Shown here one piece after another: positions 1-64,000 of a stretch of 64,000 bases of DNA. The stretch's first letter is position 1. The number at the start of each line of letters is the position of its first letter. This DNA is from Geosiphon pyriformis uo1. Its lineage: Eukaryota; Fungi; Glomeromycota. The stretch lies in the NCBI GenBank assembly GCA_016748015.1, contig JAAOMT010000495.1, positions 1 to 64,000 on the forward strand, given 5' to 3'. The notes below the pieces were generated by a model, which was not told where the DNA came from, did no database searches, and saw nothing but the letters and a program-made list of their open reading frames with translations. A program made the translations under genes and the position numbers.

Positions 1-704
1 TCCAGGAGTCTTTTTTTATAATTTCGAATATTCGAAAACTAAAAAATTAGCAATATGGTAATTTAAAATTCAAATAGATGTAGTTGAAGAAAAAAACCAA
101 TTCAAAAAAATAATTTAAACGATATGATAAAAATCATGAATCAAGATTATTTAATGAGTGATACAAAACCTGATTAATTATTAGATTCACAGCTTCTTCA
201 ACATCTAATTTTCATGCAAAACATCCTTCTGGGTTTTTTATTTATCAAATTCATAGGTGTTTTTTTCTATCTGTTATTCATTTTAAATTCCTATCGGCAA
301 AGATTTTCGGATGTTTGAATATTTTGTCGATTTGTTCACGAAACAAATTTCGGAAAATTTTTTTATTTTTATGTACATATATTTCCCTTTGCCTTTTAGA
401 TAATCATGCAGGTAATGTGAGTCATAATAATTTGATAAGTTATGAAACGTTCAATAATAATTACTTCATTTGATAAAGTTTTGCAATTTATAAAAATAAA
501 CATCTTAAACGTTTGCCGTTTCTATCAACTCATTAATTGGTTCGAGCCAAGTTAATCTTCAATCTCCTGAATAGTTTTGAATTATTTTGGTGTTAATCAT
601 GGCAAGTTGTAAATAAAACTTGAAATAGGAACGAGGATTTGGAAGAGAAAATCCTAACAGATATTCTATCAATCCTCTTACAAACTCGATTTACACTGAT
701 AAAG

Positions 705-2204
705 ATGGAAATCAGTCTATGGTTATTATTGGTGGTATTAGTATTTTTAAAAATTGACGCCTTTCTTTTAACAAAAAACAATAAACAATAAAATGAATTC
801 AGAAAGAGATGAAAATATCTATAGCCCAAGCTTTTATGATGAACTTTTATTTTCAATCAAAAATAATGATTCCGAAATTTTTAATGAAGAATCAGATGAA
901 AATAAATTAGCATTAGAAATCTTTTAAAACAAGTTACCTAACGATCACTTGTCATCAAGCAACATACTGAATTCGGAAACACCAAATTTATACGAAAATG
1001 ATTTCAGTATTTTCGAATCTACATCATATTTTACAATTCCACTTCTAAACCTTCAGAATATAAATTTACAAGTTGAGCAGCAGAATATATCTAAAAATTA
1101 CTTCAATATTTTAGAACCTTTAACAAAATCAGAAAATTTTATTAATCCTATTTTCGATGAGAATTCGCAGCCAATTTCAAAAGATGACGAGTTATTGAAG
1201 ATACTAAAGAGAAATGCTCAAATTACAAATGAGGTTTTTTGCAGCAGCAAAATAATTTCTATAAACAAAAATATCAAAGGTTAGAATCACAGTTTTTCAG
1301 AATTAAATCATCCAAGTAAATTAAGTTTGCAAATTTATGCTGTTGCTTTAAAGTTCTCGTATTACTATCCGTGGAAAAAGGTCTACTTACAATCGCCATT
1401 TATGGAGATTAAAAAAATTTCCAAAAATACATTAATGATCAAACAAAATCTCGTACCATTTAAACAAGAAGCAAATGTGAAGATTAATAAATGAGTTTCG
1501 GAGTTTTAGTCCTGCCGCCGTAAAAAGTTTATTAAATGTTTTGAATAACATAGTGTTAAAGTTCACCCAGGGCTATACTTTTAATTTTACTGGATTTAGC
1601 ATGGGTGGTGGTAATTGAAAGATAAAAGCATTGCTTTATTCATTTCATTTCATTTCATTTCTTTCTTACTTTTTTTTGAAGCTAATCAAGTTTCTTCAGT
1701 TTTTTAATGCAGTCTATGTTTTACTAGCTGCTATAGCGATTCAAAAAACCAAACCTATTTCAATACCAATTGTGACAAATGTCTACACATATGGAATGCC
1801 TCGTATTGGAAATCAGGAGTTTGTCTTATATGCTGAAAGTATGGTTTATATTTAGCGAGTGACCTATGTAGATGATTATGTTCCTCGAAACCGAGTCAAA
1901 TTTGAAAATCCTGCGGAAAATATAGAAATACACCCTGGAAAGGAGATGTGGATAAAAGAAAAAGATAATCAAAAGGCATATAGCTGTCCATTCATGCTTG
2001 ATGAAAGTAATGTAAGTGTTTTGGAATATCAAGGCTTTTGAGTTCAGATAGCTATAAACTAAAACTTTGTTGATTGAGTTATATTCATATGATATTATGT
2101 AGGGATGCATAAATTCACAGATAAATGCTTCATTAGTAAACCATGTTGGTCCTTATTTCGGGGTTACGAATGGAAAATGTCAAAAACAAAAGGCGAAAAT
2201 TTAA
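705..2204 (+). pseudogene. Class-3 lipase-like pseudogene (copy L1)
   Basis: Signal-peptide start MEISLWLLLVVLVFLKIDA at 705, followed by stops and a frameshift. Elbow TGFSMGG (~1589-1610) is followed by a GT donor. VYTYGMPRIGN; in-frame TAG at 1853 (YI*RVTY, where L2 has W); IHPGKEMW; last exon GCINSQ..NHVGPYFGVTNGKC. Confidence 0.85.
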
Positions 2205-2624
2205 TAACTAGTAATGATAAATTATCGAGAATTTTAATTTTTTATTCGTCATAAAAAATAAACGCGTTTAAAAGTAATCCTTTACGTTTCATCCCTTGGC
2301 AATCATTTTCCGTTAACGATGATTTCATCGAATCTTGAATCTCGACTGATAGACCATAATCAGGAACCAAGAGGCGAGTCGAATTATCACTTCTTAATTT
2401 GGTAATAAAAACCCAACTAAAAACAGAAACAGCAAATTTGAAACTACAACGCTTGCCTTAAAAGTCTTTGACAGGGAGCAAATAAACAATGAATCAACAT
2501 CGAGATGTTTTAGTGCTACAGAATAATTTGATTGGATTGAAATATTAGTTAGTTTCCTAAATTTTTATTAAAATGCGAAAAAAGGAATATTTTCTTTCAA
2601 GCCAACTGTTAAAGCGAGCAAAAA

Positions 2625-4193
2625 ATGAAACTAAGGAGATTATTTTGTATTTTCCTATCTTTACGTCTCAATTCTTTTGCTAATGGGATGCCATTTTCAT
2701 TCAATTATAAACGAGATGCTTCCTTAAAATCATTAAATGGCCTAGAAAATAAAAAGTTAATTTCTAATAAGATAGAAAGTTCACCAAAAACCCAATATGA
2801 AGGACTCCAGCTTAATAATGAATTAAATCGATCACCCTTCCTTTCATTTAAGAGCATGCCTAATCTTTTGGGTGAAGAAAATTCAATTTATCAAGCTTCT
2901 TTTTCGGATGGGATAAATGACATCATTAAAAATATTTACCTCAATCAACCTGGAGAAATTGATTTTGCTGACACTTCATTAATGATTTCTGATCAGGGTT
3001 TACTTGAACAAAATTATGAAACACTAGATTCTCAGGAAAATATAGAAAGCGACCTTACGATCATTAATACGCCCGTCACAAACGTAAAAGATCAAAATTC
3101 AATTTTTCAAGAGAGCGATAATGAGAATAACTTTATACTTGCTGAAGATTCACACCAATCGGATTTTCCACAAAGGAATCCATTGACAGATCGCGTCTTG
3201 TTGAAAAAATATGAAAAAATTGTTCACTTATTTAATGTAGTTTACTGCGAAAAAAAATTTCACACTCTCAATAATGATATAAAAGGTATTTAAGATTCCA
3301 GCTTCTCACTCATTCCATTCACAATATCAACATCTGACAAAGCTCAAATATTTTTACCTTCTAGTTCACATTTTTAGAACAAATAATAGAATAATTGCAA
3401 GTTTTAAGGGTAACGAGGGTAATCTGGACCTATACGTTCGTGAAGATCCTGGTCAATCTCATTATCCAGGAATCCATGGATCTATGGTAAATAAATGGTT
3501 CAATAATCACTTTAATAACGATATTAGAAAAGTCTTTATTGAGTTGATGCGACCATTTGTTGCTCATATTCATGATTCTTATGAAGTTCATACGATTGGA
3601 TATGGAGTTGGTGCGGGTAGGTGATATTTCCTATCTTTTGCTTTTATAATAACAATACTTCTCAATCAATCTTACCTGTTATCTGGCTTTCAATGTTAGC
3701 TTACGCAGTTTTAGCAGCACTAGCCCTCCAAGAAACTATGCAAATTCCCCGACCTGAAATTCCCAACGTTTACACATTTGGAATGCCTAAGATTGGAAAT
3801 GAAAATTTTGCAAAGCACGCAGCAAGATTAATAAATATTTGGCGTTTCACTAGCAAAAATGACCCAACACCCAGGAGTCCTGTCTCGGGGGTGAATTATC
3901 AGTATGTCCATGCTGGGGAAGAAATTTGGTTTAGAGGAAAAAATGGAACCGAGCCGTCAATTTTACGATGTAGAGTTCCTTTTGACGTTGGAGAACATGA
4001 GGTTTGTCTCAAAGATGTGAATGAAATCGATTCTTCAATATAGTTTTATTTAAATTTTAAAATTCTTGCTTAGGGATGTATTAGCTCGGCTCCAGGATCA
4101 GATTCACGAACCCATGCTGGCCCTTATTTTGATGTTAAAATAGGTTCATGTCCTCATAATAATAAAGTGAAAGTAAATGTTCGTTCAAAATAA
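2625..4193 (+). CDS. Secreted class-3 lipase-like protein with long acidic propeptide, nucleophile Ser->Gly (L2), 4 exons
   Basis: Exons ~2625-3285, 3365-3616, 3700-4001 and 4074-4193 splice in frame (GT-AG). Signal peptide plus YKR site; IASFKGN; elbow IGYGVGA; TFGMPKIGN; NDPTP; HAGEEIW; THAGPYF. Confidence 0.85.
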
Positions 4194-5500
4194 ATTCTGA
4201 GCGACCTTTTGCCTTTTAACTCATACCCAAAGATGAGGCAAAGAGCAGAAAAGCGAAAAGCACAGTCGAAATAGATGATTTTCATGTTTTGTATTGTTTC
4301 GAATCTGAATTTCGGATTTAAGTTAAATATCTGATATATGTATCTCAAAAATAATTTAGAATTTTTGTAATACATATTTTTGGTTTAATTTAGTATTTTT
4401 TACTGATTAAAAATACTTCAATTAATTATATTTGTCTCGATATAACATAACATTAAATTAATTTTTACATTGATATGAAAAGAACATAAAAAATGCATGA
4501 GTATAATAAAAATTAATATTATCAAAAACTCATTAATATTTAAGAATTAAGATTCTAAATATCAAAAAATCAACTAAAAATATAAAACAAATATTATTTT
4601 TTAATGATTAATTAGATTATTTATTTATTAATTTCAAATAATAATCAAAAGTTTTTAAGAAATTTTTTATTACAGACAATAATTTAACCAAAAGTGTAAA
4701 TAATATAATATATTTTAAAAATATTGAAAAAACAAAGAACATGATTTAAAAATTGTATCCAAATTTACCTTAACATTTATTAACATTTTATACAACATTT
4801 TAAATCAATATATTAAATTAAATTTTTCTAAAATTGACAATTTGTTTAATTAATAAATTCTTAAAAAAAATAGTATAAGAATTCTTAAGCACACATTTTA
4901 AAAAAATTTTATCAATCTTATTTATAAATTTTTTTTAATTGTCTATAGTTTAAATATTTTGTTATTATGTTTTTAAATAAAAGAAACCATTAATGAGAAT
5001 AATTAATTAATGAATTATAATATTCACAATTTTATTTTGTAATTTATTCTCGTTATTTAATTTTTAATTATTCAATTTTTTATAATATATAATTTTTAAT
5101 ATTCGAAAAAATCATAAAAGTTAATACAATACATTAATCTACAATTCTACATTATTAAAATTAACTTAATAATATCAAAATTTTATTATTTTTATTTGTT
5201 TTGTTTATGTATTATAATTTATACAAAAAACATGCTTTATTTGAAATACAGCAATAATTGATTTTATTACATTTATTATTTTATAAAAATAAAATTATTT
5301 GATATGTTTTATTATATTTAAATATATATTACTATTAGGTTAATATTTACTTTATTTAGATATGTTTGTAAAAACAAATCAGATTCAAAGTATAAATATT
5401 AATACAATTATTTAAAGATGTTATTTAATTTTTATTAATATATATATTTTATTTGGTTTTATATAAATTCATCATTTATAATTAAATCGTTCCAATTTTT

Positions 5501-5550
5501 TACTTAAATCAATAAAGTTTTTTATATATAAAACTTTATTGATTTAAGTA
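5501..5550. repeat. Perfect 21-bp inverted repeat (hairpin, 8-nt spacer)
   Basis: TACTTAAATCAATAAAGTTTT-ttatatat-AAAACTTTATTGATTTAAGTA. Confidence 0.85.
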
Positions 5551-6516
5551 TCTTTATATATAAATAAAATATATTATTGTTTTATTTTGTATTAAGCATT
5601 TATAATTAACGTACAAATTTATTTTAGAAAGAAATTATTGATCTGATTATTAACCCAATAATTAACTATTTACCAAACTAGTTATTCAATCTTTGCAAAG
5701 CTACCAAAATACATTCATTTTTTTAAATAGATTGAAGTTTATGAACAGATTAATTGATATAAATTTCTGAATTATAAAATTTTAGATTGAAAATAATATG
5801 ATCAAATTTGTGCTGTGCACATCTTGAGAGAATTTTTTTTAATTGGCCGATTGGTTTTTATGAGATATTAAAAATATTCGGATTAAATTAAATTTATGTT
5901 CTCTGTAACAAACGGGACTGATGAGAATTATTTAAATAGCTATTCATCTAATTTACACAAAGGTAAGTCATTTCTAACAAATGTTATTATTATCGGAAAA
6001 CAAAGTGTGCATATTTTGGGAAAGCAGTAGATACTCAAATTACTTGAATCTTGTCAAAATTGATAAATATTTTCCATAAAAACGTTGCCATTTTTGTAGT
6101 TATTCACATTTTACTTTTTGTAAAGAATGATTTTTATTCTTTCATAATAAAATAATTTATTAATTAATTTAAAGATTTCTAAATTTTAAAGCAAACCAAA
6201 ATTAATCAAAATAGTTTAAAATCTAAAGTTTTTTGCCACTCGCATCACAATTATATCTTCATAACCGTCTTTATCAATAAGTAGTAAAGAATCTGAGGTA
6301 AAACTTGTCAGATCAAATTATGGATGATTCAAATTTAGAAATGTCAAATGTGGGTTTCTGTTAAAGTAAGAAGCAATAGTCTAGTAATCAGTCAAGGAAA
6401 AAATCTAAAATTATAAATACGCCAACTCAGTACATTTCATTATATTTCAAAAAGTATTTAAATTACAATTTATCATCGTCATCATCGTCATCATCAGCAT
6501 CATCGCTTTGTGAAAT

Positions 6517-6550
6517 GGGGCAGACTGCAACAAAACCAGACAAAGTGAAC
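6517..6550 (+). repeat. Left terminal inverted repeat
   Basis: Matches the reverse complement of 12845-12878 with 3 mismatches; preceded by AAAT. Confidence 0.92.
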
Positions 6551-7281
6551 ATTTTATAAATGAGAGGCTGATTATGATGTGCCAGAATGTGATGAATATA
6601 AATCATAGCATGATTAATATAGGGATATCTTTATATAAAAATAAAATATATGAAACTAATTTACCATGGAACCAAAGTATTACAGCACTATTAGAAGCAT
6701 TTTAAAGAATGAACAAGGAGAAAAAATTGCTCCATACGTTTTTAAAATGAATGACACCCAAACTCTCCAGGATCACCTATGAAATTTATCGAGAAGAACG
6801 AAAAATAATAAACCATAAACGAACATTAACCTCAACTTATGATGAACCAAGAAAGAAACGAAGCTAGAGACATAAAGTAAATATCTGTTTCTTTATAATT
6901 ATCGATAATCAGATGATTCTTTATATACTGTTCGAGTAAGAATAGCAATAAATACGATAATTTTGGTTCGCTGTGCCCCAAGTACTACAAATCCGACACA
7001 ATTTATGACCAGCAAAACCTGTATCTTTTTAGAAACAATGGGTATTAAAGGTAATAAAACGGAAACACAGAAGCCGTTTGATCGGTAAATCAACTGTTTC
7101 AAGTCCATGTTATGATGTATGTTTAATGAACGCTTATAATTTTGAAATTGGTATAAAACCAGCACCATTTCACCCACGTTTTCGCTTAAAAAAACAAATT
7201 ACAATAGATCAAATTGCAATCTGCATTTATCGAAAGCATAATTTCATAATCTACAAAAATCAAATAACAATCCCACTCAAA

Positions 7282-7761
7282 ATGTTCACTTTCGCTATTG
7301 AAACCTTCTGCGAGTTACTGCTGCTGATCACGCTTATTGCTGGCACTTCTCTCTACCATAAAACTCACAATCAAGTCCGAATTATAACTCAAATGCTTTT
7401 TCAAGCGACAGAATCAAGGACAATTGAGTCTAAACCCATTAATCGAAATTATTTATCAAACATAACGCATTTATGGGAATATCTCAATAAGTTATTTGAT
7501 AGAAATTCTGAGCTGGACTCAGTATTATTCAACAAAGTTGTCATAAAACTCCGTAAACTATGCGAAAGAAAAGGCATTATCGCCTTCATTCTAAAAGGCC
7601 TTTGCCAGGAAAAAAGCCAATTCTCGAGAAAAACAATCGAAGCGCTTGAAAAATGGGTAGATAAAGAAAGGGGGAGGAGAAACATAGACTTTAATAACAT
7701 TTATAATAACAATACATGGCATAAATTTCACCAGAGCGACCAAAGTATAGGGGAGCAATAG
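7282..7761 (+). CDS. Hypothetical protein inside the transposon, N-terminal hydrophobic segment
   Basis: ATG 7282 MFTFAIETFCELLLLITLIAGTSL..., 159 aa within a 227-codon open frame; no family recognised. Confidence 0.35.
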   Translation: MFTFAIETFCELLLLITLIAGTSLYHKTHNQVRIITQMLFQATESRTIESKPINRNYLSNITHLWEYLNKLFDRNSELDSVLFNKVVIKLRKLCERKGIIAFILKGLCQEKSQFSRKTIEALEKWVDKERGRRNIDFNNIYNNNTWHKFHQSDQSIGEQ

Positions 7762-7856
7762 TTACATTGTAAAAAGGTCAAGCCACTGATCGGCGTTTGT
7801 ATATAGATCTCATCGCGCAGCAACATCTTCCCATCGAAACCAAAACAAAAACCACC

Positions 7857-10164
7857 ATGACTACGCTTGAGTACTACCAGCAACAACTGGAGAAGGCAGA
7901 GAAGAAGCTGGATGAGGCGAGCGCGGCGTTGAAGAGTTTTCAGGAGTTGAAATACGGAGGAATAAAACTAGAAGAGTTGAGAGACAAGGAGGACCTCATG
8001 GTAAAGGAGAAGGCTACGCTGGAGAGGCTGACGAAGAAAGAGGCAGATCTGGAGAACGCCGTGAAGGAGTGTAGAGAGGTGTGGATTAAGCGTGATAACG
8101 ACTTGCGGCAGGCGCGTACAGAATCTCAGACAGGTAACGACTTTGTGACTCGGGCGTTGGGGACGTAGAGTAGTGTGTACATAGGGTAGAGTGGGGACGT
8201 ACTGCTTTTTCGCCGTTACTTTTTAACGTGTGCATCACCCTATTTCCATTTTATTCAAAACATTTCATTCCATTAAATCTTCCATACACTCTCTTATTGT
8301 TTACACCTTGTAATGTTATTCAACGCTTTATTTAATCTTTTTTTATAATTTTATTACGAGTTTGGGTATTTGCTATCCTGTTGCGCATTGACTAACTTGT
8401 ACTTTCCCCTTTCAAACTGCTTTGATTTGCTTCAGCAAATAAGCGTCCCTATGAAAAAAGTAAGTTACAGAGGAGTGGGTTGTTAGTTATTATTACCTAA
8501 TTATAATCTTATTTCCTGCATACAAACTATAGTTGATGCTAGTGCACAGGTCCTTGATAGGTTAAGGAAAAGGGCTAAGCCATCGCTCCCGGATTCTGAC
8601 GAACTTGCTACATTCCTCGAACAATCTCTCACGAATGACATAAAGGTTCCCCTTCTTAGGGATGAGTTTGACACCTTCCTCGTATCTGGTTATCAAGATC
8701 CGTGCACGGCTGAAGACCTAGAGATCCTATTCCGTGTCAGCGACACTGAGAGTGCTTATACTTTCGTCACTGGTGTGCTTGGGTCTGCAATTATGACCCC
8801 CTCGCCTCCGCTTGATGGGACTAAGTATTCATTTGTCACATTTTGGGACACCAATATTCGAAGATTTCTTGAGACTTTCTTTTCAAGTGGTCATTCCGTC
8901 CGAAATACAAACCAACGCATGATCTCTAATAACATGCGCCCAGACTTTGGTTTCATTCTCAACCGAGTATCCCCATTTAGGGGGGAGGAAAAGGCTCCTC
9001 ATAGCAGGGAAGAGGCGTGGACTGAGCTCGTGGATAAAATTCAATGGACTTATGATCCAGCTCCTTATGTCTTGGGTAAGTCTTTAGTTTTTATTCTGTT
9101 GGTCATTTGATTGGTTAACAAATGTAGTCTTCTTCTTTTGCAGGTTACTATGCTATTGGACCATCATTAACCTATGTTGCTCTTTGCCGGCCGCGACTTG
9201 GAAGTTATAAGCCAGATATTATCCCCATTGGAACCGTTGATTTGAGTCTGAGGAAAGAACGTATCCGTAATTTGCGAATACTCATAAATTTATGCACTAT
9301 CATTGAGCTGGTTCAGGATGTAATAGTGTGGCGCGAAACTACAGAGTTCGTCCCTATTGAGAGGTGCGTTGAGGAATTTGTTATGACAAGCTTTATATTC
9401 TAGTCTAACGGTGTATATTTCTTGCTGAGAAAATAAAACAATTTGTGTAACTGGCACATGCATCAAAAAGACTTACCATGGTCCAGATGGTGAACAGTGC
9501 ACCCAAAAACTCCGGAACATCTATAATATGCTCAAAAATGAACATGTGCCAAATGTTGATAATCTCATTCTTTCATATACAGATAATGATCATGGATGTG
9601 TAGCATATCTTGCACCCAAAGGAATGAGTGTTAGACCGAATACGCAGAAGGAGTTGCTGGAAGCTATTATTTGCGTCCTCGAGGCACTGAGCGTGAGTAT
9701 TGTGGAACTACCAACAAATATTTCTACAGTCAGTAGCTCATCCATGTTTTTTAATATAGGTTATGCATGAAGCTGAGACACCTATCTTTCATAGAGATAT
9801 AAGGTGGCAAAATATAATACAATTGCATGGGTCACAATGGATGCTAATTGACTGGGATGATGCTTCCAGTATGTCTACCCGTGCTGCATCACATCTTGAA
9901 CGTGCAAACCATGCACCTGAAGTGTTTAATGATTATCATAAAGGGGAAGTTGACATTTGGAGTGCGGGAAAGCTAATAAGAGATGCAGCTGTATGGATTC
10001 TCGACCTCTCAGCTGATGTTGTGGAAAGAGGCAGATGGATGCGGGAAACAAAACCGAGACCAACTGCTGCTGATGCTTTGAAAGCAATACAGGATGTTTA
10101 TAGGACAATGTGTGATCAATTACGTGCTACTGCTAAACATAAAGTCAATAAAATTTATATATAG
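7857..10164 (+). CDS. Crinkler (CRN)-type coiled-coil + PD-(D/E)XK REase-like + protein-kinase-fold gene, 6 exons; one acceptor may be damaged
   Basis: ACCACCATG start. Exons ~7857-8133, 8436-8459, 8533-9075, 9144-9363, ~9428-9692 and 9761-10164. Motifs RPDFGF..FRGEEK, WTYDPAPYVLGYYA, HRDIRWQN, LIDWDDA, HAPE, DIWSAG, RPTA. The acceptor before exon 5 reads CTG instead of YAG in the needed phase. Confidence 0.8.
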
Positions 10165-10176
10165 GAATACCCGTAT

Positions 10177-11870
10177 ATGAAAAATTCTAATTATAATGGT
10201 TCGACTGAATATGAAAAAGCCATGCGTTTCTTGGAGATAGGTTGCAATTGTGGTTGCTCAAGAAAGATTACAAGAGAAAAGTTTGCCGAATTACGTGAGG
10301 CGTTTCAAGCTCTCTCTAGATCTGAACAAGACATATTTTTAATGGCCCAACTGAAAGCAATGAATGGTGGAGAAATAACTGCCAGCCGACGTTTTAAAAA
10401 GAAAACGCGTACTAATAAGAGAACTTTTTACTACTGAGGTTGCAATATGCCCCTTTGTCAGAAAACATATCTCAATATGTTGGGAATTGGTCGTACTCAC
10501 TTCGAAAACGTCAGAAATCATCTGGCAACGAATGGTGTAATACCACGCGTTCATGGTAATGTAAAAAAAGTGCCACGATGGAAAACCAAAATAATCATTG
10601 ATATAACTGTTGCTACCGCTGTGAAGAATTTTTTCGAAAACTATGCTGAAATCAATGGATTACCAAGTCCCGGTAGAAATGTCAATCGCATTACTCAATC
10701 GCTTACACTCTTGCCAGCCGAAACGAGTTACAAATCAATCTATCGTGATTTTATTGCAGGTCTCGAAATTGATAGCACATTGAAATTGTTAAAATATGAT
10801 GCATTCCGCAAGTTATGACATCAACTAACGCCTTACATTCAAATCATGAGTCCAAGAACGGATTTATGTGATACATGTCAACGGTTTCGGAATGACTTAC
10901 AGTATAATGCTCGTAAGGAAGAGGAGGCAAGAGATTTGTTGAAAAAATACAAAGAACATTTAGTTAAGGCTAAATTAGAGAGAAATTATTACAACAAAAA
11001 TACGAGATTAGCAGAACAGCAGAGAAAATTGGTAGATGAGCATTTTATAACAAGAGGTAAAGCTCATTCTGATCAACAGGTAAGTAAAATTTATTATCTT
11101 AGTCCACGTAAAGTGCATTTATTTGGTATTCAAGATGAGGCGGTACGCGAACAAATTAATTACGTTCTTGATGAAGACGAAATTATCGGCAAAGGTCCTA
11201 ATGGCACACTGAGCATGGTATTCGATGGAATTAAGAAATTGAATAAAGGTGAAAAGTATTTAAAGATTACTTGCGATAATGCAGGAGGACAGTATAAAAA
11301 TAATGCTACCATTTGATTTATCTGTATTTGGTAATTTGTGGTTATTATGAAAGTATCGAATTAAATTTTATGGTACCTGGACATACTAAATTCAAGTGTG
11401 ATGGCAGTTTTGGATTGATTAAGAAACTATACCGCAAAACGACTGTAAATTGTGTGGATCATGTGATCGAAGTAGTAAAAAAGTCTAGTGTTGCCAGACT
11501 AAATAAAGCGCGGCGCTATAATGATGGAGCCGGCTTTCAATATTTTGACATCATAAGTGGTCTGGAAGCTTATTTTAAAAAACTACCCGGTCTACAAAAG
11601 TTTCAACATTTTCTTTTTACCAGGGCCAACCCTGGTGTGGTCAAAGTCCAAGAATTCGCTAATGGTCCTTTCCAGGAATTCAGACTTTTAAAAATTGGCA
11701 AACCCGATGCTTCGAAGAGTAAAGAAAAAATCAATGCCTTGTCATTTTTCGTGCTAGTGCCTCCTCCTATGAAGTATGAAAGGCAAGAATACCTTTATAA
11801 TTATATTCGGCCTTTTGTCAAGGATGCTTTTAAAGATGTCACTTGCCCAAAACCATTGAACGGATGTTAA
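10177..11870 (+). pseudogene. Sola-family DDD transposase, continuous if TGA=Trp (code 4); one frameshift and a probable internal deletion
   Basis: ORFs 10177-10437, 10447-10818 and 10846-11316 share one frame and are separated only by TGA (FYY*GC, FRKL*HQL, NATI*F). A 1-nt shift at ~11317 leads into 11313-11870. Motifs GCNCGC, PRVHGN, PRTDLCDTC, YYLSPRKVHLFGI, DNAGGQYKN, FMVPGHTKFKCDGSFG, RQEYLYNYIRPF..CPKP. No introns. Confidence 0.85.
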
Positions 11871-11880
11871 AAATAAAATT

Positions 11881-12818
11881 ATGTCTAGCCAAAATTACAT
11901 TAACTGCCTCCACTGCTTAATTAAGCAAATCAGCCAAAAAATCGTCCGATCAAAGTGATTGCTGACTGGGATGAGGTTTTGTTTCCCTTCCGTCCGAGGT
12001 GTAACTATAAATTTGGTGGATTGACTATTTCTTTTGAGAAATTTTTGAGAAAGAGCCAAGATAACTAGCTCTAGTTTAGATGGTAACGTAATGACTGCTT
12101 ACGAAGGATCAAATAAGAAACTAATATTTTCTGATGCTACTGACGAAGAAAAACAAGCTGCTCTAACTTACTCCAAATTACAAAGTGAAAGAAGAAAGCA
12201 TCCAGAAAAAGAGACCCTAGGTGTTGAGAGCTTACTGAAGCAGCTTCTGGACCTGACACTCCTTTTCTTTCTCCAGCTAAAGAAATTCTGCTAGCTTTAC
12301 AACAAGGCTTAATCAGTGAGTTATTGGTTCTAAGCACCACTCTTACTAACTGGGATGAAAGAAAAAAAACTTGATCTGGTGAAAAGCCAGCAGTAGTGAA
12401 AGCCAAAGAAAGCAGATTTGCTAAAAGCTTTGCTAGCTTCCCACAGTGCATGATTGATATTATATACGTTAAAAAGATTGGTAACGAAAACAAACCCCAT
12501 CGTTGAGAATGAATAAGAGATAATCATCCTGATTTTGATTGATTTATTTATTGATGATAACCATGCTTTAATTACTTCTACCCGTGACCATTTAGGACCC
12601 GGTAAGTATTATGCCATGCCGGATTACAAGTGCGTCGGCATATTCAAAACCTCAGTAAGTGATCTTAAGGATGAAGATTTTGTCAGAGTATAAACAAAAG
12701 ATTAATTTGAAAGATGGAAAAAATAATGAGCAGTTATGCTTTTGGCTTAATTACCCCAATTATTTTATACGGAGGATATTGGATCATTAAAAAATCACAT
12801 GAAAAACGGAAAAAGTAA
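11881..12818 (+). pseudogene. Bacterial-style HAD-fold-like gene with C-terminal TM anchor, TGA=Trp, frameshifted; probable Mollicutes-related endobacterium origin
   Basis: ATG lies 10 nt after the transposase stop. Reconstructed: MSSQNYINCLHCLIKQISQK/NRPIKVIADWDEVLFP...F*ERAKIT...TPFLSPAKEILLALQQGLISELLVLST...PHR*E*IRDNHPDFD/LFIDDN...YAMPDYKC..KTSVSDLKDEDF...YAFGLITPIILYGGYWIIKKSHEKRKK*. HAD motif I (DxD) and motif IV (hhIDD) are present. In-frame TGA at 12046, 12225, 12372, 12504 and 12510. Confidence 0.7.
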
Positions 12819-12844
12819 ACTTCATGCTTCGAATGATGTCACAA

Positions 12845-12878
12845 GTTCACTTTGTCTGGTTTTGTTGCAGCACGCCCC
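12845..12878 (-). repeat. Right terminal inverted repeat
   Basis: GTTCACTTTGTCTGGTTTTGTTGCAGCACGCCCC followed by AAAT. Confidence 0.92.
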
Positions 12879-13047
12879 AAATTTAAACAATTAGCTTGAA
12901 TTAAAATATCTGATTGTGGAAGAGTGATTATAATATATGATAAACATCAAAATCAGTTGTGACAAATAAAATTGGCCTTTGTTAAAATATATTTTTCTCA
13001 ATATATATGATACCATATACAGGGTATTTGATAAAAGATACTCCTCT

Positions 13048-13118
13048 TGCGTATGCTGGGAATCGAACCCAGGTCTACCGCGTGGCAGGCGGTAATTATA
13101 CCACTAAACCACATACGC
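13048..13118 (-). tRNA. tRNA-Gly (GCC), intronless, no encoded CCA
   Basis: Minus strand GCGTATGTGGTTTAGTGGTATAATTACCGCCTGCCACGCGGTAGACCTGGGTTCGATTCCCAGCATACGCA. Acceptor stem GCGTATG/CATACGC, anticodon stem ACCGC/GCGGT with GCC, T-loop TTCGATT, short TTTT tract downstream. Confidence 0.97.
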
Positions 13119-14241
13119 CTCGAACTATTAATTAACTTTTTCAATTCTTTACCTATATTTTTAATAGTTTATATAGATCACCAGTTATGATTGGCTCGCG
13201 TTATCGTATCAAATTTAAATATACCGGTTGAGCTTCATGATATTCAACGATCAAAACTTTTTCATCCTCAAACAATAGTAACTTTCCACGTTTGCAATTT
13301 GAAGCATCTATGTTTTTTTTGCCAATGATCCAAATAATTATGAGGATTTGGTCTTATGTGAGAAAATCAAAACTAGATGCCGCAATAATGTTTCTGTGAA
13401 TATTTTCTCAAAAGATCATCGTTGATTTTCAATCCATTTTCCCCCCGCAAATAATGTTGCTTTCTTTACGATGACATCTTTTATTTTTTTTCAAGTCTAT
13501 TTCTGGTTTTTAATGCCCAAGATATTCTTATTAAAAAATCATTTTTTATCTTTGATCACCAATCAATACTTAATTTTCGTTGTAAGCTTTTCCGTATTTC
13601 AGCATTTCGCTCCGAACCCCACACTGTTTATATTTCAAAAAGGTGGAGTTTTTTGAATATTTGTTGTCGTCAATTCTCTAATAACTTGTTTACAATCTTA
13701 TCTTTGATTTGATTATATATTTTTAGAGTTTCTCACGCGTCTTCCAGATCGTTGAAAACACTTAAAGTTAAAAAATCATTCCAGCCTGATACTTTGAATT
13801 AAATTTCTTTTATTTGCTTATAAAAAAGTATTCCTCACAACTTTTTCATGTTAAACTTAGCACCCATTCCCAGAATTCTCGCATTATTATTAAGTTTACC
13901 CTTAAATATCTTAGATTGTGTTCTCTTCGACGAAACTGATCTTCAATCTTGGACCTTATCACAGAAAACATAACCGAATCTTTAATATTTAATTGTGCGT
14001 TGGGGTTAATGCTGCTCTATCAGAACGGGCTCTTTTGAGAAATGCATCTCGTCTGTAAAGTTGGTTTACAGGATTGTAGCAGGAGTTTCTGGTTCAGAAA
14101 TCGTATGCCCTTGATAAAATAACGGGCTAAAATGAGGGAAAATCTCATATAAAGTGGAAGGGTTCCAACATGCTCAAGCGGGCTCATTACAGTTTAAAAC
14201 TTTTCATATTTCAAACATATATCAAAATAATAACTGCAAAA

Positions 14242-14481
14242 ATGATTCAATATCCAAAATCTCCAATCACTTTTTTTTTGCTATCGATTATTTGCATCTT
14301 GCAGCTGAGCTTGCAACTAGTGCTCGCGATGCCAACTCAAAACTTGGAAGAACAGTTACACCCTGAGAGCATCCTGAAAAGGTCTTCTCATTCGACTGCG
14401 TCATACTCTGGATACAATGATCCTTCTAACTGGGATCTTTCCCTTGAAAGAGGTTGCGGCCGGATTTTACCGTGCTCTTAA
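14242..14481 (+). CDS. Small secreted peptide precursor (79 aa), signal peptide + Kex2 KR site
   Basis: MIQYPKSPITFFLLSIICILQLSLQLVLA|MPTQNLEEQLHPESILKR|SSHSTASYSGYNDPSNWDLSLERGCGRILPCS. AAAATG context, TATAAA at ~14148, locally raised GC. Confidence 0.6.
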   Translation: MIQYPKSPITFFLLSIICILQLSLQLVLAMPTQNLEEQLHPESILKRSSHSTASYSGYNDPSNWDLSLERGCGRILPCS

Positions 14482-17400
14482 CCTTAATCTCCAGAAATTT
14501 CACGAGATAGGGATGAAAAATTTACAGCTCCACCCAAAGTCCAACCAAACCCCCCCCCCCCCCCCACATACACATACATAAAACGAACTTCTGGTTTGAT
14601 ATTAGCCTTGCATTTAGTTCAAAATTTAAGGATAAAATTAGTAAAATTAATAAAATTAATTATAATTTTATTTGGACAATAATTATATAAAATTTTTTTT
14701 ACTTCCATAATGTTTAGTTAGACAAAATCTTTCATATCATTTTTTTTACCTCTTCTATCTATTGCTTGCAAATTTTAATGTTGAAATAAAAGTTCCTCAT
14801 TAGATACAAGGGTCATTCTTTAGACCATCGAATATTTAGCAAGATAAAAACAAAAAAGTCAAGTACGCCTTTGAATCATTGGAAATACCAAATAGGATGT
14901 TTTTCGGGCATTAATTAATATAAATAAAACTAATTTGAAAATTTAGATAAGATTGTACTTCATCAAATGTTTAATACGAAAAAGAGCCAACTAATTGAGA
15001 CTACAAACAAAAAATTATTTATTAAACGAGGTTGAATCAATTTTAAAATAAATATTTAGGTTTGAAAATTTAATTTTGTTTGAAATTTGTGACTTCTTTA
15101 CAAATCTACATGTTTTTGATCTTTTATAAATGATCTACCTTCTCACTACTAAAAAACTTGGTTTTGTATTCCTTTTTGAATTGCCAAGATGATGAAGAAA
15201 TTTGTAAAAGACTACGTATTAGGAAGGTTTTAATGGCAAATTTGCATAAGAGAATTATCTACATATTAAAAGGCTTTCCATTCTTAGCTTTTGTCTTGAA
15301 TTCTCTGGTTTGACCTGGAAAATAAATCTATTTTGAAAAAATAGAAAATTAAGTCATTTGATCCATTTTAAAAAATTTATGTTTCTTATTAAACGGTAAT
15401 AAAAGATAAGATAGTAAACTTTTTTACTGTTAAAATGAACCAAAAAAAACTCCTCGATTTGGTCAACTTTTCTTGTGGCAGAAAAGTAATTTATTTATTC
15501 CAAACTTAGGTGGGAATAAATTATTAATTATGAGCATATTTTCATGAGAAAAGTCAGTATATTGAAGATTGATCAGTCTGATAATAATCAAGTTAATCAA
15601 AGAAATTTACTTCCGTTACCGTACAAATTTGTTTTGAAAATGTGAAGTCATCAATTATCATTTTGAATCGTTTTGAATTAGAATCAATTCGACATGTTTT
15701 TTTCCAAAATTCACGCCAAGCTAAAATCAGGTCATAGATTTATATTTCAATATTTTCGCATGCAATAAACTTTTAGAACTCAATCGCAGCAGTTAGAATT
15801 TAATTTAATTGTTTTGTATTTGAGCTTAAATTTTTTAATTTTCTTATTTTAAATTTCTTTGAATAGAAAATGAAACTATATATAGCCAAAACTTTTTATA
15901 TAGATAGCCATTTATACCAAATATCTGCTGATGACAATGAAATTTCTTGCTCTGAAACCCTTAATATAAAATTCCATTGTTTATATCAATAGTTAATAAA
16001 TCTTCTTATTACCTGTACCAATACTTGTTGGTGGTCCTGACTATAATCAACAGTGTATTTTTAAAACAATATTTTTGTGAAAGAACATGTGAAAATATCA
16101 TAATTTACTGTTTACTCCAATGCTATAAGTTGAAATCTGAAATCTGAAATTAACCTTAATTTCTATTATTAACTTACATTATTATTATTATAATATCATT
16201 ATTTCAAATTATTAAAAGTTTTAAGCTATCAATAAATACTTTTTATGAAAAAAGTAACCATATTTAATAAAAACAAAAATATCTTTTAAAAAACTTTTGT
16301 TAAAATTTATATTCATAATTAAATTTAATATTTAATTGTGTTGACTATATATTTATTTTAGACAATTGCAAATATAAAAAGACTAATTTTAATAAAAATA
16401 ACTAAAAACTTTGATAATAACCCTAAAAGTTAAATTATTAAAAAAACAAACTATCAAAAAATACAATCAAAGAATTTAATAATTAAAAAATATAACAATT
16501 TAGATATAAAAATTACACTTTACAAGTAAAAACTAAATTTATACTCGGAAAAAAAATATTGTACAGAAAAAAGTATATTAAATAAAAATAATATTTTTCA
16601 GCCAGAATTACAAAGAAAAAATATTTTATATTTATTTAATTAAAATTTCAATATTATATTAAATATAATTTAAAAAATATCTAATACAACAAAAAATTAT
16701 ATTATATAGTAAATTATATTAATTAGAATGAATATGTGAATTTTAAGAAAAATTTTATTTTAATATATAAGATTTTTAATAATAATTTGAACTATTAAAA
16801 ACATTGATTACAAAGTTCTTTAATAAAACCAAAAAATTTAGAAATGGCATAACAATTCGATTTAACATGTAGTACTAGAAAAATTTAAAAATAATGACCA
16901 CTTTTTATTCACAAGTTTTGCGCAGATTAAACAAAATTAAAATTCCAGTTGAATATTATTAACAAAAAAAATTGGATAGAAATTCTAATTTGAAATAATT
17001 ATTTTAATCGATTGAATGCTAATATGCATTGTCTATCTTAAAGAATTTCTACTTTCTTGATATTGCTCTAACCCATATTAGCCTTTAATCTTAATTTTTC
17101 TACGTTCATTATCTTTTGTAAAATACAATGGCTTATTTAATTCATTAAAAAACAATTTATAATTGATTTTAAAATATATTTTTTTTATTTTATTAAAACA
17201 TAAAATTTTCTTCATAAATTAAAAAGAGGAATTCTATCAACTTTTCTCGTAAAGCATGGAATATGATAACAAATTTAGCGATTAATTATTGTTGGAAAAT
17301 ACCAGTGTTTTATCTTTGACTATTTTTAATCTTGAAAAAACAGATAATAGTTCATGAGTTATTCAAAACTTAATTGGGACAATTCAATATCAGCTTCAGA

Positions 17401-17629
17401 ATTGATTATTGTTTCTTACCAATAATTGTGTTTTTTGATTAAAAATACTTAGCAATTTTTCATTCTTTAAAATCTGATATACATCAATGTGTTACTACAA
17501 ACTTTATTAGATAGATTATTGTTGATCTTTTTTTTAATTGCATTTATACTAATGAATTATAAGAAAAAAATCATATATTCCAATTTAATTAACTTGAAAT
17601 TAGAGTTTTACCTGTTTTGAACAAAGTTT

Positions 17630-19344
17630 TTAAAAATTCTCTAAAGAATCCAAAGCGGGAATAAATGATTTATTTAATTCTTGATCTTGAGCATTTTTAA
17701 CGCATTTATCCATCATAATTCCAAAATAAGGGCCTTTGTGTTTATCATCACTACTAAAGGTATAGGCAGCTACACAATGCTGAAAAAAAGCGCTATCAAA
17801 ATCACTGAATCAAAACAAAAATTTAGTCCTCATTTTTGAATACCTCGTTTTCAGACCCATCACATTGACAAATCTTATTGTCGGCATCAATTAAATATTC
17901 GGTTGCATGGTGGACATATGGAGGATAATCCGGCCATATTACGAAGGGATCATTTATTCTTGTTGAGCGGAAGATTTTTAACCTTTGAGTTGAAATCAAT
18001 TTATTGACAAAACGAGCAAAGTATTGGTTTCCTATTCGAGGCTGACCATATGTATAGACTGTAGCATTGTAATTAACTCTTTGGTATTTACCCAAGAATG
18101 CAAGACTGGCAAATACTGCATATGCTGTTTTCGGATAGAAGTTCAAATCATTGAAGTTTTGAAGGGATTGTCAATTGGCACAGACATTGGTTTGATTCAA
18201 CTCACCACCACCAAGTCCATGGCCGACAAATTGAAATTCTTTCTTTTCTGTCTTTTTGACAATTTTCTCAAGATCAGCCATAAAAGTGGTTTGAAAACTG
18301 CTCCATTGTCTATATATTTCTTGATGAACAGTTATCATTTTCTCATTTTCAAAAGTTGGATAAGGTGTCTGAGCAGTAAGACCCTCTTTTCTATATGAGT
18401 ACAATTGTTCTTCATTTCCACGAATTGCGACAATTATTGGATAGGATTCTAAATCTTTTATTTTCAAAAGAAAGTTACAACAAGATTCAAATAGACTTTA
18501 TGAAAAATGAAACTTCTTAAGCAAATAAAAAAATTACCCCAATAACGTATACTGATGGACTTATTGTTGCAGTATGGGGTATTTGCAAAAGTTGCATACG
18601 TCTTTAATGATTTAACAATATCAGAATCTTTTTGAAGGTATTTTATTCGAAAAAATTTTTCCTTAAAAAATTGAACGATGTTGAAGTTAAACATTATTGA
18701 ACTTATCAGCTCAGAACTTTCCAAGTTCGAATCTTTAGTTTCCGTAAGAAATTTATTCTTCTCCATAATTTCAGCTTTATCATTCCAAATCTCGGAGGCA
18801 TCTGATGTAAGATCAAGAGGTGTCCGGTTAGTTGCTTGTGGATCTAAAAATGTCGCTTTACCCAATTTGCCATACAAATAAGTTAACATTGTACAAAGGC
18901 AAATGGATTATTTTAATTACCTTCTGGCATAACCTCTATTTTATTATAGGTATACATATTTTCAGTCAAATCTTCAGATGTTGAAGATAGTTGTTTGTCA
19001 CAACGGGAAATGGTTGGAGTTAGCAAAGTATCAAGAGAGGGGTCATCAAGTGTCTCGTTTAAAATACTATTGTCTAGCTTTGACTTAGTCTGAGATGATT
19101 TATCATCAAACGAGTTGTGTTGATCAAAATCAATTGTATTTGTGAACGTTGGGTTAACACAATTGCCATGAAGTGAGTCGGCTAAATCGAAATCGAGATT
19201 TCTTTTTAAAGGGTCCTTTGATAACTTTTGTTCTGATGAGATTGGCTTGGCATTTGTATTGGAAACACGAAAAATAAAAAATAGAGAATTTGGAAAAATG
19301 AACAGAAAATAAACTAGACTCAAAACTTTTGAAAGGTTAAACAT
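17630..19344 (-). CDS. Class-3 lipase-like protein, Ser->Gly (L3), 5 exons
   Basis: MFNLSKVLSLVYFLFIF signal, LKR site, low-complexity propeptide; FANTPYC; IVAIRGN; FVGHGLGG|gt; TYGQPRIGN; NDPF; HHATEY; HKGPYFG. Confidence 0.85.
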
Positions 19345-20419
19345 TTGAATATTAACCAAGATGGAAAGTTTTGTTATGATTAAAATTTAATGAGTTGTAT
19401 AGAAATTCTACTGAAAATTATTGTCGAAAACTATATCCTAATAAAAATAAAACCAGAATACTGAAAATTCGGATAATTCAAGTTCTTCCAATGTCTTAAT
19501 CATCAGAGCTTCTATTTTTTAACAGTTCTAGAATAGGAATGTTTTAGAAAATCTTAAAAATACATAATAGTTCCCGTTAAGCCGAAGATGGATAATCCAA
19601 AAATTTTTATGTCAATCTCTGATCTGAAATAAGATAATCATTGATTTTTTTATTATATTTTATTGATATTTTGAATACTTTAAAAAAATTATTTAATTCA
19701 CCATTTTTAAATTGTGATACTATAACAGAATAACTAAACATTTCAAGTATTAAAAGAAAAATTACATCTATTGCATATATTATACATACATCACAATGCT
19801 TTTACATTTACTCAAAAATTAAACTTTTTCAACTAAAAGAATTTAATCTAATACATTTAAATATTGCATTAGAAAATTAATTTAATAAAAGAGAATTAAT
19901 AATACATGATATTTTAACAACAGAAAAATAGATTTCTTAACAGAATTTAAATTGATATATCATTAATTTTAAAAAGAAAGAATATTAAAATTTTATGCAT
20001 TGAAAAAGAAAGAATATTAAAATAATCTATTAATTTTTTTCAAAGATAACCATCAACATTTGTTTAAATATTAAGAGAAAATACCCTTTATAATAAATTA
20101 ATAAAAGAATATATATCAAAATATTGAAATAAATTTAATAAACATTTAGAATACAGTGAAAGCCATCTGAAATCTATCACTTATGAAAAGATCAATTAAT
20201 CAAATAAATAATAAGGATAATAATAATAACTTCATTACGAAGTTTTAAAATAATTATAGAAAATGAAGATTAAGAGCCGTCTATCTATATAATAAATAGT
20301 AAATTTAAACAATAATATAAGCATAAAATTGGTTTATAATAATTTCTTACCTTCAGGCAAATAGATTAACTCTTTAATGAAGTAAAGTAATTTTCTGATT
20401 TTAAAAACTGTTCCATTTT

Positions 20420-20545
20420 GAGATTCTCAGTATTAGACTTTTTTGTAAACTTCTCATCTTCAGACGCTCGCTTTAACAGCCGATACATCTCGTAAAGTTT
20501 CCAAAACTTCTTTGGCAGTAGATTGATTCTCGGAATTGAATTCTA
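20420..20545 (-). pseudogene. Possible protein-kinase C-terminal remnant
   Basis: Minus-strand EFNSENQSTAKEVLETLRD resembles kinase subdomain XI (..P..RPTA.EVL..L); followed by stops; a GC island in AT-rich DNA. Confidence 0.25.
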
Positions 20546-23500
20546 AGTTTTAAAACAAAATAAAATTATTTATAAGTAAAAAATTATGCCTCGAAAATTT
20601 GAGTTTTCATATAGAAAAAAATGATTGACATAATTTAACATGATTTTATAATTCATTTCAATTTAGAAATAAAGCCTTTATAATTAATGATACTTGGAAT
20701 TAAATTGAAGCTAAAAAAAAACACAATATATTCACAATTTAATCAAAAATTAACAATAACAGACAATTGGATTTACATTTAAAATCCTCATTTTTTAACC
20801 AATTTGCAAAATTAATTTTTTTAAAAAATTCAAAATTTGTTTCTAACTATTCTTAATTCTAAATGCAAGAATAATTTTTGATTCATGAAGGGTAAATTTT
20901 GTTTTCTAACTAAGAGATATGAACAAAAAGTCGGAAATAAGATTTATAAATGGTATTTAATCTATTTCAAAAAAATTTCAAAATTTCAAATAATTATTAT
21001 ATATTACTTTTTATTTTGTAAAATAATTAATATTAATTGTAATTAAGAATTTTTTGAAATATTTTTTATTAATAAATTTAATAAATTAATAATTAGCATA
21101 TAATTAAAATTATGCATTATTGATAGTTTCTTTTAAATAATTTTTTTACGAAAATCAGTTTAAATTATTGTTATAAATAACACTTTTATTTTATAATAAT
21201 TAAACTGACAAAATTTGATCTAAAAACAAAAACAAAAAATACTAAAAATTATTATTGATAAAAGTAAAAGTTTTTTCTGCTGAATTTCTAATAAAATAAA
21301 TATTAATTATGTAATTAAAATAATTAAGTGAAAAATAATTGAATAAAAATAATTAACTAGAAAATAAAATTAATTAATTAAACAGTTTAATTATTTGAAA
21401 AAAAAATTAATTAAATAATTTTTAATTAAAAATGATATTGATAATTCAAAAAAAAATAACTAAGAAAATAATAATCTAAAAAATATTTTTGATTAATTAA
21501 AAAAATAAAAGATTAACAAAAAAAGTATTATTAATTCTGAAAAAACAAGAAAATAATTAAAACATAATTTATATATTTATAATATCTATATGTTTTTAAA
21601 AACCACCTTTTTTTATGTACATTAATAATATATTAAAAGAAAAAATAGTTTTTTTCTAATTCACAAAAAAAAATTATAATACTATTTTTGTTTATTAAAA
21701 CTGATTAACATGTCAAAACAGCTATAATAGCATCAAAAGATTTAAAATATATTATAATATATTGCTAAATACTAACAGATTTTAAAAACATTTTTAAAAC
21801 TTCATTATAAATACTAAAAGCTATTATAAAATTAATTATAAATATATCTAAAAGCATATTATACAAAGCAATAACAGAAACAAAATCAGATATCAAAAAT
21901 TTAACAATTTTAAAAGTAAAAAAAAGACAAAATTAGCAAACTCAGCTTAAAATACAGCATTCAAAAAAGCTTATAAAGCAAACTTTATACAACTTTATAT
22001 TGTTTTTAAACACAAATTTAGTATTAATAAATTTATATATAAACTAAAATACAGTCTTAATAAAAAGTAATTTGATCTTAAAGAAAATATTAAGTATTAA
22101 AATAGTAGATACTTATTCAATAAATTTTTAATAACTAAAAATAAATATCTAAGTATTACTAAAAGCAATATTAAAAAACAAAAAAAAATTAATTAACTTA
22201 GTTTCTATTTGATTAGTCTAATTATTAAGATTAGATAACTTGATAGATTAAATATTTAAAAATATGTTCAAAAACATAATTTATTTTATTTCCAAGACCA
22301 ATAAAAATTAACCAAAAATTGACATATCAAAAAAGATAGTCAAGAGTTAATTTAGACGAAAAATAACCAATTTATTTCTATTGTTATTGCTTAAAACAAA
22401 AAACTTTTTCTTATTTATAGTTATAATAAAACTAAGTATTGTAATTAATATTGATAATACAGAATTAAAAAAAAAGCCAAAAGAAATAGAAAAACTAAAA
22501 ATTTATTTTTCACGAAAAAAAAATGCTTTAAGACACTAAAATTAACAGAAATACCAAAAAAAAATTTTAGTATTTCAAAAAAGTTGGTATTAAACATAAC
22601 AAAGATATAGAAAATTTAATTTTTAACTAGTTTAGTTTTTATGGTTATTTAAGCAGTAGTAAAAAAAAACCAAAAAAAAAACAATTGAGTTATTAACTCT
22701 TTATTAAAAACTCTAAGTCTCTTGAAAAAAACAAAGATTATGTCAGAACTAATTCAATTAGACTTTTTAAAAAACTTTAAAAGAAAACAAATTTCTAGTT
22801 AAAAATAAAAAAGATGCTTTTAAAACATTAAAAAATTATTTAATTATAATTTTATTTAAAAAAAATATCTTTACAAAATACTATTAAGCAATTTTAATAA
22901 TTATTAATATATTATTTAAAAAAACAGTATTATGATTTAAAAATTTAATAAAAATTATAAAAATAATATAAATTATTCAATTATAAAATATTACAGTTAG
23001 AATTTTAAAATAATAATAAAGTATATAGTAATAATTACTAAATACTGTTAATAACTAATACTATTTTATAATTGTAGCAAATATTATATTATAATACCAA
23101 TAAATGCTATTTAGAATATCAAATATAAAATATATAATGTGTTATTTTATAAAACTACAAACATATAATGTTATTATAAAACAAAAACATAAACAATAGA
23201 TAAAATAAAACAGAATATTTATAAATTTATCTATTGAAATTTTGATGTTTTAAATAATATTATTTAAAAAACAAGCAAATTTTTAATTTTACTAAAAACA
23301 ATACAAAATTGTTATAAATTATTAAAATTTCAAAAATAACAGAATCACATTATTTTGTATAATATTCAAATTAATTAAATAATATTTTATTAATTATTAA
23401 AGTTTTTTAAATTGAATTTTTTAAATATAAGCTTATTGATATAATTTATGTCTTATATTAATGGTTTTAGAATTTAATATCAGATATCAATTATATTTTT

Positions 23501-24420
23501 CAGTAAATATTTATTTAATATATTTTACAAAAATTAACAATTATACAAATCAAAAAAAATAATAAAAAAATAAAAAAAAAATAAAAAAGTAGTTTTATTG
23601 TATTAATTTTTGCTTTAAATAAATTTTTGATCTGAATATAAATATATTTTTACAGCTTGAAAAAGTTTTGTTTATATATTTTTAAAAATAAATTAATAAT
23701 TAAGTTATTAATCAAGTCAATATTACATCAATAACTATTTTTAAAAATAAAGTAATTAACTAATAACATTAATAATTAAAACATATAACTAATTATAACT
23801 AAGTAAATAAATAATACTAAAAATTAAAAGTTTTAATTATATTATTATTTTTCCAAAAAAATTGAGCTTCAGCAAAATAAATTTATCTAAAAAAAGTTTT
23901 GAAGTTTTTATTTTAAAGCTAATTGATTGGTTGAAATTTTTAGCTAACAAAATATATAAAAGTTGTAATAATATTAGTTTTGTATTCTAGAGATCAAAAT
24001 TTTATATAAGTATTTTAGTTTTTTTTGTAATAGTTAAAACTTTTAAAACATCTAAATATATAATATTTAAGATTTTTACTTGTATTTCTGAAGTTGTTTT
24101 CTTTAAAAGCTTTATATTTTCAATAACTTTATCAAGTCTTTGATAATATTTTAGTTGTCTTTTATATAAAAATTTCTTATGGATAAGACTTTTTTTATTG
24201 TTTTTTTAAGTATGTAAAAAAGAAAAATGTTTTAACAGTTATGTATTTAAATATATATTTCTCTATTTTATTGTCTTTTTGTGACAGTTTTTTGAAAGTT
24301 AATAACAGAGTTATTCTAATTTTATCTTTATTTATTATTTGTTTTCTAATTGTAAGCAAAACATTTGGGTAATTTTTTGTCCAATATTTGTAAATTGTAA
24401 AAAAGACGTTTTACATATTT

Positions 24421-24480
24421 TGATTGAAAAATATTTTTTAACGTTGATTGAAAATATTTTTTCATGTTGATTAAAAATAT
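24421..24480 (+). repeat. Short degenerate tandem repeat, ~23-25 bp x 2.5
   Basis: TGATTGAAAAATATTTTTTAACGT / TGATTGAAAATATTTTTTCATGT / TGATTAAAAATAT. Confidence 0.6.
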
Positions 24481-25616
24481 GTCTGTTTTAGGATTAAAAT
24501 AACTTTTTTATAATTGGTTTAGTGTTTTATTAATAAATATTATAGATATGATAACAACTGATAATTAATTGGGTTTTTTGTGAAATTTTTTTATTTATGT
24601 ATTATAAACAAATTAATCATTAAATATTGTTCTATATTGGTTCTATAAGATATAAAATCTATTATTTAATACTTTGTTAATTATAAATAATTTTTTCTAT
24701 TAACTTAAAAATTTGTTATCAAAAATTTTGTCTTAATCTAATTGCTATTTAAGAACTAAATTACCAATACTTAAAGAAAGTGTTTTATATTTTTTTTTCT
24801 TAAGTCATTTTTAAAATGTTCTTATCTTTTTATAAACAATTATTTGAATTTTTATTAAAGAGTCTAATATTGTTTTAAGTTTTTGTTGTAAGATATTTTT
24901 ATAATTAAGTTTAGTTATTTTTTCAAAAAAGTATTGTCTTAATATTAGTTTCAATAAATAATATTGTCACATATTATAGAATAAATAAAAAAAGTTTATA
25001 GCCAGTTATTTTATTATTTACTGTTCTATAAACAAAGAGTATTAAGAACAAAATTTTGTTTTATAAATTTGTTTTTTTACTGGTTTTTTCTAAAGTTTTG
25101 CAAAGTGTTTAATTAAAATATTCTACTAATGTATTGATTTATGAATGATAAAAGAAGAAAAATTTGTAATATATTTTAAGTTTCTTCAAAGTTTTTTATC
25201 AATGAGCTAAAAAATCTTTTTTTTTATTTGGAAGTAGTTTTTGAGAGCATCTATATTTACATATAAATTTTTCATAAATGAAGTTAACAATTAAAATAAC
25301 TGTTTAATCTGATATAACTTTTGTTTTTATCTATTTTGTTAAGTAATTTGTTGTTGTTATAATGTATCTATTTTTATTAGAGATAATTGTTAAAAATCTA
25401 ACAACATTAATTCTAATTTTATCGAAAAGTTAATTAACAGAAATTATATAAATGGTTTCTTTTTAATTGAACTTGTCTTTTTATTAATAGGTTTTACAAG
25501 TTTTAATATATATTCTGTTATATTTTTTTCTAAGATCAGTTAATAGTATCTTGTTAATGTCTTTTTGAATTGTTTTTGTTTTTCCAAAATGTTCTGCTAA
25601 AAATCTAGTATGCATA

Positions 25617-26051
25617 CACTCAGCAGAAAAAAGTCATGGGACACTTTATTATTTCTTTAATAACTTTTTATTTTATTTAATACTTAATAACTAGTTGGTC
25701 TACTCTCCTTTTTAATATATTCTTCAATACGTTTAGATGCACTAGTAACAAAATTTAGATAATTATTTCGTGGAATTGCTTGCCATTTTTCTTGTAACAC
25801 AATGAATAATTTGTGATTATTTTCAGGGCGTGGATTTCATTTTTTGAGCTGTTTTTGTAAATAATCCCATAAATGCTCTATTGGATTCAAATCAGGTGAT
25901 TGTGCTGGCTATTTAGAAAGTAAATTGAGCCATCCAAGTCTTTCCTTTGAACTTTGAATTTTTGAATATTCATGTTTATCAAAAAAAATCCTGAAAAATT
26001 TTATGTTGATAAAAAAATGTAAAGTGTCCCATGACTTTTTTTTGCCGAGTG
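25617..26051 (-). mobile_element. Internally deleted Tc1/mariner element (435 bp)
   Basis: 32-bp TIRs CACTC(A/G)GCA(G/A)AAAAAAGTCATGGGACACTTTA with TA TSD at 25615-16 and 26052-53. Minus strand encodes a Tc1 C-terminus: *PAQSPDLNPIEHLWDYLQKQL...LQEKWQAIP...RIEEYIKKESRPTSY*. Confidence 0.93.
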
Positions 26052-29000
26052 TATGATCTAATATTAGCATTTGACTACAATAGATTGGACTTTACTGTAA
26101 ATTGTAAGTTTATAAAACTTATAATCAAAAAAAGTTTTGGCTTTTTTCAATCATTTATTTCCAACAATTATGGTATAATCTTTTACTTTTGATACTTTTA
26201 TATTAGTTTTAATATACATATTATTAATTTGAATGAGAACAGTTTTGATAATTTCTAAATTTTTTTTTGTTTTTATGAATACTAGTTATAAGTTTAGCTA
26301 ATAGTTTATTTACTTTTTTTTTAATTGTATCTAAAAAATACTGGGCTATAATATTGATTGATAGATCACTATTTAATATTAGATCTATAAAATATTCGGC
26401 TATTTGTGCTTTATAAATAAGAAAAATAACATTATTACTAAGAGCTAATATTGTTTATTAAAAATATTTGTTGTTTTTGTGCTGTTTTTTTTGGGTATTA
26501 AAAATTTTTGAAGATTTTTTCAGAATTATAGATAAGTTATATGCTAATCAATAATAATATAAGCAGATATTTCTATTAGATCTTTGATTATTGAATAGAA
26601 GTCTGATTTTTAAACTATTTTTGATGGTTTTAGCATTTTAACTTTAAAGTTTTATTTTGGTTATTAGATATTAAGTATTTGTATTAAAGTTCAGATTAAA
26701 ATCAATTTTCTGTTTCTTAAATCTAATATAATTTGATAATTTACTACTGTTTTTTGTAATTTTATGTTATCATTTGTTAAGTTAAAATTAAATAAAAGAT
26801 TTTTTTTGGCTTGTATTTTTATTCTTAAAAAATACTTTTACCAGTTTAAAAACTAATATTCTATGGCTTTAATTAAAAAAATTTTCAAAGAAGTTTATAT
26901 AAATCTGATTAGTATTTGAATTAAAAGCTTGATTATTATTGTTTTTATTATTTAATTGATTGTTGTTTCTTAGATTTGGGAAAAATATTGAAGAATTATT
27001 ACAATTTTGTATTATATAATTAGTATTTTTATATCAATAACAAACTGAAAAATTTTGGTCTTTAAGTTTCAGATTATATTAAGACTGTTAAGACTAATTA
27101 TAATAAAATTAATATTAAAGTTTTTAAAATATTTGGTATTTTTGTACTATTTTGGTTAATAGTTTTAAAAATCTGGTAAAGTTTGTTGTTAATTTATTTA
27201 TTAATTGTTTATTAAGATCTTGAATATAAACAATAAATAATATAACAGCTATTTGAAAAAAAAAAGCTAGAACAGTTATTAAAACAAAAACATGTTTTTT
27301 AAATGTATTTATTTTTTATTAATTAACTTATTTCTACTATTGTATTTAATATGAAATTATTTTTAATAATAAAAAGAAACTATAAAGCATAAAATAAATT
27401 TATTTTTTTATTTAATTTTTTTTGTATTTACATATTTTATTAACTTTTGAATTGCTTTAATATATTTAGTAATTATTTTTCTGAGTCTTGTGCTTTTTTT
27501 AGTTTTATTTTCTATTTAAATATTAATATTGTGGTACAAAATTTTTTTAGATTAGGTGATAAAAGAAGTTGTATTTTGACTAGCATTTTTAAGTAATTAT
27601 TGAATAATTTATTGAATTGTTTTTCTGATAGATTTTTGTATAAATTATATAACAAAAAATTCTTAAAAGTATTTTTCAACTATTTAAAATTTATAATTGT
27701 TGTTATATTAATTTGCTATAGCAGTTTTTTTAAAGTTTTTAAGTCATTTAATAAGGTCTTAAAAGTTTTTTTAAAACAAAAATAAAGAAAATATGTTTTA
27801 ACAACTTAAAATAATCTGAATGTTTTAAAAAATTAATAATATATCTTTTTTATTTTAAGTTATAATAAGTGTTAATATACATAATAAAAAGTTTGAATTA
27901 TTTAAAAAAAAGCTGTTTAATAGCTTTTTTTGTTTTCAGTTTTTAAAAAGTTTTTAATTTGTTGATATGTAATTATCTAATTGTAAATTTGTTGATTTAT
28001 AATTTCAAATTTAAAGAGAAGTTGATTAAAAATAACTAAAAATATTAATTGGTTAATATAATTATTTTTGGTTTTAAAATTTGTATTTATATTAAAAAAT
28101 CATTTTTTTGTTAAAATTTATTTGTAATAGCAAAAAAAATTAAACAGTATTAAAGTTAAATAAAAAGCCAAAAATATTAATTAAATATAATTTTTTATTT
28201 GTTATATAAATTGTTAAAAATAAAGTAAATTAAAAAATATTAAAATTTCAGTTTTTATAAATATATAAACAATTTTTTTTTTATTTTTTGAATTTTTGAA
28301 TTCAACAAATTTTTTATAAGTTTTTTAATTAATATATTTTTTTAATTTATATTTGTTATTAGAATTTTTAATAATAATTTGCTAAAAATTTAATTTACAA
28401 TTTAATTAATTATAAATTATATACATAACCAGTTAATTAGACTTATATTAAAAATAATTTTTTTGTATTCATATTTTGTATTTATTTGTTAAATTTTATA
28501 TTAAAAGTTTACAAATTCCAAAAACTGATAATTTACTTAAAGTATTTTTATTTATTAAAGACTTAATAATATTAATATTTATTATTATTTAAAAAATATA
28601 TGCCAAAAGTTTTTAAACATACTAATTACTATTTTATTAATATTTTTAATCCGTACTATAAATTTTAAATACAACAAACTAGATAGTATTTTAAATATAT
28701 AAAATTTGATTAACAATTATTTAATAATATTCTTATTTAACTTTAATAATTTTTATTTAATACAAATTTTTTAAAGTACCAGTTTAATAATAATATTATT
28801 AAAAAAATTTTAAAACTTGTAAATAATAATGACTTGTTTTTTTATTACTTAATAAATTATAGCCCAATTACTATTTATGTACATAAAATTTAAAATTTTT
28901 ATAATAAACACAGTTCATGTATTTTCTGTATGTGATCAGTTATTCATAACTTATTTTTAACATAATTGATTATGTTCTTGAATAATTATATTATTAATTT

Positions 29001-32000
29001 TTAAAACTGTATCATTAAAAAAAAATTAATCAAATTTGTTTTTAAAAATGTTTTTTTAAACAATAATTTTCTTTTAATTTAACAAACAAAGAATTTTAAT
29101 ACTGATTTTTTATTATAATAAAAGCAAAGTTAACTACAACAAAAATAAAAATAAAAATTATAACAAATTTTATAATTTTGAAAATTCAACAAATTTAATA
29201 AATTAAATTTTGGTGACAGCATTTAAAAAATTTTGAAATTAATATTGTTTTTTAATAATTAATTTAATATTAATAAAACCATCTAAAAACTAAAAATACG
29301 ATTTTAATATAAATTTATTTGATTTTAAACATACATTTAACACTTAAATAAAGATTACTTATTCAAAAAACTTTTAAAATATATTAATAATAATTTCAAT
29401 AATACTAAGTTTAAAATTTTAAAAGAATTTTTTTTTAAAAATTACAAAAATATTGCTGCTAAAATTAATGCCATTTTGAAAGTTGATATAAGATTAATAA
29501 AAAAAAACAGTAGTTCAGCTACTAGTTTGATATTAAAAGTCTTAAAACTTTTTGTGATAATATTAATAATATGAATAAAAAATAAAAGCAAAATAATAAT
29601 AGAAAAATTGAAAAATAATAAAAAATAATTAAAAAATAATAAAAAATAAATATTAAAATTAACAAACTTTATAATCAATTTTGATAAAAAAAAATTAAAT
29701 AAAAAATAGTAATAATTTCAAAAATTTAATAAATAAAAGATTTTAATAACCAGTGTTGACAAACACGATTAAAAGTAACAGATTATGACAAAAAAGTTAC
29801 TGTTTTCAAGCAATAGCTCTAAAATTTGAAATTGATGCACCAATTTTTTTATTTAAATATAATTTTTTCATCCAAAATCAATTTATAATTTTTGACAACC
29901 TTTACCAATTAAAATAATAATAATAATAATAATATATATTATAATATAAAGTATCTATTTATCGTTTTTCAAGTAAAAAAATTTCAAATTTTTTAATTGC
30001 AAGAAAAACCAATATATGATATATTTTCTTCGGATTGATAAAATCATTTTTTAAAATTATTATATCTTGAAAAAATATCACATTACCTGTTCGAATATCT
30101 TGAACTTAATAAAAAAAACCATCAAGAAAATTTGTTTCTTTATAACTATAATAGCAAATAAATAATCAATTTTAATTTTTAAAAAACCAAAAAAATATCA
30201 TTCTTATTTTCATAAATTCTCTAAGTATTTTAAATGAATGAATGAATTAATGAATAAATAAATAAATAAATAAATAAATAAATATTATTTTATTTTATTA
30301 AGATTACACAATTTTCAATGAAAAGATAGTCTTTGTCTTAAAAGTATTAAAAGTTTAAATGAAAAAGGTTTGGAATTTAGATAAACGAATAAATTGAATT
30401 ATGTGATATTTAACACTCAAAGGAATCAGATTAAAATAATTTGTGGCAATATTTATCAGTGTAACCAATTATCTTAAAATCAAAGTTTTCTCATGGATTT
30501 AATCGACCAAATCTTTACATATACGTCCTTGATTTTCATTGGATTCCCTTATGTGTGTTAAACTTATCGTTAAAAGCTGATTTAAAAAAGTTTTAAAAAT
30601 AATTTTGGAGGCTAATGGAATGTTGAAACCTCTCAAAAAATTAAGATTTTAAACAAAGAAAAAATTTTCTAAAATTTTCTCAGGCCAAAAAAGCAATTGG
30701 TCAATAAATCGATACTTATTCTCATCATTTTTGATCTGCTACTTTTTAATATTTTGTTACGATAATCGCTTTTTTTGATGATGAATTTTCCAGTTAACGA
30801 AAATCTCGTGAAATTAGCCATAAACTTATCTTTCGGATCTAAGTTGAGAATAATCAGATCGGAGGTCAAGTAACAAATGTGTTTTCCATTTTCCAAGTAA
30901 AAAAAAAAATTCAATATTTCTCCGACCCCCCCTTAATGTAACAGATCTGAGTTACTACTATATTTTAGAGTTTCATAGAATGACGCCATTGATCTGAGGA
31001 TATACAATGATTTGCTCCCTCCCAAAGTTTGTTTCTTTTTTTTTTCATTCAATTTTACTAAATAATATTTCGCACACTATTTAAAGTATTTGAAGCATGT
31101 TTAATATTTCCTCTTTTAAGCAAAATTTCAATATCCTTTAAGGTACTAGATCAAAAATGTACTTTTTAAAATTTTACTTAGATTTCCCACGATTCTTCAA
31201 ATTTTTCCGGTCAGTTTTGTAATGATTTATATTTCACAAGATTAAAATGAACTAACATATTGAATATTTGATTCAATTTCTGATTGAAATTTCTTGTTAA
31301 CACAAAATACCGTGAGAATTGACACCGAGAAGAATATTAATTTTTATTTTCTTTTACAAGTTTGGCTATTTTTATTTAATTCCTGATTTGATAATATTTG
31401 AGATGCATATCAGCAAATCTATTAAAGCTGGTTTATTCTGGAGCAAAAGGAGAAAATTTAATAATCTTTTAATCATTTCTTTTTATAGAAATCAATTTTG
31501 TGGGGTAAAGTTTTTCGATTATCCTTTTATTTATCAGGGATCAGATATAATTGTTGATTGAATACAAAGACATCCTGATTGTGAGTTAAAAAAATTCTTT
31601 GTTTTCCCCGCGTCAATTTGTCAATTCAAAAATTTAAGGTGTTTTTTTTTTTTTTTTTTTTATGAACAAATCAATTAAGGAAATACATTTTTAGTAATAA
31701 TTCAAAAAAAAAAATTTGATAGTACAATCAAAGTTTCTCATTTAAAAATTCCCGGAAAAAAATGTTCAGAAATAATTGTGGGAAAATTCAAAAAACTTTC
31801 TTTCAAAGTATTTTCTTTTATTAATCTGAAGCATCTTGGTATTATTATTACCCTGCTTCAAAATAATCAACAGTTCAGCTTGAATACAGATCATTAATAT
31901 AAATTTCATGATAAATTGAATTTACTAAATTCTAAAGGTGCATTTCTAAAAAAAAATTATGGGGCTTTGGGGGAATTTAACCTAATCAACGTTTATCAAA

Positions 32001-32405
32001 GATTTCTGTGATGAAAATGACGTACGCATTATCGATAAAAAACTTTTTATTCTTACCCACGGGAACGACGATATTATTATTATTATTATTTTTTATTATT
32101 TTCATGTTCTTTTAAAAATTCAGCAAAGCACTTTTAGTAATTCGATAGAATAATCCTGAAGATCTCTAATTTAATACCAGATTTGTGATGAGATGTGAGA
32201 ACAAATTAAATTTAAATTTACTTTCATATCAGATATAAAGAAATGATGATCGAGATTGTAATTCTACTATTTCCCGGGTAAAAAGTTTTTGAAAAATAAT
32301 TAATATAAAAAGAATTCTCATTCAAAAGGTACAAGTAGAGAGAATAATTAAAGCTCAAATTGAATACATTTAGTACCATTATTATTATCTCCTTAAAAAA
32401 CTACA

Positions 32406-32874
32406 ATGTCACGAGAAAAGTTTTACAAAGATTTCAATCCTGACCAAACCTTTCCTTTGATCAATTTTTTAAAAAAAATTTTAACAAAACCAAAGCTTCT
32501 TTTATTAATAACGATCTTGGGATTGTTTTTATTTATATCTAAAAACTTGAATTCGAATTCAATAAAAAAGACACCATTTATCAAAAAAAGGAACGATATT
32601 GTAAATTCCGCTCTTGTAAGCAAATATGAAACAGAAGGTGGTCAATTAGTGGCTATAAGTCAAATTCTAACGAGAACCAACACAAAAATTGTTGTCGACA
32701 ATCCAAATATTTTAAGTCTTGTCCAAAAAATGTCCAACTTTGCAAACATTCTTTACTGCTATCGATCTAAAGGAAGTGTACATTCATCAAACTCTTTGGA
32801 GGGCACTATGGGTAAGGTTTTGTGTCTCTCTGCTTTTTTTTTTCACTTACTGAACGACAGAATATTAACAGTTC

Positions 32875-32909
<35 letters not shown>

Positions 32910-33861
32910 TTTTTTTCTAATTTCAGCGGATTACCTCGCATTTCCTAAATCAAGAGAACTTATAGCTTATTTTCGAGGCCAGGAAATGTCAGTAGAACAA
33001 TGGAAAAATAGAAAAACTGATTTAGTTCCATACAAAAATGTCCCAGGGGCCTTAGTTGATAGTATTTGGGCGAGTAATTCACTCACTATTGAAGAAAAAC
33101 TTGAGTCGAAAATTTTGAAAGTCGTTAAAGATTATGAGGGAGAGGGTGGGACGGTATACTTAACTGGTCACGGTATTGGTGGAGGTAATTATATTTAATT
33201 TATATTCTTAAACTATAAAATTTCACATGTAAATCTTAAATTTTCTGATTTTCTTTAATTTTTTCATATACTATTACTACTACTACTACTACTACTACTA
33301 GCTTATGCTGTGCTCGTTGCTCTACGCTTGCTTGAAGCATATGAAGAAGCTAAAGATCGTCCTTCAGCCCAAATCAACGTAAAATTCGCCGCCATCTCAT
33401 TTGGTCAACCTCGTCTTGGAAATAAAAGATTCGTCGAATATTTAAATCAAAAATTAACTGTATATCGTGTCACAAATATGGACGATTATTTCCCTCATTT
33501 TCCAAATTCAAATGAATCTGAACTCTCTGAACCAATGGTGCATCACGATACAGAATATTGGATTTCAGATGACTGTGATTGCACCAATGAAGGATCTAAT
33601 AACGACGAATTGCAACTATACGTATGTTCTCAGGTCAAAAATGGGGAGGAAAACTTTGTAGGTTTCAAGCAAATAATCATTTTTTTGTTTCTTTTAGTAA
33701 TATTTTATGTCCTATTACTAAACATATTTTATTTCCTCTTCCAGGAATGTAATTTAGGGACAAAAGGATTAAACATAAGAGCCCATTATGGACCATACTT
33801 TGGAACAACATTTAGAGATTGCAGTAAATCTGGTAGCAAGAACAAAAAGTTCTTCCCATAA
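32406..33861 (+). CDS. Class-3 lipase-like protein with N-terminal signal anchor, Ser->Gly (L4), 4 exons
   Basis: Exons ~32406-32811, 32927-33184, 33302-33657 and 33745-33861. KLLLLITILGLFLFI TM, KKR; FANILYC; AYFRGQ; TGHGIGG; SFGQPRLGN; DDYFPHFP; HHDTEYW; CDC; AHYGPYFG. Confidence 0.9.
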
Positions 33862-34968
33862 TTATAATTTTTGAATTTTTCAATCGGTTTTTAACATTCT
33901 AGTTAGGGTCATTGTTTATAGACTATTTTAAGTATATTTTAGAAAATTAGTTTCTGGAAATTTCTATATAGATTTTGAATGATTATATTTAAAAAGGGAA
34001 TATTTTCCCCAAAAGTATATATATTTTTATTACCTAGCTCCGATAAATATCATAAACTTATTATTTGGTCTATTGACTTAAAAATAAACTCGATAATTTT
34101 TACCTGTCAATTATTAACAATATAGCTTTTAGGTTTTCTTGATAATTATGAAATTTTCCAAATATAATTTTACATTTAATAAAAATATATAGCGTAATCA
34201 TAAGCAAGTTTCAACAGCTAAAGAAAATACTTGAAAAAAAATCATTATAATTTAAAAGGTTTAGAATTTTTTTTTTTGGTAAACATATACATTTTAAGAT
34301 TATTTTATTTTAATGATTCTAAAAACAAATAAAGCAAATGGAAAAAAATAAAAAAATAACTTTACAGGTTTATGTAAATTTGAATTTTTAATAATAAAAA
34401 TTATACGCTATTAATCTAAAATTGTTCATCATAAATGAATGATGTAATTTGAGAAAAATAGTCTTATATATATATGTATATATAAATATATCATGAAAGT
34501 TTATTGCATCATCATTTTTAGTTATGGTTTTTTGATTTTAAAAGGATGTCCCAAGAAGTTAGGAAAAAAGATTTTTTTTAGAAAACTTTTTATACAATTA
34601 CATTTTTAACCCATATTCTGGATTTATGTGAAAAGAGAGATAAGAAAGTTGAAGACCTAATAGTAAAAAAATGATTTAACAATATACTTCAAGAAAAAAT
34701 CTCAAATTGAGGTTTTAGAATGATTTAGTGCTAGCATTATTGTACATAAATTATTTTATTAGCACATGATCATTGTTGCACTATTTCCTTGAGAATGCCG
34801 CTAGAAAAACCCGTTAAAAAAAAAAATAATGATTCGAACCTGTGTGTAATGTGTAATACCAAATAAGCACGGTGTACGCCGAAATGATCATCTTTTTTCC
34901 TATTTATAAAACAAATGCCTCTAAACAACCACTCTCTTCTCTAAAGCCACATTCTTCGAATATCTAAA

Positions 34969-37029
34969 ATGTTGACGACTGATGGAGCAAACCCTTTCGG
35001 TCAGGGAATCCCATTTCATCGAGGGAAACCAATTAAATTTTTACATTTTGAGGATGGAAGAATAAAATTAAATCCAGATGCTATCGACATTTTAATGTCA
35101 ATCGAAGGGAATATTGGAGTTGTTTCTGTCGGTAAGTAACCTGTTTTTACGAATCATCCATGTTGAATTTGGCCTAAAGTTTTATTGACCCTTGAATATC
35201 TTAAAGTGGGCAAAAAACACACTGGAAAATCTCACTTTGCAAATATCTTGCATGGTCGTCACGATGGCTTTGAAATGGGTAGCAAATTAAAAGGAACAAC
35301 TGAAGGTGTCTTCATGTGGGATACTCCATTTCAACATGAAGAAGGTTTGAAAGTCCTAGTTCTTGATTTCGAAGGCTTCGACGAAGATTCCTTATCAGAA
35401 ACAACGGAGTGGCACAAAAAATTGTTCATTCTTGCATTATCTATTTCTACGAATATTGTATATACGGTCGACAAATTTCCAACATCCCACACTATCGACC
35501 AATTATTGGCGGCAAACAATTTGATGGAGATGATTTCAAAAGAAAACGATGACAATTACAATGTTGATATTGGGAAGAGTTTGATTTTCTTATTGAAAGA
35601 TTGTATTTTTGAGACAAATGAAATGAATGAATATTTCCAAGAAAAGCTCGACAAGAAATTGGCTGCAGATAGTAAGTTGGTAGTTTATTAACTCATCTTT
35701 CCCAAACTTGAATAAATTTTCAAACTAATAAATTGATTCTCAAATTTAGGTTATAACTCATTCGCAGATACTTTTTCAGAAGTAGAAGTTTTTGGAATTC
35801 CGCCTCCAGGATTAGGTTTAGCTGACCTACGAAAAATGAATAAAGTTATGACTAATCGTTTCGATAAGGATTATATTGTCGCACTTACTAAAGCCGTCAA
35901 CGGAGTTTTATCAAATATCGGTCAAAAAAATAACCCAGCCGAAGGAACTTCAGCCAAGAAATTTTTGGCTAGGATGGATCTCACCTTGAATTACCTAAAT
36001 AATCAACTCCAACAAAAGATTTCTCCCATTATTCCTATTATTGATTATGAGTTTACAAAAGATGTTGAAGCTATCTGGAATCAATTGATTGAGCCTGGAT
36101 TACAGGAAGGAACTCCCTTTGTGAGTAATACATTTGATGTTTTGAAATTTATGTCGTTCTCTCTCTCTCTCCCTGATTATTATATAACTGGATTACTCGA
36201 ATTTAGGAAAATGAATTTATTCTTAAGAACAAATTATTCGAATTCTACGCGGAATTAACCCAACTTGATCATGAAGATATTTTCGTTGTCGACAAATTAT
36301 TTGCTAAGAAAGAGAAATTGGCAATACAAAGATGGAAATCATTTCTTCCCAAAAATCTTACGTGAGTCTAATTAGAAATTAGGTTCTCTGAATTCAATCA
36401 TTTCACTGACTAGTAATAACATTCCAAACTTTAAAATTCTTTTACTTCAGATGGATTGTAGATTTTAAAGTGAATTCTTCAGATTTTCGCGGTTTACCTT
36501 GGCCGGCACCTGGTTGGAAATGGGATAAAACTGATTTAAATCAGGATCACGGTGGAAAATTTATTCACATTGGATATAAGTTGGCAAACGCTGATGATGA
36601 TGAATACATATCTAAAAAGACAACTGGATTTTCTTGGTAAAATTTTTTGTCGTTATTTCAAAAATTAGTTATTCCATGAAAACTTCCTAATAATTAAATT
36701 TGTATTTTAGGAATCCGAAGGGGAAATTTTGGACTCATTCAGATTGTGTCACTGCTCTTTCATATCTTGCTTATGATGAACCGCTTACGACCAAACCATC
36801 TGGCTGGGACTTTTGGAGTCCTCAAGATTTATCTGAAGGGACTGGTGGAAAGTATATCTATCTAGTTTGGAATGTATGTGGTGACAAGCCTCCAGTTTTA
36901 GAAATCTATTTCGAATTTTCGGATGAAAGTAAGCCACCTGTTAAAGAAGGATGGATCGCAGCTGACCAAGATTTATGTGCTGGGTCAGGAGGAACGTTTC
37001 TTTGGGGATATTACCGTACTCTCGCTTGA
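34969..37029 (+). CDS. GBP/atlastin-like (GB1/RHD3) GTPase fused to C-terminal MABP-like beta-prism repeats, 552 aa, 6 exons
   Basis: Exons 34969-35131, 35207-35671, 35750-36120, 36207-36361, 36451-36636 and 36711-37029 join in frame (1659 nt). LNPDAIDIL..IGVVSVVGKKHTGKS (G1), GTTEGVFMW (G2), LVLDFEG (G3), LFILALSIST, FLLKD (G4), FGIPPP. C-terminal repeats PGW..DLNQDHGGKFIHIGY, SGW..DLSEGTGGKYIYLVW and EGW..DLCAGSGGTFLWGYY. Confidence 0.88.
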
Positions 37030-38173
37030 AAAAAGGTTTAATTTCCAAGGGTAGCAAACCAGATTTCCTCATTACATATAGCTTTTATGTTCGAAATGAA
37101 TATCGAAATTAGTTTTTTTGTCATTTCGTTATTGTATTCTGAATATCTTGAATTGAATTGCAACTTAAAAAGTGTGATTTAAAATTTCTATTAGCCATAT
37201 TTTATTTCGTATAATGAATTTAAAAGTGATACAATAAAAAAATTTTGACTTGGGGAAATGGTCATCCAGATTTTCTATTGGCCTATTCAGAGCATCCCGT
37301 GACAAGATAACCAAAGGTTTATTTGAATTAAACATCTAATGTGAATTTGTTTAAAATTTAATTTTTAGAAATAAACTAATTAACAATAAGCTAGCTATTT
37401 TGAATGAAATAAAAGTTGTTTAAAATGTATCCTCTTATCAAAGAAACTAATTAAGCTTTTTTTATGATGGATTTACTAAGAAATTTTTAATTTTTTACCT
37501 TGAAATTTCTTCAAAATGTTCATCTTTTTCATCAAAGTGTATCATTCAAACATTCTTCAATAAGGGAAAATACAATTCAGCCATTCAAAATATTAATTAT
37601 GAAAATGTCGTCATAAGGTTGACTATTAAAAGAATGGTTTCCTGTTGTTAAATTCTATAATAAACATCCCTAAACTATATCTATCACCAGCCATCGTTTT
37701 TTAAAACTTCTGATACAATGAATTTGTAAATTATTACAAATTTCAAGTATGGCAATAACAATGAATAAATTATTTTAAAAATGAAAATTCTTGTGGTTAA
37801 CCTTTTAACCAACTTAAAAAAACATGAGTTTTTATCAAAATTTTTTTTAAAACAAAAACAAAAATCTTTTTACTCTAAAATTAAACACAAACAAAATATT
37901 TTTAACAGATCAAAAAGCAAAGGTTTTTGTTGATAAATTTTAAAGATAATGAAATCAAGTAACAGCAAATGTTATTTGAAGATATTATAAGAAAATGGAA
38001 AAAGGTTTTATCGTAAAAAATAAAAACAATTAAATATATACATTTAAATTAGCTTTATTTAAGATTTTCATATGTAAAAGTGTGTTTTTAAATATTTGGA
38101 ATTAAAAGTATCTAAATTTTTTTAAGAGAACTGGATATTGATTATTATATGCAAATAAGTTGATAATAATAGC

Positions 38174-38233
<60 letters not shown>
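38174..38233. repeat. (AAT)20 microsatellite
   Basis: Uninterrupted AAT run; produces a spurious poly-Ile ORF. Confidence 0.9.
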
Positions 38234-38235
<2 letters not shown>

Positions 38236-38679
38236 TTTTTAATGTTATATATATATAGATATATATAAAAATTCTGTTATGTTTAATCAAATAATTGCTA
38301 TACATACCCCAACAAATTATTCTCTGGATCCTATGGATTAAGATATTGAGTCAATATTTATCAGCCGCAATTATTAATCAGTATGAATAAGATAATATGA
38401 ATAAGATAGTTGGTCTTTTTGCCATTTATGGTTTTAAGTTAGGATGATCTTTTTATCCGTTTATGAATTAACTCTATTCAGAATTTGAATCAAATTTATT
38501 TAATATTAACAGATTTTTAAATATTAATTTTGGGTTAAAATTTTTTATTAAGATTCATTAACTATTCATATATGACAATTAATATATATATTGTATAAAA
38601 AATTAATTTTGATTATTATTTTTATTTTTAAATTTTAATAATATTTTATGCAAATCTAATTTTTTTTAATATACAACAG

Positions 38680-38716
<37 letters not shown>

Positions 38717-39756
38717 GAGCAGAAAATTATTAAATTATAACACACAATAAGAAATATTATAAGATAATTTTAATAAAGTTTTCTATAATAAAATTTAATT
38801 AATTTATTTTTTATTTAATTATTATCTAGCCATTATATATTTATTCATTTTTTATTTTAATTAAATTATCTGGTCATTTAAAGCTATATTATTCAAAAAC
38901 TCATGTATTGAGATAGACTTTATCTGAACCTGACAAAAACTTTGGAAATTTGTAGCCTTCTCAAAAGTTTCATGGTCATTTATTTCTGACTTTGTGATAA
39001 CAGTTATAAAAAAATCAAAGGTAGATGCACCAGATAATTGGTAAACACTTTAAAAATTTTTCAAAAGAAACTTGGAAAGAGAAAAAAAAAAAAAGGTTAA
39101 ATCATTTGGGTGTTAAAATATTGAAAATTTCACCAATACTAATTTTTCAATGAACTATTTGATTTTTAAAACTTTTGGATTCCTTATTAATACGATAATA
39201 ATGTCATGGTTGCTAATAAATATTTTTTGAGAATAAATTTTTTTCGTTAGTGTCAAAAATCATTTAATTCTAAAAAAAAATTTATGAAATCGCTCACGTA
39301 CAGTAAATAATCAATAAAATGGTAAGAACAGTGAATCCCAAACATTAAAATGAATTGACGGGAAAAAGGGTTTTTACAATTAATATATTTTACAGTATTT
39401 TTAATTTCAAGATAAAGCTAAAAACCACAATTCATAGAAAAAAAAAATTTATAAATTCGTAAAAGACGAAAAAAAGTAATACCCAATTAAGAAATAAATA
39501 GGAAGCCATGTAATGTCATACTCTTGTTAGGCTCAAAATTTGAGGAAAGTAACAATTATTCGAGATTATTACTAAGGCAGAATAATTAAACTTTTGGTCT
39601 TTCCTATTTTCCTGAGTCATACAATAATAAATAGGAAACCCAGTTCGGACCGAGATTTTCCAATTTCTTTTTCAAGAGCTATTCGGATTACATTTATAAT
39701 GATTTAAAAAATTAGAGGAACTTGATTTAATTATATTCTAAATCTGTATAACATTT

Positions 39757-41245
39757 TTATAAATTTCCACTTTCTATTGTATTTTGATTACAATCGTTGA
39801 AAAAAACCCCAAAATAAGGACCATAATGAGGTCTTTGATTAGATTGTTCGACTTCAGCCTCAGTCGTAGTGTTCAAATTGCATTGCTAAATTGAATAAAT
39901 GGGTTTTAAATTTTATGTTGTCAAAAGCAAGCTTCTTTCAATATGTTGAGAAACCTACCCCGTTTTCACCACTATAAGCGCCTCTTTTGAATCCTGGACA
40001 TTCATAGATAACATGCTTTCCATCAATAGTTGGCCCTCCAAGGGGCGTAGTCTTACAATTGCAATCTGGTTCAGCTATCCAATATTCAGTATCATGATGC
40101 CTATAGGACCCTTTAGCTAGAAAATCTCTTGGAATCCAATCGTTGGAATGGGTAATCCGAAATAATTTTGCTCTCAAAGGCCAAAATACCAAGTTCACCA
40201 ATTCAGCAAAATTGTCATTGCCGATTCGTGGTGCACCAAAAGTTGCCACATAAACGCTAGACTCAAAAACAGGCCAATTTTTTCCCCATTTACCAGTTAA
40301 GAATTTTTTAAAGTACAATGCTGCCAAGAGTGCATAAGCTTATAGATATAAATAGTCAAAAGAATTATGGGAAAAGTTTTGGGAAAATCAAATCCACAAA
40401 AGGCAATTAAAAATGTATTGGCCTGAAGTCAATCAAATTACCTCCCCCGATACCATGCCCGGTGAACCAGAACTGGGCTTTAGAAAACCAGCTATCTGGT
40501 TTTTTTTTCAAAAGTTTTTCAAATTTGGCTAGTATTGCAGACATCATTTCTTTCACATGATGATCCCAAGAAGAATCAATTTCGCCTCTCATCAAACCAC
40601 GACTAGGCGACGAGTAAGTGAATGTTGACATTCCCTTTGGTCTATTTCGCCAGTTGATACGTGAATAATCTCTCCCACGAAAGTATGCAACTATAATATC
40701 CTGATTTTCTTTATCAGTCACGACATCAGCTAGAAATTCGGACGATAAGATGAAAAAGATTTGAAATCACTTTACAATAATATATTGTATAAAATATTTT
40801 TCATACCACGAATATCCTCTTCAAGTGCTTGACTTCCCACATTATTGCCAATACGACAATAAGCGTAATTAGCATATTTTGCCATTTTGGTGAGGATCTT
40901 TATCTTTGCCCGGTTACTGTAACGTCTTTTGACTGGGTATAGCAAACCGTAATCTCGTGCTCTTTTAAAATTTTCAACCAATGAATTAACTTTTTCGGTG
41001 TAAATTTTCGTGCCAGTGATTATAAAGTGTTTTTCGTCATGATTAATCGTAGTTTTAATATTAGACATGATAGTGAAATTCGTATCTTCACTTTTAATGT
41101 GTTTTCCATTTGACCAGTTTATTTCTTGTGCAGCAGGATAATAAGAATCTTTATGGGAATATGTGGTTGATAATATTTTTTTGAAAGCAACATCTTGGGA
41201 AGAGAAAAATATAAAATATAAAAAATATAAAAAATATATTATCAT
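39757..41245 (-). CDS. Class-3 lipase-like protein, Ser->Gly (L5), 4 exons
   Basis: Hydrophobic N-terminus, VKRR; YANYAYC; AYFRGR; WFTGHGIGG|gt; TFGAPRIGN; SNDWIP; HHDTEYW; CNC; PHYGPYFG. Start position uncertain. Confidence 0.85.
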
Positions 41246-43293
41246 TTCCAGAGAAAAAAATTTTATCTAGATTTCATCAAATTGTGTATTTCGTAATTCC
41301 ACAGGTTTTTTTAGGCTAAAATTAATTTTATGTTTGCGTGTGTGTGTGTGAGTGAAGAATGTGATTTTTCGGAAACTCCTTTTGTTTTAAATGGCAAGCG
41401 TCAGAAAATTTTTGATCTGCATCAAGTATAGTTTTTAAAAATCTTGTCCTCATTACTTGGTGATTAATAAAAATACATTGATATCAGGTTCAAAATCATG
41501 ACAATAAATATCCCACCTTCTTTTTTGCTAAATCACCTTTTTATATTTACATCGTTAGCTTACGCAAGATCTTCGCTAAGACGTTACCGTCTGGCATTCG
41601 TCTCTACGATATTTCTTTCCTTTTTCCCCAACTTCCCAAAATGCCAAAAAAAAGGTTACCTCTACGCACGTGTCTCTAGCGCCAAGATAAAGAGCGAGAT
41701 TCTTTAGTATTTTTTCCATATTCGCAAGTAATTTAATCTCTTTTTGACCAGGCAAGACTCTCGTTTTCATAATGTAATTTCAAAAAAATTTTGTACAAAT
41801 TTTTTGCATACCCCTGTTTAAATAATAAGCATAAAGTTTTTGTTTTCACTCTTTTTGACCTCCAGTTATTTCGAAAAGCTCTACTTTACTATTAATAAAT
41901 GTTTAACAAAAAGTTCTTGGAAAAATTAAATTTTAAAATAATCTTGTGTAAAGTTCAATAAAGGATCAAAATATTTTTTTATATAGCAAATGCATTATAT
42001 TATGTATTAGGTGTTTTGTTTTCTATTTTCATGAATTGGGTTTTTTTTTTTTGGTAAAAACACGAAGTTTGGCAAAATGTAACCCTTCAAATTTTTTTGT
42101 AACATCTAAATTTTTTTTGAGAGCTTTCAAAAATTATTAATTTAAGTATAAAAATAATCTGCGTGACTTATAAACAAAGAAAAATTACTGGATAAGTTTT
42201 ATGCTATATAACGTTATTCACTTGTTTAATTTAATTCTTTTAATATCATGCCAAGCTTTTACGAGCTATAATTATAATCTCAGCTTGATCGCAATTGAAA
42301 AGAAATTTCTACTGTATAGCGTTGAGTACATTACTGATCTGAAATACAAGGTAGTTATAAAAACATTTTTTACGATGAATTGATTACGCAATTAAAATCA
42401 CAGAAAAAACAGCGGAAAAGGCGAATAGTTATTGCCCACATGAGTAGTTTCAGTTAGACTTGACATTTTTATTATGAAATTTCAATTTTTTTTTTCATAT
42501 TTTAATATTCCTGAAATTTTTTCATACATGATTAAAAAAACTAAAATATTCATAATAATAATTTAAGAATTTTTAATTTTTCATAAAAAACTGGTACATA
42601 ATTCTGAACGAATATAGGGTACAAATTGGGAAATGAGTTTTTATACATATCTTGATCAAACCTCAAGAATATATTTCACAGCAATCTAATACATTTATAA
42701 TGAATAATTATTTAAATTAAATAAAAATCAATATATATATATATATATACATATATTTGGATATTTGGATATTTAAAGAATAAGCTTTGAAAAAAAAATT
42801 TTTTATCAAGTTATTTTATAAAAACAGTTTTAGGTAAATTTATTTATAATAATATAATTAAATTTTCATTAAAAATACTATAAATTTTTTGTAATGCTCT
42901 TTTTAATTATATATTTTTAGTTTTAAAATTAATTTCAGAGAAAAATATTAAACTAATTATTTATTGAAAAACATGTCAAAATGAGTCTGTTAAACATTTT
43001 TAAATATGTTCAAAATTCTAAATTTGTACTCCCTCTAAAAAAAATGGAGTTCCATCACTTTAAAATCATATATATCAAAATTATTATGAAAAAGAATCAA
43101 ATGCAATTCCAAAAATTCTGAATTGTTTACAACTTAAAATTTTAATAATTAAAAATAAAGCAAGCTATAACCCTTGTACATGAATTTTGAAGAAAATTCT
43201 TATAAAAGAGAGTTGAATTTAATTTTATGAATTAGATATTCGTAAACCTTAAAAGGTTTGAATCATAAGAGATAAAAAAAATATGTTTATCCA

Positions 43294-44777
43294 TTATTCT
43301 GGCCAGAAAGCGTTGAATGGAAGTTCATCCATATATTCCCAACACACATTCATCATAATTCCAAAGTAAGGACCATAATGTGCCGCTAACCCTTGGTCTT
43401 CAGTTCCTTTCTGTCCTGCGTTGCATTGCTATGTAAAGAAAATTCAAAAATATATTTCAGTCAAGCATTTTTTTTTTCAATGAATATCTAATGAAACTTT
43501 TGTTATACCTTATTTTCACCACTATACTTTCTTAGAGAGGATTCATCTCCGGGACAGGAATATAAAGGGTATTCACCAACTAATTCTTGAAATGGATACA
43601 TGACCTGATCCTTTTGACTGCAATCACAAAAAGGATAAGAAATCCAAAATTCACGCTCTTGATGTTCCAAAAATTCCGAAGGATGATTGAAGACTGGAAA
43701 ATGAGGGTGATAATCATTTGTATGGGTTACCCGAACAATTCGAAGTTTCTTATTGGCTAATCTGGCCAAAGAACTAGATAAAACTCGTGGTTGACCAAAT
43801 GTTGCTACGAGTACGTCAATTTTACTATTTACTTCGGAATATTGAGTTTTGAATGCTAAAGCTGCGAGAGTTGCGTATGCTTGATGGGGAAAAAAAAAAT
43901 CTAATGATCAATAATGAAGATGGACACTTTTATAATAAAATTATTATTATTCTTATTCTTATTATTCTTATTATTTTTATTTTTATTTTTATTATTATTA
44001 TTATTATTATTATCATTACCACCACCAGCACCATGTCCTGTAAATATAACATTGGTCGATTTTCGGATATCCACGCCTCCAAACAAAAGATTCAAATAAA
44101 TTTCAATTCTTTGAAATAGTTCTGGCTTTATTACTTGAAAATGGTGGTGAAACTCTGAATCAACTGCCATATTTCGCACAGGTTCTCCAAAAGTATAATT
44201 ATTTGCAGGAATAAGTTGAGTATGCCTTTCTTTCCATTGTGAAAATGACAATTCTGGTCCTTTGAAGTAGGTAATAATTTCTCTTTGTTGAACATCTATA
44301 AAACTATCAGCTTTTTTGGAAAATAAATAGAGACTTACAAAGGTTAAATTATCATAATTATTTTTAAAATTCTCAATCATTAAATTTGAAAATTTTTAAC
44401 TCCCTACCAACCACTCCAGGGATGTGATGAGCTAAATTATTAATTAATGTGCTTGGAAAATTTTTTGATAAGAATCTACCAAATGCGTTATTTTTTGAAC
44501 AGTACGCGAAATTTGAATAATGTGCAAATCTTTTCAATTCTCTTATTATCTCTGGACTTGTAATTTGATATTTAACAGGGGAAAAGTTATTGGCATTTGT
44601 TTGTGGTACAGAATTTTGTAGTTTAATTGAGTCAAAAATAAAATATTTTTCAAGGAAACTGGTGGAAGCTAATATCAGTTTTGGGCTTTGGATTGAATTA
44701 CTCTTTACAAAATTGAATATGAAGAGAAAAAGACATATTATTACTGTGAAGAGATGTAGTAAGGTTTTAATCATCAT
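43294..44777 (-). CDS. Class-3 lipase-like protein, Ser->Gly (L6), 4 exons
   Basis: Signal MMIKTLLHLFTVIICLFLFIF; YSNFAYC; TYFKGP; FTGHGAGG|gt; TFGQPRV; TNDYHPHFP; HQEREFW; CDC; AHYGPYFG. Confidence 0.88.
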
Positions 44778-46645
44778 TTTCCTTAAAACTAGATTTTCAA
44801 CCAGTATTATTTGGGTTGTAAAGAGAAAGATTATGAAAATTTCCGGCCTATACTTGAATACTATATCTTTTAGATAAAAGCAATGACTAAAATTAGATAT
44901 GTTTTTATTTTCAGAATGGTTGTTGTGTATTTATATTTATTAATTGAGTTAATTAATCAGAAATTGGGATTAAAGGCGACAAACATACCGGGTGAGATAA
45001 GACCACGCTTAAATATTTTGTGCAGTGATTAAAATAACAATTTTAAAGTTTAGGACTTTTCACTATTAACTCGATATCCTTGAAAAAAAAATTACATTTT
45101 TTAAAAAGAAGCTTTAAACATTGATAAATCTTGGGAAGAATGAATATAATGTACAAACTGCTAATACAGAATTATGAGGATTTTCTCAAGATCTTGAAAA
45201 TTTTTTTGAAATACTAAAAACCTTAAAATTGCACGTGGGTGCTTATCTTTAATAACAAAAGACATTTATTTTTGTTCAATTTATTATTTAATTAAAGAGC
45301 GAGTTGAAAATTCGAAAAATTTATTAACAAATAGGTCTCCAAAAAGATTTTTGTTGTAAAAATGTTCAAGAAAGAGGTGAAAATTGCGCATATTATTAGA
45401 CGGTCAGCTACTTGTGTTAAATGTTGTTTTAAATTATTAGAAGTCAAAGGGCTAAAACCTACAAGCATTGGACCAAAGAAGATTGGCGGTGTGTTCTTTG
45501 GACAGAAAAATTGTCAATAACCACTGATTCGTATGAAAAATTTTGTTTATCGTGACATTAAATTGAGCTTTACCACCCTGAATAACGGTTAAAAGTTGGG
45601 CGTAAATCTATCATAGTATGAGGGATGTGCCTTCTCACGTATGTCTGTATAACTGGTGGAAGTATATGCAAAACCGAAACTCACAAACAGGAGCTGACTT
45701 GAATGAGGTAGTTTTGGAATGCTATAATAATTCCTCAATTTATTGATTCGATCCCAAAACGTATTAAAGAAGTTATAAAATAAAGGATTATACACTTTTG
45801 TTTTCAATAATAAAGTGATATAAATAATGACTCAAAGTTCCTTGTGCTTCGGATTAACTGTATCTTTTATTTACAATGCAACAACTAAAAATGGGTGATT
45901 TTCTGATTTTTACGAAAAATATTTTATTATACATGTAATTGGTTGACAATTAACCAAGTATAATAAAATTTACTATCTATCCATTTTCGGTTTAATTAGA
46001 GTTACTATGTTAGTGAAAATAATCGTTATCATTGTTATCTTTAAATGTATTTTTATAATGAGAAAATATAAACAAAAACCTGTTGCATTTTTATCCCACG
46101 ACAAATTCTTGATAAACTCTATGAAATTTTTTCCTTTTTTTGAAACAAGTTTTTTTTTTTTTCAAATATTTATCGCTAAACTCTCGAGCATTTTTAAAAG
46201 AAAAAAAAAATATTTACCTTATTTGAAATTAAATCAAAGGTAAAATAAACATTAAAAAATTTTGATTATTGATTTAACTTTTGTAATTCGCTAGTCTATA
46301 CACTTAAGTCTTTAGAATTTCGGATAATCATAATCTTTTATGACCTCTCTAAATAGAAATAAAAATTGTAGTAAAAGAAAAACCTTTAGAAAAGTCTTTC
46401 AGAAAATTTTGATTTATAATATATTTCGAATTCATACTATCAGATTTTAGTAATGTTATGAAAATATCTACGTTACAGAAAGAAAGTGATTGCTTTGATA
46501 TTATTTTATTAATGTTCTTTTATTTAAGAAAAGGTAAAATTTTAGATTTGGAATACAATTTGCAACGAAAAATATTTTTTTTTCTTCACAAATCAAAAAA
46601 TAACATTCATTAATTAATTCATTCATTCATTAAAAAAATTTAAAA

Positions 46646-47971
46646 ATGGAAATCCTTTCAAAATTTCTTTGGTTAATTCACTTGATTTTCATGATAGTTT
46701 TTTCATCAAATTTAATATCAAAAACATTCGAAACCTCCTCCCTATTTAAAATATCTAAACAAATAAAATATGAACAAAATTTTCGACAAAATACGACATC
46801 ACTCTTTTTCAAAAAAAAAATTATCATGGAATAAAAAGCATAAAAAAAGACCAAAATTTTTTATTTATAGATAAAAGGAGCTTGGGAAAGTTGGAAATCA
46901 ATGATAAAGCCATAATCAAAATGTTAACTACTATGGCTGAATATGCTAATTTGGCTTATTGTTCAGAAACTAACAAATTTGGTGAACTTGGTATCAAAGA
47001 TGCTTTTGGTATGAATAAAATATTGAGAGTTTAAATAAACATTTATCATTCATATTTATCAAAATCTAATTTTGAAATAATAATTTTAGTTAACATTATT
47101 CAACACTTGGAAAGCAAAGAAATAATTTGTTATTTCAAAGGATTGCATTTCTCACGTGAGGAGTTGAGCAATAGAGTTCCTAACTTCTCCGGTTATAGAA
47201 CTAGGAGTGGCTATGTGGATACTGAATGGATGGGCCATTCAATCAAAATTGCAAAATTGATTATGAAGAAAATTCTGGATTTCTTGATAAAGACTCCTGG
47301 AATTCATAAAAAAGTTTATTTTACTGGGCATGGCGTGGGCGGCGGTTAGATTAACTAAAAATTTGGATTTTTAATTTGATTTTTAGATTTAATGAAAATT
47401 GTAAATCAAATCATTTTATAATTTTCAGTATATGCGGTATTAGCCGGTCTCTATATACTAGAATCGTATTACGAAAAAGTTCTACCAGAACTTTCCAAAC
47501 CGTTGATAGTCGAATTTCTTGCCATTACTTTCGGACAACCACGAATTGGGACAAGTCAATTTGCATGTCTCATTAATAAGAGGTTGAAAGTTTATCGAGT
47601 AACGATTTATAATGATTATTTTCCCCATTTTCCAATTGGGAATGATAAAATGATTGAAGTTCATCATGATACAGAGTATTGGATTTCCGAAGAAGATTGC
47701 TATTGCTCTAATCAGATTGAAGGAAATAGTCAATTAAAGTATCAATCCAAAATTTATGAATGTTTGAACGATAATGGGCAACTGTTTGAAAAAAAGGAAA
47801 AAGAAAATTTGGTAAAAATACTCTTTTTCTAGTAAATTAATTTTGAATGATTCAAGCTTGGCTAAAATTTTTTTTGAATTTGAGTAGAAAGGTAATTTGG
47901 GAACGGACGGATTAGGTGAATTAGTCCATTTTGGGCCATATTTCGGTACCACATTTAACGTGTGTCATTAA
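46646..47971 (+). CDS. Class-3 lipase-like gene, Ser->Gly (L7); single frameshift in an A10 run (recent pseudogene or sequencing error)
   Basis: One extra A at 46811-46820 joins MEILSKFLWL.. to NYHGIKSIKKDQNFLFIDKRSLG..YANLAYC. Then CYFKGL; FTGHGVGG; TFGQPRIG; NDYFPHFP; HHDTEYW; VHFGPYFG. Confidence 0.8.
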
Positions 47972-48589
47972 TAATGTCCTCATGAATAACTTTTTTTGAA
48001 TATTTAATTTTTGTAATTAATGCGAGCTGAGGATTTATCCGAATTTGTATCTCATCGCCTCTTTTGGTAACTAGTAATGTACGGGAAATTCAATCATAAT
48101 AGTCTCAGCTTTTAGAAATAACCAGTGAACTCAAAACTGAATAAATAATATTTTTCTAGACAAATTTTAATAAATTGCTATAAAATATTTTTCCAACTCA
48201 TATTCTCAGCTATAATATTTTTTGAAAGTCAGAAATTGGAAGCTTGTAAAATATTTTGAGAAATTCTAACCTCAAAATATTTCAGCAGCGAATGAATTTG
48301 AAAAAGAAATTCTTTAGCAATAATTTCGTGAATCAATTGTCGTTTAACAGCAAATTAACCAAGGATACATTTGATATGTTATGAAAATTAATCCGAAATA
48401 TTAAATTTAAAATTTTTTTGATAACTTTTACTAATGAATATTAATAAACTTCTCTATTGATCTTTTAATTTTACCTAAAAATAGTTTATAATTCAAAAAG
48501 CTTTATAAAACTCTAGATGAGAATTAGTGCTAAAAAGAAAATAAACCAAATTTCTTTATCCTTTCAATGGGTGTTTATACATGAACTTG

Positions 48590-49200
48590 AATATTACTCA
48601 ACTGATTTCTATGATTACAATTTCAAAGAGATAATTGTTTATTTCAAACCAGAATCTTTAAATCTTCAACAATGGGAACAGAGTCCAATTTCTTTGATTC
48701 CTTTACTCTTGGGAAAAGCAGAACAAAAAACAGTTTTCATTGATTAGGAACTGGATCCGAATATAGAATCAATAATAATAGTGACATTTTTAAAATGATT
48801 AAACGGCTAAGAAAGGTCAGGTGCCAGTACCATTGCGATTATCAGAAGTTAATGATAAGGTGTTTATATTGGTGATGGTGAAAATTTATGGTTATATCAA
48901 AATTGTAAATCATTATTAATATCTTTCGTAGCATACAGTGATAGCCGGATGCCTATACATGCTTCAGTAACTTTTCGGCTCTCCAAATGAAATAAACACT
49001 TTTTTGGCAACCAAAAATTAGGCTGAAAATCCTGTATGTTTTTTAAATTTTTATTTTTTCTAAATTCTTACAAATTTGGAAATATGCTGAAATATCGTAA
49101 ACTCTAATTTTTAGAATTGTAATAAAGCTCAATCATATTTTTCAGATCAAAATTTAACCACGTTTGGGGATCGTGAAACGGGAATGGAATCCATCCTAAA
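48590..49200 (+). pseudogene. Degenerate class-3 lipase-like remnant (L8)
   Basis: DFYDYNFKEIIVYFKPESLNLQQWEQSPISLIP..VFID* matches exon 2 of the paralogs; decayed AY../VTF. and NCNKAQS exon traces follow. Confidence 0.65.
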
Positions 49201-50158
49201 CGAAATTTGCTTTAGATTTTTGTGTGTAAAGTTTTTTGAATACAATTTTCGATATGATTAACACATTTTAAAATATGTATTCTAGTCATGCATTTATTAA
49301 TTGTAATCAATTTTGGTTGATCAATTTAATATCAAATTTAAAAATAAATATGATAATCTGTAATTTTTACACTATCTTGTACATGTATTTTAAAACTATC
49401 AAATAACCTTTTCGAAATAATATTTGCTTAATAAAAAAGATAAGTTCATGCTGTAACCAACTATTCTAAATTTATTAATTAGTTTGAAATAAATTTTAGT
49501 TCTGTATAGTTAATATATAATAAATGAAAATTTAAAAAGATTTAATGTTAAAAGTTATCATGTCCTAAAAAATGCAAATAGCTTTTTCTCTGACAATTTT
49601 TATTTTCTCATCAATTAATTCATAAATAGGAAATTTAAACATTTATTGTAAAAAGTTTGGCTAAATTTTTAAAAAAATACTTTGAAAATCTTTGGTTATT
49701 TCAATATTTTGATTTAATCGTCCCAATCTTTACTTGCGACTTTTTAATATTTGTTTACTTCAGATTTTAATTTCCTTCTACTTTTCAATTTTTTTTTAGG
49801 GCCTTTATACACTCATTTCTTTGTAAATTGAAAAATTTAAACTATTTATCAAGTAAATCTCGCGCTTGAGTGTCGAGGAGACCAATCTTTGCACACTGCT
49901 TTGTCAGAAATTCAGCAAGATTTCCATGGCATTTAATTATGTTTTCAAGGATTTTGCATAAGAAAGGCCCTTATTTAGAAGATCTTCTTATTGGCTGTTT
50001 AAGATTTTGGTATAAAATCCAAAAATGGCAGTTCGCGTGATAATACAAAAATAAATACATAAATAAGTTTGATTTTGGCGGATTTCTTACTTATCTCGAA
50101 ACATTATAAATTGTCAACAAAAAATTAGGAACCCAAGTTATGGTGTTTGAAGAGCATA

Positions 50159-51590
50159 ATGAATTCTTTTAAAGATTTTGCCATGAAAACTTTCAAATTT
50201 TTATCAAGAAAAGAAATTATCGTTTCGTTATTTATATACTTTACATTTCACTTTTGGTCACATGAAAATTCTAAAGGCTGGATAGTTTCTCATAAAGCTC
50301 TAAAAATTCAATATCTCTTTTTACAAGATGGAAATCTCACTTTTCCTATCGTAGTTGATCGGAAAAATCAAATTAGAGTTCCTTTCCAATTCAAACAAAC
50401 CACCAAACGATCTCAATCGCTTCCTAAAACTTTACTAGATCCTGAAAAATCTTTTTTCGGTCTTTATAAAGTGTTGGCATACTATGCAAATGATGCCTAT
50501 TGCAATTTAGAAAATGGATTTATAAACGGTTTGATTCTTTTAGAATAAAACATTTGATTTAGGTCAAAAACTATTTTTTGCTATTTATCTTAAATTTTTA
50601 CTCTTCAGTCGAATTCGGATCTTTCTCAAGTCCAAGCCTTAATACGGCTCTCGTTGTGTACTTTGCAGGACCAGTAATTATTTGAAATTTCCTGAAATAT
50701 TATGTCAGAATTAAATTCACTAAATAGGAATTTCTTGACTTTTTTTTAGAAAAGAAAAAAAAATTCTTGGCGCACTGAAATTGATAGACAAATTTTATTT
50801 CAAGTGAAAGGCTTCCCAACATTTGACGATAATGCCCGTGTTAATAAACCATTCTTGGAAATTATTGAATCCGTGTTTCCCAGAATTTTAGAAAATATTC
50901 GGGAATTTTTAAAAAAAGATCCAAGGATGACGCAAATTTGGTTCACTGGGCATGCTATTGGTGGAGGTTGTGAAACTAGGAATTTTTTTTAGTTTCTATA
51001 AGTAAAAATCTGAAATATTTTTATATTTCTAAAAATATCAGCATATGCCTCAATCGCTGGTATCCTATGGACTATTCAAAGATATGGGATTTATAAATCG
51101 AAGTTATGGCCTGAAATAGATCTGAATAAAATTGGTCACCATCTTATCACATTTGGAGCTCCGAGAATTGGGAACAGCCGATTCAGTAGATTTGCAAATA
51201 AAGCGATTAGACATTATCGCATAACCCATGGAAATGACCATGTCCCACACTTTCCTTCGGATTCATTAGAGTGGAACCACTTTGGAGTAGAAATCTGGAT
51301 TGAGCCATTAGAAAATTGCAATTGTCTCGATGATGATGTTAATTTTCATCCATATTCCTATTGGGACTGTAATAATCAATTACTTGAACGGACCCAAAGA
51401 CAAATATGGCTTGAGAAATTGACTAGTGAGAATATGGTAAGTTTTATCCAAAGAAAATTTTTAAAACCGATAAAATTTGAAAGAATTTTCTCTTTAGGAG
51501 TGTAATAAAGGGCAATCAATCATCAACGTTCCAGATGATTTGTTCCATGATGGGCCTTATTTCGACATTAGAATGGGTGTTTGTAGTTAA
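50159..51590 (+). CDS. Class-3 lipase-like protein, Ser->Ala (L9), 5 exons
   Basis: Signal anchor, TKRSQS; YANDAYC; VYFAGP|intron; WFTGHAIGG; TFGAPRIGN; GNDHVPHFP; HFGVEIW; CNC; FHDGPYF. Confidence 0.88.
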
Positions 51591-53803
51591 GTCATTTAGA
51601 AATTCTTGAAATTAAAATATTGACTTTATTTTTCAGATGAGTAACAGACCATCCAATAATGCGCGCAATTTTACTATATAAAATTTGTTTTTTAATATAT
51701 TGTTTTTGGCGACCCATTTATGTATACATTTCGAATTTTAAATTCGTTCTTTTATTAAATAATAAATTAATCAAAGACGAGTCTCTTGTTATCAAAAATA
51801 ACCATGCAGGTCTAATTTTAAGGTTTTTGGCATTATTACAGTGTTAAGAAATCTTCCTAATTTTATGTTAATTGTGGCTTAAATTTGCTATTTTAAAACA
51901 TAAAATTTTATATTTTTAAGCGTTGGAATTGGTTTTAAGAAAATTATTAGTAAGCAAGAATTATTTTTTAAATGTGTTACCTTAAAATATTTATTTTTTG
52001 AAAATATTAATAATAGTTAAAATTATTAAAGTTTTTCCACTTTGAAACCACTGATAAAATAAAGAAGATTGAAATAAAAGAGTCTCTATTTATATTCTAT
52101 TTGATGCTGCTGTTCACTCACTATTAAAAAAAATTAGCCTAAAAATGAATTTTAAACCATATCATATTATCAAATCCTTTTTTTGGTACACATATCGTCC
52201 TTTTATTTTTAATATAACTTTCATTAATTGATAAGTAGTTATTTTGAAAAAAAGTAGTGTTTAAAAAAAATTTTAAAAGATAATGTAAATGAATTGATGA
52301 AAGTTTTTATTATTTTTAAAATAGACTTGAATTAAATAGACAATAAAAATTTTAATCAAATTGTTGTTAAAAAATGGTTTTAAAAATGTATACCAAAGTA
52401 TGATTAAGTTTTTTGTGACAAAAAATGCGTGCAACTTTTTTTATCATAAATGAAAAAATAGATTTTTAACAATTTCATAAGAAACAATATTTTTATATTA
52501 TAACCCACAATAATAAATTAATAAAAAATAAAGTCAAAAAATATTAAAATATTAAAAAAAAAAGCTGTTTAATATATAATTGAACAAATTTTTATTAAAG
52601 CTTTTAAAAATTTTATTTAAATATTTATTAAAAAAGTCAATAATAAAAATAAAAATTTAATCAATGATTGAATTAATAATCAAGTTAACAATCAATTTTA
52701 ATGGTTAATAAATGATTGATATAAATTCAAAAAATTACAACATTAGTTTTTAAGAACAACACAATTTAACAATTCAAAGATATATTTTAGAAAACAATTT
52801 AAAACTATACATCATTTATGAGGAGAAAGACATAGTAATTTGGACATTAAAAAATGGATTTTAAATTTCATAATAATTGCGTTTGGTTTTATATCGTAAA
52901 TAATAAATTAAAAAACTTTCAGTCTGGTACAGAAGTAAGTGGACAAAAAATTATACAGAACTTTAAAAAAAAACAAACCTATTGTGGTTGTTGCTATTTG
53001 AAATGACATGTTTTAAAAGATTTAAAAAGTTTACTTTTCAACAAGCCTTTTATATTTTTTTGGTTGTTTTTCTATATTCTCATATCATCCAGATAAGGAA
53101 AAAATGATGAAAGAAAAGCCAAAGATTTGGCTAAGTGCCCAGTTGTATTTTAAAAGACTTCTAAAAAGACCAAAAATAAATAATAAATGTTGTTGACTTG
53201 CTAAAAATATTTTTCTCTGTGTTATAGTTTGTGAAAATAAATTTGACTCATCAAATATATGAGGTTTATAGAAAAATATTAAACAATAAATATATTATTA
53301 TAATTAAAAATCAAAGTTAATGTAGAGTCTGTAAATTATAAAGTTTTTACCAATTAAATCTTAGGGATAAAAATGCATGTACTATTTATAAAAAAATTAG
53401 TTGATGATTTAATTATTAAAATAACTTCTCTCTTATAATTTAGTCTTGAAGCTGTGTTGTATGCTTTGTGCATCTGCTCACACATAGTATACAGTCAGGA
53501 TAGTCTCTATTATCCTAACAACCAATTCCGATGTTCTGAAATTTGGCAGGTGGCATAATCTTTAATTATTGAAGATGGACATTATTCACAAAAATAGTAG
53601 AGTTGTTAAGTCTTAATCATCTACCAAAGTTAAAGAAGTCAGGTAGAGAAAAACTACGCAAAATAAATTTCTAATCAACGGAAGCAAGCAAAGCTAAAAA
53701 TTCTACATATAGTGTAAATAAATGCTAGTTTTTAATTAGAACTAGAATATAAAATGGCAGCAAGAGGGTAATTAACTAACTTGATATAATACTATTCTTC
53801 ACT

Positions 53804-54034
53804 ATAACTACTACCTTTATAATGCTCTTCTTTCTAGTTCTTGGTGATGACACTTCTGACAACATTTTCAAAGTCGAAATCAAAAAGGAAAATTCAGGAA
53901 GAAAGCCAAAGAAAATTATCAAAAAAATTGCCTTTTTAGATCATATTGCCATGAACGAACTCGTACTCTAAAGATTAACATTTCTACCAGAAAGGAAAGA
54001 AAATACTTTGACTCAAAATCTTTTTCTATTGTGA
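53804..54034 (+). pseudogene. Crinkler N-terminal (ubiquitin-like header) remnant
   Basis: (ATA)TTTFIMLFFLVLGDDTSDNIFKVEIKKENSGRKPKKIIKK..DHIAMNELVL*RLTF fits the fungal CRN header pattern LFCLVxG..F.V.I.....LK..IK.....L.LWKV. Start ATG appears as ATA and the Trp codon as TAA. Confidence 0.6.
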
Positions 54035-54382
54035 ATTTTAGCACAAAGAATTTAATTCATCATTAAAAATCTCAATAATTATCACCAATGCATATAATAA
54101 TTTAACTCTTTTTAGTAGTTTTTTGGCGAACAAAATTCAATTTTGAAAACCTCTTTGGACAAGATATGTGATATGTGATCGGAAATTTTTTTTTCAAAAA
54201 GAGGTTAAAAATCATATTTTTCTATGATTTAATTTGTTTATTTTGTTTAAATAAATAGTCTAAAAAAAACCCCCATTTAAGCTCGATCTATAGGATTTTT
54301 TGTTTATTAGATGTTCAAAAAAATTATAAATACATGTAATACGCACAAAACTCTTTTTTATAATTATTAAAAACTTAGAAAA

Positions 54383-55567
54383 ATGGCTTCTTTTAATAAT
54401 CAAATATCATTCAAGGTCGATTTTCTGAGAAAATTAAATATTATTTTCGCAATTTTTATGGCATCAGTTTTTTATTTTTTGATTCATGAAAATCATAGCA
54501 GTTGGATAGCCTCTAAAATAATTCAAAAGTATAGAAAACCAGATATAAACTACACCTCATCCACTACTATGATTAATTGGATAAATCAAAATGATATCCC
54601 AGTAAAAATTGATCAAACCAAAAAGCGGTCACAATCACAACATAAAAGCCGAATTTCATCTAATAGTGTTGAGTTAAATATCTCCTCGTATATTGCATTC
54701 ATAATAAATGCTCTGGACTGCCTCGGTCTAAATAATGTCGGCTCAAGAGTGCCTGGTTTAGAAATAAAAGGTTTTTAAATTCCTAAAAAAAAAATAGTTT
54801 TTAAGTGAAGGTTTTATAAAAAAAACTAACATACATCTTTTTTAAAAAATACTGTTCATTAGTGGAAATTCAATTCTACTTACATTCACCAAGTTATAGC
54901 GCTTTAATCATAATGTTTGCAGCACCAGTAAATTATTTCAATCTCTTTAATTTTTTAATCAAATAAAATTTTGAGATAATAATGCTTCTTTATTTATATT
55001 AGAAATTAACGAAAACACAATGGGCTTCTAGAAACTCAAGACAAGTGCCACTTCAGTTGAACAATGGTCTAAAGTTTAACGAAAAAATTCGTGTAGACTC
55101 ACAATTATTGAAAGATGTGAATTTATTATTCCCTATTTTAGTTCAACGTATTAAATCTTATTTAAAGAAATTTTCAAAAGTAACTAAATTGAGTGATGTT
55201 ATATTTACGGGTCATGGTCTTGGTGGAGGTTCGTTTTTAAAAAATTATCTATTTTTAAAAGTTTAAAGTGAGAATTATTTATTTTTTTAACATTAAATTT
55301 TTTTTAACTATAAACTTGTATATATAAGCATATGCCTGTATTGCTGCATTTATGTGGGCATTTGAAAGATTTGATATCATAATGAATAATCTTTGGCCGG
55401 ATATTAATTTAAACGGAATAGGCCAGGGTATTTATACTTATGGAGCTCCGAGAGTTGGAAATAGGTACCTTAGCTTTATCCTCAACCAAGCAATCGTTCA
55501 TCGCCGTATTACCCATGGAAATGATCATGTCCCGCACTTTCCTTCTTCTTCTTCTTTTTCTTCCTCT

Positions 55568-55599
<32 letters not shown>

Positions 55600-56035
55600 T
55601 TCTTCTTCTTCTTCTTCTTCTTCTTCTTCTTCTTCTTCTTCTTCTTCAACGGAGTGGACACATTTTGGTACTGAAATTTGGATTGAGCCATTGAGTAATT
55701 GTGACTGTCCTGATGACCCAAATACGTATTGGGATTGTAATTTTTCTGAGTTGTCTTTATTTCATAAAGAAGCATGGGCCGATTCGCAGTATTCTGAAGA
55801 GAATATGGTTAGTATTAATATCTATATTGAATTAAGAACTTTTCGATAAAGGTGTTAAAAAATTAGATTTTTATTTTAGGGGTGTAATGCTGGTCAATCA
55901 ATTAACGAAGTTCCGAACAAATTATTTCATAATGGGCCTTATTTTGGGGTTGAAATGGGCAATTGCGAATCAATCAGTAAGTTAGGGAATTTTGAAGAAG
56001 CTCTAAAAAATTATCGAAATAGAGATAATAATTAG
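54383..56035 (+). CDS. Class-3 lipase-like protein, Ser->Gly, with poly-Ser insertion (L10), 5 exons
   Basis: Close paralog of L9 (same introns, KRSQS, WP.I.LN.IG, RITHGNDHVPHFPS, EIWIEPL, FHNGPYFG); elbow FTGHGLGG. Confidence 0.88.
55544..55648 (+). repeat. Coding (TCT)n microsatellite, ~35 codons poly-Ser
   Basis: In frame within the L10 exon, between HFP and TEWTH. Confidence 0.92.
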
Positions 56036-59000
56036 CAGTCAATATATATTTTTTGCTATAAATTCATTAATTTATTTCTATTTCGTGAATATTTTTACTT
56101 GAGTAGAAAAAAGTGCCTTTTTTCTTAAAAATATAGGAAATCGTTTTCTTTTTTCACTTGAAGGGATATTTTTTTTACAAAACTATGTCAAAAACCTGTC
56201 AATATAAAATAAATTTAAAAGTTTAGAATTAAATTTTATTAATTGATGTGAATTAATTTAATAATTTTTTATTTTGTAAAAATGCAAAATAATTAACTTT
56301 ATTAAAATTAATTTTCAGTTTATGTTTCAGTGAGAAAATTTTAAGTTTTAAAATGAATTTTATTTATTCTGTTTAATGTTTTTGAAATTTAACTTTTTTA
56401 AGATTCATACATAATAAATTATAGTAATGAATAGTGCTTTTGGGATGGGGCAATGTATTTTAGATCATGAATATATAAGATTTATCAGTGGTATAGAAAC
56501 AATTAATAAAATTTTACTTAAAGAAAGAAATTGATACATTAAAGCTTATAATGTAAATTTTCACCAAGTGTATTATTATCCAAGTTCCAAAATATGGATG
56601 AAAGCCTAAGTACGGTTCGTTTTTACTACCTATTTTGTGACCTTTTGTCTTTTAAGTCAAAGCATTTTAAATAAATAAAATTTTCACCTGATTGTGTTAT
56701 TATAGTTTTAGGAATAAATTGATCTTTGTCAGTCAAACTCAGATTTATAAATTATTTAATTCAACATTTATTTTGATAATTACAACAACATAACAAAACA
56801 ACTTAATATCTCAAATATCAAAAAAAAATATTTCACCTATTAAAGACAATATAAATTCTTCAGAGACTCAAAAATATAATTATAATACTCTCACTCTCGC
56901 ACAAAAAAATTAAACTTTGTAAAATTAAAAAATTAATCCATCACTTTTAATTTCTGGGTACATAATGCTTCAAAAGTTAGCAATTTTGCTCAGTTTATAA
57001 ATATTAACTATTTTTAAAGAACTCAAAGATGTTATTGGTTTCAAAAAACACTACAATATTAAAATGTGGGGAATCAAAAAATGCTTTTTAAATAATTTAT
57101 CACAATTTAGTGTAAAAATTTTTGAAAATGCTGAAAAAATTGTAATAAAAAGTAAAATAAGTCGAAAAAAGAGATAAATTCATTAATTTTAAACAGTTAA
57201 ATTTATTACTCTTTGGTTTTTTATTAATTATTAATATTAATATTATTTTTAATTATCTTATTTATTATTTTTTACATTTAAAATATAAGGAAAGAAATTT
57301 AGCAGAACCTTTCTTAAAAAAAGGTCAAGAATGTCTTTTTTCTGACAATTAATCAAACAATAGAAAACACTTTACTTGTTCTAATTATCAGATTAAAAGA
57401 GATTATTTTAATTCAAGGAATAATTTTACCTGTTTCCAGTGAGAAGAGTATAATTATTTTTGTGTATAGTTTTTTGTAAATAAAAATTAGAATGAAAATA
57501 TCAAATCTATAATTTTTATAATATAGATTTAAGTAACAATAATAATTTTGATTAATTTGAAAATCACTCATTTTAATAGCCACACTGATTATCATGTAAT
57601 TTAAAAACTTTGTAAACCAAAAATAAAATTGGATTAAGAAAATTCATCATGTATATAGTGTATGTACTTTGTTTTGAGTCAATAAAAAAAACTAACTTGG
57701 TCGGTCAAGTGAGCGCAAATGAACTATTTTTATATTTAAAATTTATAAAAGCATTAATATTATGAATATTTATTAAAAATGATTAAATCATATATTATTT
57801 AATGAAAACACTTCTTTTTACATATTAATTGATTAAATAAAATTTAGTATATTTAAATGTTTTACAGTTAATTTATATTTTAAAATTATTTTTAATTTTT
57901 AAATTAAATATTTTTGCCATATTAATTAAATTTTGTAAGAAATATTTTGTATATAAAACTGGTGTAAGTGAATTTTTATTAATAAATAAGTGGAAAAATA
58001 AAATGTTACTTTTTATTTTACATGTTAAAATTAATAATGTTTTACTATAATTGTTTAACCTAATAAATTGAATATCATTAAAATTTTATCTATAATTTTA
58101 ATTAATATTTTAGTAATCGTTGTGCTATAATATTATGTCAATAATTTGCAAGATATGAATCTATCCCACACATTTTTGTGAAAATCAATATTTAAAAATA
58201 TTTGGTTATAAAGTAATATAAAATTGTTTTTGTAATAATTATAAGCTATGCATATTGAGTAAAAGTTTATGATTATTGTTTTAAAATATGAAATTAATCT
58301 AAAAGTTTATTTTTAAGTTCTGAGTATTTGGAACATGCACCAATATTAAGTTGTTGAATATAAAGTATTATATGTATTAAATTTTTTTTAGTTTTTTCCA
58401 ATTATAAATTTGTTTACGTTGTTTGTATGCTATCTTTATTTTATTAATTTAATACAATTTTTCATTTTTTATGAATATTTTTTCAATGGTTTTTTATATA
58501 TATTTTTCGTTTGTTTTACATTAAAGTTTACTTATAATATTTTTTGTATATATCATTTCTTAAACATAAAATTTAATTTTAGAAATAAGGTTTTTGAATA
58601 AAAATTTGACTATTTTAAGCAATGCAAATAGCATTTTGATCCAAATTACATTTTTTATATATGCAAAAATATAAAATTATTATTTTAAAAAATTTTCAAT
58701 TTAACTGATTTAAAAAAAAAGAGACATTATTATAGTAGCAAAAATTACCAAAAAGTATTTATAAAAAAAAACGATGTTTTATGAATAACCAAAAAATTTA
58801 AAGTATTGGAAGTTACATTATTCAAAAATAAAGAATTTTGAATTGATAAAATTATTTACCAATCACTTATATTTTTTTCACTTTGCAAAAAAATTAAAGA
58901 ATTTTTTAATTTCTGTAACCAATAAAAAATAAATAAATGTGTATGGTGTATAGCATTTTTGTTAAGCAGTTAAAGATTGAACTATTATGTGGTCAAATTA

Positions 59001-59741
59001 GATTTTTTTGGTTTGGTTTTTATATTTTCATTTTTTTTGTTTCAATAGCTGATGTGATTTATTAAAAGAATTAGAAAAGTATGTCACCTTTATTTCTAAG
59101 AACTGAGAGGAAAAGATTTTGGGTTTCAAGAAGACAATAATTTTATTCATATTACAAAAGGTTTTTTTCAAAATGCGTACAACTTCTGTCATTGCCAGCT
59201 TAAAGTCCTAATTTGAAATGTTTAAGCCTTTATAAAAGTGAAACTAAAGTTTTGGAAATCTTAACAATCAAGCTTATATATATATATATATATATATATT
59301 GAAGGAATAATTTTATTTTTACTTTCACTAGAATTAGTTTATTTTTGCGGGTATAAATATATAATAGATTAAAAAATCTCAAGAATTTCATGATAAATTT
59401 CGTTCGTTATTTACAAAAAAAAAATGAATTTATTGACTTGCAATTTACTATCTATGGAAATATTTGATAACTATACATTTTAAATACTTAACAGTTTATC
59501 CGGTTATATTACTTTTAATATAGAGTTAACTAATACTTTATTTAGATTTCAGTTAGGGAATTATATTGCAATGGGAATATATAAATATTGAGATCGCCAA
59601 TATCTCGGAAATCTTCAAAATTCCATCTAATGGTTGAAAATTTCAAGTTAATAAATTATAGTACTCGAATAATCAACAGGTCTTTCTCTAAATAGATATT
59701 GAAATATCTTTTTTTTTTTCGCAAGAAATTTAGTGGGCGTA

Positions 59742-61203
59742 ATGATTTTCAATCACTTTTGGGAAAAAAAGAAAGAGTTCTTTGCAAGACAAATTATATT
59801 TCTTCTCATCCTTATTCTAGCTACTCTCGAAATCCTTATCAATGAAGTTGAAAAATATTACATAGTCAAAGTAAAATTACCTGAAAATAAGTTAACTTGG
59901 TCAAATAATCAAGACTTTTCTTATTTCTGGCCAGAAACACTCCAAAATAATAAGACTTTGAATAAACGTGAATTAATAGCAGCTGGCCCTTCAAGAGGTT
60001 TTGGTGGTAGCTCTAAAAAAAAATTCCCTCCTAAAACACTAGTTACAGATCCAGAGATTATAAATTTATTAAAAACGATGGCGTTCTGGGCAAATATACC
60101 GTATTGCACTCCTGACCAGAAGCTTGCAAAAAATTCTTTAGGATTAATTTGTAAGAAATATTTTTTTCAAGTTTGTAATTATTTAATTTAAGAAAAAAAC
60201 TATTTTCAATGGTTAAACTTTCATATTAAAAATTTTTTTTCTGATGGAAAGTTGATATTTCACTACAAATGATAGGAAAAAAGGAAGGAATAGTAATATA
60301 TTTCCGTGGTGAGTTTTGTAAAACTTCTCATTGAATTCACTATAATTCCAGCTTCAATATTTTTTTCTTCAAATTAAGGACCTGAACTTACTAGAAAGCA
60401 ATGGAATGATAGAAAATTTAATTTAGACTCGGATCGTAAAAAAAATTCTTGGCCAGTAGATTCTCAATGGTATGAAGTGATCAAAGGAACCATGGAAGCA
60501 TTGTCAAAGCGAATTGTACACCTTAGTTCCGAACTTACTGGCGATACGGTGTTCACATATTTTACAGGCCATGGAATAGGAGGAGGTAATGTTATATTTA
60601 AATTTGTGCAAATATAATAAAGTAAAATTAATTTTTATGTTTTTTGGATTATAGCATATGCTCTATATATAGGTCTTTTATCTGCACTACTGGTGGAAAA
60701 AAATACAGTACATAGAATAGCGCTCGTTGGTAAAAAAATGGATGTCACAGTTGTTACATTTGGACAACCAAGAGCGGGAAATTTTGAATTTGCACAGCGT
60801 GCCAATACTTACATGAGGTCAAAATTTTTCAAAATTTATCGTGTGACTCATTCAAATGATCATGTGCCACAGCGACCATATTTAGAGTCAACTTCAAAGC
60901 CTTGGTTGCATACCGATCGAGAATATTGGATTTCATTGAATTGTGATTGTTCGCAAAAAAAAGAGCCTGAATATGAACTTTTTCAATGTCCAGGATATTC
61001 TAATGCTGATTTTGAAAAATACGGAGAAAATAAGGTAATTCTATCAAGTTATTATTTTTCGAAAGTTTGACTTTATATTTATTTTATGATAACTTTAATA
61101 GGAATGTAATCTTGGTACTGACGGTGCAAGTAACACGGCTAATTATGGACCATACTTTGGAATTACTTTTGGAAAATGCGATGAGTTTTTTGAATTGAAT
61201 TGA
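59742..61203 (+). CDS. Class-3 lipase-like protein, Ser->Gly and His->Asn (L11), 5 exons
   Basis: Signal anchor IIFLLILILATL, NKR; WANIPYC; IYFRG|P; YFTGHGIGG; TFGQPRAGN; SNDHVP; HTDREYW; CDC; last exon ANYGPYFG. Confidence 0.88.
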
Positions 61204-61464
61204 TTGGTCTTAAAGTCAAGTATTATAGAATTATGCCGAATTGCTAATAACTCATATAAGTTAATTTTTAGATATAAAAAATACAAACTAGTTGCAACAC
61301 TCCTGTAATTTACTATTGAATAAAAGCAAAAATTAAAGTCGGATTTGAATTTCTCTATAAAGATTATAACAATCATTATGATTGAAACTTTATTTAATAT
61401 CTATTATAGAGTAAATTTATTGAAAAAACTTAATACTTTAACAAATAGTCTAAAATATTATCTC

Positions 61465-61830
61465 ATAATTGTAAGTTTTAAGAGTAATCTGGACCTATAA
61501 ATCCTGGTCAATCTGATTATCTAGGAATCCATAAATAAATAGTTCAATAATAATTTTTGATCACGATACTAGGGAAGCCTTTCTTAAGTTGATGCGACCA
61601 ATTTTTTGCTCATATCAATGACTCTTATGAAGTTTATACGATTGGATATGGGTTAAGTGATATGACCGATAGTTTGCTTTTATAATGACAATTCCTCTCA
61701 ATCAATATTAAATATTATCTGACTTTCAATGTTTAACTAGTCCGTGAAAATTCTAAAACCTAAAATTCTCAACGTTTACAAATTTAGAATGCTTAATATT
61801 GGAAATGAAAATTTTGCAAAGCATACAGCA
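61465..61830 (+). pseudogene. Decayed partial duplicate of L2 (exon 2-intron-exon 3)
   Basis: Colinear with 3391-3824 through shared strings such as GTAATCTGGACCTATA, ATCCTGGTCAATCT, AGTTGATGCGACCA, TCTTATGAAGTT.ATACGATTGGATATGG and ATTGGAAATGAAAATTTTGCAAAGCA; many deletions. Confidence 0.85.
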
Positions 61831-61835
61831 AACTG

Positions 61836-62900
61836 CTTAGACTTGAATGATTATAGTATTTCGGTTGACAGTTTAAGTGAAAAACCTCGGAATAAAAATA
61901 AGCTGGATAAGAATTTCTCAGAAGGTTCATTCCCTATCATTAGAACATGAATTATCAAGCGACTTGACGGGTAGCCCGAATAATGATTCCTTTGAAATAT
62001 TATTTTATAAAGGTGAAGAATCACACAATTTTTTTTAGTATTTAGGCTCTGTTATTTGATAGGAGTTTTTTGTAAGTCTTTGTCCACGGTATTTTATTTG
62101 AAATTTTTCTTGTCTAAAAATCAGTTCACCAAATTCAGTGACCAGCAAATGAACGAGAAAAAGATTTTCACAAGTCAATTTATTCCCAATGTAAATAATG
62201 CCTTTGTTCACGAACTTACTTATAAGACCTTCTTAATATCCCAGAAGGAGATTTTAATAAAGTTAAAGCAACTTTTTGGCAAGGATTTGGCACCCAATTT
62301 TCACTTTTAAAGTCATAGCATTGATGCTGATATAAAATTATTAACTTGCACTTGTTGTTTTCTTGGTTTAACTTTGCACTGTAAATACTTTTAGTAAATT
62401 TTTTTGGCTCCATTATATGCTTTTATTAGCCGCATTAACCACAATGAGAACATTCAAATATGCAAAAATTGGGAGTTTTTACATTCGGCCAATATCGTAC
62501 TGGAAATTGGGCTTTTGCATACTATATCAATACTCTAATTGGACGAAAAAAACTAATGATTTACAGGATTACGCAACGTTTTGACAGGATAGTGCAGTGG
62601 CAACCATGGATAATTAATAGAAAATATAAGCATCATGCATTAGAATAATTCATCGTTAGCTCAAATATCATCAATTTCTGCTATAATGAAGAGAAAATGA
62701 AAGAGAATTGTGTATGTTAAATTTTATACATAATGTTAGATGGTTTTACAGTAAAAAAAAATATATTTTTATCATTTCCGACTTTTTTATAGACCTGTTC
62801 GCTAAATTCTAATCCTAATTATTCAATTAAACATTCTGAGTATTCTAACATACACAATGGTCCATATTATGGACTAATGATGGGGCAATTGCAAATAATT
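61836..62900 (+). pseudogene. Class-3 lipase-like pseudogene (L12)
   Basis: FIPNVNNAFVHE; decayed elbow HF*SHSIDA (62302-62328); FTFGQYRTGN; FDRIV; HHALE*; last exon NIHNGPYYGLMMG. Confidence 0.8.
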
Positions 62901-64000
62901 TTTAGCATCCCTAAAAGTTAAAACTGGTCTAATAATATTATTATTACATGTTAAAATAACAAGGTAAAAAATAGCAGAGAGAGTAATAATAAAATTAAAT
63001 AAGAAATAAAGAAAGCAAATTGAATATTTTAATTAAGGGAATAAATTTTGGGATATCAAAAAAAAATAAAAGCATAGGTTATAAATGTCACATAATATAA
63101 TTTTATTATTTTAACGGCAAATCTTAAAATTTAATATTAATTTTGTTTTATTCAAAATCATTTCTCAAATAAAAATTATAGAAATATTTCTCAAGTTAAT
63201 TTTAATAATACAATTTTCAAAGAAAAAAAGATTAATTATTTTGTTTATAAGACTAAAAAAAAAAGAAAATGTTTCGGAGTTTAATATCATCAATTTGTGA
63301 AATATAAATTATTAAAGAATAAATTTGATTACTAAACAATTGAATTATTAAGATTAAGTCTAATTTATTGTGTTTAAAAAATACTCTTAGAGGTGAATTT
63401 GAATTATGTGTAAAATAAGAAAACTTTGTAAATTCATTCTAATAAATTTATGAGTTTTTCACTTTTAAAATTTATATAAACATCTAAAATATATCTATTA
63501 AAGGAGTTAAATTTATTTGCTCTTTCTTCGAATTCCTCCAATTCAAGTGAACTGAAATTGACACCCATCTCTTCTGCTTTTCGCGCAAAAATAAAACCAT
63601 CAGAAAATATAAATTTAAACGATAATTGAATGCTATAGAATTCACAAAAATCTATTATCTGTAACTTTCAAATTACTTTCTTTAAAGGTAATTTTCTTGA
63701 TTAGAATATTTTTTCGTGTAAATAATGAATATTAATATAAAACTGGAGTAAAAATTCAATTATTTTAATTTTCCTGCTTTCGAATCTTTTTCCCTCAATT
63801 TATGGGCGCTTTTAAAAAATTGTTTTTTACCTCTTTTTCTGCAATTTTAGATTTTCTATTCATTGAGAAATACCATTTTTCATATTTTTTTTCTAATAAC
63901 AGAATTGCAACTATAAAACTGATGGAAGTGGGAAATCAGCTCACTATAGCCCATATTTTCAGAATTTGCGTCTACACCTTCCTTTTAAACGATCAAACAT

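Follow-up and report, generated by a model that had tools for sequence, protein, structure and literature searches.

The genes of a transposon family inserted in nuclear DNA of the fungus Geosiphon pyriformis are spelled for translation with TGA as tryptophan, and for that reason the only "stops" of the transposase gene described here are TGAs at tryptophan sites. One copy of the family lies in the window, as the whole 64,000-nt stretch of contig JAAOMT010000495.1 that was analysed is called here. In phylogeny, the TGA-spelled lineage is the sister of a clade resident in the chromosomes of Mollicutes-related endobacteria (MRE), which use code 4. An earlier note on this DNA had proposed, from the window copy, a transposase recoded to TGA for tryptophan; as a core idea for the mobile-element family this is supported, and what had been observed in the window itself is confirmed in part.

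Tryptophan codons of the transposase

Five tryptophan sites of the transposase, which in gene order are W1, Wb, W2, W4 and W3, were followed through the family. The window copy has the following features, given with codon counts from the copies in Geosiphon and in soil metagenomes.

10177 to 11870, plus strand: transposase gene (DUF7869/Sola-like DDE), a dead copy, identified from its translations, the Pfam DUF7869 match and 88% nt identity to L002, the nearest copy
10435 to 10437, plus strand: TGA at tryptophan site W1 (Geosiphon copies TGA 31, TGG 1, TAA 2; soil copies TGA 40, TGG 8)
10579 to 10581, plus strand: TGG at tryptophan site Wb (PR-W-KTK), where 10 Geosiphon and 29 soil copies have TGA
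10816 to 10818, plus strand: TGA at tryptophan site W2 (FRKL-W-HQL; Geosiphon copies TGG 25, TGA 9), tryptophan in 10 of 12 distant homologues
11065 to 11066, plus strand: junction left by an in-frame loss of 66 nt (22 codons), from alignment with family copies
11314 to 11316, plus strand: TGA at tryptophan site W3 (NNATI-W-FYLYL; Geosiphon copies TGA 23, TGG 6; soil copies TGA 49, TGG 28)
11317 to 11320, plus strand: 1-nt deletion in a T run, from alignment with other copies, after which the last 185 codons are frame-shifted

Read from the ATG at 10177, the window gene has exactly three stops upstream of 11317, all of them TGA. The same frame meets a TAA six codons past the third TGA, at the 1-nt loss (TGA-TTTATC in the window versus TGATTTTAYC in every other copy), and the last 185 codons (11313-11870) sit in another frame. 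The earlier description of three internal stops, all TGA and in a single frame, was therefore accurate as to the three TGAs and not as to the single frame, which, uninterrupted, is a property of the transposase family unlike the window copy. When the window copy is read in the family frame, the three TGAs are its sole stops apart from the two deletions, and all three sites are TGG in other family copies.

The suspicion that the segment with the first catalytic Asp had been deleted proved correct. Compared with family copies, 66 nt are missing between 11065 and 11066, where the window reads ITRGKA followed directly by HSDQQV; in other copies these nucleotides form the ..HYSYD-W-AQNVHVP.. block, which contains the first catalytic Asp and tryptophan site W4. 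An intron at this gap was considered and rejected, the extra nucleotides of the other copies being coding (..DYCSVDATAHYSYD-W-AQNVHVP..). Since the 22-codon loss takes away the first catalytic Asp and the 1-nt deletion shifts the frame, the window copy is dead under any genetic code.

The codon census covered 119 copies, 39 from Geosiphon and 80 soil-metagenome relatives, the latter with 56-97% protein identity to copy L035.

Tryptophan-site codons in the 39 Geosiphon copies: TGA 93, TGG 59, TAA 11, TAG 0
Decay stops at other codons of the gene in the 39 Geosiphon copies: TGA 16, TAA 37, TAG 15
Tryptophan-site codons in the 80 soil-metagenome relatives: TGA 206, TGG 104, TAA 0, TAG 0

With the five sites pooled over all 119 copies, TGA was counted 299 times, TGG 163 times and TAG not once, and every site alternates between TGA and TGG. 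Pairwise dN/dS between copies (Nei-Gojobori) is 0.05-0.17, with dS ranging from 0.3 to more than 2, into saturation; just two copies, both heavily decayed, reach 0.3-0.46. L035 and L036 each form one frame of about 575 codons, interrupted only by three TGAs at tryptophan sites, and L037 and L038 come close to single frames of that length. When TGA is read through, one frame spans 20 of the 29 full-length soil copies and, among the 23 Geosiphon copies that reach 500 codons, six. Since dN/dS is low and several copies form a frame of about 575 codons with no break other than TGA, it follows that TGA stands for an amino acid wherever the family is under selection. The claim that the TGAs are tryptophan codons and not products of decay was thus borne out by the alternation of TGA with TGG, by the absence of TAG at these sites and by the selection on the copies. 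Near-identical copies are absent (L035 and its nearest neighbour share 88% identity), which indicates that the copies are samples of many lineages diverged under selection and not of one burst. In the accessory genes of the elements tryptophan is nearly always TGA, with TGA:TGG ratios such as 5:0 and 15:0, the outcome of AT-biased mutation when TGA and TGG are truly equivalent. Exons of the host tubulin genes have no internal stops.

At least two of the TGAs of the window gene had also been placed at tryptophan positions of Sola-type transposases. This was upheld for W2, which is tryptophan in the great majority of the 12 distant homologues as listed above, and less so for W3 (NNxxI-W), which is tryptophan in 3 of the 12; the W1 column is only hydrophobic or aromatic (F, I, Y, H, V), the W4 column is F, Y or W, and Wb is variable. 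At W2 of the window taken alone, a synonymous change and decay are indistinguishable, because nuclear copies mostly have TGG there (25 versus 9).

The element, its cargo and its copies

The window transposase belongs to an element of 6,362 bp with terminal inverted repeats (TIRs) and a 4-bp target site duplication (TSD), AAAT. Its parts outside the transposase gene are listed here.

6513 to 6516, no strand: left TSD AAAT, with the same 4 nt after the right TIR
6517 to 6550, plus strand: left TIR (GGGGCAGACTGC...GTGAAC), with arms of 34-35 nt, 91% complementary to the right arm at 12845-12879
7797 to 8168, plus strand: cargo ORF, coiled-coil-like, without TGA, from the ORF list
8775 to 10164, plus strand: kinase-like cargo, split over at least two frames, with tryptophan as TGG, from ORFs in different frames and a Pkinase match
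10148 to 10176, plus strand: conserved upstream block (ATAAAATTTATATATAGG...), at which the family homology begins, about 29 nt before the ATG
11883 to 12690, plus strand: second ORF, decayed, 13 nt past the transposase stop, from translations of the window, L002 and L010
12845 to 12878, minus strand: right TIR, from its pairing with the left arm and the genome-wide TIR count
12879 to 12882, no strand: right TSD AAAT, matching 6513-6516

Allowing at most three mismatches, 40 TIR ends were found in the genome versus 0 in the control. The TSD of five further complete elements, 1.9-8.6 kb long, is ATAT (four times) or ATTT (once). Because TIRs and TSDs are present in six complete elements, the insertions in fungal DNA are true transpositions, made by a transposase and not passive. 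The Geosiphon genome (128 Mb) contains at least 40 family copies at 70-92% nt identity, and one family fragment is identical to the NCBI protein KAG9283966.1 of Geosiphon pyriformis. The GC content of the window element is 37.6% and that of its flanks, which are AT-rich fungal DNA, is 22-26%. No tRNA genes were found in 39 element loci, and open frames of more than 1,000 aa at C692 and C596 were discarded as artefacts of masked N runs.

The coiled-coil-like ORF at 7797-8168 has no Pfam family, and its tail (..GNDFVTRALGT) is common to the soil element L159. The Pkinase match of the kinase-like cargo, at 9763-10161, has an E value of 1.3e-6 and lies under the Pfam cut-off. It had been argued that random decay would have hit the adjacent kinase gene as well and had spared it; this argument is weak, since the kinase-like cargo is itself divided among two or more frames, its final 133-codon ORF having six TGG and no TGA. 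The presence of cargo spelled only with TGG within TIRs bordered by real TSDs suggests activity in nuclei, that is, action on nuclear DNA and hence a transposase that enters the nucleus.

At the upstream block the left edge of similarity is sharp in more than 20 copies that differ in their upstream sequences, and the block is a putative promoter. The second ORF gave no Pfam match, and its reading as NT5C-like was dropped for want of support from Pfam. At its site ICD-W-DE, L002 has TGG and both L005 and L010 have TGA; an intact relative of this ORF in L117 has five TGA and no TGG codons.

Relatives and the endobacterial sister clade

Pfam DUF7869 (PF25273) scores 36.6 bits on window positions 11313-11867 against a cut-off of 26, and 60.8 bits on the C-terminal piece of L035. 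Sola is reportedly a superfamily of DNA transposons; the element agrees with it in its 4-bp TSD (AAAT, with ATAT and ATTT in other elements), in TIRs of 34-35 nt and in a motif-level likeness to the Sola DDE (D in ..SYD.., DNxxGQNKN and GHTKF..D), and on TSD, TIRs and motifs alone the transposase is classed as Sola-like.

Relatives of 530-660 aa, which presumably use the standard code, are annotated in Gigaspora, Rhizophagus, Glomus cerebriforme and other Glomeromycotina. Bacteria have relatives at 35-40% identity: a complete Desulfobacterium chromosome contains at least six copies, and further members are in Desulfocicer vacuolatum DSM 3385, Thiomargarita and others. The label "eukaryote-type" given to the window transposase consequently fits in one respect, in that the nearest full-length annotated relatives are in Glomeromycotina nuclei, but not in another, as Desulfobacterium and Desulfocicer vacuolatum have bona fide members. 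A GTDB scan with narrow patterns found nothing, and a second scan returned Desulfobacterales and other bacteria, with no Mollicutes among 50 loci.

The query P0212, a full-length TGA-clade protein called by JGI, matches fragments in Ambispora leptoticha, Diversispora eburnea and Gigaspora rosea, and it also matches P0270, annotated as Candidatus Moeniiplasma glomeromycotorum, an MRE. P0270 is situated among restriction-modification genes on the 125-kb contigs L186 and L187 of two metagenome-assembled genomes (MAGs), and the soil contigs L047, L165 and L166 carry members of the same clade. In L165 and L166 the same three-gene element stands beside PemK/MazF and GmrSD_N genes, with differing left flanks (PemK in L165, GmrSD_N in L166), TIRs that are about 70% like the nuclear TIRs and the TSD ATAT. 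The long ORFs of the MRE MAG locus contain 72 TGA and 23 TGG codons. The transposase of MRE-clade copies is split into two frames that overlap and meet at an A9-A10 tract, and besides this two-frame junction the clade differs from the nuclear-type clade in gene order and in about 30% of the TIR. The TIR of the nuclear family was not found in L047 or L186. The search for MRE copies that the earlier note had recommended thus yielded the sister clade (L186/L187, L047, L165 and L166) and no member of the nuclear-type clade there. Genes of eukaryotic appearance were also seen at endobacterial loci: L186 has an LRR-kinase and L166 an LRR-HET gene.

In a maximum-likelihood (ML) tree rooted on Desulfobacterales, the MRE clade received support of 100/99 and the nuclear-type TGA clade 99/99, and the two were joined at 100/97. 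The clade of full-length annotated Glomeromycotina proteins (98/91) falls outside this pair, and Desulfobacterales are outermost. In the nuclear-type clade, copies from Geosiphon branch among those from soil, Ambispora, Diversispora and Gigaspora rosea, an arrangement that points to horizontal spread among hosts.

No bacterial context was found for the nuclear-type clade among the determinable contexts, which were either fungal-like (2-Mb Geosiphon contigs; a Crinkler neighbour in L188) or sparse, non-coding flanks. Intact nuclear copies have a GC content of 39-42% and a GC3 of 0.38-0.42, close to the coding GC3 of the host, and MRE copies lie below them, with a GC content of 32-33% and a GC3 of 0.22-0.29. 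Decayed copies drop to 17-22% GC, with a CpG observed/expected ratio of 0.09-0.32. The Geosiphon assembly was found to contain no endobacterial contigs, a 16S search giving eukaryote-sized SSU matches only. The flank of L112 was rejected as a clue to the host, since the genes found there also accompany elements in L117 and in Geosiphon, and an Atlas search with this flank gave nothing; no families were found in the flanks of L159 and L155.

Where the family could be translated

Since the transposon family is kept functional in a code that its resident nucleus cannot read, either the element commutes between endobacterium and host chromosomes or the fungal cell hides a UGA-reading route, and both alternatives bear on the exchange of DNA between symbiont and host genomes. 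We lean, with modest confidence, towards a lineage recoded in endobacteria, the nuclear clade being expressed there or dependent on enzyme made there and its nuclear copies, untranslatable where they lie, decaying. An ancestral glomeromycotan element would have entered endobacteria and drifted to TGA there, and one branch of it would now be in fungal nuclei, where it could not be translated in the fungal cytosol and would decay. Selection on the nuclear-type clade would act in unsampled endobacteria, which are the likeliest site of its translation; the clade would be either still expressed in them or supplied with enzyme from them, the supply in trans that the earlier note had proposed, and the transposase could reach nuclear DNA from bacteria living free in the cytoplasm. 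The points against endobacterial expression are the fungal contexts, the differences of the nuclear-type clade from that of MRE, the host-like GC3 of intact nuclear copies, the TGG-only cargo and real TSDs in nuclear DNA, and an assembly free of Geosiphon's own endobacteria.

An autonomous nuclear-type clade, with a fungal cytoplasm that itself reads UGA as tryptophan for the mRNAs of the clade, is the main alternative, though an unlikely one. The cytoplasm could do so with a tRNA-Trp(UCA), either a suppressor or imported, by reading through UGA efficiently, or by A-to-I editing that turns UGA into UGG, and perhaps at some life stage only. Such decoding on the host side would agree with the monophyly of the nuclear-type clade apart from the MRE clade, with known contexts that are all fungal, with TSDs in nuclear DNA and TGG-only cargo, with near-identical proteins in the Ambispora and Diversispora assemblies and with a GC3 like that of host genes. 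It is difficult to reconcile with 3 to 15 TGAs per gene and a preference for TGA over TGG, which fit the equivalence afforded by a code-4 tRNA and not leaky stops, and with host genes that are read in the standard code. A pattern search of the nuclear genome for tRNA(UCA) stayed at background, with 17 matches versus 17 in the control and no tRNA among them, and counts weakly against a host tRNA since tRNA-Trp(CCA) did not come out clearly in the control. As for editing, the A-to-I editing known in Sordariomycetes favours UAG, not UGA. It seems improbable, too, that the glomeromycotan cytoplasm, alone or with tRNA-Trp(UCA) leaked from wall-less endobacteria, decodes UGA as tryptophan for transposon mRNAs; if it did, a second genetic code would operate conditionally in the fungal cell and the transposon would be mobile only where the host has the bacteria.

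Fungal mitochondria also use code 4, and the roughly 40% GC of intact copies would suit insertions derived from them, but the copies are TIR and TSD insertions and not passive fragments, none of the 80 soil contigs examined has mitochondrial genes, and the sister clade stands among bacterial restriction-modification and toxin-antitoxin genes; a mitochondrial origin is accordingly very unlikely. Ordinary decay, meaning that a non-autonomous founder with TGG to TGA nonsense mutations multiplied and that its TGAs are dead stops, has in its favour that the window copy and most Geosiphon copies are broken, that TGG to TGA is a simple transition and that W2 is TGG in most copies. It is scarcely credible against a dN/dS of 0.05-0.17 across saturated dS, against tryptophan sites with 299 TGA and no TAG when TAG and TAA arise elsewhere in the gene, against intact frames of about 575 codons in divergent copies and against the lack of near-identical copies, which leaves no burst.

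Being widespread in soils and known from several arbuscular mycorrhizal orders, the family could serve to trace traffic from endobacterium to nucleus and horizontal spread between fungal hosts. No report of nuclear transposons in the TGA-for-tryptophan spelling was found in the literature on Geosiphon and Mollicutes, on endobacteria and transposase or on Sola1-3. For Sola1 and Sola3, Muszewska et al. 2017 (PMC5751038) give Rhizophagus as nearly the only fungal source. Like Rhizophagus Sola, the present element is of the DDE cut-and-paste type, with TIRs and a 4-bp TSD, and its closest full-length annotated relatives are the DUF7869 proteins of Rhizophagus and Gigaspora; unlike Rhizophagus Sola, it has tryptophan as TGA, as do several accessory genes, and a sister clade in bacteria.

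Several other known systems share single traits with the family. The stop-correcting A-to-I mRNA editing of Sordariomycetes, exemplified by PUK1 of Fusarium, acts on the codon UAG and has been demonstrated as editing; the family resembles it in having in-frame stops at tryptophan codons of selected genes and differs in that its codon is UGA, up to 15 times per gene, and is known here from DNA alone. MRE are said to have acquired host genes from arbuscular mycorrhizal fungi. The partners are the same here, and the eukaryote-like LRR-kinase and LRR-HET genes at endobacterial loci are in keeping with such an exchange, whereas what is found in the fungus is a mobile element in bacterial spelling, with TSDs, at many sites of the host chromosomes. 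With the IS1 and IS3 families, which use programmed frameshifting, the MRE clade shares a transposase divided between overlapping frames, and it likewise has TIRs, a TSD and bacterial surroundings; the nuclear-type clade, including the window copy, is unlike them in its design as one continuous frame without an A tract. Nuclear insertions of mitochondrial DNA (NUMTs) and Wolbachia-to-host insertions likewise place symbiont-style coding in a nuclear chromosome, where it decays after arrival, but the insertions described here have TIRs and TSDs, are free of flanking bacterial DNA and were made by a transposase.

Bacterial relatives and the split transposase frame

Multicopy relatives of the DUF7869 transposase, with 35-40% identity, were found in bona fide bacterial genomes, and the family is therefore not limited to eukaryotes.

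Desulfobacterium chromosome OY764894.2: relatives L050-L053 and L071
Desulfocicer vacuolatum DSM 3385: relative L055
Thiomargarita: relatives L068 and L084

In three independent endobacterial-clade sequences, from soil contigs L166 and L047 and a Candidatus Moeniiplasma glomeromycotorum MAG contig (L186), the transposase is divided into two overlapping frames at an A9-A10 tract. This arrangement, which is not present in the nuclear-type clade, suggests that frameshifting is programmed or that transcription slips, as happens in bacterial insertion sequences.

L166:1560-1640, two-frame junction
L047:1180-1260, two-frame junction
L186:9990-10080, two-frame junction

Accessory and neighbouring genes

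The nuclear-type and endobacterial clades have in common a small ORF following the transposase, a coiled-coil protein and a Cys-rich protein. Nearly every Trp in these accessory ORFs is spelled TGA, and no Pfam family was found for them.

Window 11883-12690, accessory ORFs
L117:10832-11779 (soil contig), accessory ORFs
L101 element, 6170-7777, accessory ORFs

A TGA-free ORF cluster repeatedly adjoins the elements on soil contigs and, in decayed form, in Geosiphon. One of its ORFs gives a weak Cas12f1-like TNB (TnpB/Fanzor-type) match, and GC content reaches 45-53% in L112.

L112:3-4266 (soil contig), TGA-free cluster
L117:2-4132, TGA-free cluster
C714:1049486-1051064 (Geosiphon), decayed cluster
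C555:125449-127005 (Geosiphon), decayed cluster

Eukaryote-like proteins with TGA spelling are encoded at two endobacterial loci.

L186:18923-20944, LRR and Tyr/Ser-Thr kinase protein, 673 aa, TGA spelling
L166:7965-9593, LRR and HET-domain protein, seven TGA and one TGG

Decay and possible spread of fungal copies

Locus L105 (G000:C787:141772-143644) holds a non-autonomous family member of 1,873 bp, a deletion derivative that has near-perfect TIRs and an ATAT TSD and lacks a transposase. In the old copies L025 (C512) and L039 (C634), GC content falls to 17-22% and CpG observed/expected to 0.09-0.32, and Trp sites have changed from TGA to TAA, which indicates strong, methylation- or RIP-like C-to-T decay of repeats in the Geosiphon genome.

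Transposase fragments from Ambispora leptoticha (P0256) and Diversispora eburnea (P0265), arbuscular mycorrhizal fungi whose orders are only distantly related, are very alike, joining with 100/100 support and short branches in the ML tree. Their closeness suggests either recent horizontal spread or, alternatively, shared endobacteria or contamination of both assemblies.

Several other family copies (L031-L034; at C692:1346000, C692:1129000, C596:345500 and C692:520500) are broken up by long masked N runs, and the open frames of 600-1,180 aa returned there by the genome search are false, having been created by these runs. In the window, a tRNA-Gly(GCC) gene lies at 13048-13118 on the minus strand, about 170 nt beyond the right TIR.
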